In this document: positions 1 through 64,000 of the stretch, one piece after another
Layout of the letters: the number at the start of each line of letters is the position of its first letter
How positions within the stretch are numbered: position 1 is the stretch's first letter
NCBI GenBank assembly: GCA_045105615.1
Contig: JBGCDS010000027.1
Coordinates: forward strand, 3,036 to 67,035
Direction of reading: 5' to 3'
DNA: 64,000 nucleotides
From: Gammaproteobacteria bacterium
GTDB lineage: Bacteria; Pseudomonadota; Gammaproteobacteria; UBA4575
Notes under the pieces: model-generated
What the model was told of the DNA's origin: nothing
The model's database searches: none
Seen by the model: the letters and a program-made list of their open reading frames with translations, nothing else
Made by a program: the position numbers and the translations under genes

Positions 1-1
1 G

Positions 2-739
2 ATCTTTGGTGATCTATCAAAACGGAACGCATTATTTATTGGCGCAGGGGAAACGATTGAACTTGCCGCACAGCACCTTAGCGCCGTCGGCGCCAATCGA
101 ATCACTATTGCTAATCGAAACATTACACGCGCGCAAAAACTGGCAAATAAATTTAATGGCTATGGCATTAGCCTTTCCTACATAGGTGAAGTATTACCAG
201 AAAGCGATATTGTGATTACTGCAACTTCCAGCACATTGCCCATCCTAGGCAAGGGCTTACTGGAAAGAAGCTTAAAGCGACGCAAGCACAAACCTATTCT
301 TGTAATTGACCTAGCGATTCCTCGCGACGTTGAACCTGAAGCGGCTATGTTACAAGACATCTACCTCTACAGTGTTGATGACTTGAAACAAGTAATCCAA
401 GAAAACATGCAATCAAGAATTAATGCTGCTGAAGAAGCTCAAATCATCATTGATGATGAAGTGACTAAGTTTTATCAGTGGATGCGTGGGCAAGATGTAA
501 CGGATGTAATTCGCACTTATCGCGGCCACGCAGAGCAACATAAAAATGAAGCCATAGAAAAAGCAGCACGCATGTTGAAACAAGGAAAATCTTCTGAAGA
601 AGCCATGCAGTTTCTTGCTAACACATTGGTCAATAAACTGTTGCATAGTCCTACCGAAGCATTAAAATCTGCAGGCGCAGAAAATCATCAAGAATTACTT
701 GAGGCGGCTAAAACAATTCTTGGCCTGCCTCGCGATTAA
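2..739 (+). CDS. hemA: glutamyl-tRNA reductase HemA, 3' portion (5' end lies outside window)
   Basis: ORF open from window edge in the same frame as ORF 212..739; Rossmann-like LFIGAGETIELAAQHL segment and dimerisation-domain tail; conserved hemA-prfA-prmC order. Confidence 0.85.
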   Translation: MFGDLSKRNALFIGAGETIELAAQHLSAVGANRITIANRNITRAQKLANKFNGYGISLSYIGEVLPESDIVITATSSTLPILGKGLLERSLKRRKHKPILVIDLAIPRDVEPEAAMLQDIYLYSVDDLKQVIQENMQSRINAAEEAQIIIDDEVTKFYQWMRGQDVTDVIRTYRGHAEQHKNEAIEKAARMLKQGKSSEEAMQFLANTLVNKLLHSPTEALKSAGAENHQELLEAAKTILGLPRD

Positions 740-781
740 GCTCGCGAGTATCCTCACAACTACCCCTTAATAATATCTATC

Positions 782-1864
782 ATGAAAGATTCAATTGTCT
801 CTAAGCTTGAATCGTTGCAAGAACGTCACCAAGAAATTGCCGGACTACTATCTGATCCAGACGTAATCTCAGACCAAAATCAGTTTAGAAAATTATCCAT
901 GGAATATGCGCAACTAGAGCCTGTCGTCGCTGCATTCAGCAAATACTCGCAAACAGTCGAAGATTTAGCTGGCGCAAAAGAAATGCTTGCGGATGATGAC
1001 ACTAGCGTACAAGAAATGGCTCAACAAGAGATTAGCGAATTACAAAAACAACAAGAAGAAGTTGAACTTGATCTGCAAAAATTACTATTGCCTAAAGACC
1101 CTCTAGATAATAGCAATGTGTTCATCGAAGTTCGCGCAGGTACTGGCGGCGATGAAGCTGCTATCTTCGCGGGTGATTTGTTTCGCATGTACTCGCGTTA
1201 CGCAGAACAAAAACGCTGGACAGTCGAAGTTGTTAACATCAATGAAGGCGACCATGGAGGCTACAAAGAAGTCATTGCACGCATTGTTGGACAAGGCGCT
1301 TATTCATTACTTAAATTTGAATCAGGCGCGCACCGCGTTCAACGTGTCCCAGAAACAGAATCTCAAGGACGTGTACATACATCAGCAGCAACTGTCGCTA
1401 TTCTAGCGGAAGCAGATGAAATCGATGATGTCGAAATCAATCCTTCAGACTTACGTGTCGACACCTTCCGCGCATCAGGCGCAGGCGGACAACACGTCAA
1501 CAAAACTGATTCAGCCATTCGACTCACACATTTACCTACAGGCGTCGTCGTCGAGTGCCAAGATGAACGCTCACAACATAAAAATAAAGCTCGTGCGATG
1601 TCATTATTAAAAGCACGTTTGCTAGATGCAGAACAATCCAAACAATTTGCCGAACAGGCTGCGACCAGAAAGAGCTTAGTCGGCAGCGGGGATCGCTCGG
1701 AACGCATACGCACTTACAACTTTCCTCAAGGACGCGTGACAGATCATCGTATCAATCTAACCCTATACAAGCTCGACGAATTAATGCAGGGAAATCTAAA
1801 CGAAATCATTGACCCGCTAATCAACGAGCATCAAGCTGAACAACTTGCTTCTTTGAGCGACTAG
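782..1864 (+). CDS. prfA: peptide chain release factor 1
   Basis: 360 aa, GGQ motif ([23 protein letters not shown]), typical RF-1 length and position after hemA. Confidence 0.95.
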
Positions 1865-1881
1865 TCATTACGCAAATACTC

Positions 1882-3045
1882 GTGACCAGTATCAAACAAG
1901 CCATTCAATATGGTCGCGAGTTATTAACCAATAAAGTCTACAACCCTCAGCAGGAAGCATCCCTCCTACTTGGATACAGCATCAATAAAACTAAAGAGTT
2001 CTTAATTTCTCATTCTGATGAATCAATCAGCGAGATTTCATTTCAACACTACCAAGCATATCTATCACGTCGTGCCAAAGGGGAGCCCATCGCCTATATT
2101 CAGCAACAAAAAGAATTTTGGTCGCTAGATTTAAAAGTAACTCCCGCAGTATTAATCCCTCGGCCAGAAACAGAATTAATTATTGAAATCGCCCTTCAGC
2201 TTTTACAAGGGAAAAATCATGCGAACATTCTAGATCTAGGCACCGGCAGTGGTTGCATTGCACTAGCAATCGCAAAAGAAAAACCTGATGCGCTTATTAC
2301 TGCCTGTGACAACTCTTCGGATTGTATTGATATTGCTAAAATTAATGCACAAAAACACGCACTTGATAACATTACCTTTATCACCAGCAATTGGTTTCAG
2401 TCAGTAGACACTAATAACTTCGATATCATTATCAGCAATCCACCTTACATCTCTAATGATGACGAGGATATTGAATACGGAGTACAAAAATACGAGCCTA
2501 AGCCTGCACTATTCTCGAGCAGACAAGGATTAGAAGATTTATTTCACATTATAAATCACGCACCTAATTATTTATCTTCTAACGGGACATTATTAGTTGA
2601 GCACGGTTATAAACAAGGCAACGATGTTCGCACACAGTTTAGTAAATGCGGTTACAATAACGTTCAGACTTTACATGACATACAACAACTTGAACGCGTT
2701 ACCCAAGGAACGGCGGCTAAATTAATGGACCTAAAAACTGACGAAGACGGATTCTTACTTGACCCAGAAGATTGGGATGAAGATTTCGCATTATCTACCG
2801 CTAAAGAAACAGAGTTAGAATTAAATCAAGATCATTGGCGCGTCATTCATATGATACGTCAACTTTATTCCGACTCTGGCGTGGTTCCTGAGCTGCGTAC
2901 TATTCTAAAAAATTTACGTCAAGAGATAGGTAAAGATAACGCAACACGAAAATATGTGTATGCATTATTCCCATATGGCTACGGTCAACAGGGTTGCAAA
3001 ATTGCTGGCATGCGCAAACCACTGAAACTATGGTTAGATCTATAA
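1882..3045 (+). CDS. prmC: release-factor glutamine methyltransferase PrmC/HemK (res 1-~278, NPPY motif) fused in frame to a ~109-aa TusE/DsrC-family domain
   Basis: GTG start; LDLGTGSGCIA SAM motif, ISNPPYI motif; C-terminal MDLKTDEDGFLLDPEDW...HWRVIHMIRQLY...RKYVYALFPYG..GCKIAGMRKP matches TusE/DsrC architecture but ends LKLWLDL (no penultimate Cys). Confidence 0.8.
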   Translation: MTSIKQAIQYGRELLTNKVYNPQQEASLLLGYSINKTKEFLISHSDESISEISFQHYQAYLSRRAKGEPIAYIQQQKEFWSLDLKVTPAVLIPRPETELIIEIALQLLQGKNHANILDLGTGSGCIALAIAKEKPDALITACDNSSDCIDIAKINAQKHALDNITFITSNWFQSVDTNNFDIIISNPPYISNDDEDIEYGVQKYEPKPALFSSRQGLEDLFHIINHAPNYLSSNGTLLVEHGYKQGNDVRTQFSKCGYNNVQTLHDIQQLERVTQGTAAKLMDLKTDEDGFLLDPEDWDEDFALSTAKETELELNQDHWRVIHMIRQLYSDSGVVPELRTILKNLRQEIGKDNATRKYVYALFPYGYGQQGCKIAGMRKPLKLWLDL

Positions 3046-3073
3046 CACCTCTAAAACTAACAATATAAAATTA

Positions 3074-3081
3074 CCCCCCCC
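3074..3081. repeat. homopolymeric C8 tract in 290-bp intergenic region
   Basis: ttaccccccccctaaaac seen directly; unusual in ~40% GC context. Confidence 0.6.
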
Positions 3082-3336
3082 TAAAACATAGCGATACATT
3101 TCGCTAACTCGTATTACACGTACACAGATCAGCGGCCACTAACAACCGATGAGCTGTTGCACCTAATTTGGCTATTTCTAGTCACATACATAAGTCCGCA
3201 GATAATCAATTAATTATAGCGGTTCGTCTTAGTGGCCTATAACCTTAGCCGGCAACTCAACTATTGTGACCACAATCACAATAGCTGCTTAGCTAGTCAC
3301 TAAGCCAACAAATCTATCCAGAGAGGATTTTTCTCA

Positions 3337-3834
3337 ATGCTTAAACTTATCCAAGTATCTGTTCTTTCTTTCATATGCGCATTTGCCACTCAATTTGCTT
3401 ACTCCGCTAGTGTCGGTGATGACGCACCCTCATTTCGCGCTCGCTCATTAGATGGCTCTGAAACTATCAGTAAAGCAGACCTTGAAGGAAAAGTAGTATT
3501 TGTAGATTTCTGGGCATCCTGGTGCCCGCCTTGCCTTAAATCATTACCCGAATTTGAAAATCTACAGACCTCATTTTCAGGCAGAGATGATGTCGTTGTG
3601 ATTGCAATCAACCTTGATGAAAACCCTAAAGATGCCACTGACTTCATCAACAAGATCAATGTCTCTTACAAAATTCTTGCCGACCAATCAGGTCAAATAC
3701 CAGAAGCCTTTGGTGTTAATGCCATGCCAACCTCATATGTCATCGATCAGTCAGGTGTGATTCGCTATGTTCATAGCGGATACAAATCAGGTGACGTGGA
3801 TAAAATCAAAAATGAGATTGAAAAATTACTATGA
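3337..3834 (+). CDS. TlpA/ResA-family periplasmic thiol:disulfide oxidoreductase (thioredoxin fold)
   Basis: signal peptide then WASWCPPC active site; 165 aa. Confidence 0.85.
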   Translation: MLKLIQVSVLSFICAFATQFAYSASVGDDAPSFRARSLDGSETISKADLEGKVVFVDFWASWCPPCLKSLPEFENLQTSFSGRDDVVVIAINLDENPKDATDFINKINVSYKILADQSGQIPEAFGVNAMPTSYVIDQSGVIRYVHSGYKSGDVDKIKNEIEKLL

Positions 3835-4049
3835 AAATCAAACTTAGCATTGTCTTTATTATTCTCATGACATTAGTCACCTCAGGTTGCACTGCAGTAA
3901 AACCTTGGGAACGTGGCACTCTTACCAAGAAAGAAATGGCGTGGTCACCTGACCCACTCGCGGCAACACTAGGCGAACACATTTACTTTGCTAAAGAAGC
4001 TGCTGCTGGCGGATACGGATCTGCAGGAGGCGGTTGCGGTTGCAACTAA
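3831..4049 (+). CDS. small lipoprotein with C-terminal GGGCGCN tail (DUF4266-like)
   Basis: lipobox LVTSGC, 72 aa, Gly/Cys C-terminus; start overlaps upstream stop (ATGA). Confidence 0.6.
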   Translation: MKIKLSIVFIILMTLVTSGCTAVKPWERGTLTKKEMAWSPDPLAATLGEHIYFAKEAAAGGYGSAGGGCGCN

Positions 4050-4054
4050 AACAA

Positions 4055-5272
4055 AAGCCAATGTCTTATACTAAAAAACAAACGTTAAGCCCTACCGTAG
4101 CAGCTTTATATTCTGCAGCATTTGCATTACCCGCTTACAATAAAGCAGTAGAAGCAGCTTCGCCAGATAGCGAACCTAGCATTAGTGCGCGTGTATCAAA
4201 ATACGAAGAGGATCGGCTAAGCAGTAGTAACTTCTCTGGCCTAGGAGATCAAGAACGTTACGACATTGAAATAGGACAGGTTAGCGTTGTGTATCCCATC
4301 AATGACACAATGCAACTCACAGTAAATAGTGCATATGAAAAAATGAGTGGTGCCTCTGCTTGGTTTGTTCAACCTGATGCTGAAGGCAATCCAGAGCAGG
4401 TCATGAGTGGCGCAACCATTGATGATGAACGCTTGGATGCAAGTGCAAAACTGGATATTTACAAAGGCAAATACACTATTAGCCCAAGCATTGGATTCTC
4501 AACCGAAAAAGATTATCAAGCAATATTCGGCGGCGTGTCAGTCGCACGTGAGTTAGATAATAAATCAACGACACTCCGCGGTGGAATATCCGCTTCTTTT
4601 GACGAGGTAAAACCAACATCAGATCCGGACATTGACCCTGGCCGTATCGATAAAGAAGATAAAGAAAATATTAGTGCCTTTGTTGGTATTGGGCAAGTTA
4701 TCAATAAGAACACTGTCGTTCAGTCCACCTTCACACTCGGACACCTATCTGGATTTTTATCTGACCCTTATAAATTAGTATTTAATTCTGCACTGCCTGG
4801 ATTACGAGATAGTCGCCCAGATGACCGTACCCAATATATATGGTCTGCGCAGCTAAGACGTTGGTCAGAAACTTTATCTGCAGCATTGCATGCAGACTAC
4901 CGATTCTATTATGACGATTGGAATATTCGTTCACATACATTAGACCTTGGATTTTTAAAACATACCGATAGCGGTTGGAGTTTTGAATATTCAATGCGCT
5001 ATTACAGCCAAACACAGGCTGATTTCTATGAGCCATTTTACAACGCTGTACGCTCAGATGGTTATTACTCAAGTGATTATCGCCTATCACCTTATGGAGC
5101 GTTGTCATTCCGTGTAAAACTTGCCGAAACAATCAACAACTGGACATTAGGCGTATCCGCTGAAAGATATATCAGTGATAAATCTTATTCATTGCAAAGT
5201 GTCGACGTGGAAAATCCAGGCTTGGTTGACTTCACCCTATTCACATTTGGAGTGGACTATTCATTTAAATAA
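4055..5272 (+). CDS. exported beta-rich protein, DUF3570-like (alternative TTG start 4034)
   Basis: ~400 aa, N-terminal hydrophobic signal-like segment, alternating beta-strand-like composition, aromatic-rich C-terminus (VDYSFK). Confidence 0.55.
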   Translation, partial: KPMSYTKKQTLSPTVAALYSAAFALPAYNKAVEAASPDSEPSISARVSKYEEDRLSSSNFSGLGDQERYDIEIGQVSVVYPINDTMQLTVNSAYEKMSGASAWFVQPDAEGNPEQVMSGATIDDERLDASAKLDIYKGKYTISPSIGFSTEKDYQAIFGGVSVARELDNKSTTLRGGISASFDEVKPTSDPDIDPGRIDKEDKENISAFVGIGQVINKNTVVQSTFTLGHLSGFLSDPYKLVFNSALPGLRDSRPDDRTQYIWSAQLRRWSETLSAALHADYRFYYDDWNIRSHTLDLGFLKHTDSGWSFEYSMRYYSQTQADFYEPFYNAVRSDGYYSSDYRLSPYGALSFRVKLAETINNWTLGVSAERYISDKSYSLQSVDVENPGLVDFTLFTFGVDYSFK

Positions 5273-5274
5273 TC

Positions 5275-6177
5275 ATGGAAATTTATAATTTTCCATTTCG
5301 CGCGATGGGCAGTCCGTGCGAGTTTCAACTCTATACTTCAGATAAAGACACTGCTGAACTCGCGTGCAAAAAAGCGCATTCAGAAGTCACACGCCTAGAA
5401 AAAAAATATTCACGCTATCGTACCGATAGCGTGACCAACACCATCAACAAATCTTCTGGCAATTTAACAGGCATTAAAGTCGATAGTGAAACAGCGTTAC
5501 TTTTAGACTATGCGCAGGCTGTTTACAAACAGAGCGAAGGTTTATTCGATATTACTTCCGGCGTATTAAGACGCGCATGGAATTTCAAATCAAACCAATT
5601 ACCCACACAGAGCCAAATTGATGAAGCACTAGAATTAGTTGGCTGGCAACATGTCGAATGGCAACGCCCACATATTGTACTGAAGAAAAAAGGTATGGAA
5701 ATCGATTTTGGTGGTTACGTAAAAGAATATGCTGTAGATGCTGCAGCAAACACATTACGCAGTTATGGCATTAACGCCGGCCTAGTTGATTTGGGTGGTG
5801 ATATTAAAGTATTAGGCCCACACCCAGACAATAAGCCCTGGCAAATTGGTATCAGACATCCTAGAGACCCGGCTAACGCCATTGCCACCACCACGTTAGG
5901 ACAGGGAGCCATTGCGAGCAGCGGTGACTATGAACGTTTCATTACTATCGAAGGTAAGCGCTATGCGCATATCCTTAACCCAAAAACAGGCTGGCCAATT
6001 GAAGGATTTAGTGCTGTTAGCGTGATTGCTAGTGAATGCTTAATCGCTGGAAGCTGTTCAACTGTTGCCATGTTGAAAGGTGAGCAAGACGGAAAGTCCT
6101 GGCTTGATTCGTTAAAACTTCCTTATATTAGTGTTAATAAAGACATGCATGTAGAAGGCACTACCAACATCAGTTAA
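5275..6177 (+). CDS. apbE: FAD:protein FMN transferase (ApbE family), no signal peptide
   Basis: 300 aa ApbE-like sequence; in-frame stop 3 codons upstream excludes a leader peptide. Confidence 0.75.
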   Translation: MEIYNFPFRAMGSPCEFQLYTSDKDTAELACKKAHSEVTRLEKKYSRYRTDSVTNTINKSSGNLTGIKVDSETALLLDYAQAVYKQSEGLFDITSGVLRRAWNFKSNQLPTQSQIDEALELVGWQHVEWQRPHIVLKKKGMEIDFGGYVKEYAVDAAANTLRSYGINAGLVDLGGDIKVLGPHPDNKPWQIGIRHPRDPANAIATTTLGQGAIASSGDYERFITIEGKRYAHILNPKTGWPIEGFSAVSVIASECLIAGSCSTVAMLKGEQDGKSWLDSLKLPYISVNKDMHVEGTTNIS

Positions 6178-6596
6178 TTCAAATTCAGTAACACTCTCAC
6201 TTTTGGTGTAAGCAAATCTTCAAGCGTATAATCATCAAGCACAGACAAAAATTGATCCAACGCCCGCGTAAAAATAGTTGCCAATTTGCAACTCGGTGTT
6301 AGCACACATTGATTCTCAGTAGAGAAACATTCCACCAAATCGAAACTTTGTTCTGTCGCACGCACTACTTCACCTAAATTAATCGCTGCTGGTTCGCATA
6401 CCATCTCTAGGCCGCCACCCTTTCCACGAATCGACTGTATAAACCCTAACGTGGCTAACTGATTCACAACTTTGACCAGGTGATTTTTAGGTATCGCATA
6501 GCTCTGTGCAATTTCATCAATCGTACAACGACGATCGGCACTCGCCAGATAAATTAACGTTCTTAAAGCAAAATCGCTGTATTTAGTTAAGCGCAT
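6174..6596 (-). CDS. nsrR: Rrf2-family transcriptional repressor, NsrR/IscR-like with 3 Cys cluster
   Basis: MRLTKYSDFALRTLIYLA wHTH N-terminus; C-x6-C-x5-C (CFSTENQCVLTPSC); divergent from globin genes. Confidence 0.8.
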   Translation of the reverse strand: MRLTKYSDFALRTLIYLASADRRCTIDEIAQSYAIPKNHLVKVVNQLATLGFIQSIRGKGGGLEMVCEPAAINLGEVVRATEQSFDLVECFSTENQCVLTPSCKLATIFTRALDQFLSVLDDYTLEDLLTPKVRVLLNLN

Positions 6597-6609
6597 AGTA
6601 ATAATTCTG

Positions 6610-6666
6610 TTGACATTAACATACATATTATATACATTTTATAAACATACATAACAAATACATCTT
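6610..6666 (+). promoter_or_regulatory. sigma70-like promoter (TTGACA-17-TACATT) overlapped by repeated ATACAT motifs including AAATACATCTT NsrR-type half-site
   Basis: seen in sequence between nsrR and trHb gene; four ATACAT repeats. Confidence 0.5.
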
Positions 6667-6680
6667 TAAGGGGGATATTT

Positions 6681-7049
6681 ATGTCAAATAGCTTATTTGA
6701 ACGAATTGGTGGCGATGCTGCTGTCGGAGCAGCCGTTGATATTTTTTACCAAAAAGTGATTTCTGATGACCACATTAATGGCTTTTTTGAAGGCGTTGAT
6801 ATGTCCAAACAGATGCGCAAAATGAAATCTTTCTTATCTTACGCATTCGGTGCTGACACACCCTTCCAAGGTGAATCTATGCGCACTGCACATGAAAGAC
6901 TAGTCAAGCAAGGATTAAACGACAGTCACTTTGACGCAGTAAAAAATCACATCGATAGCACATTAAAAGAATTAGATGTCGCTCAACCTCTAATTGATGA
7001 AGTGTTAAATATTACTGAGTCGACTAGAAATGACGTACTTAACAAATAA
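6681..7049 (+). CDS. truncated haemoglobin, group I (trHbN-like)
   Basis: 122 aa; FERIGGDAAVGAAVDIFYQKV...GFF pattern typical of 2/2 globins. Confidence 0.8.
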   Translation: MSNSLFERIGGDAAVGAAVDIFYQKVISDDHINGFFEGVDMSKQMRKMKSFLSYAFGADTPFQGESMRTAHERLVKQGLNDSHFDAVKNHIDSTLKELDVAQPLIDEVLNITESTRNDVLNK

Positions 7050-7119
7050 ACACTCAACTAATACTACATAGATGTATTAATAAGAGAGATTCTTTGTAAT
7101 TTCACTAGCGAGGTGAATC

Positions 7120-7569
7120 ATGGAAAATATAAGCGAGCAAACAAGACACATCTTAAAAGATACTGAACATCTTCTATGGGAAAAACAAGTCGAAGTCACG
7201 ACTCGAATGTATGAGATATTGTTTGAAAAATATCCTGAGACCAAAAATTTATTCCAGAGGTTTCGCTCGCATCAACCTAATATGTTTGCGGCTGCACTTA
7301 TGGCTCATATGATGAGCTTAGACGAACCTGAAGAGCTTCTTAGCTTACGGGTTGGTATATGCCGCAACCACGTTATTGCTGGCGTTAAAGAAGAACATTA
7401 CCCCATGCTGGCAGATGCATTGATCTCAGCTATGAGAGAACTACTATCTGAGCAGATGGATGAAAACACTATCGCTGCCTGGGAAAAATGGTACTACTTT
7501 CTTGCCAATCTCCTTATTGAGAGAGAAAGAGATCATTACCAGGAAAAGCATCTACTATTTCCTAAATAA
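7120..7569 (+). CDS. single-domain globin (Vgb/Hmp globin-domain-like)
   Basis: 149 aa; alignable to flavohaemoglobin globin domain (..YPETKNLFQ.. / ..WEKWYYFLANLLIERERDHY). Confidence 0.7.
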   Translation: MENISEQTRHILKDTEHLLWEKQVEVTTRMYEILFEKYPETKNLFQRFRSHQPNMFAAALMAHMMSLDEPEELLSLRVGICRNHVIAGVKEEHYPMLADALISAMRELLSEQMDENTIAAWEKWYYFLANLLIERERDHYQEKHLLFPK

Positions 7570-7593
7570 CCCAATTTAAAATAAGCAGCCTCT

Positions 7594-8031
7594 CTACTCT
7601 CTTAAGACGATTGCATTAACAGAGATAGGCACGACTGCCAGAGAACTACCTAGAGAATTAGTAGCTATCACATAAGCTTCAGTTCGTGCTTGTGGGGTGG
7701 TCGGCACTCCGCCAATTTCACATGTACGTCCATCTGACGACACAGACACCAATACGCCTTTAGGCAATCGAAACGATTCACACTTGATCACTTGATGACC
7801 TCCCATATTCTGAATGCGAATTTTTGGAATAGGAGAATAATGCGTAAAAATCAATTCCTCGGAATCACTTAACTGAGTGATTCCGGCCAATTTTCTAACT
7901 GGGCTCGGATCATTCAATTGAACGCACTTTAGCCGCACAAACGTCATTAGATAATCCTGAATCAACCCTGAGCTAAGGAGAAAATTAGCGGCTATCAGTA
8001 AGCAACAGATTAAAAGTAACACTCTCACCAT
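7594..8031 (-). CDS. hypothetical exported protein with Ig-like (He_PIG-type) C-terminal segment
   Basis: N-terminal hydrophobic leader; GGVPTTPQ...YVIATNSLG motif. Confidence 0.45.
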   Translation of the reverse strand: MVRVLLLICCLLIAANFLLSSGLIQDYLMTFVRLKCVQLNDPSPVRKLAGITQLSDSEELIFTHYSPIPKIRIQNMGGHQVIKCESFRLPKGVLVSVSSDGRTCEIGGVPTTPQARTEAYVIATNSLGSSLAVVPISVNAIVLRE

Positions 8032-8110
8032 GGAAGATAGATTTAATATCGAATTATTAGATAGTTAAATTATCGTACATCTCCAATGATATCAATACTA
8101 TCCTTGGCAA

Positions 8111-8464
8111 ATGTCTACTATTGCGCAAAGAATTCTACAGGCCCGAAAAGCCTGTGGATTATCACAGGAACTACTCGCCGAGAGGATGAAGGTTTCACGG
8201 GGCGCCTGTGGGCACTGGGAAAGAGGTAAAGCACTACCCAGTACTGACCATCTCACGCAACTTGCTAATATATTAAACGTACGCCTGGAATGGCTTGCGA
8301 CTGGCGAAGGTGATATCAACGCCTCCCATCAAATTTCAGAATCACCTGGTAATGAATATTCGATTTCAACCCAAGATGAAGAAACCAAAGAAGTCGCCGA
8401 ACTTTACTTTCGACTACCTAAAAGGAAACGGCAAATTATTTTAGACTTACTACGAGAACTATAA
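8111..8464 (+). CDS. XRE-family HTH transcriptional regulator
   Basis: ILQARKACGLSQELLAERMKVSRGACGHWERGKALPSTDHLTQLANIL helix-turn-helix. Confidence 0.8.
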   Translation: MSTIAQRILQARKACGLSQELLAERMKVSRGACGHWERGKALPSTDHLTQLANILNVRLEWLATGEGDINASHQISESPGNEYSISTQDEETKEVAELYFRLPKRKRQIILDLLREL

Positions 8465-8466
8465 GG

Positions 8467-8772
8467 TTAGTAATCAATATCCCCTAGCGGACGCTTGAAA
8501 GTATAACGTGCAGGTTCATTAATGAGATGCTCACGCACTTCTGGTTCGTTACCTCCCAACAAACTAAACGGCAGAGATACCGTATAAATTGCCGTGCCAG
8601 CTACCGTTGTTACTAATCCAATCGGACGCAACAAAACAGCATCTACGACTATCTTTTCACTTTTAGACAACAAACTCCCATGTGAATAACCATGATAGTG
8701 TCCCGCATAACTAACACTAGTAAACAGCACTAGGAACGCACAGATTAAAAAGTAACGTGTAAAATATTTCAT
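8467..8772 (-). CDS. hypothetical exported protein (His-rich GHYHGYSHG)
   Basis: start taken at MKYF; signal peptide; no recognised domain. Confidence 0.45.
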   Translation of the reverse strand: MKYFTRYFLICAFLVLFTSVSYAGHYHGYSHGSLLSKSEKIVVDAVLLRPIGLVTTVAGTAIYTVSLPFSLLGGNEPEVREHLINEPARYTFKRPLGDIDY

Positions 8773-8971
8773 ACAAACCTCAATCAATAGGGGTTATTTA
8801 GTGAGCATTATCGCATAAACCAAGCTAGAAAATGAGCCCCTTCAAACGGTTATTCACTCAGATAAATCAGTGATTCACAGGTTACCAACCTTCGAACTGA
8901 TGTGACTTATCATCAATCCTCTATAAATGTGTGATAATTCTTTTCTATAGCCACAGACCAAAGGATTCAAC

Positions 8972-9472
8972 ATGAAAACAAGACGACTAATAACGCTTAG
9001 CATATTATTTACTTTTTTAACCTTACTTATTACCGCATATGCAGACACTCCCAATGATGCTGATGCATTGGAAGGCATAGATACGGGTAAAGTAATATGG
9101 GATGTAACGTTAAGCAAGCCCAGTCGTCTACTATTTGTCATGAAAGTCATTGATGAAACTTATGAAGACCTAGTCCAGCAAGGCGTTAAACCAGATATGG
9201 TATTCACCTTTCATGGGCGCGTATTAAAGCTATTGTCCTCACAACCCATAGAACTAGATCTAGATGAAGAAGTTGCCCTAGAAGAGTTACTCGTGTTAAT
9301 TCAAACACTGAGCAACAAACCCGGCGTAAAGATGGAATCATGCTCAATCGCCTCGCGTATTCTAGGCATAGATAACAGCACGATTATTGCTGAGGTGAAA
9401 CCAGTGGGTAACACCTTTGTTTCAATGATTGGGTATCAGCAAAAAGGCTATGCGTTAATTCCAATTAATTAA
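8972..9472 (+). CDS. exported DsrE/DsrF-like (YchN-fold) candidate protein
   Basis: signal peptide; 166 aa; KVIWDVT...FVMKV..., conserved Cys in CSIASRILG; family assignment tentative. Confidence 0.4.
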   Translation: MKTRRLITLSILFTFLTLLITAYADTPNDADALEGIDTGKVIWDVTLSKPSRLLFVMKVIDETYEDLVQQGVKPDMVFTFHGRVLKLLSSQPIELDLDEEVALEELLVLIQTLSNKPGVKMESCSIASRILGIDNSTIIAEVKPVGNTFVSMIGYQQKGYALIPIN

Positions 9473-9493
9473 CGCAGTTTGAAATTAGCTTAT

Positions 9494-10357
9494 TTACTCA
9501 GGCTTTCGAAACTTTAGAGTAATACGTGTAGATTCACCAATTGCTTGTAAGCGTGTACGCAGCTCTGGATTATCTTTACTGGTGGATAATGAAGGCGGCA
9601 GACGCCAAACCATGTCTTTTTCTGTTGGTTGGTCTTTTTCGTTGATGCTAATGCGACTTTCATCCACATATTCAAAACCTGCATTTTCCAGTTCTTTGAT
9701 AATTAGGCTTTTCTTCAGGTAACCATTAGACCCTCCCGCCCATTCATCAGACATAGACTCATCAGCAAGATGTTGAACAACACCGACAATGCCGCCAGGC
9801 TTTAGTACCTGGTAAGCATTATCTAGCGCGGTAGAAAGGTAACCGCCGTCGTTCTCGAATCGTTTAAGGTTGTGTAAAGCACGAATAAATAATACTGCAT
9901 CAGCAGTGCCTTTAATATTCTCTGGCATAGAACCAAACACAAATGCAGAAACTACTGCGCTATCCTCATCACCCCACGTTTGCGCCTCTTTGCTCCAATC
10001 TTCCACCCAAGTCTTTTTAGACTCAATAAATTCTTTGGCAAAAAAACCAAATTTGGGATACATATCTTGAGCGTAGTCTGCGCCAATCAACTGACCCTGC
10101 TTACCTAAATAAGGAATCAGAATCTTTGTATACCAACCTCTACCAGGAAGTGCCTCAACTACTGTCATGTCAGGAGTAACACCAAAGAATGCTAAAGTTT
10201 CTTGCGGGTTTCGATAGCTATACCTCGCTTGCAACTCAGCAGGTTGTTTTTTTAACACATCGGCCAATCTATCCGCATCAAACTCAGCGGCATAGGCACT
10301 TGAAATTGAAAGCGCAAGAAGAGTTAACGATATTACGTAGGGAAAAATTCTCATCAC
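9494..10357 (-). CDS. exported class I SAM-dependent methyltransferase-like protein
   Basis: signal peptide; LKPGGIVGVVQH post-motif; 287 aa. Confidence 0.55.
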   Translation of the reverse strand: MMRIFPYVISLTLLALSISSAYAAEFDADRLADVLKKQPAELQARYSYRNPQETLAFFGVTPDMTVVEALPGRGWYTKILIPYLGKQGQLIGADYAQDMYPKFGFFAKEFIESKKTWVEDWSKEAQTWGDEDSAVVSAFVFGSMPENIKGTADAVLFIRALHNLKRFENDGGYLSTALDNAYQVLKPGGIVGVVQHLADESMSDEWAGGSNGYLKKSLIIKELENAGFEYVDESRISINEKDQPTEKDMVWRLPPSLSTSKDNPELRTRLQAIGESTRITLKFRKPE

Positions 10358-10636
10358 AATCTATCCTTATTTAAAATGACATAACAAATAAAAACGAACC
10401 ACGTATGAACAGGCAAAAGATTAACATAGTTGCGTTGCAAGAAATCCCTCATAAACAAAGAGGCATTATTTTTCCACCCACTGATATAGAACATCAAACT
10501 TATAACAACACTGTCTCTTTCTAGCCTCAAAAATAAAAAGGATCAGAGCTCTTAAATATCTTCATTCTTCTAATTTTTTTTAAAATCTAAAAAAATAAAA
10601 GAGCTTGGACCCTTTATATTTGCAATAATACTCAGT

Positions 10637-11050
10637 ATGAGACGTTCAAATCACACATTTATTTTTTTCCTCTGCCTAATTGCTAGCGGCTGCGCTACTA
10701 CCCAAACCAAACAAGCTGATAGCAATGAAGTATCTCCCTTTAGCGCACAGGGCTGGGGTGGTGCTACCTGCGAAGATTTAATTCACGACATCACACCTAA
10801 GAATGTTGGCTTTCAACAGGCAGTAGAAAATATTCGCTTGTACCAATCTTGGGCTAGCGGGTTTGTCTCTGGCGTTAACTACTCTGACAGCGATGTTTAT
10901 GATGTTTCGGGTGCTACCACACCAGAGGATACCTTTATTTGGTTAAAGAACTATTGTGAGGATAATTCAGAAACGGTGATACCGATTGCGCTACATGAAT
11001 TACTGGGGATATGGAAGCAGGAAGGAAAAACTTTAAAACAAGCTAAATAG
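10637..11050 (+). CDS. hypothetical lipoprotein
   Basis: lipobox LIASGC; 137 aa. Confidence 0.5.
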   Translation: MRRSNHTFIFFLCLIASGCATTQTKQADSNEVSPFSAQGWGGATCEDLIHDITPKNVGFQQAVENIRLYQSWASGFVSGVNYSDSDVYDVSGATTPEDTFIWLKNYCEDNSETVIPIALHELLGIWKQEGKTLKQAK

Positions 11051-11064
11051 CGATCTTCGACTTA

Positions 11065-11637
11065 CTAGAAATCTTTTACTAACGCGTCTAGTTCTTCTAG
11101 CATTTTAGCGCGCGCTTCATCCTCTACTATTGGCACCGAATAAAATACGCGATCGACTATATTGGTAATACCACAGAATGCTAATGTACCTTCAGTAGTG
11201 CTTTTGGTTAATTGATCCGCATCTTTCCCGAAATCTTCTTTAGTACCGCCCGCTGTCACAACCACCATTGCACGCTTGCCAGTTAACAAGCCCTGCACAC
11301 CATTCTCATCAAAGTTAAATGCAAAACCGTGAGTGAACACGCGGTCAAACCAACCTTTTAATATGGCTGGGCGATCAAACCACCATAACGGATAAATCAC
11401 CACTAGTGTATCCGCCCAGGTCACTTGTTCTTGCTCACGCTTGATGTCGTCAGGCAGCTTGCCTTCGCTCTGCAATGATAGCTGAGCTTCACCTAGCACT
11501 GGATCAAATCTTTCTGCGTACAAATCTTTTAAACGTACGGTTGCGCCTTTGTTTTTAAATGCAGAATTTATTACCTTAAGAATTGATTGATTGAAACTCA
11601 AAGGATTAGGGTGTGCATAGACAATGAGAACATTCAT
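11065..11637 (-). CDS. flavodoxin-fold NAD(P)H dehydrogenase (quinone), KefF/MdaB-like
   Basis: MNVLIVYAHPNPLSFN N-terminus typical of Flavodoxin_2 family. Confidence 0.75.
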   Translation of the reverse strand: MNVLIVYAHPNPLSFNQSILKVINSAFKNKGATVRLKDLYAERFDPVLGEAQLSLQSEGKLPDDIKREQEQVTWADTLVVIYPLWWFDRPAILKGWFDRVFTHGFAFNFDENGVQGLLTGKRAMVVVTAGGTKEDFGKDADQLTKSTTEGTLAFCGITNIVDRVFYSVPIVEDEARAKMLEELDALVKDF

Positions 11638-11650
11638 AGTGTTGATCTTA

Positions 11651-13090
11651 TTAAACCAGCTTTTTCTTTAACAACTCATTAACCTGCGCAGGGTTTGCTT
11701 TTCCTTTGGTGAGCTTCATGACATTGCCCACAAAGAAACCAAATACTTTATCTTTACCCGACAAATATTGCTCTACCTGCTTAGGGTTATCAGCAATGAC
11801 CTTATCTACAATTGCTTCAAGCTCACCGACATCTGAAATTTGCTGCAAGCCTTTTTCTTCGATGACTTGATCAGCGGTTTTATCACTGCTCCACATATCA
11901 TGAAAAACTTCTTTAGCAATTTTCCCTGAAATAGTGTTATCGGCAATACGTGATATTAGCTGTGCCAAACGCTCTGCACTAACTGGACTTTGCGTCACAT
12001 CTAAATTATTTTGATTTAACGCACCAGACAATTCCCCACACACCCAATTGGCCGCCATTTTTGCTTCGCCTTTAACATGCGACACTACCTGCTCGAAGTA
12101 ATCTGCCACATCTCGTAATGCACTGAGTTGTTCAGCATCATCTGCACTCAGACCATACTCACTACAGAAACGCTTCTGTTTTACATCAGGCAACTCTGGC
12201 AACTGTTCTTGCAGCTGCGCTAATAGATCAGGGTCAAGCTTTACAGGCAATAAGTCAGGATCTGGGAAATAGCGATAATCGTTTGCCTCTTCTTTACTAC
12301 GCATGGTGCGGGTTGAATCATCATCAGCATCGTATAAGCGTGTTTCTTGCACAACACGGCCACCACTTTCAATCACATCAATTTGGCGTTCTATTTCGTA
12401 ATTGATTGCGCGTTCTACAAATCTGAATGAGTTTAAATTTTTAGTTTCTGTGCGTGTGCCCAGTTCAATTTCTCCTGTGCGTCTTACAGATACGTTAGCA
12501 TCGCATCGGAATGAGCCCTCTTGCATATTGCCGTCACAGATACCCAAGTATTGAACAATAGAGTGAATCTTCTTCATGTAGGCAACGGCTTCTTTGGCTG
12601 AGCTCATTTCAGGCTCTGAGACAATCTCTATTAGCGGGGTACCGGCTCGATTTAAATCGATACCTGTCATACCATCAAAATCTTCATGCAAAGACTTACC
12701 TGCATCTTCTTCTAGATGCGCGCGAGTGATTCCCACTATTTTTGTTGAGCCATCTTCTAAAGCGATTTCTAATTTTCCATGCTCAACAATAGGAATCGCT
12801 AATTGGCTAATCTGATAGCCTTTTGGCAAGTCTGGATAGAAGTAATTCTTACGGTCAAATACAGAGCCATCATTAATAGTGGCATCGACCGCTAAGCCAA
12901 ACAAAGCTGCTTTCGCGACAGCTTCTTTATTCAGTACTGGCAAGACTCCAGGCAAGCCTAAGTCAACCGCACATGCTTGCGTATTTGGCTCTGCGCCATA
13001 GGTTGTCGCTGCTGCGGAAAATATTTTTGTTTTAGTGTTTAGCTGTGTGTGTATTTCCAGCCCAATAACCACTTCCCATTCCATACTCAT
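11651..13090 (-). CDS. gatB: Asp-tRNA(Asn)/Glu-tRNA(Gln) amidotransferase subunit B
   Basis: [16 protein letters not shown]-terminus; 480 aa; AGGTGA RBS upstream; gatC-gatA-gatB order. Confidence 0.95.
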
Positions 13091-13093
13091 CAC

Positions 13094-14542
13094 CTATTCA
13101 AATTCTTTTGGCATTTGCAAATGATAATCAGTCTGTTGCTGATACTGATGCCCAAGATTTAATAATGTTTGCTCTTCGAAATAATTACTCACTAACTGCA
13201 TACCTACTGGCAGGTCCTGCTGAAAACCCACCGGCAATGAAATACCTGGCAAACCAGCCAAATTGACGCCGATGGTATATATATCAGAAAGATACATAGT
13301 GATTGGATCATCTGACTTTTCATTCACTTTAAATGCAGTCGTGGGCGTAGTGGGACTTAGCACGGCATCCACTTGATCAAACGCAGCTTTATAGTCCTCA
13401 CTAATTAATCGGCGTATTTTTTGCGCTTTAAGATAATATGCATCGTAATAGCCCGCTGACAATGCGTAGGCACCCACCATAATGCGCCGTTTCACTTCTT
13501 CACCAAAACCTTCACTGCGTGAACGAGAATACATGTCTTCTAAATTAGTTGGGTTGTCACAACGATAACCGTAACGCACACCATCAAAACGCGATAAATT
13601 TGATGAACATTCCGCAGGCGCAATCACGTAATAAGCAGCAATAGCTAACTTTGCATTAGGCAAGGAGATGGGTTTAATTTCACAGCCCAAATCTTTAAGC
13701 ACATCACAGGCTTTATGTATTTTTGCAGCAATATCTGGATCCAATCCTTCTTGAAAAAATTCTTCTGGCAACCCTATTCTCAAACCTTTTACTGACTGTT
13801 CTAATCCTGCAACATAATCCGGCACTGGTTGATCAACACTAGTTGAATCACGTGCATCATGCCCAGCAATGGATTGCAGCATGTAAGCACAGTCTTCGGA
13901 ACTAACGCCAAATGGGCCGCCTTGATCCAAACTAGAGGCATAGGCAATCATGCCAAAACGTGAAACGCGACCGTAAGTTGGTTTTAATCCTGTTATGCCG
14001 CATAGAGCAGCGGGCTGTCTAATTGAACCCCCCGTATCTGTTCCCATGCTGACAGGCGCTAATCGTGCTGCCACTGCAGCGGCAGAACCTCCTGATGATC
14101 CGCCGGGTACACGCTCTGTGTCCCAAGGATTTTTTACCACGCCGTAGTAACTTGATTCAGACGATGAGCCCATGGCAAATTCATCCATGTTTGTTTTACC
14201 TAACGACACGGCACCTGCTTGATTTAATTTTGTTACTACCGTGGCATCATAAGGCGCGATGAAATTATCTAACATGCGTGACGCGCAACTTGTTTTTATT
14301 CCATCAGTACAAAAGATATCTTTTAGTGCAATAGGGATACCATTTAAAATTCCACCCTCTGAACCACGCGCATCAGCTTGCTTAGCATTTTCTATTGCTT
14401 GTTCTGGCGTAAAGGTCACAAACGAATTTAATTGTTCGTCATGTGCTTCGATGCGTTGAATGTAGTGACCCACTAATTCTTCACTACTAAACTCTTTAGC
14501 AGCGAGTGCTTTCGCTTGTTGTGCGACTGTTAACTTATGCAT
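13094..14542 (-). CDS. gatA: Glu-tRNA(Gln) amidotransferase subunit A (amidase signature)
   Basis: 482 aa; [13 protein letters not shown] amidase signature. Confidence 0.95.
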
Positions 14543-14581
14543 AAATAAAAGATAGGTTGTGTATTGCTAATAATGCGAAAT

Positions 14582-14869
14582 TTATTCGATAACTTTAGGG
14601 ACGAGATACAAGCCGTCTTGCGTTGCCGGTGCAATCTGTTGAAATTTTTCACGCTGATTAGTTTCTGCAATTTCATCCACGCGTAATGACTGCATCATAT
14701 CTTGCGGATGTGCCATCGGCTCAATATTCTCCACATCGGCTTGATTCATCTGCTCGACAAATTCCAATATGCGAGAAAGATCCTGCTTGTAGCGATCAAG
14801 CTCATCTTGATTAATTTGCAATTTTGCCAGTTTGGCAATATCGCGAACATCTTCCGTTGAAAGTGCCAT
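14582..14869 (-). CDS. gatC: Glu-tRNA(Gln) amidotransferase subunit C
   Basis: 95 aa, position upstream of gatA, MALSTEDVRDIAKLAKL. Confidence 0.9.
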   Translation of the reverse strand: MALSTEDVRDIAKLAKLQINQDELDRYKQDLSRILEFVEQMNQADVENIEPMAHPQDMMQSLRVDEIAETNQREKFQQIAPATQDGLYLVPKVIE

Positions 14870-14969
14870 AATTTGCTCCTCGATAAGGTACAGAAAGGTA
14901 CCATATATAACGTCTTGCCCAAACCCATACCCGCTGTTAGAGTACCGTTTCTATTCCAATGATTATTAA

Positions 14970-16028
<1,059 letters not shown>

Positions 16029-16118
16029 AACAGTTAGCCATCCACATTTGATGGTCGGAGGATCACTATAAAACCTCTATTTACATTTGATGCATCCGCA
16101 TCATCCAGGCTACTAATT

Positions 16119-16982
16119 TTGGTCATTGTTTCTGTTGTCATTATGACAATAGATCACCGTTATCAGCACTTACAAGTAGTTCGCTCTTCACTAGCAGCAG
16201 CCACCTATCCATTACAGTACTTGGCACATTTGCCTTCCGCTATTAGTGAAATATTTAGCGAGAATCTTGCTGCGCGCATAGACCTGCTTGATGATAATGA
16301 AACATTACGCGAACAAGCACTTTTCAACCAAGCAAAGCTACAGCGCTTAGCATTACTAGAACAAGAAAATGCACGATTAAGAGAACTGCTCGGCTCACCG
16401 ATTCAGACTTCTCATGAAAAAGTGTTGATTGCCGAAATTTTGTCAGTCGACCTTCATCCCTTCAAACAATTAATCACCATCAACAAAGGCAAACGCCAAG
16501 GCGTGTTTGACGGTCAACCACTGATTGGAGCAAAGGGCATCATTGGGCAAATTATTGAAGTCTATCCGATGCATTCTACTGCGCTCCTCATCTCCGACCC
16601 TAACCATGCATTACTCGCAGAAAGCAATCGGACAAACTTACGAGCACTACTGGTTGGCAGCGGAAAAACTGATCGTGTTGAATTAAAAAATGTTTCTTTA
16701 TCTGCCGATATTCGTGTTGGAGATTTACTACACACCTCCGGCTTAGATGGGCGATACCCTCCCAACTACCCGATAGCAGAGGTTACCGAAATCAATAACC
16801 GACCTGGCGATGCTTTTCTAAATGTAGAAGCTCGACCCCTAGCAGACTTAGACACCATACGAGAAGTATTACTATTATGGACATCGCCCCCTGAAGAAGA
16901 CGAATTAAATTCAGAAGAAAATAGTAGCGATTCAGACACAGCTAACAGCGCTGAGTCTACTACCATGCAAGAAACACCATAG
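16119..16982 (+). CDS. mreC: rod shape-determining protein MreC (conserved KPLF N-terminal region lies upstream of first canonical start)
   Basis: coiled-coil then beta domain; ORF open from 16038 encoding ..IKPLFTFDASASSRLLILVIVSVV with no ATG/GTG/TTG before 16119. Confidence 0.85.
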   Translation: MVIVSVVIMTIDHRYQHLQVVRSSLAAATYPLQYLAHLPSAISEIFSENLAARIDLLDDNETLREQALFNQAKLQRLALLEQENARLRELLGSPIQTSHEKVLIAEILSVDLHPFKQLITINKGKRQGVFDGQPLIGAKGIIGQIIEVYPMHSTALLISDPNHALLAESNRTNLRALLVGSGKTDRVELKNVSLSADIRVGDLLHTSGLDGRYPPNYPIAEVTEINNRPGDAFLNVEARPLADLDTIREVLLLWTSPPEEDELNSEENSSDSDTANSAESTTMQETP

Positions 16983-16983
16983 G

Positions 16984-17466
16984 ATGCGTAAAACAACACG
17001 AACATATTATGTATTGATTGGCTCATTCATCATTGCCACTTTACTCACTATCATGCCTATTCCAGTATGGGCCGAACCATTTCGACCAGAATGGATTTTA
17101 TTGTTAGTCATTTATTGGAGCATGACTACACCAAGATGGATTGGCGTTGGTTCAGCCTGGGGACTTGGACTTATAGTAGACGTATTACGTGGCGCCTTGC
17201 TAGCACAGCATGCATTAGGCTTTGCGCTAACTGCATTTATCAGTATTCGCTTTTATCAACGCGTGCGCATTTATCCATTACATCAACAAGCTTTATTTAT
17301 TGCGATGATCTTATTGCCCCACATGAGTGTTTCATTATGGGTCTATGGAGTACTCGGCCAAGACCCTGAATCCTGGACTTACTGGTCTCCCGCATTAACT
17401 AGCGCCATTGCTTGGCCATGGATTTATATTGTTATGCGTGCCGTCAGAAGAACTTCTGACTTATAG
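16984..17466 (+). CDS. mreD: rod shape-determining protein MreD
   Basis: 160 aa multi-TM immediately after mreC. Confidence 0.85.
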   Translation: MRKTTRTYYVLIGSFIIATLLTIMPIPVWAEPFRPEWILLLVIYWSMTTPRWIGVGSAWGLGLIVDVLRGALLAQHALGFALTAFISIRFYQRVRIYPLHQQALFIAMILLPHMSVSLWVYGVLGQDPESWTYWSPALTSAIAWPWIYIVMRAVRRTSDL

Positions 17467-17499
17467 ACTAATTTATCCTCCACCTTAGACGCTGAACTT

Positions 17500-18405
17500 T
17501 TAAGTTCGATTTACCATTAAATTAGCCACGCCCACCATCATCAACGCTACACCAAGTACTAACCACACACTAAATGGTTCGCCTAGCAGATAAATCGCTA
17601 ACACAATAGTGAATATTGGACCTAGCATTCCAACAATTCCTGTTTGCGTGGGACCTATTCGACTCAATGCCTCAGTCATCATAAAGCTTGGAATTACCGT
17701 GCTTAATATAACGAGCATTACTAGCCAGAACCAAGCTGCATGGCTAATAGACAAGTCTGAGAAATCTAACACCACAACACCATGTAACAAACCAAATATG
17801 CAAGAAGAAATCATGGCTATACAAGTAAACAGCTGGGATCCTAAGCGCTTAATATACCGTTTACTAAATAACACATAAAACGCAAAGCTCAATGCAGCTC
17901 CCAACACCATGAGCGTTCCCTCAACTACTCCTTCGCCCACTAGCTTTAACTCATGACCCATGACCACATACAAGCCTGCATAGGTGACAATCAATGAAAT
18001 TATTATTCGTCGTGTAATATTTTCGTTAAAGAAAAAATAACCCAATAGCGCCACCATAAATGGATAAGTAAACAAACTTAAGCGTTCTAATTGTGCGCTA
18101 ATCAGCTCCAAACCCATCAAATCTAATAATGACGCCAGGTAATAACCAAAAAAACCTAATGCAAAGATTGTTATCGTTGTTTTGAAATTTAAACCTATAT
18201 CAGATGACTTCTTAGATAATGACCAAATCAACATTCCTATATAAATGGGCAGTGACATTGCCATGCGCAATACCAGCACCTCATCTGCATCCATATTCTC
18301 CGCATAGAGGAATTTGATAAAGATTGATTTCAATGAAAACAGAAGCGTGCCAAAACCAGCTAGTGCAAAGCCCAGCGATAAATTTTTATCTGGAGCAGTT
18401 TTCAA
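17500..18405 (-). CDS. EamA/DMT-superfamily transporter
   Basis: 301 aa, ~10 TM segments, duplicated EamA-like halves. Confidence 0.7.
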   Translation of the reverse strand: MKTAPDKNLSLGFALAGFGTLLFSLKSIFIKFLYAENMDADEVLVLRMAMSLPIYIGMLIWSLSKKSSDIGLNFKTTITIFALGFFGYYLASLLDLMGLELISAQLERLSLFTYPFMVALLGYFFFNENITRRIIISLIVTYAGLYVVMGHELKLVGEGVVEGTLMVLGAALSFAFYVLFSKRYIKRLGSQLFTCIAMISSCIFGLLHGVVVLDFSDLSISHAAWFWLVMLVILSTVIPSFMMTEALSRIGPTQTGIVGMLGPIFTIVLAIYLLGEPFSVWLVLGVALMMVGVANLMVNRT

Positions 18406-18523
18406 TTGTATAATTGGTAACTATGATTTTTCAGCTGCCATGAAATTACAAGCTTCGATGAGCTTACACCCTGATCAACATGACAAGCATAACTACCAAT
18501 CAAGATGGAGCTAATATTAGTTA

Positions 18524-19948
18524 CTATGACTTGCCTGATGGATTAGTATATTGATCATTAAGTTTCTGAACAAAGCCATCAGCAGAATCACGTAGTTCGC
18601 TAATTTTATCCATCGCTTTTTGATCCCATCCAGCTAAGCGCCCAAATAATACACTCTTAAACCAACGCGTATTCTTTAGGAATGCTGCTCGCAAATTTCC
18701 ATAGTAACCATCCTCCGCTAAGCCGCGCGCATACCATTTAGCAATAGCGCCTCTAACAATAAAATGCACCAATACAAATACAGCGGCAATAGCAATTAAC
18801 AACACATTAGACATCACACCACCATAGCCATCTGCCGGCATACCTGGAATAGCAAAGCTAAATCCCTTCCAATAGCCATGAGAAATTGTGTACGACAAGA
18901 AAAAAATAAATAACGGAATTAGCACAATGACATCCGCAATCAGCACACGTTTTTTCCACACACTAACTGCTGTTTGCAACTCAGGAACTATTTCTTTTTC
19001 AATGCGATTTGAAAAATTCTCTAGTGCACCAATAATCCTATAAGCACGCTCAACACTTACCTGTGCAATACGTTTAGTAATTTCATGCAAATCAGCATCA
19101 CGCTTGCGTTTATATCTCTCTTCTAAGCCTGGGTCTTCAATTTTAACTGCCGCATCTTTATTATACAAAGTATGGAAGCTGCCGCTAACTAAGCCACCTT
19201 GAGCAATGGCGCGTTGCCATGCTGCGACTACATCCTCTAGATTATCTTCTGCTGCAGTGGTATCAATTTGATTCAAGATAAACATTATCTTATTGGCATC
19301 TTTGCGCCGTACTGTGCCAGCAACCAAGTGTTCCAAAGTATCTCTCATTGCGCCAGGCTCTGGATGTCTGGCATCAAAAAATACCAACACTAAATCAGAA
19401 AGATTAATAATATGATCTGTTATACGTAATGTTGAGTCCCTCTGAGAATCAGCATCAAATCCTGGTGAGTCAATCAAGATTTTGCCTCGCATAACATCAG
19501 TAGGACAGGTTTTTAATTGCAGATAAGTATCAATTCTTGAACCTTCACCTTCAGCTACTTTATCAATTGCTTCACTCATTTGATAAAATGGGAAACGCGG
19601 ATCCGCGTCCAACGCTATTCCGGGCAATACACGCACAGTGTCATCACTGCTAAAACAAAGCACAGTAAACTTATCATCGACGGCTTGGTTCCCCGTCTTC
19701 TGAATAGTGTCACCCACATACTGGTTTATAAAGCTCGACTTCCCTGCCGAGAATGTCCCCAAAATTGAGATCAGAGGCCACCATGAGATTTCTGTCGTGT
19801 ATGAGTCACGTGCATTCAACACACCTAAGCCCAAACCTACCTCATCTAGCTCAATAAATTTATCCACAACAGAGACCAACAGTGGACTCTCTTGCTCTAA
19901 ATGTTTTTGCAGGCTTTTTATCCGATCAGTTGTAATCTTATCTTGCAT
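18524..19948 (-). CDS. dynamin-family GTPase with two C-terminal transmembrane segments
   Basis: G1 GTFSAGKSSFIN, G3 IDSPGFD, G4-like NQID; hydrophobic stretches VLIADVIVLIPLFIFFL and VLLIAIAAVFVLVHFIV. Confidence 0.65.
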   Translation of the reverse strand: MQDKITTDRIKSLQKHLEQESPLLVSVVDKFIELDEVGLGLGVLNARDSYTTEISWWPLISILGTFSAGKSSFINQYVGDTIQKTGNQAVDDKFTVLCFSSDDTVRVLPGIALDADPRFPFYQMSEAIDKVAEGEGSRIDTYLQLKTCPTDVMRGKILIDSPGFDADSQRDSTLRITDHIINLSDLVLVFFDARHPEPGAMRDTLEHLVAGTVRRKDANKIMFILNQIDTTAAEDNLEDVVAAWQRAIAQGGLVSGSFHTLYNKDAAVKIEDPGLEERYKRKRDADLHEITKRIAQVSVERAYRIIGALENFSNRIEKEIVPELQTAVSVWKKRVLIADVIVLIPLFIFFLSYTISHGYWKGFSFAIPGMPADGYGGVMSNVLLIAIAAVFVLVHFIVRGAIAKWYARGLAEDGYYGNLRAAFLKNTRWFKSVLFGRLAGWDQKAMDKISELRDSADGFVQKLNDQYTNPSGKS

Positions 19949-19958
19949 GGCAGTACGA

Positions 19959-20939
19959 CTATTTAGTTAGCTTTTTCATTTTCTTTAATTGCTCAGCAAA
20001 CTCAATACATGGGTCTTGATTGCGCTCACTGGGCGTGAAGTAAATATAATCAAATTGCTGAGGTAAATCAGTATGATCTATATATTCCTCTATATGCATT
20101 TTATCAGGATCAACATTCACAAAAGCAATACTGACAGATTGTTTTCCTAAGCGTTGCAAGTGTACAGGCACACCGATATCTTTGCGAACATGAACCGCGC
20201 CTGCAATCAGAGCCACATTATGCGTATCTGCCATTCTGGCCAGCGATAATGCAAATGATGCATCTTTAGCCAGCTGGGCACGCAATAATGGCTCTGTATG
20301 CGCTATCGGTAAATAGCCGCAATGAGCATCAAAAATCAGTTGTTTAATGGCATCTTTCATGTCACCTGTAATGGAATCACAGAACTCTAGAGATACACCA
20401 AATCTAGATACTCGACATTGCTCACTAGCAGAATATTTTTTTATTTGCTCACGAGTCAGATTCGCCCCTATCATCGGCATCTGATGTTTAATCTGCACCT
20501 CTAAAATAGGTTTATATATTTCCCAATCCCATTGCGCGGATATTTCTTCAAGCTTTTCATGCAAACTTTCTAATGGCTGTTTAAATGAATATTCAGTTTG
20601 TAGCTCAGCCCAGTCATCGTAAGCCAACATCTCAAATACTAAGGCTGAAGGCTTATCTATGGACAGCCATTTCTCTATGGTCTTAGCTTGAGCAATATGG
20701 TGATCTGGATTTGTATGTGTTTCGCCTAGTAAGATAATTTGCTCATGTTGGATATTTTTATCCAGCTGTTGCACAGAAATCCACGTTTTATCTTTAACAG
20801 AGAAAACTTTTCCTACAAATGGGTGGTCTCGATAGTATAGTGACTGCCAATCATCATGTACTGGCGACGCCACGCAACAAGTGAACGACATAAATAACAA
20901 TAAAAGCCAGATATAACGACGCAACCATGTTTGTTTCAT
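19959..20939 (-). CDS. ChaN-family (haem-binding uptake / Tiki-TraB superfamily) exported protein
   Basis: signal peptide; GETHTNPDHH motif characteristic of ChaN/Tiki family. Confidence 0.6.
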   Translation of the reverse strand: MKQTWLRRYIWLLLLFMSFTCCVASPVHDDWQSLYYRDHPFVGKVFSVKDKTWISVQQLDKNIQHEQIILLGETHTNPDHHIAQAKTIEKWLSIDKPSALVFEMLAYDDWAELQTEYSFKQPLESLHEKLEEISAQWDWEIYKPILEVQIKHQMPMIGANLTREQIKKYSASEQCRVSRFGVSLEFCDSITGDMKDAIKQLIFDAHCGYLPIAHTEPLLRAQLAKDASFALSLARMADTHNVALIAGAVHVRKDIGVPVHLQRLGKQSVSIAFVNVDPDKMHIEEYIDHTDLPQQFDYIYFTPSERNQDPCIEFAEQLKKMKKLTK

Positions 20940-20973
20940 TACTACTATTACTCAAATAAAGTTATTACTCAAA

Positions 20974-22083
20974 ATGCTCCCTAACGTCATCACCACCATT
21001 GCCGATTTAGAATCATTTGTAGAACAGATCTCCTCTGCTCCCTGGCTGGCAATGGACACAGAGTTCATGCGTGAATCTACTTATTACCCAATCCTGTGTT
21101 TAATCCAGATTGCAACCGATGATGTCAGCGCATGTATCGATGTACTTACCTTGGATCATATTGACCCATTACTGGAGCTATTGCGACAAAACTCTCAATT
21201 GAAAATTTTTCACTCCTGCCGTCAAGACATGGAAGTATTGTATGCCGAATATCAGCTAATCCCAAAACCGCTATTTGACACTCAAGTCGCAGCTAGCATT
21301 CTAGGCCTCAATGAACAGATCAGCTATGCTGAATTAGTCGCACAAAAATCATCTATTCATTTAGCCAAAACCGAAAGCCGTACTGATTGGAAAAAGCGGC
21401 CACTAAGCGCTGCCCAGATTGACTACGCTTTAGATGATGTAATTCATCTAGGCCCCCTGTGTAAGAAGTTGGAATCTGATTTAGAGACAGAAAATAGAAC
21501 GCCTTGGTTGGCAGAAGAGTGTGAAAAGTTATTACTCTCATCTAACTATTTTGTTTCTCCAGAAGATGCTTGGAAGCAAGTCAAAGGAATAGGCAAACTG
21601 AATGCAAAACAATTTTACTATGTGCGTAAAATTGCTCACTGGCGTGAGCAGTCTGCCCAAACCAAAAACTTACCTAGACGATGGATATTACCTGACCCTG
21701 CCATTCTAGAAACCTGCCAATTAAAAGATTTTAGCGGTGAATCTATCTCGCAATGCCTTAAACAGCATGCACCTAAATCGATGCGCCACTCAAACAATAT
21801 TATTCAAATTTTACAGCAAACCATTCCTGCTGAAATCGTCAATGATCTTCAAGAACCGGCTGACAATAGACTTAGCAAAGAACAGAAAACACTAATTAAA
21901 AAACTTATGGAATTTTCTCGCAACCGCGCTGAACAAATCAATACATCTGCTTCTTTGCTAGCAAATAGAAAGTCATTGGTAGATTTAGTGCTAGGGAAAC
22001 AAAGCAGAGTTGGGTCCGGCTGGAGAAAATCTCAAATTGGCGATGAGCTGGCAACCATTGTTGAATCAGAACCCCAAGAATAA
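20974..22083 (+). CDS. rnd: ribonuclease D
   Basis: 369 aa; 3'-5' exonuclease domain (WLAMDTEF) plus HRDC-like C-terminus. Confidence 0.85.
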   Translation: MLPNVITTIADLESFVEQISSAPWLAMDTEFMRESTYYPILCLIQIATDDVSACIDVLTLDHIDPLLELLRQNSQLKIFHSCRQDMEVLYAEYQLIPKPLFDTQVAASILGLNEQISYAELVAQKSSIHLAKTESRTDWKKRPLSAAQIDYALDDVIHLGPLCKKLESDLETENRTPWLAEECEKLLLSSNYFVSPEDAWKQVKGIGKLNAKQFYYVRKIAHWREQSAQTKNLPRRWILPDPAILETCQLKDFSGESISQCLKQHAPKSMRHSNNIIQILQQTIPAEIVNDLQEPADNRLSKEQKTLIKKLMEFSRNRAEQINTSASLLANRKSLVDLVLGKQSRVGSGWRKSQIGDELATIVESEPQE

Positions 22084-22180
22084 AGTTTTACTCCCTGTCG
22101 GAGATAGCAAATAAACTTTACTAGTAGGTTACACTTGCTCTAATTATTAACAAAAAAACAACCACTAATTATTAATAGCC

Positions 22181-22423
22181 ATGGAAACATCAGAAATAAA
22201 AAAGTTGATTGAAGAGGGCATTACCAACGCAGAAGCTATTGTGACAGGTGATGGTGGCAAATATGAAGCAACAGTTATCAGCCCTGTATTCGAAGGCTTA
22301 AGCATGCTCAAAGAACATCAATTGGTCTACAAGACAGTTAATGCTCAGATTGCTAGCGGTGAGCTACATGCATTAACAATTAAAGCGTATACCCCAGAAG
22401 AATGGGAACAGAATAAATCTTAA
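22181..22423 (+). CDS. ibaG: BolA/IbaG-family protein
   Basis: 80 aa; BolA-like fold motifs (..ATVISPVFEGLSMLKEHQLVYK..). Confidence 0.75.
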   Translation: METSEIKKLIEEGITNAEAIVTGDGGKYEATVISPVFEGLSMLKEHQLVYKTVNAQIASGELHALTIKAYTPEEWEQNKS

Positions 22424-22428
22424 AAAAT

Positions 22429-22462
22429 AAACGCACTTAGCAGAATACTGCTAAGTGCGTTT
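22429..22462. terminator. bidirectional rho-independent terminator (15-bp perfect stem, 4-nt loop) between convergent ibaG and cytochrome c genes
   Basis: aaacgcacttagcag-aata-ctgctaagtgcgttt flanked by A and T runs. Confidence 0.75.
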
Positions 22463-22466
22463 AGCT

Positions 22467-22799
22467 TTACTTACTAGGAAGTTCTAGGGTTTCTAGACCA
22501 TCTAAGCTAGCATAATATGCGGCTAAATCTTTCATATCCTGCTCATTAAGTGCAGCAACAATACCGCTCATAATCGGATTATTTCGCGATCCAGACTTAT
22601 AGCTTTCTAATGCGACGTATAGGTAATCTTCGTATTGACCAGCAATATTCGGGAATGTTGCCACTGCACTCATTCCAGATTCTCCATGACAAGCTACGCA
22701 TGTCTGTGACTTCTCTTTTCCTGCCGCAACGTTACCACCGGCAATGGCACTGGCTGCAAAGACAACTTGTACCAGTAAAATAAGCATCAAGCGTTTCAT
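22467..22799 (-). CDS. monohaem class I cytochrome c (c5/c553-like), exported
   Basis: signal peptide; CVACHG haem-binding motif. Confidence 0.8.
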   Translation of the reverse strand: MKRLMLILLVQVVFAASAIAGGNVAAGKEKSQTCVACHGESGMSAVATFPNIAGQYEDYLYVALESYKSGSRNNPIMSGIVAALNEQDMKDLAAYYASLDGLETLELPSK

Positions 22800-22839
22800 C
22801 TAATTTCCTTTTAATTCTATATATAACTATTAGTGGTTA

Positions 22840-23157
22840 TTATTTGAGCGACGCTAAATAAGCCGCGATATCTTCGATATCTTGGTCACTTAAGTTAGCT
22901 GCTTGAGCTCGCATAGTAAGATGTGAGCGCTCCCCTGAACGGTAACCTTTAAGTGCTGCTGCTAAATAATCAGCATGCTGACCACCTAACTTTGGCACCT
23001 TATAACTAGGGTAAACGTTGTCATAACTAGCTACACCATGGCAACCAAGGCAAGTTTCGCCTCGAATTTCTCCACGTGCTGCATCGCCTGCAGCAAATGT
23101 GTGAGAACTGATTACCAATAAGCTGAATAAAGTAATTCGTCGTACATGTGAAATCAT
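22840..23157 (-). CDS. monohaem class I cytochrome c, exported
   Basis: signal peptide; CLGCHG motif. Confidence 0.8.
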   Translation of the reverse strand: MISHVRRITLFSLLVISSHTFAAGDAARGEIRGETCLGCHGVASYDNVYPSYKVPKLGGQHADYLAAALKGYRSGERSHLTMRAQAANLSDQDIEDIAAYLASLK

Positions 23158-23320
23158 TAGTGATCTTTCCTATTTGAATATCCATACAATGGTGCCCACC
23201 GGGCGGGCGCTAGTATACATTAAATGAGCAAAATCGTATGCCACTTCAATACTTTTCGCTACACTATTTGATATCGGTCAAGTTGACGATTACTAACTAT
23301 ATGACCGACCAAGCGTAGAA

Positions 23321-23800
23321 ATGCATAGTTTAAAAAACATCCAAACAACCGCTTTACGTCCACTTTTTGACCGTTACCAGTTAAACCTGGAAGAAGTGGG
23401 TATAAGTGATGATATTCCCTATAGCTTTTGGGGTGCGCCTGAGGCTGGGCGATCCAAATCCACACTCTATGCGAGAGAAGATACTCCCATCCATTCACTA
23501 CTCCATGAAGCCTGCCATTTTATCTGTATGCCGGCCAAGCAACGTATTAACGATTCACATGATGCCGGTGGATCAGCGTTGATCGAAAATGCCTGTTGTT
23601 TTCTGCAACTCGTATTATCGGACCATATCCCCAATTTCAACCAAGCCATCCACATGCATGATATGAATACCTGGGGCTACAACTTTCGTCTCGGATCCGT
23701 GGCACGCTGGTTCTACGCGGACAGTGATGATGCCAGCCAATGGCTAATCTCCCATAAAATCATTAATAATCAATTCCAACCTACCTGGCAACTGCGCTAA
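23321..23800 (+). CDS. hypothetical protein with HExxH (HEACH) putative zinc-peptidase motif
   Basis: 159 aa; LLHEACHFICMP; no other recognised domain. Confidence 0.4.
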   Translation: MHSLKNIQTTALRPLFDRYQLNLEEVGISDDIPYSFWGAPEAGRSKSTLYAREDTPIHSLLHEACHFICMPAKQRINDSHDAGGSALIENACCFLQLVLSDHIPNFNQAIHMHDMNTWGYNFRLGSVARWFYADSDDASQWLISHKIINNQFQPTWQLR

Positions 23801-23900
23801 TAAGCGTGAATTGCTCACCCGACAACAACAAAGGCTGCTAAAATTTAGCGAGTTACAGAGCAAGATACTTAATACTTATTTTTACATCACCAATATACTT

Positions 23901-25175
23901 ATGAAAATTGAAACAATTGCTATTCATGGCGGCTACTCACCGGAACCTACGACTAAAGCAGTCGCAGTACCAATATATCAAACCACCTCATATTCGTTTG
24001 ATGACACTCAACACGGCGCCGATCTCTTTGACCTAAAAGTCGAAGGTAATATATACACACGCATTATGAATCCAACCTCTTCAGTATTGGAGAAACGCGT
24101 GACAGAAATGGAAGGTGGCGTTGGCGCATTAGCCTTAGCCTCTGGCATGTCTGCGATCACCTATGCCATTTTTGCCATTGCTCAACAGGGCGACAACATT
24201 GTCTCGGCCTCATCACTTTACGGTGGCACTTATAATTTATTCGCACATACACTGCCGCGCTTAGGTATAGAAGTACGCTTTGCCGATCAACATGATGTTG
24301 CAGGCATGGAAGCACTTATCGATGACAATACCAAAGCCGTGTTTGCCGAAACAATTGGAAATCCTGCAGGAAATGTTTTAGATATTAATGCAGTTGCAAA
24401 AATGGCACATAGCAATGGCGTCCCATTGATTGTAGACAACACCGTACCTTCGCCATATTTATGCCGTCCATTTGAACATGGTGCAGACATTGTTGTGCAC
24501 GCATTAACAAAATACATGGGTGGACATGGCACCACTATTGGCGGTGTGGTTGTTGATTCAGGAAAATTCCCCTGGGCAAAACACGCGAAACGTTTCCCCA
24601 TGCTGAATGAACCCGATCCTTCTTATCATGGTGTGGTGTATACCGAAGCGATGGGTGACGCTGCGTATATTGGGCGCGTTCGCGTTGTTCCACTACGCAA
24701 CATGGGAGCCGCGATCTCCCCATTTAATAGTTTTCAAATCCTACAAGGCATCGAAACGCTTGCTGTTCGTATGGATAGACACTGCGAAAACGCCATCACG
24801 GTCGCCAAATATTTACAAGATCACGAACAAGTAAGTTGGGTACGCTACGCCGGCCTAGAAAATCATTTAGACAAGCCATTAGCTGACAAATATATGGGTG
24901 GACGCGCTTCGGCAATATTAAGCTTTGGTATTAAAGGTGGCGCAGAAGCTGGGGCAAAATTCATCGATGCACTCAATTTGATTGTACGACTGGTTAATAT
25001 CGGCGATGCAAAATCATTAGCCTGCCACCCCGCGAGCACAACGCACAGACAGCTGTCTCCAGAAGAAATGAAAGCTGCCGGGGTTAGTGAAGACTTAATT
25101 CGTTTGTCCATTGGCATAGAACATATCGACGACATCATGGCTGATTTAACGCAAGCACTAGAAAAAGCTAAGTAG
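23901..25175 (+). CDS. metY: O-acetylhomoserine aminocarboxypropyltransferase/sulfhydrylase (PLP-dependent)
   Basis: MKIETIAIHGGY start; Cys/Met-metabolism PLP-enzyme family; ORF-track start 23811 judged an upstream extension. Confidence 0.85.
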   Translation: MKIETIAIHGGYSPEPTTKAVAVPIYQTTSYSFDDTQHGADLFDLKVEGNIYTRIMNPTSSVLEKRVTEMEGGVGALALASGMSAITYAIFAIAQQGDNIVSASSLYGGTYNLFAHTLPRLGIEVRFADQHDVAGMEALIDDNTKAVFAETIGNPAGNVLDINAVAKMAHSNGVPLIVDNTVPSPYLCRPFEHGADIVVHALTKYMGGHGTTIGGVVVDSGKFPWAKHAKRFPMLNEPDPSYHGVVYTEAMGDAAYIGRVRVVPLRNMGAAISPFNSFQILQGIETLAVRMDRHCENAITVAKYLQDHEQVSWVRYAGLENHLDKPLADKYMGGRASAILSFGIKGGAEAGAKFIDALNLIVRLVNIGDAKSLACHPASTTHRQLSPEEMKAAGVSEDLIRLSIGIEHIDDIMADLTQALEKAK

Positions 25176-25203
25176 CCTGACACATTGCCAGTGAAGAAAA
25201 ATA

Positions 25204-26169
25204 ATGCAGCCCTATATTGGAAAAGGAATATTCCGTAATGGTCATACGAATAGCATCTTAGCGGGCTCACCTGCTCGCAAGCTGATAGCGATGCGCAAAA
25301 GCAAAGATTTTCGTAATCATGCTACGCAACAAATCATTCCCTCGGGGCATGGTATTCGTTTATCAGCCCAGTACAATCAACAGAATCAAACTGATGCACC
25401 GGTTGTCGTTCTATTACATGGATGGCTAGGCTGCTCAGATTCTCTTTATCTTATCACCCTAGGCGATTTTTTATTCAAACAGGGCTTTACCGTGGTGCGT
25501 TTGAATTTGCGTGACCACGGTAATTCACAGCATCTTAATGAAGAAATATTTCACTCCTGCCGCATACAGGAAGTAATTAATGCATGCATTCATATACAAC
25601 ATAAATTCAAACAAGATATTTCATTAATAGGCTTTTCACTCGGCGCTAATTTTGCGTTGCGTGTTAATGCTTTCACTACCAAACAACAACTGAGCTTAAA
25701 TAGCACGATTGCATTTTGCCCTGTGATTGATCCAAGTCATACCTTACATGCGTTAGAAAAGTCTTTGATGGTATATAGAAATTATTTCATGCGGCGCTGG
25801 AAAAGTTCTTTCTATCAAAAAGCCGACGCTTTTCCACAGCTATTTTCAAAACAAACATTTGATAAATGCAAAAACTTAACTCAGGCGACCGAAAACCTTG
25901 CTACTCAATACGCCGGGTTTAAAGATTTAGACTCATATTTAAATGGCTACTCAATCGCAGGTGATAGACTAAGCACATTACAATCAGCAGCACAGATTGT
26001 TCTCGCTAAAGATGACCCCATCATCCCCTGGAAAGATCAATCCAAGCTAGGAAAAAACAAATTTACAAATATTCTTACCACAGAACATGGTGGACACTGC
26101 GGTTTCTTGGAACCTGACCTCTCCTGCCCATGGATAGACCAATTCTCACTAGCACAATTAAGTTCATAG
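25204..26169 (+). CDS. alpha/beta-fold hydrolase, YheT-like
   Basis: VVLLHGWLG, GFSLGAN nucleophile elbow; 321 aa. Confidence 0.6.
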   Translation: MQPYIGKGIFRNGHTNSILAGSPARKLIAMRKSKDFRNHATQQIIPSGHGIRLSAQYNQQNQTDAPVVVLLHGWLGCSDSLYLITLGDFLFKQGFTVVRLNLRDHGNSQHLNEEIFHSCRIQEVINACIHIQHKFKQDISLIGFSLGANFALRVNAFTTKQQLSLNSTIAFCPVIDPSHTLHALEKSLMVYRNYFMRRWKSSFYQKADAFPQLFSKQTFDKCKNLTQATENLATQYAGFKDLDSYLNGYSIAGDRLSTLQSAAQIVLAKDDPIIPWKDQSKLGKNKFTNILTTEHGGHCGFLEPDLSCPWIDQFSLAQLSS

Positions 26170-26262
26170 CACGATTGAGTACATCTGGTGAACTTGATCG
26201 GATGGTTGGCACAATCCAAATACGACTTAAGATACAAAGTCACTCTAGCAAAACCAACGTCT

Positions 26263-26868
26263 TCATAAAAATCGATACTTCCCAGTACTAAGAAATGCTA
26301 TTTCTGCATCTGTGTTTTTACGGCCCAGTATTTGATTTAATTCTGGAAAGCGACCAAACAGTGAAATCACATAGTGATGACTCTGAGCAAAACTAAGTGA
26401 TTTTGAGAATACCTGTTTCAACTCAGCAGGAACATCATCACGAAGTTCAGCAAACATTGACACTGCAAATTCCTGGGTAGCAATATCTTCAGCATGCATT
26501 AACGGCATATAAAAGAATTTTCGCTGGATGAAATATAACGATTTATCGAGTTGATCATCTATTCCCTGCTTAACAAGCTCTACAGTTTTCTTGTCTTGGG
26601 CATATGCTTGCGCACTATTTCTATGAATATGACGAGAAAATTGATCTAGCAATATAATTAGCGCTAATAATGTTCTAGGCGACTGACGCCAGGCATCTAA
26701 TTGACCATCACAGGCTTGATTATAAATAGGCAGGAAATTTTCACGAATCTCATCATCATAATCAGCACCATTAACAAACCACATTGCTGATTTATCCTGC
26801 GCTAGATCTGTTGTGCTGTTTAATGCACCAAACCAAAAATCTAATATTTTTTCAGCGTCTAGAGACAA
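26263..26868 (-). CDS. DUF924-family protein
   Basis: ILDFWFG...WFVNGADYDDEIRENF pattern. Confidence 0.6.
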   Translation of the reverse strand: MSLDAEKILDFWFGALNSTTDLAQDKSAMWFVNGADYDDEIRENFLPIYNQACDGQLDAWRQSPRTLLALIILLDQFSRHIHRNSAQAYAQDKKTVELVKQGIDDQLDKSLYFIQRKFFYMPLMHAEDIATQEFAVSMFAELRDDVPAELKQVFSKSLSFAQSHHYVISLFGRFPELNQILGRKNTDAEIAFLSTGKYRFL

Positions 26869-26872
26869 GTGT

Positions 26873-28822
26873 TTATTTTGCAGGAACAGGGGGCATTCGT
26901 GATTGCAAACGCGTCGTTTTGTGTGCCATCTTCCATTCGTAGACCGTCGAATAAGCCATCACACGGCGTACATACTTACGTGTTTCATCATAAGGGATAG
27001 TATCCACCCAAACATCAGCAGACATTTTCTCGTTTGGCGGTAGCCAGCGTTTCACTCGGTGAGGGCCAGCATTATATGAAGCTGTTGCTAACACCTGTTG
27101 ATTGTCATACCTATCTAACATTGAGCGAAGATACTTACTACCTAACTGCACATTAACTTTAGGCTGAAGTAAAGCCGTACGATTTGGAGATTTAATCTTC
27201 AATGATTTAGCAACATCTTTAGCCGTTGCTGGCATTAGTTGCATCAATCCTCTCGCACCAGCATGGGATTTAGCAATACTATTCATAGCACTTTCTTGAC
27301 GCATCACACCGTAAACATATTCAGGCGTCAACGAGAATCTTCTAGCATTTTTACTCACAATATCATCATAGGGTTGAGGAAAACGCAGTTGCAAATCATC
27401 ATAGTGCTTCCCCCTCGCAACAGTAAAGATAGCGGTATGATACCAATCCCATTGATGCGCAATATATGCAGCTATCTGTAACTTCTTAGCATCAAAGCCA
27501 GCGGTGAGATATTTCCATTCATTGTAAGCATGCGATGTTTGCCCAGCCTCTAATAATTCACGCGCACGAATAAGCGGTGGATATTCCAATACTCTACCAA
27601 TTTCAAAATCAGTAAACTGTAAAGGCTGATCATTCATTTCGTAAGGTTGTTGAACACGATCTGCAGCTAAGAAACCATAGTAGTCTCGTTCCCGTGCAAT
27701 TTTCTGATAAATGTATTTTGCATCTGTATGCACACCCATTTCTTCAAGAGCACGTGCGCGCCAATATTTCCATTCCAGCTCTTCTTTGGTTTCCACATCC
27801 ATCAATACAATACTTCTTAACACAGCTGGCCAATCATTAGCACGCATCGCGGCACGAGCTCGCCACTGTTGTACGTCCGCATCTTCAATATCAGCCGGCA
27901 GTTGACTCATCAGGTCCGCCGCCAGCGAGTGATGCCTAAGCGAAGCTGTTAAGGCAATATCTGCTTGAGTTTGGACAAGCTGCTGTTCGCTGAACTGGTA
28001 TTTACTGCTGAGTTGCTGCCATGCTTTAGCGGCCGCAGTAACATCTTTACGCGCCCAACGCCGTGCACCATAAGCAATTACTTTTCTCGCTAACGGATGA
28101 TCTTGTTTTAGATCTGGGTCAGTTAATATTTTTTTAGGATCTCTATGTACGCTGTTTAATAATGCAAACCAATGAACTTGCTTGGTAGATAACTTACCAG
28201 CCAGGTATTTTGCTAACTTAATGTCACGCTTCGCCATTGCCAGATCAATACGTTGCCAAATAAGCTCATCATCCATATAGCCTTGCTTTTCTAGCCAAGC
28301 AAATAGAGGATCACATTGATTAGGTTGAGAACTACCCACCAACCAAAATGCTTTAATTTCTTTAATCGCTTCCGGCGTGTTCCCAGCTTTCATTCGCGCC
28401 TGCAAGTCAAAACAATTATGCGCAACTTTATTACCCACCTCATAATATTGCTGGAACTTGCTATGTTGCCCACGCTTCATTAACTCATTTAACCAGGCCT
28501 GCCTAATTCTGCGCGCAGCAGGAATATAGGAATAATTGTCTAGGAAAGCACGTATATCTTTTTCTGGCGCACTAGACATTCTACGGCGCAACTCTTCATA
28601 CCTTAGATAAGGGTATAGGGGGTAATCTTTTAACTGTGATGCTAGATATTCAAAATCTTTCAAGTCACCCACCGCTAATTCATGACGCGCCTGGGTATAT
28701 AGCTCACGCTGTTTAGACAACCCCGCCGCATCGGCGTTATTCGCGATAAGCGCTAATGCTGTGAAGGTAAGTATGACGCTAGCAACGCTGAACGCTGACC
28801 AATTCATGAATGATGATTTCAT
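26873..28822 (-). CDS. slt: soluble lytic murein transglycosylase (Slt70-like)
   Basis: 649 aa; signal peptide; superhelical repeats; SLT catalytic ESAMNSIAKSHAGARGLMQLMPATA. Confidence 0.85.
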   Translation of the reverse strand: MKSSFMNWSAFSVASVILTFTALALIANNADAAGLSKQRELYTQARHELAVGDLKDFEYLASQLKDYPLYPYLRYEELRRRMSSAPEKDIRAFLDNYSYIPAARRIRQAWLNELMKRGQHSKFQQYYEVGNKVAHNCFDLQARMKAGNTPEAIKEIKAFWLVGSSQPNQCDPLFAWLEKQGYMDDELIWQRIDLAMAKRDIKLAKYLAGKLSTKQVHWFALLNSVHRDPKKILTDPDLKQDHPLARKVIAYGARRWARKDVTAAAKAWQQLSSKYQFSEQQLVQTQADIALTASLRHHSLAADLMSQLPADIEDADVQQWRARAAMRANDWPAVLRSIVLMDVETKEELEWKYWRARALEEMGVHTDAKYIYQKIARERDYYGFLAADRVQQPYEMNDQPLQFTDFEIGRVLEYPPLIRARELLEAGQTSHAYNEWKYLTAGFDAKKLQIAAYIAHQWDWYHTAIFTVARGKHYDDLQLRFPQPYDDIVSKNARRFSLTPEYVYGVMRQESAMNSIAKSHAGARGLMQLMPATAKDVAKSLKIKSPNRTALLQPKVNVQLGSKYLRSMLDRYDNQQVLATASYNAGPHRVKRWLPPNEKMSADVWVDTIPYDETRKYVRRVMAYSTVYEWKMAHKTTRLQSRMPPVPAK

Positions 28823-28981
28823 CTAGTTATTACAGTTAAGCTACGTTATACGCCCTTGTTTAGTTAAAAATTGCGCAGTCCTTCAAACAATTGCCGGAAG
28901 CTGCCCCTTACACTATGAACCAGATAAATGAATTAGTGAATCACTCCACAAATATAATTAAGCTTAAAGAGAACATTTTAA

Positions 28982-29281
28982 ATGGATACAGAGATGCTAA
29001 CAATAAATACTGACATCATTAGGATGGATACTGGCATGCAATTAATAGATAATGAACCGATTGATCAGATTGAAAATGATAGCAAAACAGCAGGAAGAGG
29101 AATCAGCGAAATGAATAACCCTTATATAGGTAAAGAACGACGCCTAGCTGAACGACGCATTGAAGCCAGTGAACGCCGCGAATTAGTTCGTTATGAAATA
29201 AATAAAGCACCGCGAAGAACTGGACAGGACCGTCGCAAGATTAACGGTTGGGCAGAATTCTCAGAATACAAGCTTATGTAA
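28982..29281 (+). CDS. hypothetical Arg-rich small protein
   Basis: 99 aa; ERRLAERRIEASERRELVRYE..RRTGQDRRK; no recognised family. Confidence 0.35.
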   Translation: MDTEMLTINTDIIRMDTGMQLIDNEPIDQIENDSKTAGRGISEMNNPYIGKERRLAERRIEASERRELVRYEINKAPRRTGQDRRKINGWAEFSEYKLM

Positions 29282-29305
29282 TAGCACAGAGTCCAGCCTA
29301 TCCAG

Positions 29306-30514
29306 CTATATCTTATGTACGACTCTATAAACATTCTTTTTAGAGTGTTTTTCCTGACGTAAATTTTCTTCTACAGCCAACGAATATTGGCTGATCTCTA
29401 CCGCCGATTCAATACTTCGCGCGGCGATAGCAGAGTGATAAAACACTTCTCCAATGTCAGCTACCATGGCATCTAAGTCAGCTATATCTGCATGATTTTC
29501 TGTCATATCCTCATGCACAATTAATACACTCCTATCATCAAGATGAGACCAGGCATTCTGCAGTAACTGCTTGTATTGCTCAGCACTTATTTTTGAGTAC
29601 AGACCACTCACTACCACCACATTATGAGCCCCTTCAAAGGCAACTTCACTAATATTGGCATAGCTCATTTGATGCAGATCTTGAGTATGTGCAGAAAAAT
29701 AACGAGAAATACTATTGGCTAAATCATTATCAACTTCACCAATATGCCAACTATGTGCATTCTGCACATTAACCAGGGAAGACAAAATCACATCGTTAGA
29801 TAGCATTCCATAATCAGCACCCACATGTAGCATAGAGCATGACTGTTTCTTACCTAGGTATTGGCTAATAATTCTTTCCGTGACCGCACTGGCTGCATAT
29901 TCATTCCAAATTGTTTTACATAGAGGAATAAAAGCTTGCTTGATATGCGTATTAATATCGCCACCAAACTTACCTGATTGCAGACTTGCTAACAAAAGAT
30001 TGCTGCGCTCTTTAAAGAACCATTCAATACTACTTGGCATAGGTGTAGGCCATTTTCTGCCTACTCGAATAGACATGACACCATCATTTTCAGCGGTGAT
30101 ATTACTAAATCCAGTCCACCGTTCACGACTCAAGAATATATTCTCAAGAAAACTACGTGACCAGAAATCTTTCTCAGCTGCCTGCCCCTCAGGATAAACC
30201 GGCACAATAATTGAGCCACCTGGTTTCAAGTGTTTCAACAGCTCTAAAATAAAAGAAGTACCCCAATGATTGGCAAACAAAGACACACTGATACCAATAT
30301 AAATTCTGTCTAATGCATCTGGTAGTAGAGGATAGAAAAAATTACCCACCCTGCTATCTGAAAAATCCATCTCAATATGCTCGCTAAATGGAGTCATACT
30401 GTAGATCGACTGATCGGGGCGTACTTGATTATTTTTATCGCGCTCACCTGAAAAATAATATTCGAGATCTTCTTCTATATATTCTTCACCGAGATGTAAA
30501 ACCACCTGACTCAT
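29306..30514 (-). CDS. hypothetical protein with two tandem methyltransferase-like halves
   Basis: 402 aa; second half has LHVGADYG / VVVVSGLY / LIVHED motifs; first half degenerate (LKPGGSIIVPV). Confidence 0.45.
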   Translation of the reverse strand: MSQVVLHLGEEYIEEDLEYYFSGERDKNNQVRPDQSIYSMTPFSEHIEMDFSDSRVGNFFYPLLPDALDRIYIGISVSLFANHWGTSFILELLKHLKPGGSIIVPVYPEGQAAEKDFWSRSFLENIFLSRERWTGFSNITAENDGVMSIRVGRKWPTPMPSSIEWFFKERSNLLLASLQSGKFGGDINTHIKQAFIPLCKTIWNEYAASAVTERIISQYLGKKQSCSMLHVGADYGMLSNDVILSSLVNVQNAHSWHIGEVDNDLANSISRYFSAHTQDLHQMSYANISEVAFEGAHNVVVVSGLYSKISAEQYKQLLQNAWSHLDDRSVLIVHEDMTENHADIADLDAMVADIGEVFYHSAIAARSIESAVEISQYSLAVEENLRQEKHSKKNVYRVVHKI

Positions 30515-30628
30515 GCAGCGTATCCTGAATTATTTAATTGTATATATGCAAGGCGATGTACATTAGCAAAAACGCTGGGCGAACTAAACCCGCTAGCAGA
30601 AGATGTTTGACAATATTACTAGCTAATC

Positions 30629-31174
30629 TTAGCGTGATGCTGAAAAAGCGGCACTAGAGCGATTCACTTTAGCTTTTTGAGAAATCCCAGAACGAGGCTT
30701 TTCTAAATGCGTCTTTTGATGAGTTTGCTTTGGATAATTGCGCTTATATTTATTATTGTAATGGTGCGATTTATAACGCGGATAATATGCAGGCACATAG
30801 TAACGTCGCTCCGGCTCATTAGCCTGCAGATAAACAGTTTCAGGGGCCTGCCTGCTCGCTGATCTTGCTGCAGCAGCTTGTTGTTTTTCAGCCTGCTGTT
30901 GAGTCCGGCGTTCTTGTAATCGCTTTAATTGGTTTTGAATTGAATAGTAATCATCTTGCGTATTAGGCACTTGATAATCATCCGTAAATTCAAATGCAAC
31001 ATGATCAATATCCTGGCTAGGCAGCGCTCCCCCATAGTGCGTCACACCATGAGCGTCAACCCACTTGTAAAGCTGCTGCGCCTGCGCCTCAAATGTATAT
31101 ACACTCATCACTAATGACAGAACAACTATAATATTTAGTCTCATAATCAACACTCTCTGCAAGGCTTTATGCAT
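30629..31174 (-). CDS. DUF4124-domain exported protein
   Basis: LYKWVDAHGVTHYG signature after signal peptide; Q/A-rich linker; basic tail. Confidence 0.6.
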   Translation of the reverse strand: MHKALQRVLIMRLNIIVVLSLVMSVYTFEAQAQQLYKWVDAHGVTHYGGALPSQDIDHVAFEFTDDYQVPNTQDDYYSIQNQLKRLQERRTQQQAEKQQAAAARSASRQAPETVYLQANEPERRYYVPAYYPRYKSHHYNNKYKRNYPKQTHQKTHLEKPRSGISQKAKVNRSSAAFSASR

Positions 31175-31664
31175 ACCTAACCGCTATTATACAGTAGACC
31201 TGAGTACCTTTGGGTAAACTTACAGAAACCTCATCACCTATACGCCTTTTCATTAATGCACGCGCAAGCGGCGAATCCATACTGATATATTCTGGCGCAT
31301 CATCAAACTCATCAGGGCCAACAATTCGATACTCAGATTGCTCACCCTGCTCATCTTCAACCTCTACCCAAGCGCCAAAATAGACACATTCATCATCATC
31401 AGGTGCAGTATCAACAACGGTGATATCACCTAAGCGTTTTTGCAGATACCTGACGCGATAGTCAATTTCACGCAGCTGTTTTTTGCCATAGATATATTCA
31501 GCATTTTCGGAACGATCTCCTTGAGCAGCAGCCTCTTGCACATTACGTGTGATCTTGGGACGTTTGACTGTCCATAGGTAGTCATGCTCTTTTTGAAGCC
31601 GGTCTTTACCCGCCGCTGTAATGTATTTTGACTTTGGTGGCGCAGGAGGACGATATCGACCCAT
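31167..31664 (-). CDS. greB: transcription elongation factor GreB (with Pro-rich N-terminal extension)
   Basis: ...LGDRSENAEYIYGKKQLREIDYRVRYLQKRL matches GreA/GreB; basic patch favours GreB. Confidence 0.8.
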   Translation of the reverse strand: MGRYRPPAPPKSKYITAAGKDRLQKEHDYLWTVKRPKITRNVQEAAAQGDRSENAEYIYGKKQLREIDYRVRYLQKRLGDITVVDTAPDDDECVYFGAWVEVEDEQGEQSEYRIVGPDEFDDAPEYISMDSPLARALMKRRIGDEVSVSLPKGTQVYCIIAVRYA

Positions 31665-31667
31665 AAC

Positions 31668-31904
31668 CTACTCGTGTTTAGTCCAGCCATTAAGATCTTC
31701 TGGTGCACTATGCTCATCCAGCTGATCCCATACCACATACCCCGTACGTTTATTGTAGACAGAGCGGGCAGCGTCGTCGGGCGATTCAAAGGTTAATGTA
31801 GGCATTCCATCTACCCATAAATCCCACAACCCGTGAGGTTCTTGATGTATCTCAAATTTAGCGACATCTGTATCTAATGTATATTCCATTATTAGCACTT
31901 TCAT
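31668..31904 (-). CDS. hypothetical acidic small protein co-transcribed upstream of greB
   Basis: 78 aa; 3-nt gap to greB start. Confidence 0.4.
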   Translation of the reverse strand: MKVLIMEYTLDTDVAKFEIHQEPHGLWDLWVDGMPTLTFESPDDAARSVYNKRTGYVVWDQLDEHSAPEDLNGWTKHE

Positions 31905-31951
31905 GAGAGTTTTATATACTAATAATATGTGGGCTTAAGGAGCAATATACA

Positions 31952-32299
31952 ATGTGCAAAGCAAAATTTGTTTTTCATGGGATATTCTCTGATGTTGTTG
32001 ATTCCAGCAACACATCCAAACAGATTACTCGAGTGCTATTTGATGTTGAGTTCAAAAAACAATTTCATTCTCATTTGATGGCTGATGTTGAACTAATCAA
32101 AGAAGATGGTGAATTTGAAGTTCGCAGCCAACTCCCATTCACTTGCAAGCAATTTGCAGCCGCAGCAATACAGTATTATCAATATGCACTAGGTCCACAG
32201 GCAGCCAAAATCAGCCATAGCGGCCCCAAAGGCGCCAGCATCGCAACAAATAATGTGATTCGTGCGCAATGGCACACGGAGCTAGAAGCAGAAGATTAA
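31952..32299 (+). CDS. hypothetical protein
   Basis: 115 aa ORF, no recognised domain. Confidence 0.35.
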   Translation: MCKAKFVFHGIFSDVVDSSNTSKQITRVLFDVEFKKQFHSHLMADVELIKEDGEFEVRSQLPFTCKQFAAAAIQYYQYALGPQAAKISHSGPKGASIATNNVIRAQWHTELEAED

Positions 32300-32309
32300 A
32301 ACCCCGACA

Positions 32310-32993
32310 TCAAACAAACTGAAGTGGATCTGACAAATAGCTCACCACTTCATATAACTGATGACCACTTTGCTTATATTTTCTTTCGAATGGAGTGAAG
32401 GTTGTTTCAACATCAAGCATTAATTCCTCTACAGCCACCTTCTTCGAACCAACCATTTCTAATGCCTGTGCAAACTCTTGCGCATACACTTCCCAATTAG
32501 TGCGCATCGTCAATATGCCTCCCAGCGACATCATAGTTGGAAAGATTGGATGCCCATGCCACCGACGCTGCAAATGCCCTGGTTTTGGCCATGGGTTTGG
32601 ATAAAATAAATAATGCCTTTCAACATCCCACCCTGCTTGCTTAATCAGGCGCCATAAGTGCACACAGTCACTTTGCAGCAATAATAAATTACTCGGTTGA
32701 TCGCCATTTGCATGACTTCGTTGCAGACGTTCAATTGATTTATCTACACCGACAACCCTATGTTGCGGAAACATTTCAGCTAAACGATAACTACTCTCAC
32801 CGGTACCACAACCACTGTCCAATATCACTTTATTCGACGACACAAACCGATTGGCAATTTCAAATGCATTTACTGCGTGCATAGGTATAGACTCTTGGAA
32901 CACAGAATTTTGATACTTCAGCACTAGCTTAGCCAAATTTTTATGCGGCGATGTTTGACTACTAACAATTAATGGTGATTTAGCGATACCCAT
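32310..32993 (-). CDS. trmB: tRNA (guanine46-N7)-methyltransferase TrmB-like
   Basis: LDSGCGTGESS SAM motif; YPNPWPKPGHLQRRW and FTPFERKYKQSGHQLYEV align to TrmB FPDPWHKARHNKRR / TKFEQRGHRLGHG. Confidence 0.7.
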   Translation of the reverse strand: MGIAKSPLIVSSQTSPHKNLAKLVLKYQNSVFQESIPMHAVNAFEIANRFVSSNKVILDSGCGTGESSYRLAEMFPQHRVVGVDKSIERLQRSHANGDQPSNLLLLQSDCVHLWRLIKQAGWDVERHYLFYPNPWPKPGHLQRRWHGHPIFPTMMSLGGILTMRTNWEVYAQEFAQALEMVGSKKVAVEELMLDVETTFTPFERKYKQSGHQLYEVVSYLSDPLQFV

Positions 32994-33013
32994 AACCTGA
33001 CACTATAAATTAA

Positions 33014-35080
33014 ATGAAAGCACCTATTGCAAAAAAAATATCCCACGAAATCACCATGCATGGTGACACAAGAAACGACCAATACGCATGGTTACGCGAC
33101 CCCGACTGGCAACAGGTCATGCGTGATCCTAATATATTGCGGGAAGACATACGCGACTATCTAGAGCAAGAGAATGCATTCACTAAAGACTGGATGCAAG
33201 ACACCGAGCAATTACAAACATCTCTTTTTGAAGAAATGAAAGCACGCATCAAAGAAGATGATTCATCTGTACCCAGCAAAGATGGCATTTATCATTATTA
33301 TGACCGTTACGATATCGGCGCAGAACATTCTTTATATTGCCGCTACCAACAACCTGGGGAAGAACAAATACTGTTAGATGCGAACACACTCTCCAAACAG
33401 TATGATTACTTCGATATAGGGGAATGCGAACATAGCCCCAACCACCGCTATTTAGCTTACTGCATAGACACTAAAGGTTCAGAGTTTTACACTCTGTATA
33501 TTCTAGACTTAAACAATGGAGAATATTTAGCAGAATCGATAAACAATATCCAAGGTAACTTCGTATGGGCCATGGATAGCGAAACACTTTTTTACACTAC
33601 GCTAGATTCCAATCATCGCCCTGACAAAGTATTTCGTCATACTTTAAACACCTCTCCACAACAAGACGAGTTGGTTTATCAAGAAACTGATTCTGGATTC
33701 TTTGTTGGCTTAGACAGAACAGAATCGAATCGCTTTATTTTAATTTCTGTTCACGACCACACCACCAGCGAACTTCACTATCTAGACGCTTATCAACCAC
33801 GGCAAAACTTCACCCTCTTCCAAGCACGTTGCACAGATATTGAATACTCCATAACTGACCATAATGATACTTGGTACATCACTACCAATGCAGATGATTG
33901 CGCAGATTACAAAATAATGTGCGCCCCATTAGAGAACACAAACCGTGAGCACTGGAAAGATTTTTATTTGCCTGCCAAAGGAACACTATTAAGAGGCATC
34001 TATATGTTCCAAGCATACCTGGTCCGTTACGAGCGTAGCCAAGGACTGCCAAAAATTATTATTGCTCCTTTAGACGCCGACACATCTGAATACGCAATCG
34101 AATTTGATGAAGAAGCTTATGAATTGGGTATAGACCCCGGACTGGAATTTGATACCACTCTAGTGCGCTTCTCGTATACATCGATGACCACACCCAGCCA
34201 AGTGTTTGATTTCGACATGCAACAACGCACGCGTGAACTACGCAAAGAACAACAGGTTCCATCAGGACATAATGCCAACGATTATGTTACCAAACGCATT
34301 TTTGCTCGCGCACAGGATGGCACAAACATCCCTATTTCATTACTTTATAAACACGACACTATGATTGATGGCAGTGCACCCTTACTTCTTTATGGATACG
34401 GATCTTATGGCAGCAGCATGCCAGCAAGTTTTTCTACCAGCAGATTCAGCTTAGTCAATCGTGGTTATGTGTATGCGATTGCACATATACGTGGCGGCAT
34501 GGAATTAGGTTATGCCTGGTACACCGATGGCAAGCTTAAAAACAAGAAAAATACTTTCACTGACTTTATCGCTGCAGGGCAATATTTAGTAAAGAACAAA
34601 TACACCTGTCACGGTAATATTACTGTGCATGGCGGTTCAGCAGGCGGCATGTTAATTGGTGCAGTGATAAATCTTCAACCCGACTTATTTCACTCCGCTA
34701 TCGCAGACGTTCCTTTTGTCGATGTGTTAAACACTATGAGCGATGATAGCCTGCCTCTAACGCCACCAGAATGGCCAGAATGGGGAAACCCCATTACTCA
34801 TACTGAGGACTACCATTACATCAAAAGTTATTCACCCTATGACAACATTCAATCTCAGCCATATCCGCATCTATTAATTACCGCCGGCCTAACAGACCCT
34901 CGTGTGACTTACTGGGAACCTGCCAAATGGGCAGCGAGACTACGCGAGCTAAAAACTGATAACAATGTAGTGCTATTGAAGACTAATATGGATTCAGGGC
35001 ACGCTGGTGCATCTGGCAGATTTGACAGCCTAAAAGAGGTCGCCTTGATGTACGCATTTGTATTAAAATTGCGCAAATAG
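33014..35080 (+). CDS. ptrB: oligopeptidase B (S9 prolyl-oligopeptidase family)
   Basis: 688 aa; beta-propeller N-domain; GGSAGGMLIG catalytic Ser motif. Confidence 0.85.
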   Translation: MKAPIAKKISHEITMHGDTRNDQYAWLRDPDWQQVMRDPNILREDIRDYLEQENAFTKDWMQDTEQLQTSLFEEMKARIKEDDSSVPSKDGIYHYYDRYDIGAEHSLYCRYQQPGEEQILLDANTLSKQYDYFDIGECEHSPNHRYLAYCIDTKGSEFYTLYILDLNNGEYLAESINNIQGNFVWAMDSETLFYTTLDSNHRPDKVFRHTLNTSPQQDELVYQETDSGFFVGLDRTESNRFILISVHDHTTSELHYLDAYQPRQNFTLFQARCTDIEYSITDHNDTWYITTNADDCADYKIMCAPLENTNREHWKDFYLPAKGTLLRGIYMFQAYLVRYERSQGLPKIIIAPLDADTSEYAIEFDEEAYELGIDPGLEFDTTLVRFSYTSMTTPSQVFDFDMQQRTRELRKEQQVPSGHNANDYVTKRIFARAQDGTNIPISLLYKHDTMIDGSAPLLLYGYGSYGSSMPASFSTSRFSLVNRGYVYAIAHIRGGMELGYAWYTDGKLKNKKNTFTDFIAAGQYLVKNKYTCHGNITVHGGSAGGMLIGAVINLQPDLFHSAIADVPFVDVLNTMSDDSLPLTPPEWPEWGNPITHTEDYHYIKSYSPYDNIQSQPYPHLLITAGLTDPRVTYWEPAKWAARLRELKTDNNVVLLKTNMDSGHAGASGRFDSLKEVALMYAFVLKLRK

Positions 35081-35309
35081 ACGTTTTTTTCACCTCTTCA
35101 AAAATGAAAATATTGCTCGAATTTAGAGAAATAGTATAACTTACTGTTTTATATAATATTTACTGGTTATCGCTATTTTGTACAAAGCACGCTATTTGAG
35201 AAATTTATACTAGACAAGAGCCGTTAGATGTCTAAAATGACCAATCTTTTTTAGCGAACACTAATATAACTATAATTCGCAGAAGTCCAAGGAACGAAAG
35301 GGAATCTCA

Positions 35310-35525
35310 ATGACGAATGAAAACCTCATCAAACGTGATGAAGACACAGGCTACATAATCGCCTGGAAGCATAAGTATGACTTTCAAACTGGCAAGTTCG
35401 ACGAGCAAATGACATACGGCGAAGCATGTAAAAAATGTGAAGAGTTAATCGCAGGTGATGCAGAAAAGACTTATTGGCCACATAAAGTTAAGCCAGCACC
35501 TGAGTGGCATATTCTTTATAGTTAA
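35310..35525 (+). CDS. hypothetical small protein (71 aa) after 230-bp leader
   Basis: ORF with RBS-like GGAACGAAAGGGAA upstream. Confidence 0.35.
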   Translation: MTNENLIKRDEDTGYIIAWKHKYDFQTGKFDEQMTYGEACKKCEELIAGDAEKTYWPHKVKPAPEWHILYS

Positions 35526-35530
35526 TCTAC

Positions 35531-36196
35531 TTACGGAGACAGTCTTTCAATAGTCCAGTCTCCGTTAGCCCCTCTGTTATATTTCAACCGGTCATGTAGT
35601 CGACTTGGTCTACCTTGCCAGAACTCAATGGCCGTGGGTATTACACGATAACCTCCCCAAAAGCCTGGTCTAGGAATCACAACTAAATCTTTATACTGCT
35701 CCTCTACCGCGTCAACCTGCTCGCGAAGCTCTTTATATGTAGTCATAACAGCGCTTTGCTTTGAAGCAATAGCACCTAGCTGACTGCCTCGTGGGCGAGA
35801 ATGAAAGTAAGCATCACTTTCCTCATCGCTGACCTTCTCAATTCTCCCCTCAATACGCACTTGTCTTTCTAATACGCCCCACCAAAAACACAAAGCAACG
35901 TCAGAACAGCTAGACATATCCTTTGCTTTGCGACTATCGTAATTGGTATAAAAAACAAACCCACGTTCATCAACGCTTTTAAGCAACACCATTCGCGATG
36001 ACAACCCATCCTGCTGAGAATAGGTAGCCAAATTCATTGCTGTTGGCTCGGGCATATCAGTATTCACTGCTTGATCCAACCATCTTTTAAATTGTTCTAT
36101 TGGATTTTCATCAAGCTCTGACATAATTAACTTCCCTACTTTATAATCTTTTCTTTGTTGCAAAATGTTATCTTTATTATCCACAAGTTCTCTCAA
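35531..36196 (-). CDS. pdxH: pyridoxamine 5'-phosphate oxidase
   Basis: C-terminal IEFWQGRPSRLHDRLKY signature. Confidence 0.9.
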   Translation of the reverse strand: MRELVDNKDNILQQRKDYKVGKLIMSELDENPIEQFKRWLDQAVNTDMPEPTAMNLATYSQQDGLSSRMVLLKSVDERGFVFYTNYDSRKAKDMSSCSDVALCFWWGVLERQVRIEGRIEKVSDEESDAYFHSRPRGSQLGAIASKQSAVMTTYKELREQVDAVEEQYKDLVVIPRPGFWGGYRVIPTAIEFWQGRPSRLHDRLKYNRGANGDWTIERLSP

Positions 36197-36204
36197 GCTA
36201 TCGC

Positions 36205-36426
36205 ATGGGCTCTATCACAGTTACCTTATCAATTAGCACACAAGAATTTGAGCGATTATATCGAGGTCAAGTCCGTGATGTGATTTGCACTGCAACCGAC
36301 GGTCGCACTGTTCAGTTCCCAGCTAATGTACTCAGACAGTTTCTAACCCACAACGGCGTGCATGGTGAGTTCGAGATATTTTTTACTAGCGACAATCGAT
36401 TCTCTAAAATTAAAAAATCGAAATAA
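36205..36426 (+). CDS. DUF2835-family small protein
   Basis: 73 aa; EFERLYRGQV...DGRTVQFPANVLRQFLTHNGVHGEFEIFF. Confidence 0.55.
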   Translation: MGSITVTLSISTQEFERLYRGQVRDVICTATDGRTVQFPANVLRQFLTHNGVHGEFEIFFTSDNRFSKIKKSK

Positions 36427-36457
36427 AAAACAATCTCGACTTATGCAGCAAAGACTA

Positions 36458-36829
36458 TCATTTATTGATCTTACACACCTGATTTTTCTTATATCGCCAG
36501 TCAGCAAAACGCTTATAGAAAAAATCCAATAAAGCAATCAGCTTGAATTTAGTCACGACAAATCCAAGCACTCTATAATACTTCAGAGAATTCCATATCA
36601 ATGCAAAAGCAGCTGCACCTGTAACGATAGTGCCATCACTATGTACCGCATGAATCCGCCTAAGTAATGTTTCTTTACTGAACCCATAATGTTGAATATC
36701 ATCCCATGACGAATTAATACCCAGCCAATGAATATCATGTAATGGCTTTAATTTTTTATAATGCTCAATTTCGGCATCACAAAGTGGGCATGCATCATCA
36801 TAAAATACAATATGCGGGTTTGTACTCAA
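36458..36829 (-). CDS. thiol-disulfide oxidoreductase DCC family (DUF393)
   Basis: VFYDDACPLCDAEIEHY motif. Confidence 0.7.
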   Translation of the reverse strand: MSTNPHIVFYDDACPLCDAEIEHYKKLKPLHDIHWLGINSSWDDIQHYGFSKETLLRRIHAVHSDGTIVTGAAAFALIWNSLKYYRVLGFVVTKFKLIALLDFFYKRFADWRYKKNQVCKINK

Positions 36830-36846
36830 TTCAAATCATCCTTAAT

Positions 36847-37857
36847 TTATAAATCTAGTGTTACTCGAAGACCAGACTTATTTTCTACAAGTTGAATATT
36901 TGCGTCATGCAATTCCAATACAGCGCTGACCAAACTCAAACCTAAACCAGCACCCTGCTGTGACTGTTGACTTGGGTCGCGATAAAATCGCTCAAATACT
37001 TTGTGCCTAGATTCTAGAGGTATTCCAGGGCCGTTGTCATCAATATGTACTTTACACCCCCGCTTATAGGGCTCCATTTTAACATTGATCACACCACCCT
37101 CAGAGGTGAATTTAATCGCGTTATCCAGCAAATTAGCGATCACTTGAAACATTAGATCTCGATCACCAATATAAGATGCCGGCTGCGTTTTTATCGTTAT
37201 GCACTGGCTTTTTTCTTGTGCAAGCGGGTCATATAACCCTACTGCATCTTCAATCAGTTTTTGCAAATCAAACTCAACAAACTTAAGGGGTTGACGGCCC
37301 GACTCAATACTAGAAAGACTAAGCAGCGAATTGAACGTCTTAAGCAAACCATCGACTTCAGTCACAAGCTGCTCATCCTGCTGAGCGTCCAATTTATTTC
37401 TCAATCGCGCCAAGGGTGTACGCAAATCATGCGCGATAGTATCAGTTATATGTTGCACACCAGACATTAGCTTTTCTATCTTGTCTAACATACTGTTCAA
37501 CACCTGGGACAAAAAACTCAAATCATCCCAGCGAGAATCTACCTTCAAGCGCTTTGTTAAATCGCCCGTCGACATAATTTCATCCGCAGTATCTGCGATA
37601 CGGTTAATTCGCGTCACAACAAAAATACTAATAAGGTAGCCAGCAATCACTAACATTAACAACGGCACGACACCAGCAATAATTAATACCACTACAACAT
37701 TTTGAGAATCATCACTAGTAGACTGCAAATAGAAATACAACGCAGCACTCAAACAAGCCGTTGAAAACAATAACAACAACAAGAATAAATTAGCCACCTT
37801 AAAACTCGAGCTCTTCTTATACTCTCTAGCAATCTTCAATGATGTATCCTGAACCAC
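36847..37857 (-). CDS. sensor histidine kinase (two TM, HisKA HDLRTPLARL, HATPase_c)
   Basis: 336 aa; H-box and G-boxes (DNGPGIP); overlaps RR gene. Confidence 0.85.
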   Translation of the reverse strand: MVQDTSLKIAREYKKSSSFKVANLFLLLLLFSTACLSAALYFYLQSTSDDSQNVVVVLIIAGVVPLLMLVIAGYLISIFVVTRINRIADTADEIMSTGDLTKRLKVDSRWDDLSFLSQVLNSMLDKIEKLMSGVQHITDTIAHDLRTPLARLRNKLDAQQDEQLVTEVDGLLKTFNSLLSLSSIESGRQPLKFVEFDLQKLIEDAVGLYDPLAQEKSQCITIKTQPASYIGDRDLMFQVIANLLDNAIKFTSEGGVINVKMEPYKRGCKVHIDDNGPGIPLESRHKVFERFYRDPSQQSQQGAGLGLSLVSAVLELHDANIQLVENKSGLRVTLDL

Positions 37858-38503
37858 GCTTGGTTTTAATTAAGTACTGAGGATCATCCTGGTCGATTTT
37901 ATGCCTAAGCCTGCTAACATGAACGTCAATCACATTGGTTTGCGGATCAAAATGGTAATCCCAAACATACTCAAGCAACATAGTGCGAGTAACAACCTGT
38001 CCTTTATTACGCAGCAAATACTCTAGCAATCTAAACTCGGTAGCCTGCAAAACAATTTCTTTATTACCGCGATTTGCTTCCCTCTTAAGCAAATCTAATT
38101 CTACATCACGCGCATGCAGCACTGTTTCAGATTCAGCTGCATGCTGGTTTCTTCGATACAACGCTTCTATTCGTGCAGTTAACTCAGAAAATGCAAATGG
38201 CTTCACGAGATAATCATCACCGCCTGACCGCAGACCTTTTACCCGGTCATCCACCTCTCCTAACGCACTAAAAATAAGTATTGGTGTTAAGTTGCCAGCA
38301 CCACGCAGTGTTTTTGTAATAGTTAGACCGTCCACCTCAGGCAACATACGATCAATCAGCATTACATCGTATTGCTCAGTTGTTGCCAGAAACAGACCAT
38401 CTCTACCATTCACAGTCACGTCAACGACGTGGCCATCCTCTGTCAAACCTTTCTGCAGGTAATCCAGTAATTCCTGATCATCTTCGATACATAATATTCG
38501 CAT
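37826..38503 (-). CDS. OmpR/PhoB-family response regulator
   Basis: REC domain (ILCIEDD...DRMLP) + winged-helix (VSRLRHKID...IKTKRGSGY). Confidence 0.9.
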   Translation of the reverse strand: MRILCIEDDQELLDYLQKGLTEDGHVVDVTVNGRDGLFLATTEQYDVMLIDRMLPEVDGLTITKTLRGAGNLTPILIFSALGEVDDRVKGLRSGGDDYLVKPFAFSELTARIEALYRRNQHAAESETVLHARDVELDLLKREANRGNKEIVLQATEFRLLEYLLRNKGQVVTRTMLLEYVWDYHFDPQTNVIDVHVSRLRHKIDQDDPQYLIKTKRGSGYIIEDC

Positions 38504-38582
38504 AACAGTGAGGCAGTTTATAGCAAGCCAGAATTTTATTCGATATCACCAATAATAGTGAATATGCCCATAGCTCAACATA

Positions 38583-38614
38583 AACCCAACATTAAATATA
38601 TTTAATGTTGGGTT
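38583..38614. promoter_or_regulatory. 32-bp perfect palindrome between response-regulator gene and cfa-like cluster
   Basis: aacccaacattaaatatatttaatgttgggtt is its own reverse complement. Confidence 0.6.
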
Positions 38615-38674
38615 CACTCAATATTTATCCTGAGCGTGAGACGATGTGCCAACATCACAGCAACAGAGTTGGAG

Positions 38675-39229
38675 ATGAATAAATTTGATTTATTGTTTTT
38701 GGTATTCATGCTTTGCTTTGCTAACAACAGCATTGCCGAGAAAGAAATAGTGGGTGAGTTACCCGAAATAGTTTCCAATCAATGGAACGTAACTGAAAAA
38801 AAAGGCGATACACGATTCAAAAAATTAGGCCTGCATATTTACGATGCTTCTTTATGGTCACTTGCTGATAGCAAAACACTAGAGCATTCTACTAACGCAA
38901 CTGCTTTATCGATAATTTATGCACGAAACATTAAAGCGCATCGATTATTGTCCAGTACACATAAAGAATGGAAACATCTTGGATTTGCACATCAGCACCC
39001 ATTAGATGCATGGTTAGATGCACTAGAAAATATATGGCCCGATATCAAGGATGGTGATTATCTAGTTTTTGTCAACTACCACGATGGTAACAACGCATTT
39101 TATTCTGGCACCAAGCTTCTTGGCAGCATCAATGATTCGACATTTGGCTCGGCCTTCTTGGATATTTGGCTAAACAAAAACGCCCGATATCAAAAACATA
39201 GAAAGGAGTTAATCGGTGAGAAAATATGA
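38675..39229 (+). CDS. chalcone-isomerase-like family exported protein
   Basis: start at MNKFDLL (signal peptide); family commonly found in cfa/DUF1365 clusters; ORF-track start 38636 judged extension. Confidence 0.5.
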   Translation: MNKFDLLFLVFMLCFANNSIAEKEIVGELPEIVSNQWNVTEKKGDTRFKKLGLHIYDASLWSLADSKTLEHSTNATALSIIYARNIKAHRLLSSTHKEWKHLGFAHQHPLDAWLDALENIWPDIKDGDYLVFVNYHDGNNAFYSGTKLLGSINDSTFGSAFLDIWLNKNARYQKHRKELIGEKI

Positions 39230-39767
39230 TTTTCGACTAATATTATTAGCCATTGCTCTCAGCGTCTCGTTATCCGCCTGTAGCACCACACTTGACGAAT
39301 ACGAGAACACAGCACCAGAATTCGATTTGCAGCAGTTCTTCACTGGAGAACTAAAAGGCTGGGGTCTAGTTAAAGACTGGCAAGGCAAGGTCACTCAACG
39401 TTTTAGTGTAGCGCTTGATGGAAAGTGGGAGCAAAACAAAGGCACTCTTTATGAATTATTCACCTATTCAGACGGCAGATCCCAAGAGCGCATCTGGCAA
39501 TTAGAAAAACTCAAAGATGGTAAAAGCCTCGGCCGAGCTAATGATGTGGTTGGAGACGCCAATGGAAAACAAGAGGGTTTTGCTTTCAACTGGTCCTACC
39601 AATTATTAGTAGATACTAAAAATGGCCCCATAGCAGTGAATTTAAACGACTGGATTTATCAAATAGACAGTCATGCGCTTGTTAGTGAAGCTCAGATTAA
39701 AAAATTCGGCTTCAATGTTGGTGAAGTACTCGTTTTCATCGTCAAACAGGATCAAAAAAATGGATGA
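39216..39767 (+). CDS. DUF3833-family lipoprotein
   Basis: lipobox LSAC; FFTGELKGWGLVKDWQGKV... Confidence 0.6.
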   Translation: MRKYDFRLILLAIALSVSLSACSTTLDEYENTAPEFDLQQFFTGELKGWGLVKDWQGKVTQRFSVALDGKWEQNKGTLYELFTYSDGRSQERIWQLEKLKDGKSLGRANDVVGDANGKQEGFAFNWSYQLLVDTKNGPIAVNLNDWIYQIDSHALVSEAQIKKFGFNVGEVLVFIVKQDQKNG

Positions 39768-40185
39768 CAAACTCATCACAAGCTTCGTAGATGACATGAA
39801 CTCACTATCAAAAAACAATATCAGTGAAGTATTAGAAAAAGTCTATACCGACGAAATTGAATTCATTGATCCCGTCAAAGGCATCCATGGCTTGGACGAC
39901 CTTACTAGCTACTTTGCAGGCTTATACAAAAGCGTAGATCATTGCCACTTTACTATTAACAACTACATTCCCCACGGAGATCTACACTCTATAGAATGGA
40001 AAATGAAACTCAAGCATCAAAAGTTAGCAAAAAATAAAGAAATCACTTTAGATGGTGCATCATTTATTCGCTTTAAAGACAACAAAGTATGCTATCACCG
40101 CGATTACTATGACCTTGGCGCATTGATATACGAAAGAATTCCTATTTTAGGCTCAGCAGTAAGGATGGTGCGTAATGCTTTCTAA
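39760..40185 (+). CDS. SnoaL/NTF2-like fold protein
   Basis: start at MDDKL overlapping upstream stop; ~140 aa NTF2-like. Confidence 0.5.
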   Translation: MDDKLITSFVDDMNSLSKNNISEVLEKVYTDEIEFIDPVKGIHGLDDLTSYFAGLYKSVDHCHFTINNYIPHGDLHSIEWKMKLKHQKLAKNKEITLDGASFIRFKDNKVCYHRDYYDLGALIYERIPILGSAVRMVRNAF

Positions 40186-40960
40186 CAAAGTCATTAATTA
40201 TTTCGATGACAAGGTTATTTGGATTACTGGCGCCTCATCAGGCATAGGTCGCGCATTAACGATCAGCTTATCCAGCATAGACTGCGAGATTTATATCTCA
40301 TCACGTTCACAGGCTAAGTTACAGGAAACAAAATCATTGTGTGAAAACCAAAATAACATTCACATCTTAGAAGGAGATCTAACTGAAAAGGCATGCAATC
40401 AATCAATCAGCGAAAGCATTAAAAACAAAAATGGTCATTTAGATATTGCAATTTTAAACGCAGGCACATGTGAATATGTTGATATAGACCAATTTGATAG
40501 CGCACTTTTCCAGCGCGTCATTAATAGCAACTACATGAGCATTATCTATGGCATAGAAGCTACTCTACCACTCCTCAAACAGTCTAATAATGCACATCTA
40601 GTCGGCATGAGTAGTACAGCCGCTTATTTAGGCCTACCTCGCTCAGAAGCATATGGTGCAAGTAAAGCAGCAATTCTTAATTTATTCAGGGCGTTAAAAG
40701 TTAGCATGATTCCATACAATATTGAGGTATCTACAATATGCCCTGGGTTCGTTAAAACAGAACTTACAGATAAAAATAACTTCCCGATGCCATGCTTAAT
40801 CGGCTCGAATCAAGCTTCTGAAGAAATATTAAAAGGCATTGCTAGCAAAAAGCATGAGATCCACTTCCCCAAGAGATTTAGCTACGCATTAAAGGCTATC
40901 TCATTTTTACCTGATTTCATTCAATTCAGACTATTAAGTAAAACAATACAGAAATCATGA
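40175..40960 (+). CDS. short-chain dehydrogenase/reductase (SDR)
   Basis: TGASSGIGRA Rossmann motif; YGASKAA catalytic motif. Confidence 0.8.
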   Translation: MLSNKVINYFDDKVIWITGASSGIGRALTISLSSIDCEIYISSRSQAKLQETKSLCENQNNIHILEGDLTEKACNQSISESIKNKNGHLDIAILNAGTCEYVDIDQFDSALFQRVINSNYMSIIYGIEATLPLLKQSNNAHLVGMSSTAAYLGLPRSEAYGASKAAILNLFRALKVSMIPYNIEVSTICPGFVKTELTDKNNFPMPCLIGSNQASEEILKGIASKKHEIHFPKRFSYALKAISFLPDFIQFRLLSKTIQKS

Positions 40961-42243
40961 AAATTGCCATTATAGGTTCAGGCATCTCAGGCCTAACCAT
41001 TGCACATCATTTGCATCATGACCATGATATTCATGTGTTTGAAAAAAATAGTTATGTCGGCGGCCACTCGAATACTATCGATGTTAACGAAGGTGATACT
41101 AACGTTGCAATTGATACTGGGTTCATTGTTCTAAACGACTGGACTTACCCCAACTTCGAAGCATTACTAAAATCATTAAAAGTCGAAGTGGAAAACTCTG
41201 AAATGAGTTTTTCGGCTAAATGCGAACTCAGTAAATTCGAGTGGTGCGGGAAAGGTATTCAAGGCCTCGCCTTAAACAGAAACAACTGGTATCGCATTAA
41301 GTCATACCAAATATTATTTGATTTTTTACGCTTCAATAAATTAGCTAAAAATCTCATCACTAAAAATAACTCCCAACTAACATTAGGAGAGTTTCTAAAA
41401 CAAAACAATTTCACTAAAGCATTCACAAAATATTACATATTACCTATGGGAGCGGCTATATGGTCTTCATCAACTGAAGATATATACGACTATCCAGCTC
41501 ATAGCTTTTTAGCATTCTTCAACAACCATGGACTACTTAATATAAAAATCAGACCCCAATGGAAAACCATAGTTGGCGGCTCTAGACAGTATGTAAACAA
41601 ACTGATCCAACCATTCTCAGGAAATATATCGCTAGATTCTACTATCACCCATATTGAACGTAATAATGACAAAGTCGTTATCCACCATCAGAGCAAATCT
41701 CCCGACATGTTTGATCATGTCATTTTTGCCTGTCATAGCGATCAAGCATTAGCGTTACTTATACAACCATCTCATGATGAGCAAAAAACTTTAGAGAAAA
41801 TCAGGTATCAATACAACGAAGCTGTATTACATACAGATGAAGACTTAATGCCAAGCAACAAAAAATCCTGGTGCGCCTGGAATTATTTACTACCAAAACA
41901 AGAAGACACATGCGCCAAAGTCACTTATTACATGAATCGTTTACAGCCGCTACAGACAAAAAATAATTATTTCGTCTCACTGAACTTAACTGACCGAATT
42001 AATCCAGAAAAAATTATTAGAACAATTAGCTATCAACACCCTGTATTTGACAAGCCCGCAATAGATGCGCAGAAAAATCTAAAGCTCCTTAATGGAAAGC
42101 ATAATACTTGGTTTTGTGGTGCTTACTGGAGAAATGGCTTTCACGAAGATGGTGTCTGGAGCGCACTAACAACCCTAAAACAATTCAAACACGAGGTTAG
42201 CAACGCTGATGATAAACAGCTGCATTTACAAAGGGCAAGTTAG
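40957..42243 (+). CDS. FAD-dependent amine-oxidase-like oxidoreductase (UfaD-like candidate)
   Basis: IAIIGSGISGL dinucleotide motif; 428 aa. Confidence 0.7.
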   Translation: MKIAIIGSGISGLTIAHHLHHDHDIHVFEKNSYVGGHSNTIDVNEGDTNVAIDTGFIVLNDWTYPNFEALLKSLKVEVENSEMSFSAKCELSKFEWCGKGIQGLALNRNNWYRIKSYQILFDFLRFNKLAKNLITKNNSQLTLGEFLKQNNFTKAFTKYYILPMGAAIWSSSTEDIYDYPAHSFLAFFNNHGLLNIKIRPQWKTIVGGSRQYVNKLIQPFSGNISLDSTITHIERNNDKVVIHHQSKSPDMFDHVIFACHSDQALALLIQPSHDEQKTLEKIRYQYNEAVLHTDEDLMPSNKKSWCAWNYLLPKQEDTCAKVTYYMNRLQPLQTKNNYFVSLNLTDRINPEKIIRTISYQHPVFDKPAIDAQKNLKLLNGKHNTWFCGAYWRNGFHEDGVWSALTTLKQFKHEVSNADDKQLHLQRAS

Positions 42244-42958
42244 TCATCGCCGATTTGAGCCTCGCGCGCACAGTTTTACATATTCACTATTTATGATGTA
42301 TGTAGACTTGGAAGAACTAGATACACTGACCAGCAAACATTCCGCCCTGTCTCACAACAAACCTGGGCTAGCAGCATTTTATAGAAAAGACCACCACGGC
42401 AATGATTCAGAATCATTATCGAATTCAATCCGTTCTCTCGTAAAAGAAAGGACCGGGGACTCTATAGAGGGCTCTATTCGCCTACTCACACACTTTCGCT
42501 ACTTCGGTCATGTCTTCAATCCGATCAGCTTATATTTTTGTTACGACAAACAAAATAAAAATGTGACCCATGTTGTTGCCGAAGTCACGAACACACCTTG
42601 GAAGAAGCAACACTGCTATGTTTTATCAGGGGAAACAAGTGGAAATACCTTCATCACACCCAAACAGCGCAAAGTATTTCATGTGTCGCCATTCATGAAC
42701 ATGGATATGGATTATCGATGGCACATCCAAATACCCAACGAGACCCTTAATGTAAGAATAGAAAACATTAAAGATCAATCAAAGTTATTTGATGCATCAA
42801 TCAACCTTAAGAAACTTGAATTAACTTCCAGCAATATAACTAAGACTCTATTGAATTTCCCCTTGATGACTATAAAGGTTGTTAGCGCAATCCACTTTCA
42901 AGCACTCAAGCTATGGCTAAAAGGGATTAAATACGTACCCCATCCAAAAAATAATTAG
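42209..42958 (+). CDS. DUF1365-family protein (UfaO-like candidate)
   Basis: N-terminus ..IYKGQVSHRRF..; position between FAD oxidase and cfa-like gene. Confidence 0.65.
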   Translation: MINSCIYKGQVSHRRFEPRAHSFTYSLFMMYVDLEELDTLTSKHSALSHNKPGLAAFYRKDHHGNDSESLSNSIRSLVKERTGDSIEGSIRLLTHFRYFGHVFNPISLYFCYDKQNKNVTHVVAEVTNTPWKKQHCYVLSGETSGNTFITPKQRKVFHVSPFMNMDMDYRWHIQIPNETLNVRIENIKDQSKLFDASINLKKLELTSSNITKTLLNFPLMTIKVVSAIHFQALKLWLKGIKYVPHPKNN

Positions 42959-42966
42959 GTAGAACA

Positions 42967-44235
42967 ATGTCTATTATTCCAAATCAAAATAAAAACATAC
43001 AACAAAACTATCAAGGCAACTGGCTTGATAGTATCGCCATGTCTATATTGCTAAAAAAACTAGACAACATTAAAACTGGTCTATTGCAAATCTATGTCGA
43101 CAACATGCTTTACGAATTCGGAAACACCAATAGCAAAAGTGATATTCACGCCGTGATTCGCGTGCAGGACATGAGGGCATTTAGAGCAATCATCACTGGT
43201 GGAGAACCCGCTGCTGGAAAGACCTATATTGACGGCTGGTGGACATCAGATGATTTAATCGAAGTGTTACGTATATTCACTGTAAACAGACATGCATTGT
43301 TTGGTTTCAAGCATGGCGTTGCATCTTTAGCAAAAACTATAAGCCGATTCTCAAATAATATTCTTAGGAACACGTTAAAAGGTTCAAAACGAAACATCAA
43401 AGCCCATTACGATATAGGAAATGACCTATACGAGCTATTCCTAGATGAAAACATGATGTATTCATCTGCTTATTTTCGCAACGAAAACGAAAGCCTGACA
43501 AGCGCATCCGAATACAAACTTAAACTCATCTGCGAGAAATTAGATTTACAAGCTTCAGACAGAGTGATAGAAATTGGCGCCGGCTGGGGAGGCTTCGCTA
43601 TCTATGCAGCCCAAAATTATGGTTGCCATGTAACAACAACGACCATCTCTGACCAACAGTTTGATCATGCAACCGCCAGGGTAAATACATTAAAGTTAAC
43701 GAAACGCATTAACGTTATCAAACAAGACTATCGTGCCCTTTCTGGAAGCTATGACAAATTAGTCTCTATTGAAATGATTGAATCCGTAGGCCATCAATAT
43801 ATGGATAGTTATTTCAGCATTTGCAACAGGTTGCTTAAACCATCAGGCGCAATGCTAATCCAATCTATTACCATGTCCGATTACCTATTTAAAGATTACA
43901 TCAACTCAACAGATTTCATTAGAAAATATGTATTTCCAGGAGGCTGCTTAACTAGCACAAACTCTATGATGTCATCAGTAGCCAAGCATACAGATCTAAC
44001 CCTCTATCATAGCGAAAGCTTTGCATCTAGCTACGCCAGAACCCTCAAAATGTGGCATCAAAACTTTCATAAAAACAAGGACAAGGTCATTGAACTTGGC
44101 TACTCAACAAATTTTATAAGATTGTGGGAATATTATATAAAGTACTGTCAAGCTGGATTCGAGAATAGAATCATTGACGTTCATCACCTGGTGTTAAAAA
44201 AGCCTGACAATCGCTTCAATCACCTTTCAGCCTAA
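42967..44235 (+). CDS. cfa: cyclopropane-fatty-acyl-phospholipid synthase family SAM-dependent methyltransferase (UfaM-like candidate)
   Basis: VIEIGAGWGG SAM motif; 422 aa CFA-synthase architecture. Confidence 0.8.
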   Translation: MSIIPNQNKNIQQNYQGNWLDSIAMSILLKKLDNIKTGLLQIYVDNMLYEFGNTNSKSDIHAVIRVQDMRAFRAIITGGEPAAGKTYIDGWWTSDDLIEVLRIFTVNRHALFGFKHGVASLAKTISRFSNNILRNTLKGSKRNIKAHYDIGNDLYELFLDENMMYSSAYFRNENESLTSASEYKLKLICEKLDLQASDRVIEIGAGWGGFAIYAAQNYGCHVTTTTISDQQFDHATARVNTLKLTKRINVIKQDYRALSGSYDKLVSIEMIESVGHQYMDSYFSICNRLLKPSGAMLIQSITMSDYLFKDYINSTDFIRKYVFPGGCLTSTNSMMSSVAKHTDLTLYHSESFASSYARTLKMWHQNFHKNKDKVIELGYSTNFIRLWEYYIKYCQAGFENRIIDVHHLVLKKPDNRFNHLSA

Positions 44236-44239
44236 CAAA

Positions 44240-44803
44240 ATGAAGCTATCCCCTCATACAGCTTTTTTAATATTTAACTTTCTTGGCTTACAAATCACCT
44301 GGGCCGCATGCGCTTATGGTGCAACAAACTCAATGCCAATTTTAGGCGTGGTAGTTGGACTAATCTATATCGCCTTGCACCTGTTATTAACAAAAGTACG
44401 CAATCAAGATTTATTAATATTATTGACTATTAGCATTATCGGGATAAGCGTAGATCATATAAACACATACTTGGGCTTAATGGCATTCACACCTAACAAC
44501 ACAACACACTCAGTCATTCCATTATGGCTTATAATCTTATGGATGGTATTTTCATTAATGCTGCCACACAGTTTGAACTGGTTAGGAAAAAATACGGCAC
44601 TTTCATTTCTTATCGGCGGCCTTGGCGGCGCAAGTAGTTATTGGCTAGGACACAAACTTAGCGCTATAAGCATATCAGAGCCATTATTATTAAACATTTC
44701 AATTCTATTTATTGAATGGGCAGTTATATGCACTGTTGCCTATCGAATACTAGCATTCATAAGAGCTAAAATATCCAACAAGCAGTTAATAACTAACCCC
44801 TAA
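44240..44803 (+). CDS. DUF2878-family membrane protein
   Basis: 187 aa, 5-6 TM; conserved partner of cfa/DUF1365 clusters. Confidence 0.55.
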
Positions 44804-45415
44804 GCCACCTAGTCCACAATAACCTCGTGGATTCTTTGCTAAGTATTGCTGATGAAAATCCTCTGCATAATAAAACTCTGGCGCTGATATGACTTCTGTC
44901 GTTATGCGCCCATGCCCAGCTTTTGTTAATTTGGCAGCATATAGTTGCTTTGATTTTTCTACCACCTCTAACTGCGATTGATTGTACACATAGACCCCAG
45001 AACGATATTGAGTTCCCTTATCATTACCTTGGCGCATCCCTTGAGTAGGGTTGTGTGATTCCCAAAAGATACTCAGCAGCTCTTCAAGCGTAATTTTACC
45101 AGGATCGAACATTACTAATACCACTTCATTGTGTCCGGTTAAACCTGTACACACTTCTTCATAACTAGGGTTGAGCGTTATACCTGCGGCATAGCCTACC
45201 GCCGTCGAGTAGACACCTTCTATCTGCCAGAATTTTCTTTCCGCCCCCCAAAAGCATCCCAGCCCAAACATGATTTTCTCTATATGGTCGGGGAATGGTG
45301 GCTTGATAGGATTCTCTTTCACAAAATGTAATGGAGAAACCAGCATAGCTGTATCACGTCCAGGCAGAGCTTCCTGCTGTGTTGGCATTCTTTCTTTAAT
45401 ACTTAACATACTCAC
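44786..45415 (-). CDS. msrA: peptide methionine sulfoxide reductase MsrA
   Basis: GLGCFWGAE active site. Confidence 0.9.
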
Positions 45416-45421
45416 TACAAT

Positions 45422-45916
45422 TCACCTTACTAATTGTTTCATGATATTGGACTCACGCTGGAAAAACCCCTTTGTGTGCAACGAATCTTCCAACTGATAA
45501 TACTCATAGTCTAAATGATGACAGAACTCATGCACCAAAGTTCTCAAATAAGTTTTGAACGCAACCACCTGTAGTCTTTTTGCTGTGCGCATCCATACAT
45601 AAATTCTTGCGCGCGGTCGCGACTCATCAACTGGCTCATACAAACCATGCAATTCACTTGCATCGTCATGCGGCCTTCTTTCCAGCACATGTACACGCAC
45701 ATTAGAAGAATTAAGCTGTAAACATATTGCATCAATTAAGTGCTGACTAGACCTTTCAACAAATTGTAAATTTTCCAATGATAGCTGATGATTTATTTCC
45801 TGCGCCATTTGTTGCAGTTCTATTAGCTGATTTAATTTAACTGCAGGCAAGGCATCACTATTCCTGGCTATTTCTTTTTGTGCCCGGGTAAAGCGATTAT
45901 AGCTAGGATAAGCCAT
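45422..45916 (-). CDS. SprT-like zinc metallopeptidase-fold protein
   Basis: LVHEFCHHLDYEYY HExxH; 164 aa. Confidence 0.55.
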   Translation of the reverse strand: MAYPSYNRFTRAQKEIARNSDALPAVKLNQLIELQQMAQEINHQLSLENLQFVERSSQHLIDAICLQLNSSNVRVHVLERRPHDDASELHGLYEPVDESRPRARIYVWMRTAKRLQVVAFKTYLRTLVHEFCHHLDYEYYQLEDSLHTKGFFQRESNIMKQLVR

Positions 45917-45922
45917 GCTTAG

Positions 45923-46690
45923 TTAAATATGTAAGCCCAGCACTTCACATGCGTTAAGCAAAGTTTGTTGTGCTACCTCTTGCACAGGCATTAACCTTAT
46001 TTCTGCTAGCGACTGTAAACAATGAGGCAAATACTCCGGACTATTTCTCTCACCACGATGTTGCTCGACCGCCATATCCGGCGAATCAGTTTCTAACACT
46101 ATGGATTCCATTGGCAATTCACCTGCTAGCTTTCTTAATTTCGAAGACCTTTCATAAGTCAACATGCCGCCAAAGCCAAATTTAAAATGATTGGCTTGAT
46201 AACGCTCAGCCTGCTGAAGACTGCCATTAAAAGCATGCACGATGCCGCCAATGACAGGGAATTTCTTTAAACATCTCAATACGTCCTCATGTGCTTTTCG
46301 CACATGCAAAATCACTGGCAAATTAACTTCACAGGCCAATTCTAATTGTCGCTCGAATAACAATATCTGTTTATCAACATGAAAAGACTTATTATAAAAA
46401 TCCAATCCAATTTCACCAATCGCGACAGGATGATTGTCAGCGACACACTCACGCAAGTCACCAATATGATCCAAGTCATGTTCTTGCACAAACATTGGAT
46501 GCAGCCCTAACGCATAATGCATATCCTTCGATTGCCCGCAAAGCGATATTAGTGATCCCCAGCTTGCCTGCTTAACTGCCGGAATCACAAATCCGCTTAA
46601 GCCATTTTCCCGTGCGCGCTTAAGCACATCATCGCGATCATGCTCGAACACATCAAAATCAAGATGGCAATGGGTATCAATTATTTGCAT
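45923..46690 (-). CDS. tatD: TatD-family metal-dependent hydrolase
   Basis: MQIIDTHCHLDF start; 255 aa. Confidence 0.85.
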   Translation of the reverse strand: MQIIDTHCHLDFDVFEHDRDDVLKRARENGLSGFVIPAVKQASWGSLISLCGQSKDMHYALGLHPMFVQEHDLDHIGDLRECVADNHPVAIGEIGLDFYNKSFHVDKQILLFERQLELACEVNLPVILHVRKAHEDVLRCLKKFPVIGGIVHAFNGSLQQAERYQANHFKFGFGGMLTYERSSKLRKLAGELPMESIVLETDSPDMAVEQHRGERNSPEYLPHCLQSLAEIRLMPVQEVAQQTLLNACEVLGLHI

Positions 46691-46740
46691 AAAAATAAGT
46701 CGTTGCCCTTAACATAATTTTATTCAATTATAAGCATATT

Positions 46741-47520
46741 ATGAGCAAACAAACTTCCAGACGATTTATTGGAATTGAACGGCTTTATGGCCAACAAGCA
46801 TACCAAAAAATCACAAACAGCCATATCTGTGTCATAGGGATTGGGGGCGTTGGCTCGTGGGTAGTGGAGTCTTTAGCGCGTAGTGGTGTAGAGCAATTAA
46901 CTTTAATAGACTTAGACCATATTGCAGAATCGAATATCAACCGACAGATACATGCATTATCAGAAACACTTGGGCAATCAAAAATCATTGCCATGCAGGA
47001 ACGCATTGCATCCATTAACCCAAACTGCATAGTTAATTTAATTGACGATCATTTATCTTGCGACAATATCCCGCAACTACTCAATCCCTCGTTCAATTAC
47101 ATTATTGATTGTATCGATCAATTTCGCATTAAGGCTTGCCTCATCCATCACTGCAGAAACAACAAAATTGACTTGCTCACTATTGGAGGCGCCGGAGGCA
47201 AAATAGACCCAACACGTATTCAAGTTGATGATCTTAGTCGCTCCTCAGGTGACTCTTTACTCGCCAAAACGCGCAAGCAACTTCGCACACAGCATGATTT
47301 CCCAAGAGACTTACGCCGTAGATTTGATATTTCATGTGTATTTTCCTCTGAACAATTACGCTATCCCACAGACAGTCACGAGGTCAGCACAAATAAATCC
47401 GAATGCAGCAATTTGAGTGGCCTTAACTGCGCAAACGGCTTTGGCTCTCTGTCTGCGGTAACGGCTACATTTGGCATGATAGCTTGTGCACATGCCCTTA
47501 ATAAGATCAGCAATAACTGA
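46741..47520 (+). CDS. tcdA: tRNA threonylcarbamoyladenosine dehydratase (ThiF/MoeB-like E1 fold)
   Basis: VIGIGGVGSW nucleotide motif; 259 aa. Confidence 0.8.
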   Translation: MSKQTSRRFIGIERLYGQQAYQKITNSHICVIGIGGVGSWVVESLARSGVEQLTLIDLDHIAESNINRQIHALSETLGQSKIIAMQERIASINPNCIVNLIDDHLSCDNIPQLLNPSFNYIIDCIDQFRIKACLIHHCRNNKIDLLTIGGAGGKIDPTRIQVDDLSRSSGDSLLAKTRKQLRTQHDFPRDLRRRFDISCVFSSEQLRYPTDSHEVSTNKSECSNLSGLNCANGFGSLSAVTATFGMIACAHALNKISNN

Positions 47521-47547
47521 ATATCACTAGCTAGTCGGCTATAATCA

Positions 47548-47567
47548 CTCGGTTAGCCGAGCTTTTT
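47548..47567 (+). terminator. weak rho-independent terminator after tcdA
   Basis: ctcgg-ttag-ccgag followed by cttttt. Confidence 0.35.
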
Positions 47568-47748
47568 CAAATATTATTTTACCTTATACACAGAACAACC
47601 TATAATGAACCCAGATGTTTATATCTATAAATAAACATCCCACAAATGGCGCGGCTCTTATATGTATACCCGCCTTTGTTTTTATATTCACATATCAACT
47701 TACAATTATTATCGGCGAAATTATTTTCTGCCCTTAAAGGACTATTTT

Positions 47749-48552
47749 ATGACGGAACAAAAACCCGAGCAAAAAACCGAACAAAAACCCGAAGATATCA
47801 GCATTAGTCAAACTGTGGCTATCCTCATTGACGGCAACAATATTGAAAGAAGTATTCACGATCAGACTAAAGACGCGAATACCATGCTCAACTTCGACAA
47901 ATTAATTCCCAAATTATTAGGTAACCGCGGACTAAATCGACTTATCTATTTCCGCGAAGGCAAGCAAATATCACAGAAGCTGAAAGATCGCCTTCACGAA
48001 TTTTTCCATGGCTCAGTTCGCCCTTGTCACAAATCTGCAGACATCCCTCTATCAATTAATGCCATGCAGTTAGCAAGCAAAGTTGACACTATCGTCATCA
48101 TGTCTGGTGATTCTGACTACATCGAGCTTGTAAGACATTTAAAATCTGAAGGTGTACGCGTAGAAATTGCGTCAGTTGATGCAACCACTGCACATATCAT
48201 CAAGGAAGAATGCGATCACCATTATCGTATTAATGAAGCAGATTGGTTCACCTATGCACCAAAGCAGGCAAACCAAAACAACAAACAAAATAAACGTCGC
48301 TCTAACAAAAAAACACAAAACAATCAGAACGACAAGCAAGCAGCGACAGAAACAGATACCAATGATGACAACAAAAACAGCAAACCAAAAAATACTGTTA
48401 AAAAAGCTGCTAGCAACAAAAGCAAGGGCAGCAAAGAAGAACGCCAACCCACTTCCAACGAGTCAGACATCATAGCCACAGTTAAAGAGAAGTCTTCACG
48501 CAAATATGAGCCCGAATATCCTCAGAGCCAATATATTGAACCCACTTCGTAA
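47749..48552 (+). CDS. NYN/LabA-like domain protein with N-terminal EQKPE repeats and K/N/Q-rich low-complexity tail
   Basis: AILIDGNNIERS...MSGDSDYIELVRHLKSEGVRVEIASV NYN core; ORF-track start 47662 judged extension. Confidence 0.65.
   Translation: MTEQKPEQKTEQKPEDISISQTVAILIDGNNIERSIHDQTKDANTMLNFDKLIPKLLGNRGLNRLIYFREGKQISQKLKDRLHEFFHGSVRPCHKSADIPLSINAMQLASKVDTIVIMSGDSDYIELVRHLKSEGVRVEIASVDATTAHIIKEECDHHYRINEADWFTYAPKQANQNNKQNKRRSNKKTQNNQNDKQAATETDTNDDNKNSKPKNTVKKAASNKSKGSKEERQPTSNESDIIATVKEKSSRKYEPEYPQSQYIEPTS
47755..47790 (+). repeat. 3 x 12-bp tandem repeat (gaacaaaaaccc) within N-terminus of NYN gene
   Basis: seen directly; encodes EQKPEQKTEQKP. Confidence 0.7.
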
Positions 48553-48596
48553 CAATTCTTTAATAATCATCACCACGCTTCCCGTCAAGGTGGAGC

Positions 48597-49253
48597 GTGA
48601 CTGATTTTATCTCCAGCTGGCGATTTAGCTTACTGCTATTAGCCTTAGTCACAAACATATTGCTTGCACCCCTACTTGGAAAAGTCAGCTCTCAACTTGC
48701 CTTCAGCTTACTAATCATTATCATGGTATTTGTACTGGGAAATAATCGCAAAGTTATTTTCAGCTACATTGCTTTAGCCTGCGCAGCATTACTATGCTCT
48801 TGGGCCCATCTAGCAGATAGCAGTTACCAAAACATTTTAGTACTGACGCATTTGTTTACATTCTCAGCATTAACGCTAGTCATTGCACTCATTATTAAAA
48901 ATATCTTTTCTAATGACGCTGTCACTATTGACACCATATCCGAATCGTTATGCGCTTATTTACTTCTAGGTTTTGCCTTCGCCTCAGTATATGGACTTAT
49001 CGACACCATTCAGCCAGGATCATTTCTTTCATCATTAAATGGGCAGATCATTCCCTTCTCAACTGAAGACGCAGGACTCAATAGAATTTATTTCAGCTTC
49101 ATTACTTTATTAACAGTTGGCTATGGCGACATCGTTCCCAATCTCCCTATAGCTAAGTTAATGACAATAATAGAAGGGTTCTTTGGGCAAATTTATTTAG
49201 TTGTACTTATCGCTAGATTAGTTGGCATGCATGTTTCACAGAGAAACAACTAA
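48597..49253 (+). CDS. two-TM potassium channel (TVGYGD selectivity filter)
   Basis: GTG start with AAGGTGGAG RBS; TLLTVGYGDIVP. Confidence 0.8.
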   Translation: MTDFISSWRFSLLLLALVTNILLAPLLGKVSSQLAFSLLIIIMVFVLGNNRKVIFSYIALACAALLCSWAHLADSSYQNILVLTHLFTFSALTLVIALIIKNIFSNDAVTIDTISESLCAYLLLGFAFASVYGLIDTIQPGSFLSSLNGQIIPFSTEDAGLNRIYFSFITLLTVGYGDIVPNLPIAKLMTIIEGFFGQIYLVVLIARLVGMHVSQRNN

Positions 49254-49340
49254 TAAACCTCGCCCAATCACTCGGGGACAAGATTAATTCATTTATTAGT
49301 GGCTAATTTGTTGTCTCAAAAACAATATTAAAATCTAAAC

Positions 49341-50213
49341 TTACAAACTTACTTGCAGCATATATTGATGCAAAAATTTACCAAACTCTTTAATACGAGC
49401 AACTTGCCTTAAATCAGGGTGCATTAAAATCCATAACCCGTCTTTAAATTTAGGCTCAACATCAAACAACCTAACTAAATTTTGATTAAAATAATTGGTA
49501 GGTAGCACAGCCACTCCCAAATCTTGATCACATAAAGAAGATATTGTTTTCACATCACTAGCAAAACAACTAAAGTTATCCATTGAATACTGGCGCATTA
49601 ACCATTTGTAAGCTTCTATCCTTAACAGCGATTCATCAGCGCCTATTAAATCGTAATCACTTAGATCTTTCGTTTTAATAGGCGCACCATTTTTCTTCAC
49701 GTATGCCTTACTAGCATATGCTGACCAAGTAAGATCCGTGACTTTACGGCCTAATAGATAATCTGGAGGATTATTGGTTGTACGAATAGCAATGTCAGCG
49801 TCTCGCCGTGATAGATCATACAACGCACTACTGACAATAACGTTTACTGAAATACGCGGATGATCTATGCGGAATTTAGCCACGCAAGGAACCAGTAAAT
49901 GCTCAGCAATAGATAGTGGCGAAGTGACACGAATCTCCCCAGACAGCTCATAGTCTTTTCCCGCTACAGCACGCTCCAATGAATGTATTGAGTTCTCCGC
50001 TAACTGCGCATACTCAAGTACTGTATGACCTATCTGTGTTAACTCATAACCTTCAATCCGACGCTCAAACAACCGAGCTCCAAGCTTATCTTCAATTGCA
50101 TTGATTCGACGAAATACAGTTGAGTGATTCACTTTCAGACCTTTTGAAGCACCCATAAGCGTGCCTGATTTAGCCACTGCCAAAAAATATGGTAGATCAT
50201 TCCAGTCAATCAT
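49341..50213 (-). CDS. LysR-family transcriptional regulator
   Basis: start at MIDWNDLPYFLAVAKSGTL (HTH); ~290 aa. Confidence 0.85.
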   Translation of the reverse strand: MIDWNDLPYFLAVAKSGTLMGASKGLKVNHSTVFRRINAIEDKLGARLFERRIEGYELTQIGHTVLEYAQLAENSIHSLERAVAGKDYELSGEIRVTSPLSIAEHLLVPCVAKFRIDHPRISVNVIVSSALYDLSRRDADIAIRTTNNPPDYLLGRKVTDLTWSAYASKAYVKKNGAPIKTKDLSDYDLIGADESLLRIEAYKWLMRQYSMDNFSCFASDVKTISSLCDQDLGVAVLPTNYFNQNLVRLFDVEPKFKDGLWILMHPDLRQVARIKEFGKFLHQYMLQVSL

Positions 50214-50226
50214 GTCTTTGCACTTT

Positions 50227-50243
50227 TGCAAATATATATTGCA
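50227..50243. promoter_or_regulatory. palindromic LysR-type box TGCAA-N7-TTGCA in divergent promoter
   Basis: tgcaaatatatattgca seen directly between lysR and SDR gene. Confidence 0.45.
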
Positions 50244-50337
50244 CATATTGTCGATTAACTTGCCTATATGCAAGTGATAATATTTCACTCAATCACAAAC
50301 AAAACTAATTTTTAACCTTCTTTTCGAGGAAACAGAT

Positions 50338-51087
50338 ATGACAAATAACATAGACATCAGCAACAAAGTTGCCCTTATAACTGGAGCGAATCGTGGCATT
50401 GGAAAAGTAATTGCAGAGTCATTCCTCGATAACGGCGCTAAAAAAGTTTACGCTGCTGTGAGAGATACTGATTCAGCAAACGAGTTAATTGAAAAATATG
50501 GTGACCGCGTATCAACTATCAAAATTGACCTTGCTAATCCTCAATCGATTACTGATGCAGCCAAAATTGCTACTGATGCTGAAATAATCGTTAATAATGC
50601 AGGCGTGCTCACTTCGACAACACCACTAGATAGTAGTGCTGTAGAAAATCTCAGCTTTGAAATGGACATAAACGTTGGCGGACTAATAAGAATGGCTCAA
50701 GCTTTTTCACCAGTATTAAAACAAAATGGTGGTGGCGCATTAATTCAACTTAATTCAATTGCATCGATAAAAAACTTCGTGCCATTTACTACCTATTCTG
50801 CATCTAAAGCAGCAGCCTATTCAGTCACTCAATCATTAAAAGACCTATTGGGCGAACAGGGCACTTTTGTCATGAGCGTTCACCCTGGGCCTATTGCGAC
50901 CGATATGGGCGACGCTGCTGGATTAACTGATATTGCAGAACCAGCATCATTAGTGTCTGATGCCATTATAGAAGGCTTAAAACAAGGCGCTTTCCATGTA
51001 TTCCCGGACACAATGGCTAAACAAGTAGAAAGTGCATACCACTACTACGCAGAAAATGTGGTGGAAGCGAATTTAATGGAAGGATAA
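50338..51087 (+). CDS. short-chain dehydrogenase/reductase (SDR)
   Basis: TGANRGIGK motif; YSASKAA. Confidence 0.8.
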   Translation: MTNNIDISNKVALITGANRGIGKVIAESFLDNGAKKVYAAVRDTDSANELIEKYGDRVSTIKIDLANPQSITDAAKIATDAEIIVNNAGVLTSTTPLDSSAVENLSFEMDINVGGLIRMAQAFSPVLKQNGGGALIQLNSIASIKNFVPFTTYSASKAAAYSVTQSLKDLLGEQGTFVMSVHPGPIATDMGDAAGLTDIAEPASLVSDAIIEGLKQGAFHVFPDTMAKQVESAYHYYAENVVEANLMEG

Positions 51088-51104
51088 ACAGCCCTATACA
51101 CTAA

Positions 51105-51141
51105 AGAGTAGTTATTTTTGTACAAACTTAATAACTGCTCT
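51105..51141. terminator. hairpin (12-bp stem, 1 mismatch) between convergent SDR and merT-like genes
   Basis: agagtagttatt-N13-aataactgctct. Confidence 0.45.
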
Positions 51142-51159
51142 AAGTGTTTCCACAAAAAA

Positions 51160-51540
51160 CTAAAACAACTCAGCTGCAAGGAAGGCAAAGAAAAATCCAA
51201 CTAGGTAAACAAGAATTGAAAAAATCAATACCATCCAATTGAACCTCCTCAGTCTTGCACATGCTTTAGCCTGCTTCACCTCTGCTGGGCATGCTTGATT
51301 TCTCGCTCGCCACTGAACAACGGCTGACATCAACAAAAGCAATCCTGCCGCTAAGAATACAATTTCTTTATATTCCGAGATTGTAATCAACCAAGGCGCA
51401 GCTGACACCAGACCAGCAAGCGCTGCTCCCATTCCCACAGTGACAAACAAGGCAGGAAGCGCACAGCAAACTAATGTGCTCACGCTGCCAAACAAACTTA
51501 ACGTAGGTAGTAGCACTTGTTTATACGCGTTATCCACCAC
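51160..51540 (-). CDS. MerT-like heavy-metal transport inner-membrane protein
   Basis: 3 TM; vicinal CC in TM1 (LVCCALPA); second Cys pair ACPAEVKQAKAC; aligns with Tn501 MerT topology. Confidence 0.7.
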   Translation of the reverse strand: MVDNAYKQVLLPTLSLFGSVSTLVCCALPALFVTVGMGAALAGLVSAAPWLITISEYKEIVFLAAGLLLLMSAVVQWRARNQACPAEVKQAKACARLRRFNWMVLIFSILVYLVGFFFAFLAAELF

Positions 51541-51832
51541 GGCGAATCTCCTCTATATTATACCCAGCATCAACAATATTTTTATGAATAACAGCATCAT
51601 TTAATTGCTGTCCTTTCTTCAAGTGAATAGTGACAATTTTCTCATCGAGATTCACATCGATACCATCCACCGCAACTTCTTTACCAAACACTTTCTCCAA
51701 TGCTTGAGCACAAAAATCACACACAAGCCCATAGATACTAACTTCTATCGTACCTTCTGAATGTTGAGAAAAAGCATTATTTGAAAACAAGCCGACAAAC
51801 AAAGCTAACATCATTATTAATTTTTTCATCAT
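51530..51832 (-). CDS. MerP-like periplasmic heavy-metal-associated (HMA) domain protein
   Basis: signal peptide; GLVCDFCA metal-binding loop. Confidence 0.7.
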   Translation of the reverse strand: MMKKLIMMLALFVGLFSNNAFSQHSEGTIEVSIYGLVCDFCAQALEKVFGKEVAVDGIDVNLDEKIVTIHLKKGQQLNDAVIHKNIVDAGYNIEEIRRGG

Positions 51833-51845
51833 TATTCCTTATTAA

Positions 51846-52484
51846 TTAAAAGCGAACCGCCCAATTGAGCAGAACATCTCTATTACTACTAATTCCCGCC
51901 TCAAATCTGTGAACATCCTTTAAAAGACGTACCAATGGCGTTAGCGTAATATTATTTTCACTCTCAGGTATATGCTCCACCTCAACCATTAACCAAGCAT
52001 GCAAAGCACCATAGTCTGCAATGTAAGGCGCCATACCGACTCGCACCCTTTGCATAAAAAAATCATCCAGGCTTCCTGCCTCCAAGTAACGATTTTCATA
52101 GGATATAAAATACTCTCGCGATTCCCAATCACCAGAAATACCGGAAAATATAGCTATTTTAGAATCATTCTCTAAACGACTAGAGTTACGATCGGCATAT
52201 CCAATGCCAGACTTAAGATAAAGATTCATTTGCGAATCTTTTTTATTCCACCGCTTAACGAGATTATTAAGCTGAAAACCCGTCAACAAATACTCTCCGG
52301 CACGACGATATTCTGATCTGATCCCAAGCGAGTATTTTGCCGAGGGCGAATAATGCAACAACACTGAATGCTCATCACCATTGTTACTTATATCAGCGGT
52401 AACACCACCAGGATATGAAACAGGGCGAGCCAATGAACACTGTGCAGAAAGACTAAGCACAATAAGTACTAATAACATTCTCAT
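51846..52484 (-). CDS. hypothetical outer-membrane beta-barrel-like protein
   Basis: signal peptide; alternating amphipathic strands; C-terminal ...LNWAVRF. Confidence 0.5.
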   Translation of the reverse strand: MRMLLVLIVLSLSAQCSLARPVSYPGGVTADISNNGDEHSVLLHYSPSAKYSLGIRSEYRRAGEYLLTGFQLNNLVKRWNKKDSQMNLYLKSGIGYADRNSSRLENDSKIAIFSGISGDWESREYFISYENRYLEAGSLDDFFMQRVRVGMAPYIADYGALHAWLMVEVEHIPESENNITLTPLVRLLKDVHRFEAGISSNRDVLLNWAVRF

Positions 52485-52561
52485 TATTTTTCTCCTGAAA
52501 AATATTTTTATTCATCGCCTTATTTAACGGCGATGCAAACTGAGCTAATTACGCTCAAATA

Positions 52562-52909
52562 TCAGGAGATATAGATAGGAGGACGATATAGAGAAGAGAA
52601 ATATTTTGAATTAGCATATTCATCAATGACGATAAAACGCTGTTGATGCATATTAAGCACATTTAAATTACCTAATTCAAAGAATGGTGTTTGACCGGTT
52701 GAATATATGAAACAAAAACATGCATCTTTACAATGCTCATCATTCTCATTCTGCTGCTCGTCATGACATGGCATATCTGACTCAGCAAGCACTTCAGATT
52801 GAAGATCATTGATTTCTATCTGTTGCATGCACAGCATCAGCTCTGCCGACGCGATGAGCGTATTAGCAATAAATACCAAGCTAACAATATATAAAACAAT
52901 GTTTTTCAT
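52562..52909 (-). CDS. hypothetical exported Cys/His-rich protein
   Basis: signal peptide; PCHDEQQNENDEHCKDACFCF cluster. Confidence 0.4.
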   Translation of the reverse strand: MKNIVLYIVSLVFIANTLIASAELMLCMQQIEINDLQSEVLAESDMPCHDEQQNENDEHCKDACFCFIYSTGQTPFFELGNLNVLNMHQQRFIVIDEYANSKYFSSLYRPPIYIS

Positions 52910-53002
52910 TTCGATGATTTTAAGCTACTTCCAAATAAAGTACTGCTGCAGCACAACCTTAACGGCTATAAACATATGATCAACACAACCATCATAAGTT
53001 CA

Positions 53003-53278
53003 TTAAACAGACTGACGCGCTTTTATTGCCAGTGCTACCAATGCCTCCCGAACCTGCTTAGGGGTTTCACACTTCCTGGCAAAATCAATTCTAAGTCTTT
53101 CGCCGTTAGCTAACATCTCAAATCCCACACTATCAATCCTAAGCATTTTTGGATCCTCATTAAGTGTAGTCACTCCATTCAACTGACAATAGTCACGCAT
53201 GGCATCAACATGGTCTTCATTAATATGAGCAATCATATGTTGCTCAGTTTCTTCATCGAATTTAGTCATAAAACCCAT
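53003..53278 (-). CDS. DUF2470-like small protein
   Basis: HINEDHVDAMRDYC motif; ~90 aa from MGFMTKF start. Confidence 0.45.
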   Translation of the reverse strand: MGFMTKFDEETEQHMIAHINEDHVDAMRDYCQLNGVTTLNEDPKMLRIDSVGFEMLANGERLRIDFARKCETPKQVREALVALAIKARQSV

Positions 53279-53403
53279 ACTTAATTGTGTCGAAAAATAT
53301 CGCTTCACCATACCTAGTATTTTATAAATTATCAGCAATATCAGTTGCGAATATTGTTTATTTAAGTTACTAAACTAACTGGAATCATTTGTGGAGCAGT
53401 TAA

Positions 53404-53718
53404 ATGATATTAACCAATATCGAAGAGGTCCCTGGCAAGAGAATTCTTGAGCATTATGGCTTAGTACAAGGCAATACCATACGCGCCAAACATGTAGGCA
53501 AGGATATCTTAGCTAGCATTAAAAATATCTTTGGGGGTGAATTAGCCGCGTACACTGAACTCCTTTCAGAGTCACGCAAAGAAGCAACCGATCGCATGAT
53601 CCAACAGGCTGAAGCAATGGGAGCCAATGCGATAATCAATATACGTTATAGCACTTCTTCAGTAGCACAGGGCGCTGCCGAACTTTACGCTTACGGCACA
53701 GCGGTACGAGTCGAATAA
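53404..53718 (+). CDS. ybjQ: YbjQ/UPF0145-family protein (putative heavy-metal-binding domain)
   Basis: 104 aa; ..GGELAAYTELLSESRKEATDRMIQQAEAMGANAIINIRY.. typical YbjQ. Confidence 0.75.
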   Translation: MILTNIEEVPGKRILEHYGLVQGNTIRAKHVGKDILASIKNIFGGELAAYTELLSESRKEATDRMIQQAEAMGANAIINIRYSTSSVAQGAAELYAYGTAVRVE

Positions 53719-54200
53719 TGCTAGACATTATTATTCTCATTTCCCTATTGGGACTTGGCTATTACTTTGGCCAGCGCGCTGAAAAAAAACATTATAAATC
53801 GATCATTGAGCGTGAAAACCAGCTGATTAATTTACCACTAATTACTTTAAAAACACCTCCACCGATAAAACAGTATGAAGTTAATGCTGCACTAGTCACT
53901 GGCAGTGTTGTAATTTCTATCGACTTTTTTAAAAAGTTTATAGCCTCATTGAAAATGCTATTTGGAGGCCGGCTAACAACATATGAATCCTTATTAGACC
54001 GTGCACGTAGAGAAGCTTTATTACGCTTAAGAGAACAGGCCAAAATACGCAAAGCATTTGTTGTTCTAAACACACGCATTGAAACCGCTTCTATTAGCAA
54101 AAGCAGCGGACGTCGAGAAGGTAGCGTAGGTTCAATCGAAGTAGTCGCTTATGGCACTGCTATAAGCATGACGAATCGGCGCCGAAACATCGCCTCATGA
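53718..54200 (+). CDS. membrane-anchored YbjQ-family paralogue
   Basis: N-terminal TM (IIILISLLGLGYYF) then YbjQ-like core (FGGRLTTYESLLDRARREA...); start overlaps upstream stop. Confidence 0.6.
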   Translation: MLDIIILISLLGLGYYFGQRAEKKHYKSIIERENQLINLPLITLKTPPPIKQYEVNAALVTGSVVISIDFFKKFIASLKMLFGGRLTTYESLLDRARREALLRLREQAKIRKAFVVLNTRIETASISKSSGRREGSVGSIEVVAYGTAISMTNRRRNIAS

Positions 54201-55042
54201 AATACGTCCCGTCTCAGCCACCAGAAGGAATAAACGTTTCCAAGGAACACCCGTTAAAGTCATTCTTTATTCTCTCAACCGGCACGGTCGCTTCTATATT
54301 TATTATCTTATTCGTTATTAGTTTATTTGCAGATTTTATTGTTAGCTTCATCCCTGTTGAATACGAGCGTGCGTTATTTGAAAACAGAAATATTGGCGAC
54401 TTAATCACAGACAGTAAAACCGAAACGTCAGATGAAATTCAGCAGTATCTACAAACACTAGTCGATTCACTTCATGAACAGGGTGGAGATAAATATAACG
54501 ATCATCAGTTCAAAGTCAGCCTAAGCCCAATGCCTCAACCCAATGCTTTTGCAGCACCGGGCGGCCACATTGTTGTCACCTATGGATTACTCAGAAGTGT
54601 TAATTCAGAAAATGGTTTAGCCATGGTACTTGCCCATGAAATTGGCCACCATTATGAAAGACACCCACTTAGAGGACTAGGAAGAGGTTTAGTCATGGCT
54701 TTCTTCTTATCGGCAATATCAGGATTTGAGATTGGAGGTTATGCAGATAAGTTTGTAGAAAGAACCGCCTTCATTGGACAGCTCGCCTATAGCCGAAAAC
54801 AAGAAACTGACTCAGACAATATTGCGATAGATTTGTTACAAAAAAAGTATGGCCATGCTTATGGTGCCAGTGAATTTTTCAGATACATAAAAAATTCCAG
54901 CGAAAACAATAGCGAACCACCGATATTCTTAAGCACGCACCCTTCCACACAAGAACGCTTAAGCTATTTAAAGAAAATGGAACGAAAAAATTATGGCGAC
55001 AAAAAAAATATCCCTAAAAACATTCTAGAAAAATTGCCATAG
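54197..55042 (+). CDS. M48-family zinc metallopeptidase with N-terminal TM segment
   Basis: HEIGHHYERH HExxH; overlapping start with upstream gene. Confidence 0.75.
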   Translation: MKYVPSQPPEGINVSKEHPLKSFFILSTGTVASIFIILFVISLFADFIVSFIPVEYERALFENRNIGDLITDSKTETSDEIQQYLQTLVDSLHEQGGDKYNDHQFKVSLSPMPQPNAFAAPGGHIVVTYGLLRSVNSENGLAMVLAHEIGHHYERHPLRGLGRGLVMAFFLSAISGFEIGGYADKFVERTAFIGQLAYSRKQETDSDNIAIDLLQKKYGHAYGASEFFRYIKNSSENNSEPPIFLSTHPSTQERLSYLKKMERKNYGDKKNIPKNILEKLP

Positions 55043-55070
55043 GCACAAACACCAAACAGGAAGAGAATGA

Positions 55071-55250
55071 CTAGTGAATAGTTTCCATAGTTGCTTCATC
55101 TACACTCATCAATTTCCATTCGCTAGTTAAACCCATATCTTCATTAGCAGCACCATAATAAAGCGCACCGCTTTCAGTCACCGCTAAATAATACGCATTG
55201 TTTGCGTCATCTTTTTCAAGCAACAAGTAACCATCATTCATTACTAACAT
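55071..55250 (-). CDS. possible unannotated small acidic protein (59 aa, below ORF-track cutoff)
   Basis: ATG..TAG ORF MLVMNDGYLLLEKDDANNAYYLAVTESGALYYGAANEDMGLTSEWKLMSVDEATMETIH read from reverse strand; fills otherwise empty 300-bp gap. Confidence 0.25.
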   Translation of the reverse strand: MLVMNDGYLLLEKDDANNAYYLAVTESGALYYGAANEDMGLTSEWKLMSVDEATMETIH

Positions 55251-55347
55251 CCATAGATATCATTCTCGATAATAATATAGATGGGGGCAATTCGGTCGAT
55301 TTCAACCGCTAATAAAAAACATTTTAAGCTCAGCCAAAAAGCAAAAT

Positions 55348-55863
55348 CTATTCAATTTTTTCGGCTTTTTTCTTCAATGCCTGATTCATAGCATTCAACA
55401 TAGTGGGAACATTTCTATCAAAGGTACCCCGCAGCATCGGCACCGCCATACCCTTAAATGTCTCCCTATGCACAAGGCGTGTTCCCATAGGGGCGGCTTG
55501 GAGCTCAATTATTTTATCGTTAGTCATTATAAAACTTGTCATCATCTCAGCACGCCAATGAAAATAGCTAGGCTTTTCCAACCCAGTTATTATCGGATTA
55601 TATACAGGCCCTTTTTGATACTCTTTTGCTCCAGCCATGGTAATTGCTAAAGTCTCTCCCAAAGAAACATTGCCCGACGAATCATTAATTATAGGATTCC
55701 ATTGATGCCAATTATTTATATCAGCTAGCACAACCCATACTTCCCCAGGAGCAGCCACGATATCAATCTCGGTGCGAACCTCATGCAACTCCTTACCATT
55801 TACCCATAAATACGTACAGGCACCAAACAAAAGCACCAATAAAAACAGTATAAAGATTCTCAT
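55348..55863 (-). CDS. SRPBCC (START/Bet v1-like, polyketide-cyclase fold) protein with N-terminal signal/anchor
   Basis: 171 aa; IDIVAAPGEVWVVLADINNWHQWNP. Confidence 0.6.
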   Translation of the reverse strand: MRIFILFLLVLLFGACTYLWVNGKELHEVRTEIDIVAAPGEVWVVLADINNWHQWNPIINDSSGNVSLGETLAITMAGAKEYQKGPVYNPIITGLEKPSYFHWRAEMMTSFIMTNDKIIELQAAPMGTRLVHRETFKGMAVPMLRGTFDRNVPTMLNAMNQALKKKAEKIE

Positions 55864-55882
55864 AATATGCTTTCTTGTTTTT

Positions 55883-56182
55883 TTAATTAACCAACGGTTT
55901 AAAGCTTTTCTTTAATATATTACCCTCAGGCTTTACATCATCTTCTATCACTTGATGCTGGACCTCATCATCTTTAATTGACAATGATTCAACCACATCT
56001 TTATCTTGGCAATTTATATCATTGAATTGCTTTTCTGTTTTTTCACCCTGGCATGGCTTATACCCTGGCAACAAGTCAACTTCGGTCTGCGTATCTAGGT
56101 CCAAGCGACCATTTTCAGCAACTCCTATATTTGTTGAACAATATGCCATCACTACAAGAAAGATCAAATGCTTACTATTCAT
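55883..56182 (-). CDS. hypothetical acidic exported protein
   Basis: signal peptide; 99 aa. Confidence 0.35.
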   Translation of the reverse strand: MNSKHLIFLVVMAYCSTNIGVAENGRLDLDTQTEVDLLPGYKPCQGEKTEKQFNDINCQDKDVVESLSIKDDEVQHQVIEDDVKPEGNILKKSFKPLVN

Positions 56183-56197
56183 GTTTTTTATTCCTAT

Positions 56198-57541
56198 TTA
56201 TTTAATCGTAGGCTTGAGCAATGACATTAATTCTCCAGAGATAGACCTCAAGTGCAGATCTCTTTGAGGATAAGGAATTTCAATTTTATGCTCATGAAAT
56301 TTATTCCATAACACCAACAACACTTGGCTTTTTACATTCGAGCAACCATTCATTGGATCTCGAACCCATATTCTAATTTCAAGGTCGACAGAATTATCGC
56401 CAAAGCCTTTTAACAAACATGCAGGCTTTGGCATGTTCAAAACGCGATCAACTTCGCCAGCAGCGTCAAGACAAAGTTCAATTGCTTTATTCACATCAGT
56501 CTTATAGTGAACACCCACAGGAATTCTTAAGCGTACATTTTCATGACTGTATGACCAATTTTCCACGCGATTAATAATCATCTCTTCGTTTGGCACAAGA
56601 TGTTCAATACCATCACGCGTAATCACTGATACATAGCGCGCACTCAGTGTATCTACACGACCGTAACTACCTTCCACATTAATTGTATCCCCAGGTTTGA
56701 TTGATTTATCCAGCAACAATATAAAACCAGAAATTAAATTAGAGAAAATCTTCTGCAGACCAAAACCTATTCCTACACCAATTGCACCACCAAGCACAGC
56801 AAACGCAGTTAGATCTATTCCTACGGTACTTAACCCGAAAATAAATGCGGCAGCGACTAATGCAAATTTAAATGTTTTAGAAAGAAGCGCTCGTGCGGAG
56901 GGAGTTATATTGCTACTACCCCTAAGAATATTATCTACTAACTTAATTAACGCAAAGGCTATCCACAAAAATATAGCGATTGATAATAACGATGAAACTA
57001 TTGCATATAGAGAAATACTCGCCTGCCCTGCATTAATTTTTGTTTTATCTAGAAATTCAACAACAGGAGACAGATAACCAAGAATATTTAATGCGGCAAT
57101 CACCCAAATCACCGCGGCGACTGCACGGCTAATCAATGGATTATCGATAAAAGACGAACCAAGCCTAATAACAAACCATGCTACGGTTAAACTCATTGCA
57201 GTGGATAGCAATGGCCACGGATGTTTTAGCACAATGTAAATCACCGTAAACAACCCAACCCAAGCAAACATCAACAATGGGAAAATCAATCTTCGCAGTG
57301 TTGCGAATAAGTATCTTCGCGTGCGAGATGTATAACTAACTTCCCATCCTGAAATATACGCACGCAGATTTTTAGACACATAAAGCGCAGCAAAAAACCC
57401 AATCACTATAATCCCTAACTCTATAAGCGATTGGTAATTCAATATTTCTTTATCGAGCAAACCCACGACTCGATCAGTCGCTTTCTCTATCGCTTCACCT
57501 GTTAAAAGGTCATCGATTTTAGGTGGGGCTGTCTCTGGCAT
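56198..57541 (-). CDS. mechanosensitive ion channel, MscS family
   Basis: 447 aa; multi-TM N-domain, conserved MscS pore/beta domain (GDTINVEGSYGRVDTLSARYV). Confidence 0.85.
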   Translation of the reverse strand: MPETAPPKIDDLLTGEAIEKATDRVVGLLDKEILNYQSLIELGIIVIGFFAALYVSKNLRAYISGWEVSYTSRTRRYLFATLRRLIFPLLMFAWVGLFTVIYIVLKHPWPLLSTAMSLTVAWFVIRLGSSFIDNPLISRAVAAVIWVIAALNILGYLSPVVEFLDKTKINAGQASISLYAIVSSLLSIAIFLWIAFALIKLVDNILRGSSNITPSARALLSKTFKFALVAAAFIFGLSTVGIDLTAFAVLGGAIGVGIGFGLQKIFSNLISGFILLLDKSIKPGDTINVEGSYGRVDTLSARYVSVITRDGIEHLVPNEEMIINRVENWSYSHENVRLRIPVGVHYKTDVNKAIELCLDAAGEVDRVLNMPKPACLLKGFGDNSVDLEIRIWVRDPMNGCSNVKSQVLLVLWNKFHEHKIEIPYPQRDLHLRSISGELMSLLKPTIK

Positions 57542-57639
57542 ATTTACACTTAAAATTATTTGAATGATGTGCCACTTATATCATGAATGCTCGGGCAATC
57601 AACAAGCAGCCAAGCAATCAATTATTTAATGAATCACTA

Positions 57640-58191
57640 TCAAAACCAATACTGCGGATAACGTCGATATGGTGAGAGGTTATTAATTAACACAGCCACT
57701 ACCAACATAATGACTGCACCCGTTGCAATCGGTGTTAGCACAAACATATATGCCATCTCGTGTATTTGCTCACTACCTATAACTGCTATCAAAGCGGTGG
57801 CTCCTCCAGGAGGATGGATAGTACGCGTTAAATTCATCAATACTAATGACAGTGTGACCGCGGTTGCCGCCGCCAATGAGGGTTTGGCGCTAAACAACAA
57901 AGCACAGCTAACACCCACTATCGCTGACAGTATATGCCCACCAATAATATTTCTTGGCTGCGAAAAAGGGCTATTGGGAATACCATATACCAATACCGCT
58001 GTCGCACCAAAGGATCCAACCAGAAATAATGAATCAACTAGCTGTAGCGCTTGGTAATGACCAATATAATAAATTGAAAATATACCTATAAATGCACCTA
58101 ACGCTGACCAGAATATTTCATGCATAGGCGCACGTGGTGGAGCCTGCTTACCTCCTCGCATTTTTTCTAGGTATACAGAAATTATGTTCAT
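57640..58191 (-). CDS. HPP-family membrane protein
   Basis: HPPGGATALIA motif, 4 TM. Confidence 0.75.
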   Translation of the reverse strand: MNIISVYLEKMRGGKQAPPRAPMHEIFWSALGAFIGIFSIYYIGHYQALQLVDSLFLVGSFGATAVLVYGIPNSPFSQPRNIIGGHILSAIVGVSCALLFSAKPSLAAATAVTLSLVLMNLTRTIHPPGGATALIAVIGSEQIHEMAYMFVLTPIATGAVIMLVVAVLINNLSPYRRYPQYWF

Positions 58192-58573
58192 TGCCTAAAT
58201 GTATCCATTTGATTGACTACTTAGATTCAAAAAAGCGTACATCACCTGTTAGAAATCAAGGCCTTATAATTCAAGTTTTTAAACGCCGGACGTTCATTTC
58301 CAGAACACCAATCTAACATGAATCACAAAAAGTGCATTAGAGACTTATAATATTAGATTTTATATATATACTAATACAGATACCCTCGAACAGGCCCCTT
58401 GTATATGCCATGTTGATGGACAATTATACTTATATATAGCGCACGCCAAAACATCATCGTCCTCATAAGTTTACCTAAATCCGGCATAACTTAATTTTTG
58501 TTGTATTGTCCCTAATTCAGCATCACACTGAGATTACAAAAAAAATAACATTATTGTCAGGAGGCACAAAATA

Positions 58574-59425
58574 ATGTTCGAAACCAACCCTTTTGCTGTA
58601 CTTTCAGCATATATTTCCCCTGAGATCATGCAAGGCTACGTCATTCTGATGTTTATCTTTGTTGTTGCCGGCACGATTCTCGACATGATGCACAAAAAAA
58701 GTGCGCAGTACTTCTTTGAAAATGCTGAGAAAGCAAAAAAGAATGCAAAACGCACTGTAGGCGGTGGAGAGAAGATATCCATGGCCGTCGCGACAGTGGC
58801 AAATGAGGTATTAACCTCTGGCGAATTCAAGAGCACACGCCGTAGACTGTCTCATCTATTAACAATGTATGGTTTCATTATTTTTGTTGCCACTACTGCA
58901 TGGTTGATTTTCAATTACACCTCAGAAGCAGCTGCTGCACCTACCGCATTGACAACAATGTGGCATGTTGGCGCCATTATGCTTTGCCTAGGTGGTTACT
59001 GGTTTTGGTTCTTCATCCGTGTTGACGTCGCCTCTGAAGGCGTGAAGTGGTACAACTTCAACGGTCGTGGTGACATTTTCATTGTTTCTTTGATCACAAC
59101 AGGCACTTTCGCATTATTATGGTCAGGTACGCTAGCCAGCGGCGGATTACTCAACGTAATCGCCTTTGTCTTATTCATTGTATCTAGCACAATGTTGTTC
59201 AGCACTGTATTTTGGTCGAAGTTTGCACATATGTTCTTCAAGCCTGCTGCAGCGTTCCAAAAGCGCACTACTAAGGCTGATGGTTCATTTGAAAATCTGC
59301 CTGAAGTCGGCGATCTTTCAGATCCTGCTATTCAATCAAAATTCCCGGATATCCCAGAGTATATGGGCACAAATCCACCAAACATGGGCCAAGGTATCAA
59401 ACGTGAAGCCCCAAGCCATTATTAA
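58574..59425 (+). CDS. aprM: putative AprM-type membrane anchor of adenylylsulfate reductase
   Basis: 283 aa, ~5 TM, GGAGG RBS, immediately upstream of aprBA; assignment by synteny/topology. Confidence 0.5.
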   Translation: MFETNPFAVLSAYISPEIMQGYVILMFIFVVAGTILDMMHKKSAQYFFENAEKAKKNAKRTVGGGEKISMAVATVANEVLTSGEFKSTRRRLSHLLTMYGFIIFVATTAWLIFNYTSEAAAAPTALTTMWHVGAIMLCLGGYWFWFFIRVDVASEGVKWYNFNGRGDIFIVSLITTGTFALLWSGTLASGGLLNVIAFVLFIVSSTMLFSTVFWSKFAHMFFKPAAAFQKRTTKADGSFENLPEVGDLSDPAIQSKFPDIPEYMGTNPPNMGQGIKREAPSHY

Positions 59426-59453
59426 TACTTAAAATTTAATAGAGAGAAATATC

Positions 59454-59936
59454 ATGCCTACTTTTGTATATATGACTCGTTGCGATGGTTGTGGACATTG
59501 CGTTGATATCTGCCCTTCAGACATCATGCATATCGACACTACTACCCGACGTGCTTACAACATTGAGCCAAACATGTGCTGGGAGTGTTACTCCTGCGTT
59601 AAGGCTTGCCCACATAATGCTATCGACGTTCGTGGTTATGCTGACTTTGCTCCACTAGGTCACTCAGTACGAGTAATTCGCGATGAAGAGAAAGGTGTTA
59701 TTGCCTGGCGTATTAAATTCCGCAACGGCAAGAAAGACATGAATCTGTTAGCTCCGATTACAACTAAACCTTGGGGTACAGCTATTCCGAATCTATCGGA
59801 TGAATCTGCTCCTAGTAAGGATATGACTGATAGCCAGCTACTTTTCAATGAGCCGAAATACATCCGTTTGGATGAAGGTGGTTTACATACGCTTGAGTCT
59901 AACGGCTTGAAGATGAAAGAAGGAGTTTACTACTAA
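59454..59936 (+). CDS. aprB: adenylylsulfate (APS) reductase beta subunit
   Basis: two [4Fe-4S] motifs CDGCGHCVDICP / CWECYSCVKACP; 160 aa; followed by aprA. Confidence 0.85.
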   Translation: MPTFVYMTRCDGCGHCVDICPSDIMHIDTTTRRAYNIEPNMCWECYSCVKACPHNAIDVRGYADFAPLGHSVRVIRDEEKGVIAWRIKFRNGKKDMNLLAPITTKPWGTAIPNLSDESAPSKDMTDSQLLFNEPKYIRLDEGGLHTLESNGLKMKEGVYY

Positions 59937-61816
59937 TGGGTTATAAAACTGTTGTAGAAGATGACATTGATGTACTGATCACTGGTGCTGGCATGGCCGG
60001 TACCGGTGCTGCATTCGAGTCTAGATATTGGGGCAAGGACAAGAAAATTGTCATTGCTGAGAAAGCAAACATGGATCGCTCAGGTGCAGTTGCACAGGGT
60101 CTATATGCTATCAACACATATATGGGAACTCGTTTCGGTGAAAACAATCCTGAAGATCACGTACGTTACGCGCGTATGGATTTGATGGGTATGGTACGTG
60201 AAGATTTGCTATTTGATATGGCTCGCCATGTTGATTCAGCAGTGCACCAATTCGAAGAATGGGGTTTGCCATTAATGCGTGATCCTAAGACCGGTGCTTA
60301 TCAGCGCGAAGGTCGTTGGCAGATCATGATTCACGGTGAGTCATACAAGCCTATCGTGGCTGAAGCTGCTAAAAAATCAGCAGACAAAGTATTCAACCGT
60401 ATCTGTGTTACTCATTTGTTAATGGATGATGCAAAAGAAAATCGTGTTGCTGGTGCTGTTGGCTTCAACGTACGTACGGGTGATTATCACGTATTCAAAT
60501 CTAAAGCTGTTGTTTGTGCTGCCGGTGGCGCGTCAAATATCTTCAAGCCTCGTTCAGTGGGTGAAGGTGCAGGTCGTGTTTGGTATGCACCATGGTCATC
60601 AGGTTCAGCTTACGGCTTGCTAATTGAAGCAGGCGCGAAAATGACACAGATGGAAAACCGTATTGTGTTAGCGCGCTTCAAAGACGGCTACGGTCCAGTA
60701 GGTGCTTACTTCTTACACCTTAAGACTTACACACAGAATGGTGTCGGCGAAGAGTATGAGTCAAAGTGGTTCCCTGAATTATCGAAAATGGTTGGTAAAG
60801 AATACCTCGATACAGAAGGTCAGCATTTATCTCATAAACCAATTCCAACTTGCTTACGTAACCATGCATTCATCAACGAAGTAAATGCAGGTCGCGGACC
60901 GATTCACATGGTTACCATGGAAGCGTTCCAAGATCCTCATCTTGAAGAAATTGGTTGGCATAACTTCTTAGGTATGACAGTTGGTCAAGCCGTCCTTTGG
61001 GCAGCAACTGACGTCGATCCTAAATATGAGAACCCTGAACTAACAACTTCAGAGCCATATGTAATGGGTTCACATGCCACCGGTTGTGGTGCATGGGTCT
61101 CAGGTCCAGAAGATATCGCACCAGATGAGTACTTCTGGGGTTACAACCGTATGACAACAGTTGAAGGTCTATTCGGCGCAGGTGATGCTGCTGGTGGTAC
61201 ACCACACGCATTCTCTTCTGGCTCATTCACAGAAGGTCGTTTAGCTGCTAAGGCTGCATGCAAATACATCGATGATGGAAAAGCAGAAGGCATTAGAGTT
61301 TCTCAAGAGCAAATTGATAGACGCGGTGAGCAAATCTTCAAGCCGATGGAACATTATAAAATCTATCGCAATGAGATTACTGCGGGTTCAGTCAATCCTA
61401 ATTACATCAACCCACGTCAGGGTCTTGATCGCTTGCAAAAGCTAATGGACGAGTACGCTGGTGGTGTAACTGTTAGCTATATGACCAACGACAAGCTACT
61501 TAACATCGGTCTCAAGAAGATGAAGATGCTTGAGGAAGACTTAGAGAAGATTGCTGCTGAAGATATCCATGAGTTACTTCGCGCATGGGAATTAAAGCAT
61601 CGTCAACTCTCTTCTGAAGCTGTGTTACAACACACTTTATTCCGCAAGGAAACTCGTTGGCCTGGTTACTACTACCGTGGTGACGCGATGAAACTAGATG
61701 ACCAAAATTGGCATGTATTAACTGTTTCACGTCGTGATCCTAAAACTGGTGAGTACACCATGGAAAAAGCTCCTTGCTATCACTTAGTTAGTGATGCAGA
61801 GGAAAAAGTTGCGTAA
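59936..61816 (+). CDS. aprA: adenylylsulfate (APS) reductase alpha subunit (FAD)
   Basis: 626 aa; LITGAGMAGTGAA FAD motif; fumarate-reductase-like fold; start overlaps aprB stop. Confidence 0.9.
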   Translation: MGYKTVVEDDIDVLITGAGMAGTGAAFESRYWGKDKKIVIAEKANMDRSGAVAQGLYAINTYMGTRFGENNPEDHVRYARMDLMGMVREDLLFDMARHVDSAVHQFEEWGLPLMRDPKTGAYQREGRWQIMIHGESYKPIVAEAAKKSADKVFNRICVTHLLMDDAKENRVAGAVGFNVRTGDYHVFKSKAVVCAAGGASNIFKPRSVGEGAGRVWYAPWSSGSAYGLLIEAGAKMTQMENRIVLARFKDGYGPVGAYFLHLKTYTQNGVGEEYESKWFPELSKMVGKEYLDTEGQHLSHKPIPTCLRNHAFINEVNAGRGPIHMVTMEAFQDPHLEEIGWHNFLGMTVGQAVLWAATDVDPKYENPELTTSEPYVMGSHATGCGAWVSGPEDIAPDEYFWGYNRMTTVEGLFGAGDAAGGTPHAFSSGSFTEGRLAAKAACKYIDDGKAEGIRVSQEQIDRRGEQIFKPMEHYKIYRNEITAGSVNPNYINPRQGLDRLQKLMDEYAGGVTVSYMTNDKLLNIGLKKMKMLEEDLEKIAAEDIHELLRAWELKHRQLSSEAVLQHTLFRKETRWPGYYYRGDAMKLDDQNWHVLTVSRRDPKTGEYTMEKAPCYHLVSDAEEKVA

Positions 61817-61828
61817 GTAGTCTTAACG

Positions 61829-61860
61829 ACAGGGGGTATTCAAAATTAGATATCCCCTGT
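61829..61860 (+). terminator. hairpin immediately after aprA stop (7-11 bp stem incl. G-U)
   Basis: acagggggtat-N9-atatcccctgt. Confidence 0.4.
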
Positions 61861-61870
61861 ACTTCACAGC

Positions 61871-61919
61871 TTTAACTAAAAAAGGCCAACAGCAAAACTG
61901 TTGGCCTTTTTTAGTTAAA
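61871..61919. terminator. bidirectional rho-independent terminator, 22-bp perfect arms, GC core GGCCAACAG, flanking A6/T6
   Basis: tttaactaaaaaaggccaacag-caaaa-ctgttggccttttttagttaaa. Confidence 0.8.
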
Positions 61920-61940
61920 AATCGTTTAAAATCCATAAAT

Positions 61941-62004
61941 ATAAAAGGGGTCAGTACCCTTTAAAAAATCATTAAAGAATTTAAAGGGTACTGACCCCTT
62001 TTAT
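61941..62004. repeat. 25-bp perfect inverted repeat with 14-nt loop
   Basis: ataaaaggggtcagtaccctttaaa-aaatcattaaagaa-tttaaagggtactgaccccttttat. Confidence 0.7.
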
Positions 62005-62028
62005 CACTCACACACTATAGATTTACCC

Positions 62029-62379
62029 ATGAACATAATTGATAAAACTGACGAAGAAATTCTAGCTATTGCAAACCCGATGTGGGACGACCTCATCAAG
62101 TACTCAAACGAAGGTGAATATGGCAAATTCATCCGCAACTTCTCCTACGACTTACTAATAGGCTTAAACGAAGTCGAAGTAGGCAAACAATTCGCAAAAA
62201 GCGAACTCACCAGAAACCTGCAGACTGATTACGATTTCCTTGGCATTATCCGTCGCGGAGAACACATCACTATTTTATATCGCGTAAGAAGCACAAAAAA
62301 AGAAGGTGAATGGCTAGGACGTTTTGTCCTTGGTTATGAACGCGAAGAGATTAAAATTTTTGCTGCCGCTATTTTTTAA
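62029..62379 (+). CDS. hypothetical protein
   Basis: 116 aa, no recognised domain. Confidence 0.4.
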   Translation: MNIIDKTDEEILAIANPMWDDLIKYSNEGEYGKFIRNFSYDLLIGLNEVEVGKQFAKSELTRNLQTDYDFLGIIRRGEHITILYRVRSTKKEGEWLGRFVLGYEREEIKIFAAAIF

Positions 62380-62424
62380 TTTAACCCGCAATTGATTGAA
62401 TAAATTACGGGCAGGAATACGACC

Positions 62425-62964
62425 ATGAATGAAACAACTAAAGATGTTATCGAAAATGGAAAGCTTGTTGAATTGATATACAAAATCATCGATTCAAAAT
62501 CTAACGAGGTGCTAACCTCAGTCGAATACCCTATTGGTTATATTCACGGTATTACCGAAGCTTTTGCACCTCAGGTGACTTCAGCATTGGAAGGCAAAGT
62601 TGTAGGTGATTTCATCGATGCACCCATTGACTGCAATACTCTATATGGCCCTCGTGATGAGTCATTAGTATTTACCGACCATATCGATAACGTGCCTGAA
62701 GAATACCGCGAAGTGGGCATGTCTATCTTGATGGAAAATGATCAAGGTCAAACAAAGAGTTTTCTAGTCACAAGAGTTGACGAAAAATCGGTGACCATTG
62801 ACGGCAACAATCCACTTTGCGAACGAGAAGTGATTTTCAAACTTGAAATTCTCACTGTACGCGATGCAACACCAGAAGAAATCGAAGTCGGTGGGCCGGT
62901 GAACGCTGAACCAGATATTAGTGAGATTGTAGGTAAAGATCAGCGTGTAGAGCCTATTAATTAG
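62425..62964 (+). CDS. slyD: FKBP-type peptidyl-prolyl cis-trans isomerase, SlyD-like
   Basis: FKBP core plus IF insertion; DGNNPLCEREVIFKLEILTVRDATPEEI aligns to SlyD DGNHMLAGQNLKFNVEVVAIREATEEEL. Confidence 0.7.
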   Translation: MNETTKDVIENGKLVELIYKIIDSKSNEVLTSVEYPIGYIHGITEAFAPQVTSALEGKVVGDFIDAPIDCNTLYGPRDESLVFTDHIDNVPEEYREVGMSILMENDQGQTKSFLVTRVDEKSVTIDGNNPLCEREVIFKLEILTVRDATPEEIEVGGPVNAEPDISEIVGKDQRVEPIN

Positions 62965-63009
62965 AACCTATTAGTTAATTTATCTATCCCCATAACACGG
63001 AGTGTTAAC

Positions 63010-64000
63010 TTGCCTCACAATTTATATGCCGAAACGCTTTTAACCCCAGGACTAAACGTTCCAATAGTATGGCGTTTTCAAAACAAAGCCTCGCATATTA
63101 TCAAACTACTTGATAGTGACTCGCCAGTATGTAAAGCACTCACTCAAGCAATTGATCGTTATGGTGAAACTTTCTTTGAGATAGCCCCGAATAAAGAAAC
63201 ACTCATTGAATGGGCTAACTCACAAAAAACCTTAGTCGACACCGCCGATGTCAGAGAACTAAGACTCGGTGGCGCTCATGTATTTCAGCAAGCCATCGAA
63301 CTATTCCAAGGCTTGCAAATGATGGTAGACAAGGAAGAAGACCCAGCAAGGTGGTCTGCAATTCATCACAACATTGGCGACATAATGGGCTTCATCGGAC
63401 AACGCAGTGGTAGCTCACATTTTCTTGAACAGGCAGCCATGTCTTACGAGTTAGCGCTAGAAGTGCGCACTCTTGAAGAGATGCCATATGAGTGGGCCAG
63501 TACTCAATACAGTCTAGGTGTTGTCATGCAAACACTAGGACAGCTGGAAGATGACACAGGTTTCTTAAAACAAGCGGCTGATATCTTTAAACAGGCTTCG
63601 ACAGGCTTAAAAAGAGAAGAGCATCCAGACGACTGGGCAACGGCATTATGCAGTGTCGGTAATGTGTTATGCCTATTGGGAACACATCGCAAAGGTTCAA
63701 GAACACTAGAACAAGCCGTTGTTGTCATGCGTAACGCCATGGCAGAACGTACCCCTGACAAATCAGCTTATGGCTGGGCAATCACACAAAATAATGTTGC
63801 GGCCACTCTACAAGCTTTAGGCAAGCATGAGGAAGACATTCAATCACTTGAAGAGTCGATTCCTATTTATGATGCCACCTTAAAAGCATTAGCAAAAGAT
63901 GATGTGCCGATGATGTGGGCAATGGTTACTGCCAATCGCGCATCAGCCATGCACGCCTTAGCAACCGAATCAGATCATGTCGAGATGGCGTTAAGAGCGG
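63010..64000 (+). CDS. TPR-like repeat protein, 5' portion (runs off window end)
   Basis: ORF open from 62965 to window end, absent from ORF track because no stop; repeated W..A...NLG.VL..LG helical-repeat pattern; TTG at 63010 is first candidate start. Confidence 0.5.
   Translation, partial: MPHNLYAETLLTPGLNVPIVWRFQNKASHIIKLLDSDSPVCKALTQAIDRYGETFFEIAPNKETLIEWANSQKTLVDTADVRELRLGGAHVFQQAIELFQGLQMMVDKEEDPARWSAIHHNIGDIMGFIGQRSGSSHFLEQAAMSYELALEVRTLEEMPYEWASTQYSLGVVMQTLGQLEDDTGFLKQAADIFKQASTGLKREEHPDDWATALCSVGNVLCLLGTHRKGSRTLEQAVVVMRNAMAERTPDKSAYGWAITQNNVAATLQALGKHEEDIQSLEESIPIYDATLKALAKDDVPMMWAMVTANRASAMHALATESDHVEMALRA

Follow-up and report, generated by a model that had tools for sequence, protein, structure and literature searches.

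A PrmC and DsrC-like fusion in a gammaproteobacterium that probably arose by loss of one stop codon

Does a single bacterial gene really join PrmC (HemK), the methyltransferase of release factor RF1, to a protein of the DsrC/TusE family, and if so, how did the two come together and does their union mean anything to the cell? The question is raised by an open reading frame in the window, by which I mean the whole 64,000-nt stretch of gammaproteobacterial DNA analysed here. The original prediction described an in-frame HemK plus DsrC/TusE-like ORF, and both domains are indeed detected by Pfam and NCBIfam profiles. The gene and its surroundings are laid out as follows (the loci with which the window was compared carry L numbers throughout):

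1..739, + strand: 3' part of hemA (glutamyl-tRNA reductase), the first gene of the hemA-prfA-prmC operon, entering from the window's left end
782..1864, + strand: prfA (RF1, 360 aa; the substrate of PrmC), an ORF whose identical L004/L005 protein carries PCRF and RF-1 domains
1882..3045, + strand: the fused ORF, 387 codons plus TAA, with a GTG start and the order PrmC-Leu-DsrC-like
1882..2721, + strand: ancestral prmC coding part, 280 codons, matched by TIGR03534 and aligned end to end by the 280-aa PrmC of relatives
2722..2724, + strand: TTA (Leu281), the former TAA stop of prmC, with A-to-T at 2723
2725..3045, + strand: ancestral dsrC-like cistron, 106 codons plus TAA, for a CysA-less, RspA-like member of the DsrC/TusE family

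Residues 1-280 of the predicted product, whose computed mass is 43.9 kDa, are a complete PrmC/HemK, residue 281 is Leu and residues 282-387 make up an entire 106-aa protein of the DsrC/TusE family. These boundaries differ a little from those first proposed: HemK had been thought to end at about residue 278 and to be followed by a 109-aa segment, but the last residue of ancestral PrmC is K280, the former stop codon corresponds to residue 281, and the C-terminal segment is 106 aa long and starts at ATG 2725. An identical 387-aa protein is held at NCBI as MFK7795260.1, from a gammaproteobacterial MAG, and the only name on the record is PrmC.

The PrmC half is unambiguous. The equivalog model TIGR03534 matches the window ORF with 279.5 bits (cut-off 199.1) at residues 25-274, a match above the cut-off that spans essentially the whole model (positions 1-252 of 253), and PF17827 (PrmC_N) and PF05175 (MTS) match this half as well. 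The SAM-binding motif GTGSG at residue 120 and the catalytic motif NPPY at residue 186 both align with their counterparts in E. coli PrmC, to which window residues 20-276 align at 213 bits (E. coli residues 18-273; PDB 1T43, 2B3T). The likeness extends to length and position, in that the 280-aa ancestral form stops four residues past the last aligned residue, as E. coli PrmC does, and the gene directly follows prfA in the hemA-prfA-prmC operon, with 17 nt between the two. The difference is that the window protein has a Leu in place of the stop and then continues for 106 residues of an unrelated family. The PrmC half would presumably still methylate the GGQ glutamine of RF1 and RF2.

Other PrmC proteins also carry something at their C-terminus. 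Through its PrmC half the window ORF partially matches NF002421 (bifunctional PrmC/TrmB), which is likewise a PrmC with a second C-terminal module; the partner domain, however, differs from that of the window, and NF002421 is a curated equivalog family model whereas the window fusion is confined to a single lineage. P0392, a 519-aa PrmC with an unrelated C-terminal extension of ~230 aa, is another natural PrmC fusion. Because the NF002421 model and P0392 exist, PrmC can be said to tolerate C-terminal additions. PrmC also evolves far faster than its operon neighbours: amino-acid identity to L087 and L089 is 81-84% for PrmC, 97-99% for RF1 and 98-100% for HemA.

The C-terminal half belongs to the DsrC/TusE/RspA superfamily, as a proposed HMM check of this segment bears out, since PF04358 and TIGR03342 both exceed their curated cut-offs. 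With the whole ORF as query the scores are 109.8 bits for PF04358 (cut-off 24.9, residues 283-381) and 97.7 bits for TIGR03342 (cut-off 53.5), and with the C-terminal part alone they are 113.8 and 101.4 bits. The segment is not a TusE, scoring 74.3 bits with the TusE equivalog NF008562 against a cut-off of 191 and having no tail cysteine. It shares a fold family with DsrC (A. vinosum 1YX3; A. fulgidus 1SAU) and E. coli TusE, and aligns with A. vinosum DsrC (1YX3) over ~97 collinear residues (E = 1e-21). In this alignment window LFPYGYGQQGCKIAGMRKPL lies opposite DsrC LFPYGPAKQACRFAGLPKPT, and the CysB-equivalent cysteine is therefore retained:

2995..2997, + strand: TGC codon of Cys372, the equivalent of CysB (A. 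vinosum Cys100), invariant in the family

C372 is the sole cysteine of the DsrC-like domain, and the tail KPLKLWLDL is cysteine-free. The claim that CysB is kept and CysA absent thus stands, with C372 inside a C(K/R)xAG motif and a KLWLDL tail lacking Cys. DsrC sensu stricto has CysA as its penultimate residue and CysB eleven residues earlier (Cys111 and Cys100 in A. vinosum), and the window protein has only the CysB equivalent. CysA is also missing from 14/14 aligned homologues, and the C-terminal arm reads KLWLDL invariantly in this family in contrast to PKPTGCV in DsrC. The active cysteine of TusE is the CysA equivalent. In DsrC this penultimate cysteine binds sulfur and is required for the interaction with DsrEFH (PMC3397948). 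Judged by sequence, the family cannot serve as canonical DsrC/TusE persulfide carriers, since every member examined lacks the sulfur-binding cysteine in the penultimate position; the invariant single cysteine together with the KLWLDL tail suggests instead a function of the family's own. Venceslau and colleagues, in 2014, reportedly gave RspA a regulatory reading. In the usage of PMC8477390, RspA is the name for CysA-less DsrC homologues, and the window domain, a member of the DsrC fold family without the penultimate cysteine, is of this RspA type.

Most members of the family stand alone. The 120 best matches to the DsrC-like part include 116 free-standing proteins, which measure 102-111 aa and in most cases 106 aa, and the 14 homologues that were aligned begin at the same Met as the window's DsrC-like part, or upstream of it in three odd-length entries. 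The 15-sequence family alignment has 44 invariant positions, and the window retains each of them (44/44). In the DsrC-like part, 6 codons have changed synonymously on the window branch alone, as against 2 unique amino-acid replacements (I3L and Q4K). With their motifs intact, and with this synonymous excess in the DsrC-like part, both halves look constrained; the signal of selection on the window branch may, however, predate the loss of the stop. The 1YX3 construct has 132 residues and its region homologous to the window domain begins at residue 33, which suggests by analogy that the DsrC fold accepts extra N-terminal residues.

Some further observations concern the two families more widely. 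The window holds no second dsrC-like or prmC copy within its 64,000 nt. A phage origin of the dsrC-like gene was considered and rejected, as phage records gave just four distant TusE-like matches (31-33% identity). P0370, a 541-aa protein unrelated to PrmC, consists of five tandem DsrC-like repeats, some with a degenerate C-terminal arm and none with an obvious CysA. The complete MAG chromosome OZ245760.1 carries two paralogues of the family in different contexts (L038 and L072), 57% and 52% identical to the window's DsrC-like protein.

How the two genes became one can be read from the junction itself. In the seven nearest relatives (L001, L002/L003, L006, L007, L087, L088 and L089), whose identity to the window is 93-99% for RF1, 64-84% for PrmC and 85-94% for the DsrC-like protein, prmC is 280 codons long and stops at a TAA that is followed, in frame and without a spacer, by the start codon ATG of the dsrC-like gene. 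Their junction reads AAATAAATGGA, or AAGTAAATGGA in L006, and that of the window reads AAATTAATGGA, which is equally long. The stop-codon column is TAA in all seven relatives and TTA in the window, L004, L005 and L090. The original prediction had suspected a 1-nt assembly indel as the source of an apparent fusion, and this is ruled out by orthologous junctions of equal length that have an in-frame TAA where the window has TTA. Alignment to orthologous loci thus confirms that two ancestral genes are fused but names a substitution, not an indel, as the cause, and the out-of-frame TAA overlapping the ATG is itself a product of the same A-to-T change. Of the 43 Leu codons in the ORF, 21 are TTA, more than any other, so its decoding poses no obstacle.

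The best-supported history would begin with an ancestor in which prmC (280 codons plus TAA) abutted a 106-codon CysA-less dsrC-like gene in the hemA-prfA-prmC operon, and in which one A-to-T transversion at 2723, visible at the DNA level, turned TAA into TTA (Leu). I consider it very probable that this is a real, lineage-specific fusion by stop-codon loss and that it is a near-neutral accident and not an evolved bifunctional family. The accident was made easy by the in-frame TAA-ATG junction. Cistrons that abut or overlap are known to fuse when the intervening stop codon is lost, and the window case follows this mechanism, with both parent genes complete.

This history depends on one base, the T at 2723, being real. 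The exact 387-aa protein is also encoded in the Logan per-run assemblies of SRR29999184 and SRR29999185, and in the assembly of SRR29999183, which contains the exact RF1 protein, the prmC contig reads beyond codon 281 up to the contig end. The window and the MAG and run assemblies give four sequences that are identical across the junction. The SRR29999184 contig (L004) differs from the window by four SNPs (4828-4891) and one C8/C7 tract (3074); this makes it an independent consensus, from a population that differs slightly, and TTA is present there too. With TTA present in the MAG protein and in the separate assemblies of three runs, an assembly error is unlikely.

A base-call or consensus error, under which the organism truly has TAA at 2722-2724 and two genes, is one alternative, and a single wrong base in a window that comes from a MAG would suffice for it. 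TAA is found in every relative, and an exact look-up of the 106-aa product as a stand-alone protein found no record, two points that might be cited in its favour. The same T is nevertheless common to the assemblies of SRR29999183, SRR29999184 and SRR29999185 and to the NCBI MAG, the site lies in no long homopolymer, and the variant contig of SRR29999184 shares the junction, all of which makes such an error extremely improbable. An exact look-up of RF1 (360 aa) gave matches only in the three TTA-carrying runs, and a scan of JGI metagenome contigs with a degenerate junction pattern (N at the stop position) returned only L086, which is L003. The three runs have consecutive accessions and probably come from one study or site; the allele may thus be a local one that the species as a whole has not fixed.

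Two small differences between the window and SRR29999184 lie outside the fusion. The poly-C tract at 3067-3074, just past the fusion stop and within the 290-nt gap ahead of the redoxin gene, is one base longer in the window (C8) than in SRR29999184 (C7); the difference reflects either true length variation or an assembly or homopolymer error. Within the DUF3570 gene, four SNPs fall in 64 nt (4828-4891) and the remaining ~7 kb is identical, a patch that reflects local strain-level diversity or recombination.

If the T is real, is the fusion found anywhere else? It had been called unusual for the RF1 methyltransferase, and the protein searches agree, having turned up no second example. Among 5.8 billion proteins searched with the whole protein, the best 120 matches are PrmC of ~280 aa and none carries PF04358, and HMMER over 1.84 billion 50% representatives found both domains together in none of the best 150 (all at least 207 bits). 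The 90% cluster to which the window protein belongs has 21 members, and among the 15 listed no other is 387 aa long; the members of the ten other nearest 90% clusters are all of 106 aa, save one 90-aa fragment. Clustering had hidden the window fusion under a 106-aa representative, and rare fusions elsewhere could be hidden likewise. An evolved fusion family is not what these data describe: there is no second PrmC plus DsrC protein, and the seven nearest loci keep the stop. As far as sequence searches reach, the combination of PrmC with a DsrC-family domain is new.

The two genes were neighbours before they were one, and the breadth of that association bears on its meaning. The order hemA-prfA-prmC-dsrC-like is common to the nearest orthologous loci. 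HemA is 94-100% identical between the window and its closest-clade relatives (L001-L007, L087-L089), and its 420-aa orthologous product in L001, L002, L004 and L087 has GlutR_N, Shikimate_DH and GlutR_dimer domains. Across 90 loci a dsrC-like gene follows prmC in the nearest clade only, in 19 related loci, the window's own population not counted (L001-L003, L006-L016, L024, L087-L089 and L086, the last on the same contig as L003), and intergenic gaps in this clade range from -14 to +36 nt. The 65 remaining genomic loci have, immediately upstream, a half-size TauE/SafE-like gene (11 loci), Fer4_11+DmsC (~610 aa; 10-11), Rieske (7), glutaredoxin (3), Rrf2 (2) or one of various others, many of them just 0-50 nt from the dsrC-like gene. 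Because these upstream genes are so varied and so closely spaced, the dsrC-like gene seems to ride at the end of any operon, and the varied neighbourhoods argue against a specific partnership with PrmC.

Outside the prmC clade (e.g. L017 2627-3001 and L037 1125-2960) the dsrC-like gene is often the last, after a TauE/SafE-like or Fer4_11+DmsC gene, and DUF4396 is often found downstream of it. In the distant genomes represented by L030, L034 and L072 it adjoins an Rrf2 or globin gene, not prmC. The sulfur and redox contexts of the L017-L085 loci might hint at the family's real role.

In the window the dsrC-like gene is followed at 3337-6177 by genes for a secreted thioredoxin-like redoxin (ResA/DsbE-like), DUF4266, DUF3570 and ApbE (flavin transferase). 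The same cluster occurs in L004 and in six relatives (L001, L002, L006, L009, L087 and L089); only its first two genes are visible in L008, the contigs of L003 and L088 end too soon, and in L007 it is absent, with Rrf2 and globin genes directly downstream. At 6174-7569 of the window an NsrR-like Rrf2 regulator, below the equivalog cut-off, lies divergently beside two globin genes, one Bac_globin and one like the N-terminal domain of Hmp. A search of the window against Rfam gave no match.

Much further along lie the genes behind the aprBA context that had been claimed for this genome, and which is present as described, with aprA preceded by an aprB-like Fe-S ORF:

58574..59425, + strand: QmoC-like membrane ORF, 283 aa, a weak match to NF038018 QmoC (40.4 bits, cut-off 300)
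59454..59936, + strand: aprB-like Fe-S ORF, 160 aa, Cys-rich and ferredoxin-like, upstream of aprA
59936..61816, + strand: aprA (APS reductase), TIGR02061 1094.5 bits

The genes at 58574..61816 confirm a sulfur-oxidiser context only, and they are no part of the fusion.

What would the cell make from the fused gene? Ribosomes starting at GTG 1882 would be expected to read through to the TAA at 3043-3045 and to produce a 43.9-kDa PrmC-Leu-DsrC-like chimera, with a predicted linker of about nine residues (T277-K285). Termination-reinitiation at TAA-ATG, probable in the relatives, would no longer be possible in the window lineage. Internal initiation at ATG 2725 may still yield a free DsrC-like form of 12.4 kDa, and for this there is one candidate signal:

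2705..2710, + strand: AAGGAA, resembling a weak Shine-Dalgarno sequence, 14 nt ahead of ATG 2725 (anti-SD duplex -5.4 kcal/mol)

This element is the sole candidate for separate initiation of the DsrC-like protein, and its spacing is long. It is kept in the relatives but sits within conserved Gln-Gly codons. Many genes in the window lack a Shine-Dalgarno sequence. Promoter-like and terminator-like matches within 1..3500 are no commoner than in shuffled sequence.

Can the fusion be anything other than an accident? One might suppose that it is adaptive, the tethered RspA-type single-Cys domain tying release-factor methylation to sulfur or redox state, or that it sealed a prior partnership. The tight prmC/dsrC-like linkage in the 19 related clade loci and the integrity of both domains are consistent with this, as is a clustering of window-specific changes near the junction (2674-2736, residues 265-285), namely Q265H, H270L, stop281L, I284L and Q285K. 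Residues 255-285 hold 4/10 of the window's replacements as against 6/71 in four relatives (one-sided Fisher p = 0.018, for a region chosen post hoc). Since the region was chosen post hoc and the junction is variable in all lineages, this clustering counts only as a lead. Moreover, the fusion is known from a single lineage, the upstream genes differ outside the clade, and I know of no biochemistry joining PrmC and DsrC-family proteins. An adaptive origin is accordingly very unlikely. The sulfur-relay or regulatory link to RF1 methylation suggested in the original prediction finds no support either, with adjacency limited to one clade and fusion to one lineage. That the fusion, or a prior coupling, is functional, with the single-Cys module sensing sulfur or redox state and modulating PrmC, release-factor methylation and translation termination, has only a slender chance of being right; if it were, the cluster of substitutions at the junction would reflect adaptation of the linker after fusion. 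There is no sign of selection for the fusion.

The opposite reading is that the lost stop is mildly harmful and foreshadows gene loss, that it has crippled the DsrC-like protein, PrmC or both, and that only drift in a small or clonal population has kept it. It would fit the loss of the termination-reinitiation route, the want of a good Shine-Dalgarno sequence before ATG 2725, and the confinement of the allele to runs with consecutive accessions, probably from one study. Against it, no further disabling changes are seen: the PrmC motifs and all 44 invariant positions are intact, the DsrC-like part shows more unique synonymous changes than replacements on this branch, and PrmC bears C-terminal fusions elsewhere. 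I thus regard this reading as unlikely, and the near-neutral loss of a stop codon between two intact genes as the best account of the locus.

For annotation, the practical point is that naming the 387-aa protein as PrmC alone conceals a complete DsrC-family gene, and a census of DsrC paralogues in this MAG would overlook or miscount the fused copy. The novelty is limited to the pair of partners, the mechanism being a textbook one, and the fusion raises no new question in sulfur metabolism or translation termination. What the locus offers is a clean natural case of an in-frame stop-start junction fused by one substitution. If the chimera is stable, an RspA-type DsrC homologue would tolerate a 31-kDa N-terminal partner, and PrmC would tolerate yet another partner at its C-terminus.

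Follow-up and report, generated by a model that had tools for sequence, protein, structure and literature searches.

Using FAD, ApbE forms a phosphoester bond between FMN and the final Ser/Thr of each [S/T]GA[S/T] motif in DUF3570 proteins. Co-expression of the proteins from C. luteolum, combined with site-directed mutagenesis, identified DUF3570 as an ApbE substrate with two such sites (Méheust et al. 2021, eLife 10:e66878, PMC8238504). The corresponding gene cluster, which encodes ApbE, DUF3570, a thioredoxin-like protein and DUF4266 with or without DsbD, is known from more than 500 genomes (DsbD is encoded in 227 of the gene clusters and missing from 316) and was traced via 'orphan' apbE genes in genomes that lack an FMN-binding-domain protein (PMC8238504).

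The window (the whole 64-kb stretch of DNA that was analysed) contains four open reading frames on the + strand, all far above chance expectation, that correspond to these families. They are listed here together with their upstream region and the two predicted flavinylation sites.

3046..3336, + strand: upstream intergenic region, 291 nt, presumed operon promoter region
3337..3834, + strand: exported thioredoxin-fold thiol:disulfide oxidoreductase, TlpA/ResA/DsbE-like, with an N-terminal signal peptide (Redoxin 1.2e-27, AhpC-TSA 3e-26)
3831..4049, + strand: DUF4266 small lipoprotein, 72 aa (PF14086 1.6e-22)
4061..5272, + strand: DUF3570, the ApbE substrate, predicted 16-strand outer-membrane beta-barrel, 403 aa (PF12094 9e-65)
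4346..4357, + strand: flavinylation motif 1, SGAS, aa 96-99 of the 403-aa form, predicted FMN acceptor Ser99
4406..4417, + strand: flavinylation motif 2, SGAT, aa 116-119, predicted FMN acceptor Thr119
5275..6177, + strand: ApbE-family FAD:protein FMN transferase, 300 aa, leaderless (PF02424 8.6e-80)

In a profile search, all four proteins score above the Pfam gathering cut-offs, and the four protein identities given in the original prediction are thus right, including the family names DUF4266 and DUF3570, which are upheld by the HMM search. Both flavinylation motifs are present and the gene order is conserved; the locus is therefore an ordinary member of the published 'DsbD system', of the class without a co-localised DsbD, as that system is set out in the passages of PMC8238504 on the cluster. 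The finding correctly rediscovers a gene cluster that is already published, and the puzzle of an ApbE without a target is answered by the barrel encoded next door. The original prediction held that no acceptor was adjacent and that the target was unknown. DUF3570 is that acceptor, as mutagenesis of the C. luteolum protein shows (PMC8238504), and since it is flavinylated by ApbE, the 'missing target' is not missing. The association had also been called uncharacterised, which still applies to its physiological function, for which the relevant passages of PMC8238504 give no account, but not to the flavinylation step or the cluster itself, both of which are published.

The stop codon of the thioredoxin gene and the start codon of the DUF4266 gene overlap in the sequence ATGA (3831-3834), and only 2 nt separate the DUF3570 stop codon (5270-5272) from the ApbE ATG (5275). 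A second start/stop overlap, proposed between the DUF4266 and DUF3570 genes, exists only if TTG 4034 is used as the DUF3570 start codon. In a relative that is 94% identical (L001), DUF3570 starts with an ATG equivalent to 4061, and the N-termini of the DUF3570 family agree with a start at this position. On the basis of these sequence comparisons, the true DUF3570 gene probably spans 4061-5272 and begins 11 nt past the DUF4266 stop codon, and a start at TTG 4034 is unlikely. The four genes form a real operon. Promoter-like sites in the upstream region are not enriched relative to shuffled sequences, and the search with Rfam revealed neither an FMN riboswitch nor another RNA element there; the sole match over 2900-6800 at E values up to 1 is a chance microRNA in a coding region. 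The N-terminal hydrophobicity of the four proteins, taken as the maximum of the 10-residue Kyte-Doolittle (KD) mean, is 2.50 for the thioredoxin, 3.35 for DUF4266, 1.77 for DUF3570 and 0.30 for ApbE.

The order thioredoxin-DUF4266-DUF3570-ApbE is held in three unrelated genomic contexts and found in full in at least 52 of 91 loci, most of the others being truncated contigs, which bears out the original claim that the association is conserved. Approximately 90 cluster loci fall into 51 lineage groups. A single-protein scan of genome contigs yielded six close relatives, all of them MAGs of uncultured Gammaproteobacteria; the metagenome scan was seeded with the closer alignment, A2. No further conserved neighbour is found in more than 9 of the 51 lineage groups, and no genes for cytochrome c or copper-centre maturation lie near the locus. 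The best recurring neighbour is a secretin paired with a small outer-membrane protein, seen in one clade. Fusions of DUF3570 with DUF4266, thioredoxin or ApbE are absent, with the exception of one likely artefact (P0016). The 64-kb window contains no DsbD-like ORF, and a DsbD membrane domain is encoded nearby in only 5 of the 27 loci that have at least 4.5 kb of upstream sequence.

DUF3570 matches PF12094 with 219.5 bits (cut-off of 25), and 2002 representatives of the family were found at E <= 1e-3 in a library clustered at 50%. The AF2 model shows a confident, closed antiparallel barrel of 16 strands, whose fold resembles that of solved outer-membrane proteins and which upholds the barrel assignment of the original prediction. 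The lumen of the modelled barrel is conserved and charged. A basic n-region, an h-region rich in Ala (KD 1.77) and an AxA-like site can be recognised at the N-terminus; the C-terminus reads ...YSFK, with Phe at position -2, and most homologs have a final Phe. The search for ApbE motifs that had been proposed with the original prediction finds SGAS and SGAT in DUF3570 and no such motif in the lipoprotein. Both sites are almost invariant among 77 homologs, and 60 of 89 homologs carry exactly two [ST]GA[ST] motifs. They lie on either side of a short hairpin in loop L2, which joins strands 3 and 4, as placed from the secondary-structure string of the model. By the canonical topology rule for outer-membrane proteins, we infer that L2 and both flavin sites would lie on the non-periplasmic side of the barrel. 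The protein contains no cysteine, nor do 60 members of a diverse set of 76 from the family. The barrel fold, the position of the flavin sites and the leaderless ApbE are not discussed in the passages of PMC8238504 on this system and are additions made here.

ApbE scores 268.5 bits (cut-off of 25.6) and covers profile positions 1-258 of 266. Its catalytic and FAD/Mg-binding motifs (GG-D, SGDYE and H-IL-P-TG) are conserved with respect to T. maritima ApbE (1vrm, 2e-41). Only 9 residues precede the AMG motif in the catalytic domain. Against the E. coli ApbE profile (NF007774), for which the score is 113.8 bits with a cut-off of 498, residue 10 pairs with position 41; the N-terminal lipoprotein signal of the E. 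coli/Salmonella/Vibrio-type ApbE is absent from the cluster ApbE. The original prediction had noted both the missing signal peptide and an in-frame stop three codons upstream, and indeed a TAA at 5266-5268, three codons 5' of the ATG, means that a leader cannot be encoded in that frame. Four aligned orthologs all start at the catalytic domain. Tested directly on the DNA, none of 66 loci encodes a hydrophobic leader ahead of the ApbE domain; the AMG codon of ApbE follows the DUF3570 stop codon at a median distance of 36 nt across loci. The lack of a leader is a trait of the whole cluster type and not a peculiarity of the window.

Since ApbE is leaderless in all 66 loci, FMN is probably attached to DUF3570 in the cytoplasm, ahead of Sec export; as DUF3570 combines a putative signal peptide with a predicted outer-membrane barrel fold, flavinylation in the cytoplasm would need to come before export. 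When the C. luteolum proteins were co-expressed in E. coli with a cloning strategy that truncated signal peptides, flavinylated DUF3570 was obtained from the insoluble pellet; the leaderless cognate ApbE modifies DUF3570 in the E. coli cytoplasm (PMC8238504). This result, together with the known cytoplasmic ApbEs (PMC12052999), indicates that modification of the unfolded substrate in the cytoplasm is feasible. Tat export of pre-flavinylated DUF3570 was considered and rejected, because the N-terminus has KK in the window, most family members have no twin-arginine motif and a membrane barrel is not exportable when folded. To our knowledge, no case has been reported in which Sec exports a polypeptide that already bears two FMN groups.

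DUF4266 scores 80.6 bits (cut-off of 27) over profile positions 1-50 of 50. In agreement with the original description of a 72-aa lipoprotein, it has a TSGC lipobox, whose Cys is encoded at 3888-3890 and followed by Thr at position +2, and a glycine-rich C-terminal tail that closes with GGGCGCN, CGC being encoded at 4035-4043. Among 84 homologs, the terminal CxC is found in all, the exact GGGCGCN tail in 75 and a lipobox-like motif in 73. DUF4266 was rejected as a second flavinylation target because of the missing [ST]GA[ST] motif.

The thioredoxin carries a WCPPC active site (CPPC at 3523-3534), and WCxxC is conserved in its homologs, chiefly as CGPC, CPPC or CAPC. The nearest solved structures are the 'putative DsbE' 3gl3 (1e-26) and ResA. 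It scores far below all three NCBIfam cut-offs (ResA 101 versus 170, DsbE 75 versus 123, TlpA 56 versus 230), and by these profiles we class it as a TlpA/ResA/DsbE-like member of the superfamily that is the ortholog of none of the three. The original label, TlpA, is accordingly too specific, whereas an exported CPPC protein of thioredoxin fold is confirmed.

The features of the barrel, the L2 sites and the leaderless ApbE suggest a relay from thiols to flavins at the outer membrane. Taking the parts of this reading jointly, we consider it likely that the locus belongs to the published cluster, that DUF3570 is a flavin-acceptor barrel to which FMN is added in the cytoplasm and that DUF4266 and the thioredoxin form a thiol relay. 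ApbE would place FMN on the unfolded DUF3570 precursor before export. DUF3570 would then be exported by Sec and inserted by BAM as a 16-strand outer-membrane barrel with a lumen lined by conserved charged residues, and the two FMN sites would lie side by side at the base of the L2 hairpin, away from the periplasmic turns. As DUF3570 contains no cysteine, partner thiols must come in trans and would be supplied by the invariant CGC of DUF4266. The periplasmic CPPC thioredoxin may hold DUF4266 in redox exchange and would itself be fed by a DsbD encoded elsewhere. Electrons would thus pass from cytoplasmic thioredoxin through DsbD, the TlpA-like protein and the DUF4266 CGC to the FMN pair of the barrel, and finally to an acceptor at or beyond the outer membrane. 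This relay combines a proposal made by Méheust et al. in the passages on the cluster (PMC8238504) with our own inference.

A bolder extension, possible though doubtful in our judgement, is that the barrel, DUF4266 and the thioredoxin together serve as a heme-free electron conduit through the outer membrane, in which the CGC of DUF4266 threads into DUF3570 and reduces FMNs that pass electrons to an acceptor at the cell surface. The leaderless ApbE would flavinylate the precursor, which would then pass through SecYEG and BAM, so that the FMNs come to lie next to each other in a surface-side or lumen loop; the glycine-rich DUF4266 tail would enter the barrel from the periplasm, and its CGC would be recharged by the TlpA-like protein and DsbD.

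Electrons might also flow the other way, from periplasmic dithiols through the thioredoxin and the DUF4266 CGC to FMN and on to O2 or another oxidant, such that the barrel flavins act as an Erv/QSOX-type sulfhydryl oxidase that makes disulfides instead of delivering reductant. TlpA/ResA/DsbE-like proteins typically act as reductants, which speaks against this direction. Where an adjacent membrane partner is encoded, it is DsbD, a supplier of reductant, as is also the case in the clusters described in PMC8238504, but most clusters, those examined here as well as the published ones (316 versus 227), are of the type without adjacent DsbD. Two further points favour reversed flow: in Erv enzymes the shuttle disulfide is a CxC that a flexible tail carries next to the flavin (PMC3509050), and the window organism is seemingly a sulfur oxidiser, since AprA and AprM are present. 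On balance we regard reversed flow as unlikely. Less probable still is that the DUF4266 tail, for which metal binding had been an original proposal, is a site for Cu or Fe, or for modification or sorting, and not a redox shuttle; in the metal version the thioredoxin would keep the DUF4266 site reduced, as TlpA does for ScoI/CoxB. The role of TlpA in copper-site maturation counts in favour of the metal version. The VIT1 iron transporter occurs in 25 of the clusters (PMC8238504), yet the neighbourhoods examined contain no recurrent metal chaperone or transporter. 'GCGC' is also the signature of MYXO-CTERM sorting (bioRxiv 10.1101/2023.06.07.544157), but the DUF4266 tail stops directly after CGC, with neither a transmembrane segment nor an Arg cluster, and is therefore not a CTERM sorting signal. 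Nor does either version account for the constant presence, as the next gene, of a cysteine-free barrel with two flavinylation sites.

A further alternative concerns the place of flavinylation, which would be the periplasm if a second, leader-bearing ApbE is encoded elsewhere, modifying DUF3570 during its chaperoned periplasmic transit, or if the cluster ApbE is exported by an unrecognised route. Canonical ApbEs are periplasmic lipoproteins, a cytosolic Salmonella ApbE failed to complement (PMC12052999) and the visible genome amounts to 64 kb, which leaves room for a second ApbE. Nevertheless, the cluster ApbE lacks a leader in all 66 loci and has fully conserved catalytic motifs, and the short distance to DUF3570 couples the two genes tightly. 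The leaderless cognate enzyme works on DUF3570 in the E. coli cytoplasm, and the clusters came from 'orphan' apbE genomes without an FMN-binding-domain protein (both PMC8238504). We thus give periplasmic flavinylation only a slim chance and prefer attachment of FMN in the cytoplasm, followed by a thiol relay to the barrel.

The system is spread over hundreds to thousands of bacterial lineages. Two adjacent covalent flavins predicted on an outer-membrane barrel, the absence of cysteine from that barrel, a CGC-tailed partner and a leaderless ApbE turn the question of its function into specific experiments. If the relay is true, it would represent a flavin/thiol electron route to the outer membrane that is independent of multiheme cytochromes, and it could bear on how bacteria acquire iron, resist oxidants or transfer electrons outside the cell. 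If the conduit reading is also true, DUF3570 would be the first covalent outer-membrane flavoprotein and the first case of ApbE flavinylation before membrane translocation.

Canonical ApbEs with FMN-bind substrates (NqrC, RnfG, NosR and PplA) belong to the same transferase family and modify the same [S/T]GA[S/T] motif, but their substrate is a small soluble FMN_bind domain and not a beta-barrel membrane protein. They carry a lipoprotein signal and AMGT, whereas the ApbE of the window lacks the signal and carries AMGSPC. A leaderless ApbE that acts in the cytoplasm is found in Klebsiella pneumoniae, where it flavinylates a soluble fumarate reductase (PMC12052999); that substrate remains cytoplasmic, whereas the one encoded here is predicted to be an exported barrel. 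The thioredoxin resembles the partners in the relay from DsbD to TlpA/CcmG/ResA, which belong to the same superfamily of exported WCxxC thioredoxin-fold proteins, and DsbD adjoins the cluster in some relatives. In Erv-family sulfhydryl oxidases, Cys-X-Cys shuttle disulfides on flexible tails feed the flavin (PMC3509050), and the DUF4266 tail recalls the Erv/ALR/QSOX arrangement of a flexible-tail Cys-X-Cys placed for electron exchange with a flavin. Those enzymes are unrelated in sequence and fold to the proteins of the window, in which FMN is predicted to be covalently bound to a barrel, the proposed shuttle resides on its own lipoprotein and no CxxC lies close to the flavin in the flavoprotein.

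Among outer-membrane proteins, MtrCAB-type porin-cytochrome conduits differ from the DUF3570 system, which has no hemes and would carry its cofactors on the 16-strand barrel itself. MtrB is a barrel of about 26 strands. The 16-strand channels BcsC, PelB, PgaA and CdiB/FhaC share 8-13% identity with DUF3570, a likeness of fold and not of family, and DUF3570 has neither the TPR nor the POTRA periplasmic domain of these proteins; no polysaccharide or two-partner-secretion genes lie near DUF3570. Insertion of DUF4266 into DUF3570, after the manner of RcsF with OmpA/C/F or of LptDE, is a hypothesis only. The closest relative is the 'DsbD system' itself. In the strict sense this name requires DsbD (PF02683) in the cluster, which the window does not have, and PMC8238504 gives PF13899 for the thioredoxin-like partner in the passage concerned, whereas the separate thioredoxin gene, here and in the loci examined, matches Redoxin/AhpC-TSA/Thioredoxin_8 and PF13899 is the C-terminal domain of DsbD. 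In all other respects compared, the locus agrees with the system as described there: it shares the four families and their order, the two [S/T]GA[S/T] sites and the C-terminal CxC in DUF4266.

The window carries four co-directional open reading frames at positions 3337–6177. ORF calls together with a profile search leave the family of each unambiguous and bear out the four gene identities of the original prediction:

Genes of the cluster in order, all on the plus strand, with E-values of the profile matches
Thioredoxin-fold protein (Redoxin/AhpC-TSA); WCPPC active site at 3523–3534; E = 1e-27
DUF4266 protein, 72 residues; lipobox TSGC, tail GGGCGCN; E = 1.6e-22
DUF3570 protein; E = 9e-65
ApbE protein; E = 9e-80

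The thioredoxin and DUF4266 genes share an ATGA, as had been described, and 2 nt separate DUF3570 from ApbE. A second start/stop overlap had been claimed between DUF4266 and DUF3570, but this one is probably not real, since DUF3570 probably starts at ATG 4061 and not at TTG 4034: L001, a locus from a 94%-identical relative, starts at the equivalent ATG, and the N-termini of the family agree. Residue numbers refer to the 403-residue form starting there. No Rfam element was found in the 291-nt intergenic region upstream of the operon.

The cluster and its flavinylation step are already known. According to Méheust et al. 2021 (eLife, PMC8238504), whose starting point was 'orphan' apbE in genomes without an FMN-binding-domain protein, DUF3570 genes adjoin orphan apbE genes and encode two conserved [S/T]GA[S/T] motifs. 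Chlorobium luteolum DUF3570 was flavinylated on co-expression with its cognate ApbE, and flavinylation was abolished only when both serines were mutated. The same study reports VIT1 iron transporters in 25 clusters and proposes that DsbD feeds a hybrid electron-transfer system combining a thioredoxin-like part with flavinylation; the function of this system is called 'uncertain'. The claim that no flavin acceptor lies adjacent to ApbE is contradicted by this work, as the acceptor is the third gene, DUF3570, and the orthologous pair was demonstrated by co-expression and mutation. The window DUF3570 contains the ApbE target motifs SGAS at residues 96–99 (4346–4357) and SGAT at residues 116–119 (4406–4417). 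Both are nearly invariant among 77 homologs of 41–94% identity, and exactly two [S/T]GA[S/T] motifs are found in 60 of 89 DUF3570 homologs from other loci. Homology to the experimentally tested system makes it very likely that the locus belongs to the published cluster, with DUF3570 as the target of ApbE at Ser99 and Thr119. The original prediction is thus partly supported: its observation is confirmed, but its interpretation is outdated on the key point of the acceptor. DUF3570 is not mentioned in the 2024 mSystems follow-up (PMC11334425) or the 2025 JBC ApbE review (PMC12052999), and our literature search found no flavinylated outer-membrane barrel under another name.

The order thioredoxin–DUF4266–DUF3570–ApbE recurs in three unrelated chromosomal contexts, one of which (L010) has DsbD directly upstream. 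The complete order is present in at least 52 of 91 loci (51 lineage groups), the remainder being mostly on short contigs. Beyond the core, no companion gene family occurs in more than 9 of the 51 lineage groups and no functional neighbour is recurrent; of the 27 loci whose upstream sequence extends for at least 4.5 kb, only 5 have a DsbD membrane domain nearby. Elsewhere, the 64-kb window contains neither DsbD nor a second ApbE or a paralog. Since motifs and gene order fit and DsbD is absent from the window, this copy is an ordinary member of the published class 'without co-localised DsbD'.

Positions 10217–13960 of L010 encode a 937-residue secretin (AMIN, Secretin_N and Secretin domains) and a small OMP_b-brl protein, with equivalents in two further loci (L031 and L045). 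Both genes are downstream of the cluster and convergent with it, the secretin in 9 and the OMP_b-brl protein in 8 of the 51 lineage groups; this neighbourhood, the sole recurrent one besides DsbD, is probably clade-specific synteny. In a chimeric protein of 361 residues that occurs on 10 contigs (P0016), DUF3570 residues 1–285 run into the C-terminal 85 residues of ApbE. It comes either from a population in which a deleted form of the operon circulates or from an assembly artefact.

Upstream of the cluster, 1882–3045 (plus strand) encodes PrmC (release-factor glutamine methyltransferase, residues 1–280) fused in frame to a DsrC/TusE-like domain (residues 283–382; PF04358, 1e-31). L013 and L002 share the contiguous in-frame arrangement; L003 has the domain alongside but in another frame, L011 has the domain, and L001, L004, L005 and L012 lack it. 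A penultimate cysteine is essential in DsrC/TusE, and the tail of the fusion, ...GCKIAGMRKPLKLWLDL, appears to be without it. At the other end of the operon, a probable nitric-oxide stress module spans 6174–7569. Its Rrf2/NsrR-like regulator (6174–6626, minus strand) is convergent with ApbE, with a 4-nt overlap at the ApbE stop, and divergent from a truncated Bac_globin (6681–7049) and a single-domain globin resembling the Hmp N-terminus (7120–7569). For the regulator and the first globin, L001 has ORFs in the same arrangement that equal them in length or come close to it (140 and 122 residues). The module is missing from the other contexts of the cluster and is therefore probably unrelated to it. 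An AprM-like membrane protein (58574–59425) and the adenylylsulfate reductase AprA (59936–61816), both judged by eye from their translations, together with the DsrC-like domain suggest that the host is a sulfur-oxidising gammaproteobacterium. Its closest relatives are uncultured Gammaproteobacteria MAGs.

The AF2 model of DUF3570, built on a 77-sequence alignment, is confident (pLDDT 87, pTM 0.83), with disorder confined to the first 32 residues. DSSP assigns 16 long strands; seven short turns (2–5 residues) connect them at the end of the barrel where the termini lie, and loops of 2–27 residues do so at the opposite end. In all 16 strands one face is more hydrophobic than the other, clearly so in most and marginally in b2. 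The conserved residues lie almost exclusively on the polar face and include Y48, E50, R124, S147, E149, Y152, D181, R256, R266, H277, D279, R281, D285, R313, Y315, Q317, E368 and Y370; this placement indicates, on the model, that the lumen is conserved and charged, unlike that of an open porin. Conservation is lowest in the turns (mean top-residue frequency 0.22–0.38) and, among the loops, highest in L2, L5 and L7 (0.55–0.60), which are modelled with high confidence. Typical BAM substrates end in Phe, as do most DUF3570 homologs; the window protein ends in ...YSFK. In PMC8238504, recombinant C. luteolum DUF3570 is found in the insoluble pellet, which is how an outer-membrane protein without a signal peptide behaves. 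The model, a fold search and the strand pattern make DUF3570 very likely to be an outer-membrane barrel.

Both predicted acceptors are situated in L2 (residues 98–119). Strand 3 ends in ...MSG and is followed by a short hairpin (residues 100–105 and 111–115), with strand 4 beginning directly after SGAT. Strands 3 and 4 run next to each other in the barrel wall, which, if the model is correct, necessarily places Ser99 and Thr119 side by side at the base of the hairpin, where they would form a two-flavin site. Outer-membrane proteins canonically have their termini and short turns in the periplasm and their long loops outside. By this rule, the modelled L2 would be extracellular or folded into the lumen from the extracellular side.

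ApbE was predicted to have no signal peptide, and indeed an in-frame TAA three codons upstream of its ATG permits no upstream extension. Its sequence starts with MEIYNFPFRAMGSPC, and nine residues precede the AMG motif with which the Pfam domain opens. In the alignment to the E. coli ApbE profile, residue 10 falls on position 41; approximately 30 N-terminal residues, which form the lipoprotein signal, are therefore missing. Three ApbE orthologs from other contexts share this starting point, and the distance from the DUF3570 stop to the AMG codon has a median of 36 nt and is at most 90 nt in 55 of 66 loci. A start-codon-independent DNA test detected a signal-peptide-like sequence upstream of the ApbE domain in none of these 66 loci; judged by this, the leaderless ApbE is a defining trait of the cluster type, and the enzyme would have to act in the cytoplasm. 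Its catalytic motifs are intact in comparison with solved ApbEs. Where canonical ApbEs have AMGT, those of the cluster have AMG[S/C]PC (5302–5319, residues 10–15 in the window), the cysteine of which is invariant in an alignment of four ApbE sequences and present in nearly all 66 loci. This residue may mark the clade or be redox-sensitive.

The DUF3570 N-terminus has a basic n-region, an Ala-rich, weakly hydrophobic h-region (KD 1.77) and an AxA-like site. Tat export is unlikely, as most members are without a twin-arginine motif. On the most economical reading, FMN would be attached to the unfolded DUF3570 precursor before post-translational Sec export. Given 66 leaderless ApbEs in 66 loci, we consider it rather likely that flavinylation takes place in the cytoplasm, before export. 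Work on the translocation of dye-conjugated preproteins suggests that SecYEG can pass chains carrying FMN-sized groups. In PMC8238504, the E. coli cytoplasm was the site of DUF3570 flavinylation and the insoluble pellet the fraction that yielded the modified protein, a result that in hindsight demonstrates competence for such flavinylation. The leader-like N-terminus (4061–4160, residues 1–33) is unusually conserved for a leader, with the consensus 'ALxALTSAALALPG' in both a closer and a more diverse alignment; L16 is at least 90% conserved among 76 representatives sharing only ∼30–40% identity. Besides directing export, it might have a further role, e.g., in docking ApbE or a chaperone.

Of 84 DUF4266 homologs, 73 carry a lipobox-like motif; A, T and S predominate at position +2. 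By the +2 rule for lipoprotein sorting in E. coli, DUF4266 would be directed to the outer membrane. Its C-terminus is exactly GGGCGCN in 75 of the 84 homologs, with CxC at the end in all 84, and a glycine-rich stretch (AAAGGYGSAGGGCGCN) precedes the CGC tail. DUF3570 has no cysteine in the window or in 60 of 76 diverse representatives, and any dithiol/flavin chemistry therefore needs cysteines in trans. The thioredoxin (best solved relative 3gl3, 1e-26) is a generic TlpA/ResA/DsbE-like WCxxC protein and an ortholog of no named member. The DUF4266 tail GCGCN (4035–4046) resembles the MYXO-CTERM 'GCGC' signature (bioRxiv 10.1101/2023.06.07.544157), but has no transmembrane or Arg-rich segment after it. 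This preprint also describes a full-length-homologous JDVT-CTERM protein near DUF4266/DUF3570/TlpA clusters in a few species; the window contains no JDVT-CTERM gene.

The published proposal, the cysteine-free barrel and the invariant tail are compatible with a relay in which electrons would pass from the thioredoxin to the DUF4266 CGC and on to the FMN pair of DUF3570, a scheme that we put forward tentatively. If it operates, flow is somewhat more likely to be outward and reductive (DsbD-fed) than oxidative, because DsbD adjoins the cluster where a membrane partner is encoded. The complete picture, in which thiols and flavins would form a heme-free conduit through the outer membrane and flavinylation would precede export, is unlikely as a whole. 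The remaining interest lies in the function of the system and in a topological puzzle, namely, a cytoplasmic flavin transferase whose substrate is an outer-membrane barrel with sites predicted to face away from the periplasm; the available portions of the literature on the cluster do not discuss it. Cytoplasmic ApbEs are known and their substrates are cytoplasmic, as in the case of Klebsiella fumarate reductase (PMC12052999), whereas the DUF3570 of the cluster bears a predicted N-terminal export signal. The nearest functional analogue of the DUF4266 CxC tail is the shuttle disulfide found in Erv-family sulfhydryl oxidases, where electrons reach the flavin site via a Cys-X-Cys (or CxxC or Cx4C) carried by a flexible tail (PMC3509050).

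Follow-up and report, generated by a model that had tools for sequence, protein, structure and literature searches.

Two co-directional open reading frames on the minus strand, 10 bp apart, make up the locus: 19959-20939, encoding a protein of 326 aa, and 18524-19948, encoding one of 474 aa. They lie in a window (the whole 64-kb stretch of DNA that was analysed) whose context is one of housekeeping genes, including gatCAB, mreBCD, rnd and bolA. The two genes and their immediate surroundings are as follows.

20974..22083, plus strand: rnd (RNase D), divergent from the ChaN gene; context (TIGR01388, 316.6 bits; cut-off 299)
19959..20939, minus strand: ChaN/Tiki-superfamily protein, 326 aa, predicted to be exported; upstream gene of the pair (Pfam PF04187)
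19949..19958, minus strand: 10-bp spacer TCGTACTGCC from the ChaN stop to the GTPase start, lacking an evident Shine-Dalgarno sequence
18524..19948, minus strand: membrane-anchored dynamin-superfamily NTPase, 474 aa, EHD/mitofusin-like and of "MfnL-type" architecture (here the GTPase)
17500..18405, minus strand: EamA-family transporter, 118 bp downstream of the GTPase gene and co-directional with it; context (Pfam EamA, 106.6 bits)
14985..17466, plus strand: mreB-mreC-mreD, convergent with the string of ChaN, GTPase and EamA genes; context (open reading frames)

The original prediction placed the two genes on the same strand with a 10-bp gap, as observed, but it set the GTPase gene upstream; on the minus strand the ChaN gene is 5′ and the GTPase gene lies downstream. 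A promoter and terminator scan, whose results were no better than those from shuffled sequence, placed no terminator-like site in the spacer, and an Rfam scan detected no RNA elements in the whole window. Judging from the sequence, ChaN and GTPase are probably co-transcribed in this genome. The start codons of rnd and ChaN are only 34 bp apart, and the two genes are syntenic in each of the 12 loci that carry ChaN. Among the related loci compared, the EamA neighbour was limited to the closest relatives (L001-L003), and mreD/mreC lay next to the GTPase gene also where ChaN was absent (L010, L011 and L052).

The 326-aa protein matched PF04187 over the full length of the profile (positions 3-213 of 213) with 115.7 bits (cut-off 27.7), and its residues 54-281 matched the structure of Campylobacter jejuni ChaN (2g5g) with an E-value of 2.9e-9. 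Two features were located within it.

20868..20939, minus strand: signal-peptide-like N-terminus MKQTWLRRYIWLLLLFMSFTCCVA, the sole hydrophobic stretch in a Kyte-Doolittle scan
20697..20726, minus strand: GETHTNPDHH motif, residues 72-81, aligning with LLGEKHDEVKH of 2g5g

These observations uphold the earlier description of a secreted ChaN-family protein carrying GETHTNPDHH. Orthologues retain G72-E73-x-H75, D79-H80-H81, E103, H206, H250 and R252, and the motifs GExH...H and G..H..K/R.IG.P.H are shared with C. jejuni ChaN, a haem-binding lipoprotein that is likewise exported. The window protein is probably haem- or metal-binding. It differs from C. jejuni ChaN in having no canonical lipobox, and its gene adjoins rnd and the GTPase gene rather than standing in an iron-uptake locus.

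The 474-aa protein was divided into the following parts, all encoded on the minus strand.

19826..19939: N-terminal helices, residues 4-41, part of a predicted helical bundle (AF2, pLDDT 79-94)
19166..19774: G domain, residues 59-261 (Dynamin_N, AF2 and alignment)
19736-19759: G1 motif GTFSAGKS, residues 64-71, invariant in 42 homologues
19583..19612: LDADPRFPFY loop, residues 113-122 (HMM alignment to the EHD4 structures 7sox and 5mtv)
19460-19471: G3 motif DSPG, residues 160-163, invariant in 42 homologues
19262-19273: G4 motif NQID, residues 226-229, N226 and D229 invariant in 42 homologues
18947..19132: long post-G-domain helix, residues 273-334, continuous with TM1 (AF2 helix 273-356, pLDDT 86-93)
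18749..18946: transmembrane hairpin TM1-loop-TM2 (hydropathy peaks of 2.57 and 2.60)
18533..18622: C-terminal helix (443-467), predicted to be cytoplasmic, and conserved tail FVQKLNDQYTNPSG (AF2, pLDDT 94-95)

Residues 60-226 aligned to positions 1-166 of the 168 in the Pfam Dynamin_N profile and scored 51.8 bits, where the cut-off is 27; 42 of 42 homologues also scored above the Pfam threshold. Also present was the helical bundle that marks the dynamin superfamily, to which segments on both sides of the G domain contribute. On these profile and model grounds the protein is assigned to the dynamin superfamily, in line with the original prediction, which had proposed an HMM check. Of the dynamin motifs listed in the original prediction, G1 and G3 were found intact; G4 occurs only as NQID, a lysine-less variant of N/TKxD in which an invariant Gln takes the Lys position. 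Because G4 has this form and the closest structure is that of an ATPase, the label "GTPase" is an assumption. T85 and T95 are both invariant among homologues and both are candidate G2 threonines. Invariant residues in the 42 homologues also include D116, R118, P120 and F121 of the loop after switch I (the counterpart of the EHD4 DPKKPFRKL loop), R278, D286, R293, E300, R301, Y303 and R304 of the long helix, and Q461, N464, P470 and G472 of the tail. Within the G domain, AF2 confidence was only moderate at residues 111-140 and 191-270 (pLDDT 51-67).

The hydropathy scan placed TM1 at residues 335-357 and TM2 at 378-400, in agreement with the earlier claim of membrane tethering. Basic residues stand at the cytoplasmic flanks of the hairpin, residues within it are invariant (D339 in TM1, H395 and R399 in TM2), and the predicted periplasmic loop of ~20 residues (357-377) has the family consensus GYWQG..F.PPW. 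The two helices had been described as C-terminal; their number stood, but not their position at the end, as they are followed by a conserved tail of ~75 residues, predicted to be cytoplasmic and ending in FVQxLNDxYTNPSG. The protein is thus predicted to be anchored in the inner membrane with the G domain and the C-terminal tail both facing the cytoplasm.

The GTPase was correctly foreseen to lack a long stalk or paddle and to be shorter than BDLP, LeoA and DynA, since the AF2 model has only ~60 residues of helix between the G domain and TM1. A stalk with a paddle or membrane-insertion tip in a protein of 570-1200 aa, the build of BDLP, DynA and LeoA, was not found, and the NCBIfam DynA model gave 12 bits against a cut-off of 1600. 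The same difference, no long neck-and-trunk stalk or paddle, separates it from Cj-DLP1/2, IniA and SynDLP; unlike these bacterial dynamins it has a true transmembrane hairpin and is neither one of a tandem pair nor a fused double. The window holds no second dynamin-like gene, and in the related loci the GTPase cluster numbered 75 members over 80 loci, at most one per locus and none with an adjacent copy. A tandem dynamin pair was therefore rejected, and the protein is solo, as had been proposed.

A profile search of PDB sequences returned EHD4 as the best match (E-value 1e-5), followed by EHD2 (3e-3), and bacterial dynamins were weaker (Cj-DLP, 0.12; LeoA, 0.8). The GTPase and the EHD ATPases (EHD2/EHD4; 5mtv, 5mvf, 7sox, 2qpt and 4cid) have in common the P-loop context G-x-[YF]-S-x-GK-[ST]-[ST]-FI, a DP..PF loop after switch I, and DSPG together with LN-x-x-D. 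In both, helices from the N- and C-terminal parts make up a compact helical domain, so that the EHD-type fold of G domain plus helical domain was recovered in the model, although the Pfam model of the EHD helical domain did not match the window protein. Several differences accompany this likeness. EHDs are eukaryotic ATPases; the bacterial protein has no EH domain (no EH/EF-hand Pfam match) and ends instead in the hairpin and the ~75-residue helical region, its hairpin is integral whereas EHD membrane binding is peripheral, and its G4 is NQID where EHDs have NKAD, a motif from which nucleotide preference is not readable. Compared with mitofusin/Fzo1 (6jfk, 5gom and 9kfd), it is ~300-380 residues shorter and lacks the second helical bundle (HD2/HR region), and sequence similarity to mitofusin/Fzo1 was undetectable by profile search. 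In the model, the short bundle of N-terminal helices, post-G helix and C-terminal helix appears to resemble both the EHD helical domain and mitofusin helical bundle 1, and the membrane hairpin would emerge where EHD and mitofusin touch or enter the membrane.

The overall build fits that of the MfnL family. TbMfnL of Trypanosoma brucei (Tb927.7.2410 / UniProt Q57XN3) is a protein of ~62 kDa in which a G domain and a coiled coil precede two C-proximal transmembrane segments; it resides in the inner membrane facing the matrix, and its activity needs the G1 lysine (Morel et al., bioRxiv 10.1101/2023.06.28.546890). The same work reports bacterial homologues from Proteobacteria and PVC, including Gammaproteobacteria and Rhodobacterales, and names RTZ59088.1 and WP_093253540.1; the function of bacterial members, EHD resemblance and gene neighbourhoods are not covered in it (bioRxiv 10.1101/2023.06.28.546890). 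The window GTPase and MfnL have the same order of parts in a ~480-residue core: G domain, coiled-coil helix, two consecutive C-proximal transmembrane segments and a short C-terminal region. Size is similar (the 62 kDa of TbMfnL include a 41-residue targeting peptide, and the window protein has no mitochondrial targeting sequence), the G1 lysine is residue 141 in TbMfnL and 70 here, and topology is equivalent, the matrix side corresponding to the bacterial cytoplasm. The taxa of the window GTPase family are also those of the reported bacterial MfnLs (Gammaproteobacteria and Rhodobacterales). The GTPase probably belongs to the MfnL family, to which it is likened by architecture and published description and not by sequence. 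Two peptides derived from TbMFNL primers gave anecdotal placements on the family alignment: ILMFDP landed on LVFFDA (position 188; p about 0.12) and IWHPLC on SWWPLI (position 55; p about 0.04).

Taken together, we favour with moderate confidence a joint explanation in which the GTPase is an inner-membrane-anchored dynamin-superfamily NTPase, most probably of the MfnL type, and ChaN is no dedicated partner of it. The two-helix hairpin would fix the protein in the inner membrane with its G domain and tail on the cytoplasmic side. By analogy with EHD, mitofusin and atlastin, nucleotide binding may drive G-domain dimerisation or oligomerisation at the cytoplasmic face, and hydrolysis may then swing the bundle against the anchor, such that the inner membrane is tethered, bent or fused. 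The protein belongs to a bacterial branch of the dynamin superfamily that is compact, evolves very slowly and is uncharacterised, has a real transmembrane hairpin and most resembles the eukaryotic EHDs.

The GTPase family is large, with more than 5000 database matches, 158 clusters at E<=1e-30 and presence in at least 563 GTDB genomes, and the window protein is 50% identical over its full length to a Rhodobacteraceae protein, a comparison across Alpha- and Gammaproteobacteria. No match was found among 72,556 plasmids and 50,697 phages; the family is chromosomal, not mobile. Neighbourhoods were counted in 80 related gammaproteobacterial loci and six alphaproteobacterial loci. Of the 80 loci, 40 had an RND permease within 6 kb of the GTPase gene, 27 had a ParA-like ATPase there, 24 a TPR protein and 23 an adaptor. 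The same RND-adaptor-ParA-like-TPR cluster was found in the alphaproteobacteria Magnetospira and Sinisalibacter; the adaptor, the RND permease and the ParA-like ATPase are alpha-gamma orthologues at 54-58% identity. Three layouts of the cluster were seen: co-directional, divergent, and bridged to mreDC. Outside the window's lineage, the conserved genomic partners are a ParA-like ATPase, a TPR protein and a divergent long RND permease together with its periplasmic adaptor. The 64-kb window itself contains no RND, ParA-like or TPR genes, and in Rhodospirillum centenum, Azospirillum and Thalassospira the GTPase gene stands among unrelated neighbours. Because several members stand alone in this way, the RND link is not universal.

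In a tentative evolutionary reading, possible though not the one we favour, the family is a prokaryotic relative of both the eukaryotic EHD ATPases and the mitochondrial inner-membrane MfnL proteins, an integral-membrane, cytoplasmic-face "proto-EHD" that was ancestrally the terminal component of an RND-adaptor-ParA-like-TPR envelope machine. The literature searched contained no relevant report of an RND-ParA-dynamin cluster or of a bacterial EHD-like protein, and neither an EHD link of the family nor its RND-ParA association was found there. A related functional alternative, which we consider rather unlikely, is a membrane-integrity or stress dynamin serving an envelope export machine, modelled on mycobacterial IniA or Bacillus DynA; IniA is reportedly linked to drug tolerance and efflux. 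The GTPase would assemble, position or repair the membrane around the RND machine, its gene being the last in the operon of RND adaptor, RND, ParA-like and TPR genes in many genomes and detached from it in the window. Retention of the cluster between Alpha- and Gammaproteobacteria at 54-58% identity in three arrangements speaks for such a role. However, the cluster is missing from the window and does not lie beside the GTPase gene in R. centenum, Azospirillum, Thalassospira or the window's lineage, and the synteny could stem from block transfer rather than joint function. Members are present in bacteria that are tractable and in culture (Azospirillum, Rhodospirillum centenum, Magnetospira and Cocleimonas flava), which makes a role in inner-membrane dynamics and the possible RND link directly testable, and tests in such hosts would bear on the origin of eukaryotic membrane-remodelling NTPases.

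The original prediction treated ChaN and the GTPase as a functional pair and named its co-occurrence in other genomes as the check. This check essentially failed: the ChaN gene adjoined the GTPase gene in 12 of the 80 gammaproteobacterial loci, all 12 from the window's own lineage, and an adjacent ChaN was missing from the other 68 and from all six alphaproteobacterial loci examined, with different conserved neighbours elsewhere. Since the whole bolA-rnd-ChaN-GTPase-mreDCB block is syntenic within that one lineage, the 12-locus adjacency carries no independent weight. In a dedicated trans-membrane module, periplasmic ChaN would sense haem, metal or an envelope-stress signal, or deliver it to the short tethered dynamin, which would then remodel the membrane. 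The common strand, the 10-bp gap with no terminator-like site between the genes, and the persistence of the adjacency in 12 loci, where GTPase identity drops as low as 57-65%, are all in keeping with this proposal; the GTPase also has a conserved periplasmic loop that might in principle offer a contact site, and the spacing seen here is compatible with a local functional coupling beyond the reach of neighbourhood statistics. Yet the gap grows to 94-243 bp in more distant members (L006-L009, L012 and L015), the loop motif is also kept in lineages without ChaN, identity falls much faster for ChaN (30-35%) than for the GTPase (63-65%), and ChaN is predicted to be periplasmic while both soluble parts of the GTPase are predicted to be cytoplasmic. 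We therefore regard such a module as improbable. The adjacency reflects an accident of gene order specific to the lineage rather than a dedicated partnership, and would be the product of rearrangement in one lineage. The proposed pair is unsupported, and pursuing the two genes as one system is not advised.

An anti-phage defence dynamin of the LeoA/Eleos kind is very improbable. It was raised by the suggestion of a phage-sensitivity phenotype in the original prediction, and PADLOC returned a weak, partial LeoA match (24.1 bits, confined to 80 G-domain residues); ChaN matched none of the PADLOC defence models. Against this reading, the 64-kb window has neither LeoB/LeoC partners nor a tandem dynamin, the context is one of housekeeping genes, synteny is stable and identity still reaches 50% between proteobacterial classes, and the plasmid and phage collections gave no match, so a defence dynamin or mobile element was rejected.

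Least credible of all is an Era/EngA-like ribosome-associated GTPase, an identity suggested by JGI names on several homologues ("GTPase Era involved in 16S rRNA processing" and "GTPase SAR1 family protein"), by a Pfam MMR_HSR1 match of 25.5 bits over 30 residues and by weak NCBIfam matches, but the latter fell far below their cut-offs (Era, 26.9 against 237 and 21.9 against 116 bits; EngA, 20.5 against 307 bits), and on this comparison, named in advance as one that could refute the dynamin assignment, the best match was to dynamin and the Era-like identity was rejected.

The 474-aa GTPase scored 51.8 bits against the Pfam Dynamin_N model over residues 60-226 (cut-off 27), and the same model was matched by 42/42 aligned homologues. 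The G1 (GTFSAGKS, residues 64-71) and G3 (DSPG, residues 160-163) motifs are canonical and invariant; in G4 (NQID, residues 226-229) the Asn and Asp are invariant and an invariant Gln takes the place of the usual Lys. The alternative raised with the original prediction, an Era-like GTPase, was ruled out, as Era/EngA models gave 20-27 bits against cut-offs of 116-307. The JGI automatic names carried by several homologues ("GTPase Era involved in 16S rRNA processing" or "GTPase SAR1 family protein" on P0003, P0025, P0034, P0048, P0066 and others) are generic P-loop mislabels, and the NCBI name "dynamin family protein" is the correct label. Among the PADLOC defence models the sole match was a partial LeoA (24 bits).

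Hydropathy identified two strong membrane helices (residues 335-357 and 378-400) joined by a loop of ~20 residues and bounded by basic outer flanks, such that the protein is predicted to form a hairpin that leaves its two soluble parts on the cytoplasmic side. An AlphaFold2 model built from the 42 homologues (pLDDT 79, pTM 0.76) contained N-terminal helices (4-41), the G domain (59-261), a single long helix (273-356) running continuously into TM1, then TM2, and a C-terminal helix (443-467). Conservation beyond the G domain is striking: R278, D286, R293, E300, R301, Y303 and R304 of the long helix are invariant, as is W331, and the tail retains the sequence FVQxLNDxYTNPSG among homologues. Purifying selection, as computed, is very strong over the full length of the gene, which is chromosomal and single-copy. 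The original observation largely holds, as does its reading as a short, solo, membrane-tethered dynamin. Within the hairpin, D339 (TM1, window 18878-18946) and H395 and R399 (TM2, 18749-18817) are invariant in the 42 homologues, and GYWQG..F.PPW is a conserved motif of the short periplasmic loop. Acidic and histidine residues in the membrane, along with the loop motif, are odd for a mere anchor and suggest a functional intramembrane or periplasmic contact.

When a profile of the GTPase family was searched against all PDB sequences, the best matches were EHD4 (E 1e-5) and then EHD2 (3e-3), with the bacterial dynamins further down (Campylobacter DLP 0.12, LeoA 0.8). EHD4 and the GTPase have in common the P-loop context (GQYSTGKTTFI and GTFSAGKSTFI, respectively), a G..…D.F segment past the P-loop, and a DP..PF loop (DPKKPFRKL and DPRFPFYQI). 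The last of these is the KPF loop, which serves EHDs in targeting and oligomerisation. The GTPase is thus a dynamin-superfamily member with an EHD-like G domain and an EHD-like compact helical bundle, and its parts follow one another (G domain, helix, membrane hairpin, returning helix) in a mitofusin/Fzo1-like order. It has no EH domain as in EHDs, no second bundle as in mitofusins, and neither the stalk nor the paddle found in BDLP-type proteins.

A word-indexed search with the GTPase returned 5124 matches, the best 120 of which were all 470-520 aa long and 55-96% identical, several being named "dynamin family protein" by NCBI; the window gene is one more member of this already annotated family. 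An exhaustive HMMER search of 1.84 billion representatives yielded 158 clusters at E<=1e-30, indicating that the family is compact and slowly evolving. Scanning one genome per GTDB species detected it in at least 563 genomes, and the best 80 of these were sulphur-oxidising and related Gammaproteobacteria (including Thiothrix, Cocleimonas flava, Thiolinea, Candidatus Thiodiazotropha, Sedimenticola and Chromatiales). Members were also found in the Alphaproteobacteria Thalassospira, Azospirillum, Rhodospirillum centenum, Roseospira, Magnetospira, Magnetovibrio, Indioceanicola, Sinisalibacter and Rhodobacteraceae, the window protein being 50% identical to a Rhodobacteraceae member over its full length. 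No match was detected in 72,556 plasmids and 50,697 phage genomes.

TbMfnL of Trypanosoma brucei has been described as the founder of "a new dynamin superfamily" (Morel et al., bioRxiv 10.1101/2023.06.28.546890; elsewhere cited as Curr Biol 2025). It is a 62 kDa protein, including a 41-residue presequence, and combines a G domain with a coiled coil and two consecutive C-proximal TM helices; its activity requires the G1 lysine, and among its bacterial homologues are those of a Gammaproteobacteria MAG and of the rhodobacteral Rubrimonas (bioRxiv 10.1101/2023.06.28.546890). The window protein agrees with this description in architecture, size, topology and taxa, making its membership of the MfnL family a well-founded inference by description rather than by sequence; the family has in all likelihood already been described as MfnL. 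Peptides translated from the published TbMFNL primers gave anecdotal matches only to the GTPase family.

The GTPase gene lies in the following arrangement.

Genes surrounding the GTPase gene (window positions)
14985-17466, + strand: mreB-mreC-mreD, on which the ChaN-GTPase-EamA string converges
17500-18405, - strand: EamA-family transporter, 118 bp downstream of the GTPase gene
18524-19948, - strand: GTPase gene (ORF, 474 aa)
19959-20939, - strand: ChaN-like gene (ORF, 326 aa)
upstream of the ChaN-like gene, divergent: rnd (RNase D; TIGR01388, 316.6 bits)

The ORF pair was confirmed as co-directional with a 10-bp gap (TCGTACTGCC, from the ChaN-like gene to the GTPase gene), but the order originally given was reversed: both genes are on the minus strand, so the ChaN-like gene is the upstream member and the GTPase gene second. 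The divergent start codons of rnd and the ChaN-like gene are merely 34 bp apart (20940-20973); either the promoter of one lies within the other gene or one start is mis-assigned. Over the whole window (1-64000) no Rfam family reached its gathering score; GC content is ~40%, and GC skew is steadily negative to ~58 kb, where its sign changes.

The ChaN-like protein matched Pfam PF04187 end-to-end (115.7 bits) and the C. jejuni ChaN structure 2g5g (E 2.9e-9). Its sole hydrophobic stretch is the N-terminal 24 residues, consistent with export. The GETHTNPDHH sequence occupies residues 72-81, and G72, E73, H75, D79, H80, H81, E103, H206, H250 and R252 are kept in orthologues.

To assess the proposed pairing, homologues of the window genes were located by tblastn in 80 related loci and all ORFs were clustered. 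ChaN was found upstream of the GTPase in 12/80 loci (L001-L009, L012, L013, L015), all of them from the window's own lineage and all retaining the whole bolA-rnd-ChaN-GTPase-(EamA)-mreD-mreC-mreB block; the adjacency therefore carries no independent signal, and the pairing with ChaN was not borne out. Only the closest relatives (L001-L004, GTPase identity >=80%) have a gap as short as 10-12 bp; the remaining ChaN-bearing loci have 94-243 bp, and ChaN falls to 30-35% identity where GTPase identity is still 63-65%. At three loci (L010, L011, L052) the GTPase adjoins mreD-mreC without ChaN, indicating that the mre adjacency is the older. Most simply, ChaN would be an unrelated periplasmic protein, brought onto one transcript with the GTPase by a rearrangement. 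The sole ChaN-family gene found near a GTPase homologue outside this lineage encodes a ChaN-domain and PDZ protein (PF04187 and PF13180) in Magnetospira (L089:21372-21539), ~10 kb away on the opposite strand, probably by coincidence.

A different set of neighbours recurs elsewhere. A co-directional string that ends with the GTPase gene occurs in Thiothrix, Cocleimonas, Thiolinea and several unnamed lineages (RND permease, small proteins, ParA/MinD-like ATPase, TPR membrane protein, single-TM coiled-coil protein, GTPase). Thiodiazotropha, Sedimenticola and Chromatiaceae have an operon, divergent from the GTPase, that encodes a 131-aa protein, an RND adaptor and this same permease. The cluster is also present in the alphaproteobacteria Sinisalibacter aestuarii and Magnetospira sp. 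QH-2, where the string comprises the 131-aa protein, adaptor, 1447-aa RND, four small proteins, ParA-like ATPase, TPR protein and GTPase.

Loci (of 80) with each gene <=6 kb from the GTPase, and identity of the Magnetospira protein to its gammaproteobacterial counterpart
RND permease: 40/80; 58% over 1174 residues
Coiled-coil protein: about 27-31/80
ParA-like ATPase: 27/80; 56%
TPR protein: 24/80
RND adaptor: 23/80; 54%
ChaN: 12/80
GTPase: 55%

Relatedness between Magnetospira and gammaproteobacteria is also recognisable for the TPR protein and for a 287-aa protein, and the RND permease is divergent within its family (435 bits, cut-off 1250). Co-directional examples of the cluster are L089:1-11539 (Magnetospira sp. 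QH-2, FO538765.1), L088:1-6476 (Sinisalibacter) and L017:8-7410 (Cocleimonas flava); its permease is unusually long (1281-1447 aa), and it includes several uncharacterised small proteins. The association is not universal, the GTPase gene having unrelated surroundings in Rhodospirillum centenum, Azospirillum doebereinerae and Thalassospira, and none of the RND, adaptor, ParA-like or TPR genes occurs within the 64-kb window. Thalassospira xianhensis (L082:346-8833) provides a third, unrelated context, in which the homologue lies amid unannotated genes and an AAA ATPase, flanked immediately by DUF1523 on its upstream side and DUF6638 on its downstream side. No paper on the RND-ParA-TPR-GTPase cluster was found, EHD is not mentioned by Morel et al. 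(bioRxiv 10.1101/2023.06.28.546890), nor are prokaryotic relatives in a 2026 EHD review. As far as searched, neither the EHD resemblance nor the RND-ParA-TPR association has been reported, and these are the parts worth pursuing.

Judging from EHD, mitofusin and atlastin as analogues, and from the phenotype of TbMfnL, nucleotide would make the G domains dimerise or oligomerise at the cytoplasmic face; this step would be coupled to the helical bundle swinging relative to the membrane anchor, and the inner membrane would thereby be tethered, bent or fused. The nucleotide may be GTP or ATP; the lysine is missing from G4, and the closest structure is that of an ATPase. It is plausible, on genomic grounds from outside the window, that an RND-type envelope machine is served by the GTPase, with IniA as a precedent.

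Finally, the homologues P0155, P0157 (Methylobacter, L083/L084:6001-7422), P0160, P0166 and P0172 belong to a paralogous sub-family sharing the length, TM hairpin and tail of the GTPase. They have no Pfam match and are named "P-loop NTPase family protein" or hypothetical by NCBI. Their G motifs are degenerate (G1 e.g. GGNSTAKS, G3 DTPNM, G4 lost), and they may be pseudo-GTPases.

Follow-up and report, generated by a model that had tools for sequence, protein, structure and literature searches.

What does a long, perfect palindrome do between a two-component system and a cluster of lipid-modification genes? The question is raised by a 32-bp element, AACCCAACATTAAATATATTTAATGTTGGGTT, in a 64-kb stretch of DNA (hereafter the window, meaning the whole stretch analysed), which a first-pass annotation had picked out as self-complementary, too long to be expected by chance, and a candidate bidirectional control element linking the kinase and regulator to the cluster. 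We consider it likely that the adjacent response regulator binds the palindrome as a box of the CusR/CopR/HprR type, and that the element serves to switch on both the regulator's own operon and the lipid cluster (Table 1).

Table 1. Features of the palindrome locus, in window coordinates.
Feature	Position	Strand	Remarks
Perfect palindrome, 32 bp, halves AACCCAACATTAAATA and TATTTAATGTTGGGTT	38583..38614	none	Centre between 38598 and 38599
Conserved 22-bp box, halves AACATTAAATA and TATTTAATGTT	38588..38609	none	Proposed response-regulator dimer site
Predicted -10 region of the cluster promoter: TG, one base, GACGAT (38640-38645)	38637..38645	+	Prediction from sequence
Predicted -10 hexamer TATTAT of the regulator-kinase-DCC1 operon	38552..38557	-	Prediction from sequence; 42 bp from box centre
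OmpR-family response regulator, 225 aa, receiver Asp51	37826..38503	-	Pfam Response_reg and Trans_reg_C
Histidine kinase, 330-336 aa, start codon uncertain	36847..37857	-	HAMP, HisKA and HATPase after two membrane helices
DCC1-like thiol-disulfide oxidoreductase gene	36458..36829	-	18 bp downstream of kinase gene
Target operon, 8 genes	38675..44803	+	Pfam domains; proposed target

The sequence is as the annotation had quoted it: the element equals its own reverse complement, with 16-nt arms that are 100% complementary and meet with zero spacer, and it ends at 32 bp, where the next outward bases (a at 38582, c at 38615) are unpaired. In 30 first-order Markov copies of the window, no zero-spacer palindrome had a half-length above 11, as against 16 here, and 100 shuffles gave no match, in keeping with the view that it is not due to chance. 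The distances also held, with 79 bp from the regulator start codon (38503, minus strand) to the palindrome and 60 bp from the palindrome to the ATG at 38675; the cluster, put at nine genes by the annotation, counts eight on the same strand (38675-44803). The same palindrome was found in two independent samples (SRR29999184 and SRR29999185, Logan assemblies), whose contigs break inside it, as expected of a k=31 graph. In a relative with a 96% identical regulator (L098), the element, AACGCAAC...GTTGCGTT, is likewise a perfect 32-bp palindrome, which differs by two mirrored changes at position 13 (C:G to G:C) and lies between diverged flanks.

Short palindromic repeats are common in the intergenic regions of gammaproteobacteria, and on this general ground the element might be a dispersed REP- or MITE-like repeat copy, or what remains of the end of a mobile element, and play no regulatory part locally. 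We regard this as extremely improbable: a single copy is present in the window even with three mismatches allowed, the element occupies the same position in all syntenic relatives, and 650 kb of related loci hold no further copy outside promoter positions. Scanning 185,579 representative genomes (pattern CCCAACATTAAN{2,10}TTAATGTTGGG; the source species, with the exact arms, lies outside the collection) returned only five hairpins, all in unrelated taxa of other phyla; A-runs and T-runs border two of these, as in terminators, and none lies close to a homologue of the regulator. The search for further copies that the annotation had proposed thus gives no sign of a REP-like element, either in the window or in this collection.

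Across relatives, it is the centre of the palindrome that is conserved. In 13 lineages, 11 bp on each side of the centre are kept, with flanks ~50-60% identical or unalignable, and the resulting 22-bp box matches the pattern CATTAMAWNNWTKTAATG in the window. Counting from the centre, positions 3 and 5-8 do not vary in either half, nor do the ATTA.A half-sites, and A predominates at positions 10-11. The arrangement of regulator, kinase and cluster around the box is kept in every ortholog fetched (regulator identity 75-96%). In the more distant L015 and L019, the cluster comes after the kinase gene in the same direction, and the box lies 55-59 bp upstream of the first cluster gene and is absent upstream of the regulator gene. 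The box thus moves with the cluster promoter, which together with the conserved synteny favours the control element suggested by the annotation.

Related loci carry one box copy per cluster promoter (L015 has a second, weaker box inside the cluster), and 650 kb of loci contain 18 matches to the box pattern, vs. ~1.5 in shuffles, with 1 site in the window and 1 per 20-kb orthologous locus. Where the cluster is missing, in relatives at 60-68% identity, a box of the CATTACGTTTTTGTAATG type precedes the regulator gene by 68-92 bp, often with a DegP-like protease gene transcribed divergently. Among metagenomic regulator relatives at 57-65% identity, most do not adjoin the lipid cluster, so that the link between regulator and cluster is specific to a subgroup rather than to the whole regulator family.

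Could the dyad symmetry itself be under selection, with the palindrome acting mainly as a nucleic-acid structure, i.e., a supercoiling-sensitive cruciform or a hairpin in a leader or antisense RNA? A perfect 32-bp palindrome with an AT-rich centre would lend itself to this (-13 kcal/mol and z = -8.4 for the folded single strand), the L098 element has stayed perfect through its mirrored substitution despite diverged flanks, and position 13 is symmetric in 6 of the 13 lineages with four different bases. However, the half-sites of four distant loci (L013, L014, L015, L019) are unequal and oriented, with ATTAAA facing the cluster and ATTACA on the opposite side, so that pairing is broken and the consensus bases are kept, and beyond the closest strains conservation is limited to the 11 bp on each side of the centre. 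The element also has no T-run, terminator call or Rfam family match, and the predicted transcription starts lie outside it and point away, in which case the palindrome would not be transcribed. A mainly structural role is, on this evidence, very unlikely.

Protein recognition does leave unexplained the perfect symmetry of positions 12-16 and the mirrored C:G to G:C change in L098. It is conceivable, if unlikely, that hairpin or cruciform formation is additionally selected for in the box, or helps to maintain it, either as a supercoiling-sensitive switch on a symmetric two-promoter activator site or as a palindrome that corrects itself through hairpin-templated repair. The 16-bp perfect arms in two strains, the AT-rich centre, and arms that end just upstream of both -35 regions may be cited for such an added role. 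Two other candidates were rejected, namely an intrinsic terminator (no call in 38300-38900, with both flanking genes pointing away from the element) and an RNA family (Rfam, searched permissively in the region and at gathering scores in the whole window, gave just a meaningless microRNA match, E = 0.36).

Boxes of this kind are known from other two-component systems. In E. coli, the CusR/HprR box CATTACAAAATTGTAATG lies between hiuH and hprR (PMC9302797), and CusR binds AAAATGACAAnnTTGTCATTTT between cusRS and cusCFBA (PMC11195947). In Pseudomonas, CusR, CopR and CzcR bind ATTACATnnATGTAAT, a perfect palindrome that separates the divergent cusRS and pcoA2 operons, both of which are activated by CusR. 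The regulons of these systems comprise very few sites (PMC11195947). A single mirrored position distinguishes the window core, ATTAAATatATTTAAT, from the Pseudomonas paraeruginosa site, and in both cases the site is a perfect palindrome between divergent regulator-kinase and target operons. Inside the 22-bp box, the 18-bp CATTAAAT-AT-ATTTAATG (38590-38607) is in register with the E. coli HprR/CusR box CATTACAA-AA-TTGTAATG, with which it shares an 8+2+8 dyad and 13 of 18 positions. The length conserved here is that of the E. coli CusR box (22 bp), and the layout is that of E. coli hprRS and hiuH-msrPQ, where the box lies in a 132-bp region between the divergent regulator-kinase and target operons. 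The half-site in the window departs from the HprR box by A for C at position 4 and T for A at position 2, and the palindrome is perfect to 32 bp, unlike the HprR/CusR box.

The regulator scores best against the NCBIfam family TIGR01387 (247.1 bits; cut-off 279.2), followed by CusR (229.9; cut-off 420) and HprR (205.4; cut-off 353). Its identity to the E. coli proteins is 48% for CusR and 42% for HprR. By these scores it is a sister group of the heavy-metal family TIGR01387 rather than a demonstrated member, as it falls below the curated cut-off. Its recognition-helix region, DPQTNVIDVHVSRLRHKID, resembles those of CusR (DSDTNAIDVAVKRLRGKID) and HprR, and the motif T-N-x-(I/V)-D-V-x-(V/I)-x-R-L-R-x-K-(I/V)-D is common to the three proteins. 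As its best family matches are CusR and HprR, a group that binds palindromes between divergent operons, the regulator is the candidate binder of the box.

Most OmpR/PhoB-family sites are direct repeats, classically ~10-11 bp apart and upstream of or overlapping the -35 element, whereas the site in the window, next to a regulator of the same winged-helix fold family, is an inverted repeat. In view of the usual direct repeats, the annotation had suggested that another dimeric regulator may be involved, and perfect dyad symmetry is typical of homodimeric helix-turn-helix regulators. The palindrome would then be the operator of a factor encoded elsewhere (e.g., of the MerR/LitR, TetR or LysR type), with the two-component system using another site; a LysR-type gene is present at 49341-50288, and homologous lipid clusters elsewhere are under other regulators, e.g., sigmaE-ChrR in Rhodobacter (PMC7380195).

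We nonetheless judge such an operator to be quite unlikely, given that the closest known relatives of the regulator (the CusR and HprR group) themselves bind perfect palindromes, which the core matches in sequence, layout and position (PMC9302797, PMC11195947). The same kind of box stands beside homologous regulators with other neighbours, such as DegP-like genes, and no other regulator gene is conserved beside the locus across layouts. Nor does the intergenic region offer a convincing direct-repeat site of the OmpR/PhoB kind, as 38400-38800 contains just two weak two-copy repeats (71-75% identity, 64 and 74 bp apart).

Binding by the adjacent regulator would also be consistent with where the box lies relative to predicted promoters. 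With a -10-like hexamer defined as nAnnnT with at least 3 of 6 matches (background rate 0.094 per position), 14 of 15 target-side promoters, among them E. coli cusC and hiuH, have one that begins exactly 42 bp from the box centre, the sequences compared being phylogenetically related and the positional statistics thus not independent. TATTAT, TATGAT or TATCAT is found at position 41-42 in 11 of 11 divergent-layout loci (11 of 13 with the two E. coli promoters added), and the hexamer on the regulator side is an invariant block of the alignment (A4). These promoter elements are weak consensus matches, the cluster-side GACGAT of the window fitting at just three of six positions. An alternative -10 element 25-30 bp from the box centre, which would have the box overlap the -35, was dropped, since the hexamer at position 42 is far more consistent on both sides and in E. 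coli.

On the target side, the likely start of the first gene, which encodes a Chalcone_3-like product, is the ATG at 38675, given that the protein then has a normal signal peptide (MNKFDLLFLVFMLCFANNSIA) and that this start matches the ortholog gene calls. The distance from box centre to target ATG is 76.5 bp here vs. 80.5 bp for cusC and 78.5 bp for hiuH. Transcription of the cluster would start near 38652, with a leader of ~23 nt, and that of the regulator operon near 38545, which would put the box near -53.5 of two predicted divergent promoters. The figure of -53.5 comes from sequence geometry, a literature search for a mapped cusC transcription start having returned no positional data.

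In the reading that we prefer, the kinase would phosphorylate the regulator, a dimer of which would bind the 22-bp dyad. From its place ~53.5 bp upstream of two divergent starts, the dimer would activate the 8-gene lipid operon on the plus strand, and probably also its own regulator-kinase-DCC1 operon on the minus strand. The palindrome, the conservation of its core, the movement of this core with the cluster promoter, its co-occurrence with the regulator family and its agreement with characterised boxes are observed directly, and from them we infer that the regulator binds the box and activates rather than represses. The DCC1-like gene is probably the third gene of the regulator operon, an order kept in orthologs.

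The kinase differs from those of the known systems. The two membrane helices of the kinase are joined by a loop of ~9 residues, with no periplasmic sensor domain between them, and the protein aligns to just positions 164-453 of the heavy-metal kinase model, whereas HprS has a periplasmic domain. The CusR systems of Pseudomonas and E. coli have kinases that sense periplasmic metal and targets in metal resistance, whereas no metal-handling genes adjoin the locus described here. It is tempting to speculate that so short an outer loop suggests a membrane-borne cue, e.g., oxidative lipid damage.

The proposed target encodes, by Pfam domains, Chalcone_3, DUF3833, SnoaL, SDR, amine oxidase (UfaD-type), DUF1365 (UfaO-type), CMAS/cfa-like methyltransferase and DUF2878 proteins. 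The Amino_oxidase, DUF1365 (4e-82) and CMAS (3e-82) genes are adjacent, like the genes for a UfaD-type FAD amine-oxidase-like desaturase, a UfaO-type DUF1365 protein and a SAM methyltransferase by which a furan fatty acid operon is recognised (PMC7380195), and the domain content points to a putative furan-fatty-acid-like lipid cluster. An msrA gene lies at the end of the cluster; the HprR system targets oxidative-damage repair, and its target genes are different from those found here. In Rhodobacter sphaeroides, the furan fatty acid operon RSP1091-1087 (ufaD, ufaO) is under sigmaE-ChrR (PMC7380195). It has the same core domains (UfaD-type amine oxidase, UfaO-type DUF1365, CMAS, SDR), with orthology judged from Pfam domains only. 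There, an ECF sigma factor and its anti-sigma factor answer singlet oxygen, whereas at this locus the place of the regulator is taken by a two-component system with a palindromic box.

The palindrome itself is most likely a member of an ordinary class of elements, a CusR/HprR-like regulator box between divergent operons, placed in a new setting. A literature search for a two-component system tied to a DUF1365/cfa-like cluster found nothing relevant, and the papers searched do not appear to describe the proposed control of the lipid cluster by the box. Where other bacteria use sigmaE-ChrR, a two-component system stands beside a cluster for furan-fatty-acid-type membrane-lipid modification in uncultured marine gammaproteobacteria and, with other layouts, elsewhere. 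If the model holds, it would offer a 22-bp site of defined sequence, a pair of predicted promoters and a candidate sensor of membrane stress, all directly testable, and the signal that induces the cluster would be open to study with a simple reporter.

The 32-bp palindrome between the response regulator gene and the lipid-modification cluster (see table) is a putative box of the adjacent CusR/CopR/HprR-like regulator, placed between divergent operons. As the first-pass annotation had reported, it is its own reverse complement: a repeat finder run on the window returned two 16-nt arms, 100% complementary with zero spacer, and the bases next outward are unpaired, which sets the length at exactly 32 bp. 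The earlier claim that this exceeds chance in 64 kb also holds, as no zero-spacer palindrome exceeded a half-length of 11 in any of 30 first-order Markov copies of the window (vs. 16 here). The same sequence is present in independent read sets (Logan assemblies, two runs). In Logan assemblies (k = 31) of three runs, and also in a JGI contig, the sequence breaks within the palindrome, on both sides; since a perfect palindrome of at least 31 bp breaks a k = 31 de Bruijn graph, many public assemblies have this locus split.

Position and features of the palindrome locus and of the related loci (window coordinates unless a locus is named)
Feature	Position	Strand	Remarks
Palindrome aacccaacattaaatatatttaatgttgggtt	38583-38614		read directly from the window sequence
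Conserved unit, about 22 bp	38588-38609		
Contig ends within palindrome	L001 1-30, L003 1-30, starts of L099 and L100		window equivalent 38583-38614
Response regulator, OmpR-family	37826-38503	-	divergent from cluster, palindrome in between
Histidine kinase	36847-37857	-	
DCC1-like gene	36458-36829	-	
Cluster, n = 8 genes	38675-44803	+	one strand: Chalcone_3-like, DUF3833, SnoaL-like, SDR, amine-oxidase-like, DUF1365, CMAS/cfa-like, DUF2878
msrA	44786-45415	-	
Predicted cluster -10, TG-a-GACGAT	38637-38645	+	predicted start near 38652
Predicted regulator-operon -10, TATTAT	38552-38557	-	predicted start near 38545
Inverted repeat, 22-bp arms	61871-61919		follows ORF 59936-61816
Inverted repeat, 16-bp arms	22428-22463		between convergent ORFs 20974-22083 (+) and 22467-22799 (-)
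Palindrome of L098	1390-1421		
Second box-like dyad of L015	10065-10082		
Loci of regulator relatives with protease or EipA neighbour, no lipid cluster in available DNA	L024 364-1932, L085 4350-5843, L028 2548-4002, L046 5188-5844		
Variant dyads	L045 ~2590-2610, L047 ~7685-7705		

The first cluster gene likely starts at ATG 38675, given a normal signal peptide and the agreement with ortholog gene calls. With this start, the spacings first given (80 bp on the regulator side, 60 bp on the cluster side) are correct, while the cluster counts eight genes and not nine. Redox-repair genes lie on either side of the system: msrA abuts the cluster end, where it runs convergently and overlaps the 3' end of the last cluster gene, and the kinase gene is followed, within one operon, by a DCC1-like thiol-disulfide oxidoreductase gene. 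Close orthologs keep both genes in these positions.

A dispersed repeat was rejected, as the palindrome is single-copy in the 64-kb window with up to three mismatches allowed (0 matches in 100 shuffles), and a scan of representative genomes (one per species) returned only five hairpins, from an alphaproteobacterial MAG, Alloiococcus and Bacteroidota, with different centres and no homologue of any locus gene nearby. A terminator was likewise rejected: both neighbouring genes are transcribed away from the palindrome, and the site was not called as terminator-like. No RNA family was matched in an Rfam search. Elsewhere in the window, the inverted repeat TTTAACTAAAAAAGGCCAACAG-CAAAA-CTGTTGGCCTTTTTTAGTTAAA (5-nt loop) holds an A-run and a T-run within its arms and looks like a bidirectional intrinsic terminator, and TAAACGCACTTAGCAG-AATA-CTGCTAAGTGCGTTTA (4-nt loop) is probably the shared terminator of two convergent ORFs.

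Close relatives of the regulator are numerous in marine metagenomes and gammaproteobacterial MAGs. All fetched loci at 75-96% regulator identity (L010, L011, L012, L013, L014, L016, L098, L101-L106) share the same layout, with regulator and kinase (usually plus the DCC1-like gene) divergent from the eight-gene cluster, and intergenic alignments present the palindrome as a conserved island amid diverged DNA. When mirrored positions, counted from the centre, were tabulated in 13 lineages, ATTA.A (positions 3 and 5-8) was invariant in both halves, positions 10-11 were nearly always A and positions 12-16 were variable. The conserved unit is thus about 22 bp, AACATTAAATA followed by TATTTAATGTT, and the 32-bp perfection is specific to the window's own sub-lineage.

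The box follows the cluster across gene layouts. In L015 and L019 (71% and 66% regulator identity), a reduced cluster of amine oxidase, DUF1365, CMAS and Chalcone_3 lies 3' of the kinase gene in the same orientation; here the box (CATTACAATTATTTAATG in L015) follows the kinase stop codon and precedes the first cluster gene by 55-59 bp, and is absent upstream of the regulator gene. It also follows the regulator family, as cluster-less relatives (60-68% identity) carry a same-type box (e.g., CATTACGTTTTTGTAATG) located 68-92 bp 5' of the regulator gene, in many cases with a divergent DegP/HtrA-like protease gene. In the 650 kb of loci fetched, 18 matches to CATTAMAWNNWTKTAATG were obtained at two mismatches or fewer (vs. 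~1.5 in shuffles); 13 of them lay 5' of a regulator gene (48-104 bp) or of a cluster gene (55-67 bp), and the remaining five 0.46-1.9 kb away from the regulator gene. The initial suggestion of a bidirectional control element linking the regulator/kinase pair and the cluster is supported. L015 has another box-like dyad (CCTTACAGATTTGTAATG) inside its cluster, 67 bp 5' of the CMAS gene, which points to an internal promoter under regulation in this lineage.

Among curated family models, the regulator scores best with TIGR01387 (a heavy-metal response-regulator model) at 247 bits, short of the 279-bit cut-off, with CusR at 230 bits and with HprR at 205 bits. Sequence identity is 48% with E. coli CusR and 42% with HprR, and the recognition helices of all three follow the pattern T-N-x-(I/V)-D-V-x-(V/I)-x-R-L-R-x-K. 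A separate dimeric regulator, as first proposed for the palindrome, is not needed: the CusR/HprR group is itself a documented exception to the direct-repeat sites of OmpR-type regulators (PMC9302797, PMC11195947), and gene neighbourhoods offer no support for a second protein. Known sites of the group include the common CusR/HprR box CATTACAAAATTGTAATG in the E. coli hiuH-hprR intergenic region (PMC9302797), the E. coli CusR site AAAATGACAAnnTTGTCATTTT between cusRS and cusCFBA (PMC11195947), and the perfect palindrome ATTACATnnATGTAAT that separates cusRS from the pcoA2 operon and is bound by Pseudomonas CusR, CopR and CzcR (PMC11195947). There, CusR was shown by EMSA and box mutations to activate the divergent operons on both sides; the regulons are very small (PMC11195947). 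The known boxes share their 8+2+8 layout with the window core, CATTAAAT-AT-ATTTAATG, in which 13 of 18 positions are identical to the HprR box; relative to the Pseudomonas palindrome, one mirrored position is changed (A in the window for C). The canonical half-site TTGTAAT is present in the distant orthologs L013, L014 and L015.

Promoter geometry agrees with E. coli, whose cusC and hiuH regions were read directly: box centre and target ATG are 80.5 bp apart for cusC, 78.5 bp for hiuH (132-bp intergenic region) and 76.5 bp here. Scanning -10-like hexamers by distance from the box centre (target-side form nAnnnT, at least 3/6 matches) placed the target-side hexamer start at position 42 exactly for 14 of the 15 promoters (background 0.094 per position), including TAAAGT (cusC) and TATCCT (hiuH), and the regulator-side TATTAT/TATGAT/TATCAT at 41-42 in all 11 divergent-layout loci (11/13 with the two E. 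coli promoters), although the promoters are related by descent and these statistics therefore overstate independence. A stronger argument comes from the match with E. coli and with the alternative gene layout. If the predicted hexamers are true -10 elements, the box centre would fall near -53.5 of two symmetric divergent promoters, an activator position that suits a symmetric site.

One real observation favours a structural role, as a DNA cruciform or RNA hairpin. L098 (regulator 96% identical) again has a perfect 32-bp palindrome (AACGCAACATTAAATATATTTAATGTTGCGTT, i.e., AACGCAAC...GTTGCGTT) with a mirrored C:G to G:C change relative to the window at position 13, in flanking intergenic DNA only ~50-60% identical, so that symmetry is kept and base identity lost; a single strand of the palindrome also folds at -13 kcal/mol. 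However, the half-sites of L013, L014, L015 and L019 are unequal in a consistent orientation (ATTAAA on the cluster side, ATTACA on the far side), which breaks pairing yet retains consensus bases and counts against a purely structural role, and predicted transcripts begin outside the palindrome. The outer-arm symmetry could possibly reflect hairpin-templated correction, a cruciform, or symmetric contacts made just 5' of the two -35 regions.

Unlike CusS or HprS, the kinase is without an extracellular sensor domain, which is unusual for the group: two membrane helices flank a loop of ~9 residues (QSTSDDSQN), followed by HAMP and the catalytic core, and only the cytoplasmic part aligns to the heavy-metal kinase model. 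The cytoplasmic N-terminal motif REYKKSSSFK is kept in all kinase orthologs. From these features the kinase looks like an intramembrane-sensing one; the short loop and cytoplasmic-only alignment would make CusS-style periplasmic metal sensing impossible and a membrane-borne signal more likely. In the proposed mechanism, the kinase would phosphorylate the regulator, a dimer of which would bind the 22-bp dyad and activate the lipid operon, and probably the regulator's own operon too. In its domain set (UfaD-type oxidase, UfaO-type DUF1365, methyltransferase, SDR), the target operon matches the Rhodobacter furan fatty acid operon, which is induced by singlet-oxygen stress via sigmaE-ChrR (PMC7380195). 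For the inducing cue, a membrane signal of oxidative or photo-oxidative origin is a reasonable guess only.

In 60-65% relatives with no lipid cluster in the available DNA, a DegP/HtrA-like protease gene (Trypsin_2 and two PDZ domains) is divergent from the regulator gene, or, in L046, an EipA gene (envelope integrity) lies upstream on the same strand; L024 and L085 have a strong palindromic box between the protease gene and the regulator gene, and the best dyads are weaker in L028 and L046. The wider regulator family looks like an envelope-stress system. In L045 and L047, where the cluster lies 3' of the kinase gene, the kinase-to-cluster spacer holds a variant dyad (CCTTACCAATAATTAAGG and CCTTACGAATAGTTTAGA, respectively) with CCTTAC replacing CATTAC, and the regulators have S for N in their T-N-V-I-D-V motif, a possible protein-site co-variation with too few cases to judge.

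Our literature search found no description linking this regulator family and box to a furan-fatty-acid-type cluster. Palindromic CusR/CopR/HprR-like boxes between divergent operons are already well known as a kind of element, and the novelty here is modest: such a regulator and box appear wired to a furan-fatty-acid-type lipid cluster, under a kinase that has no extracellular sensor domain.
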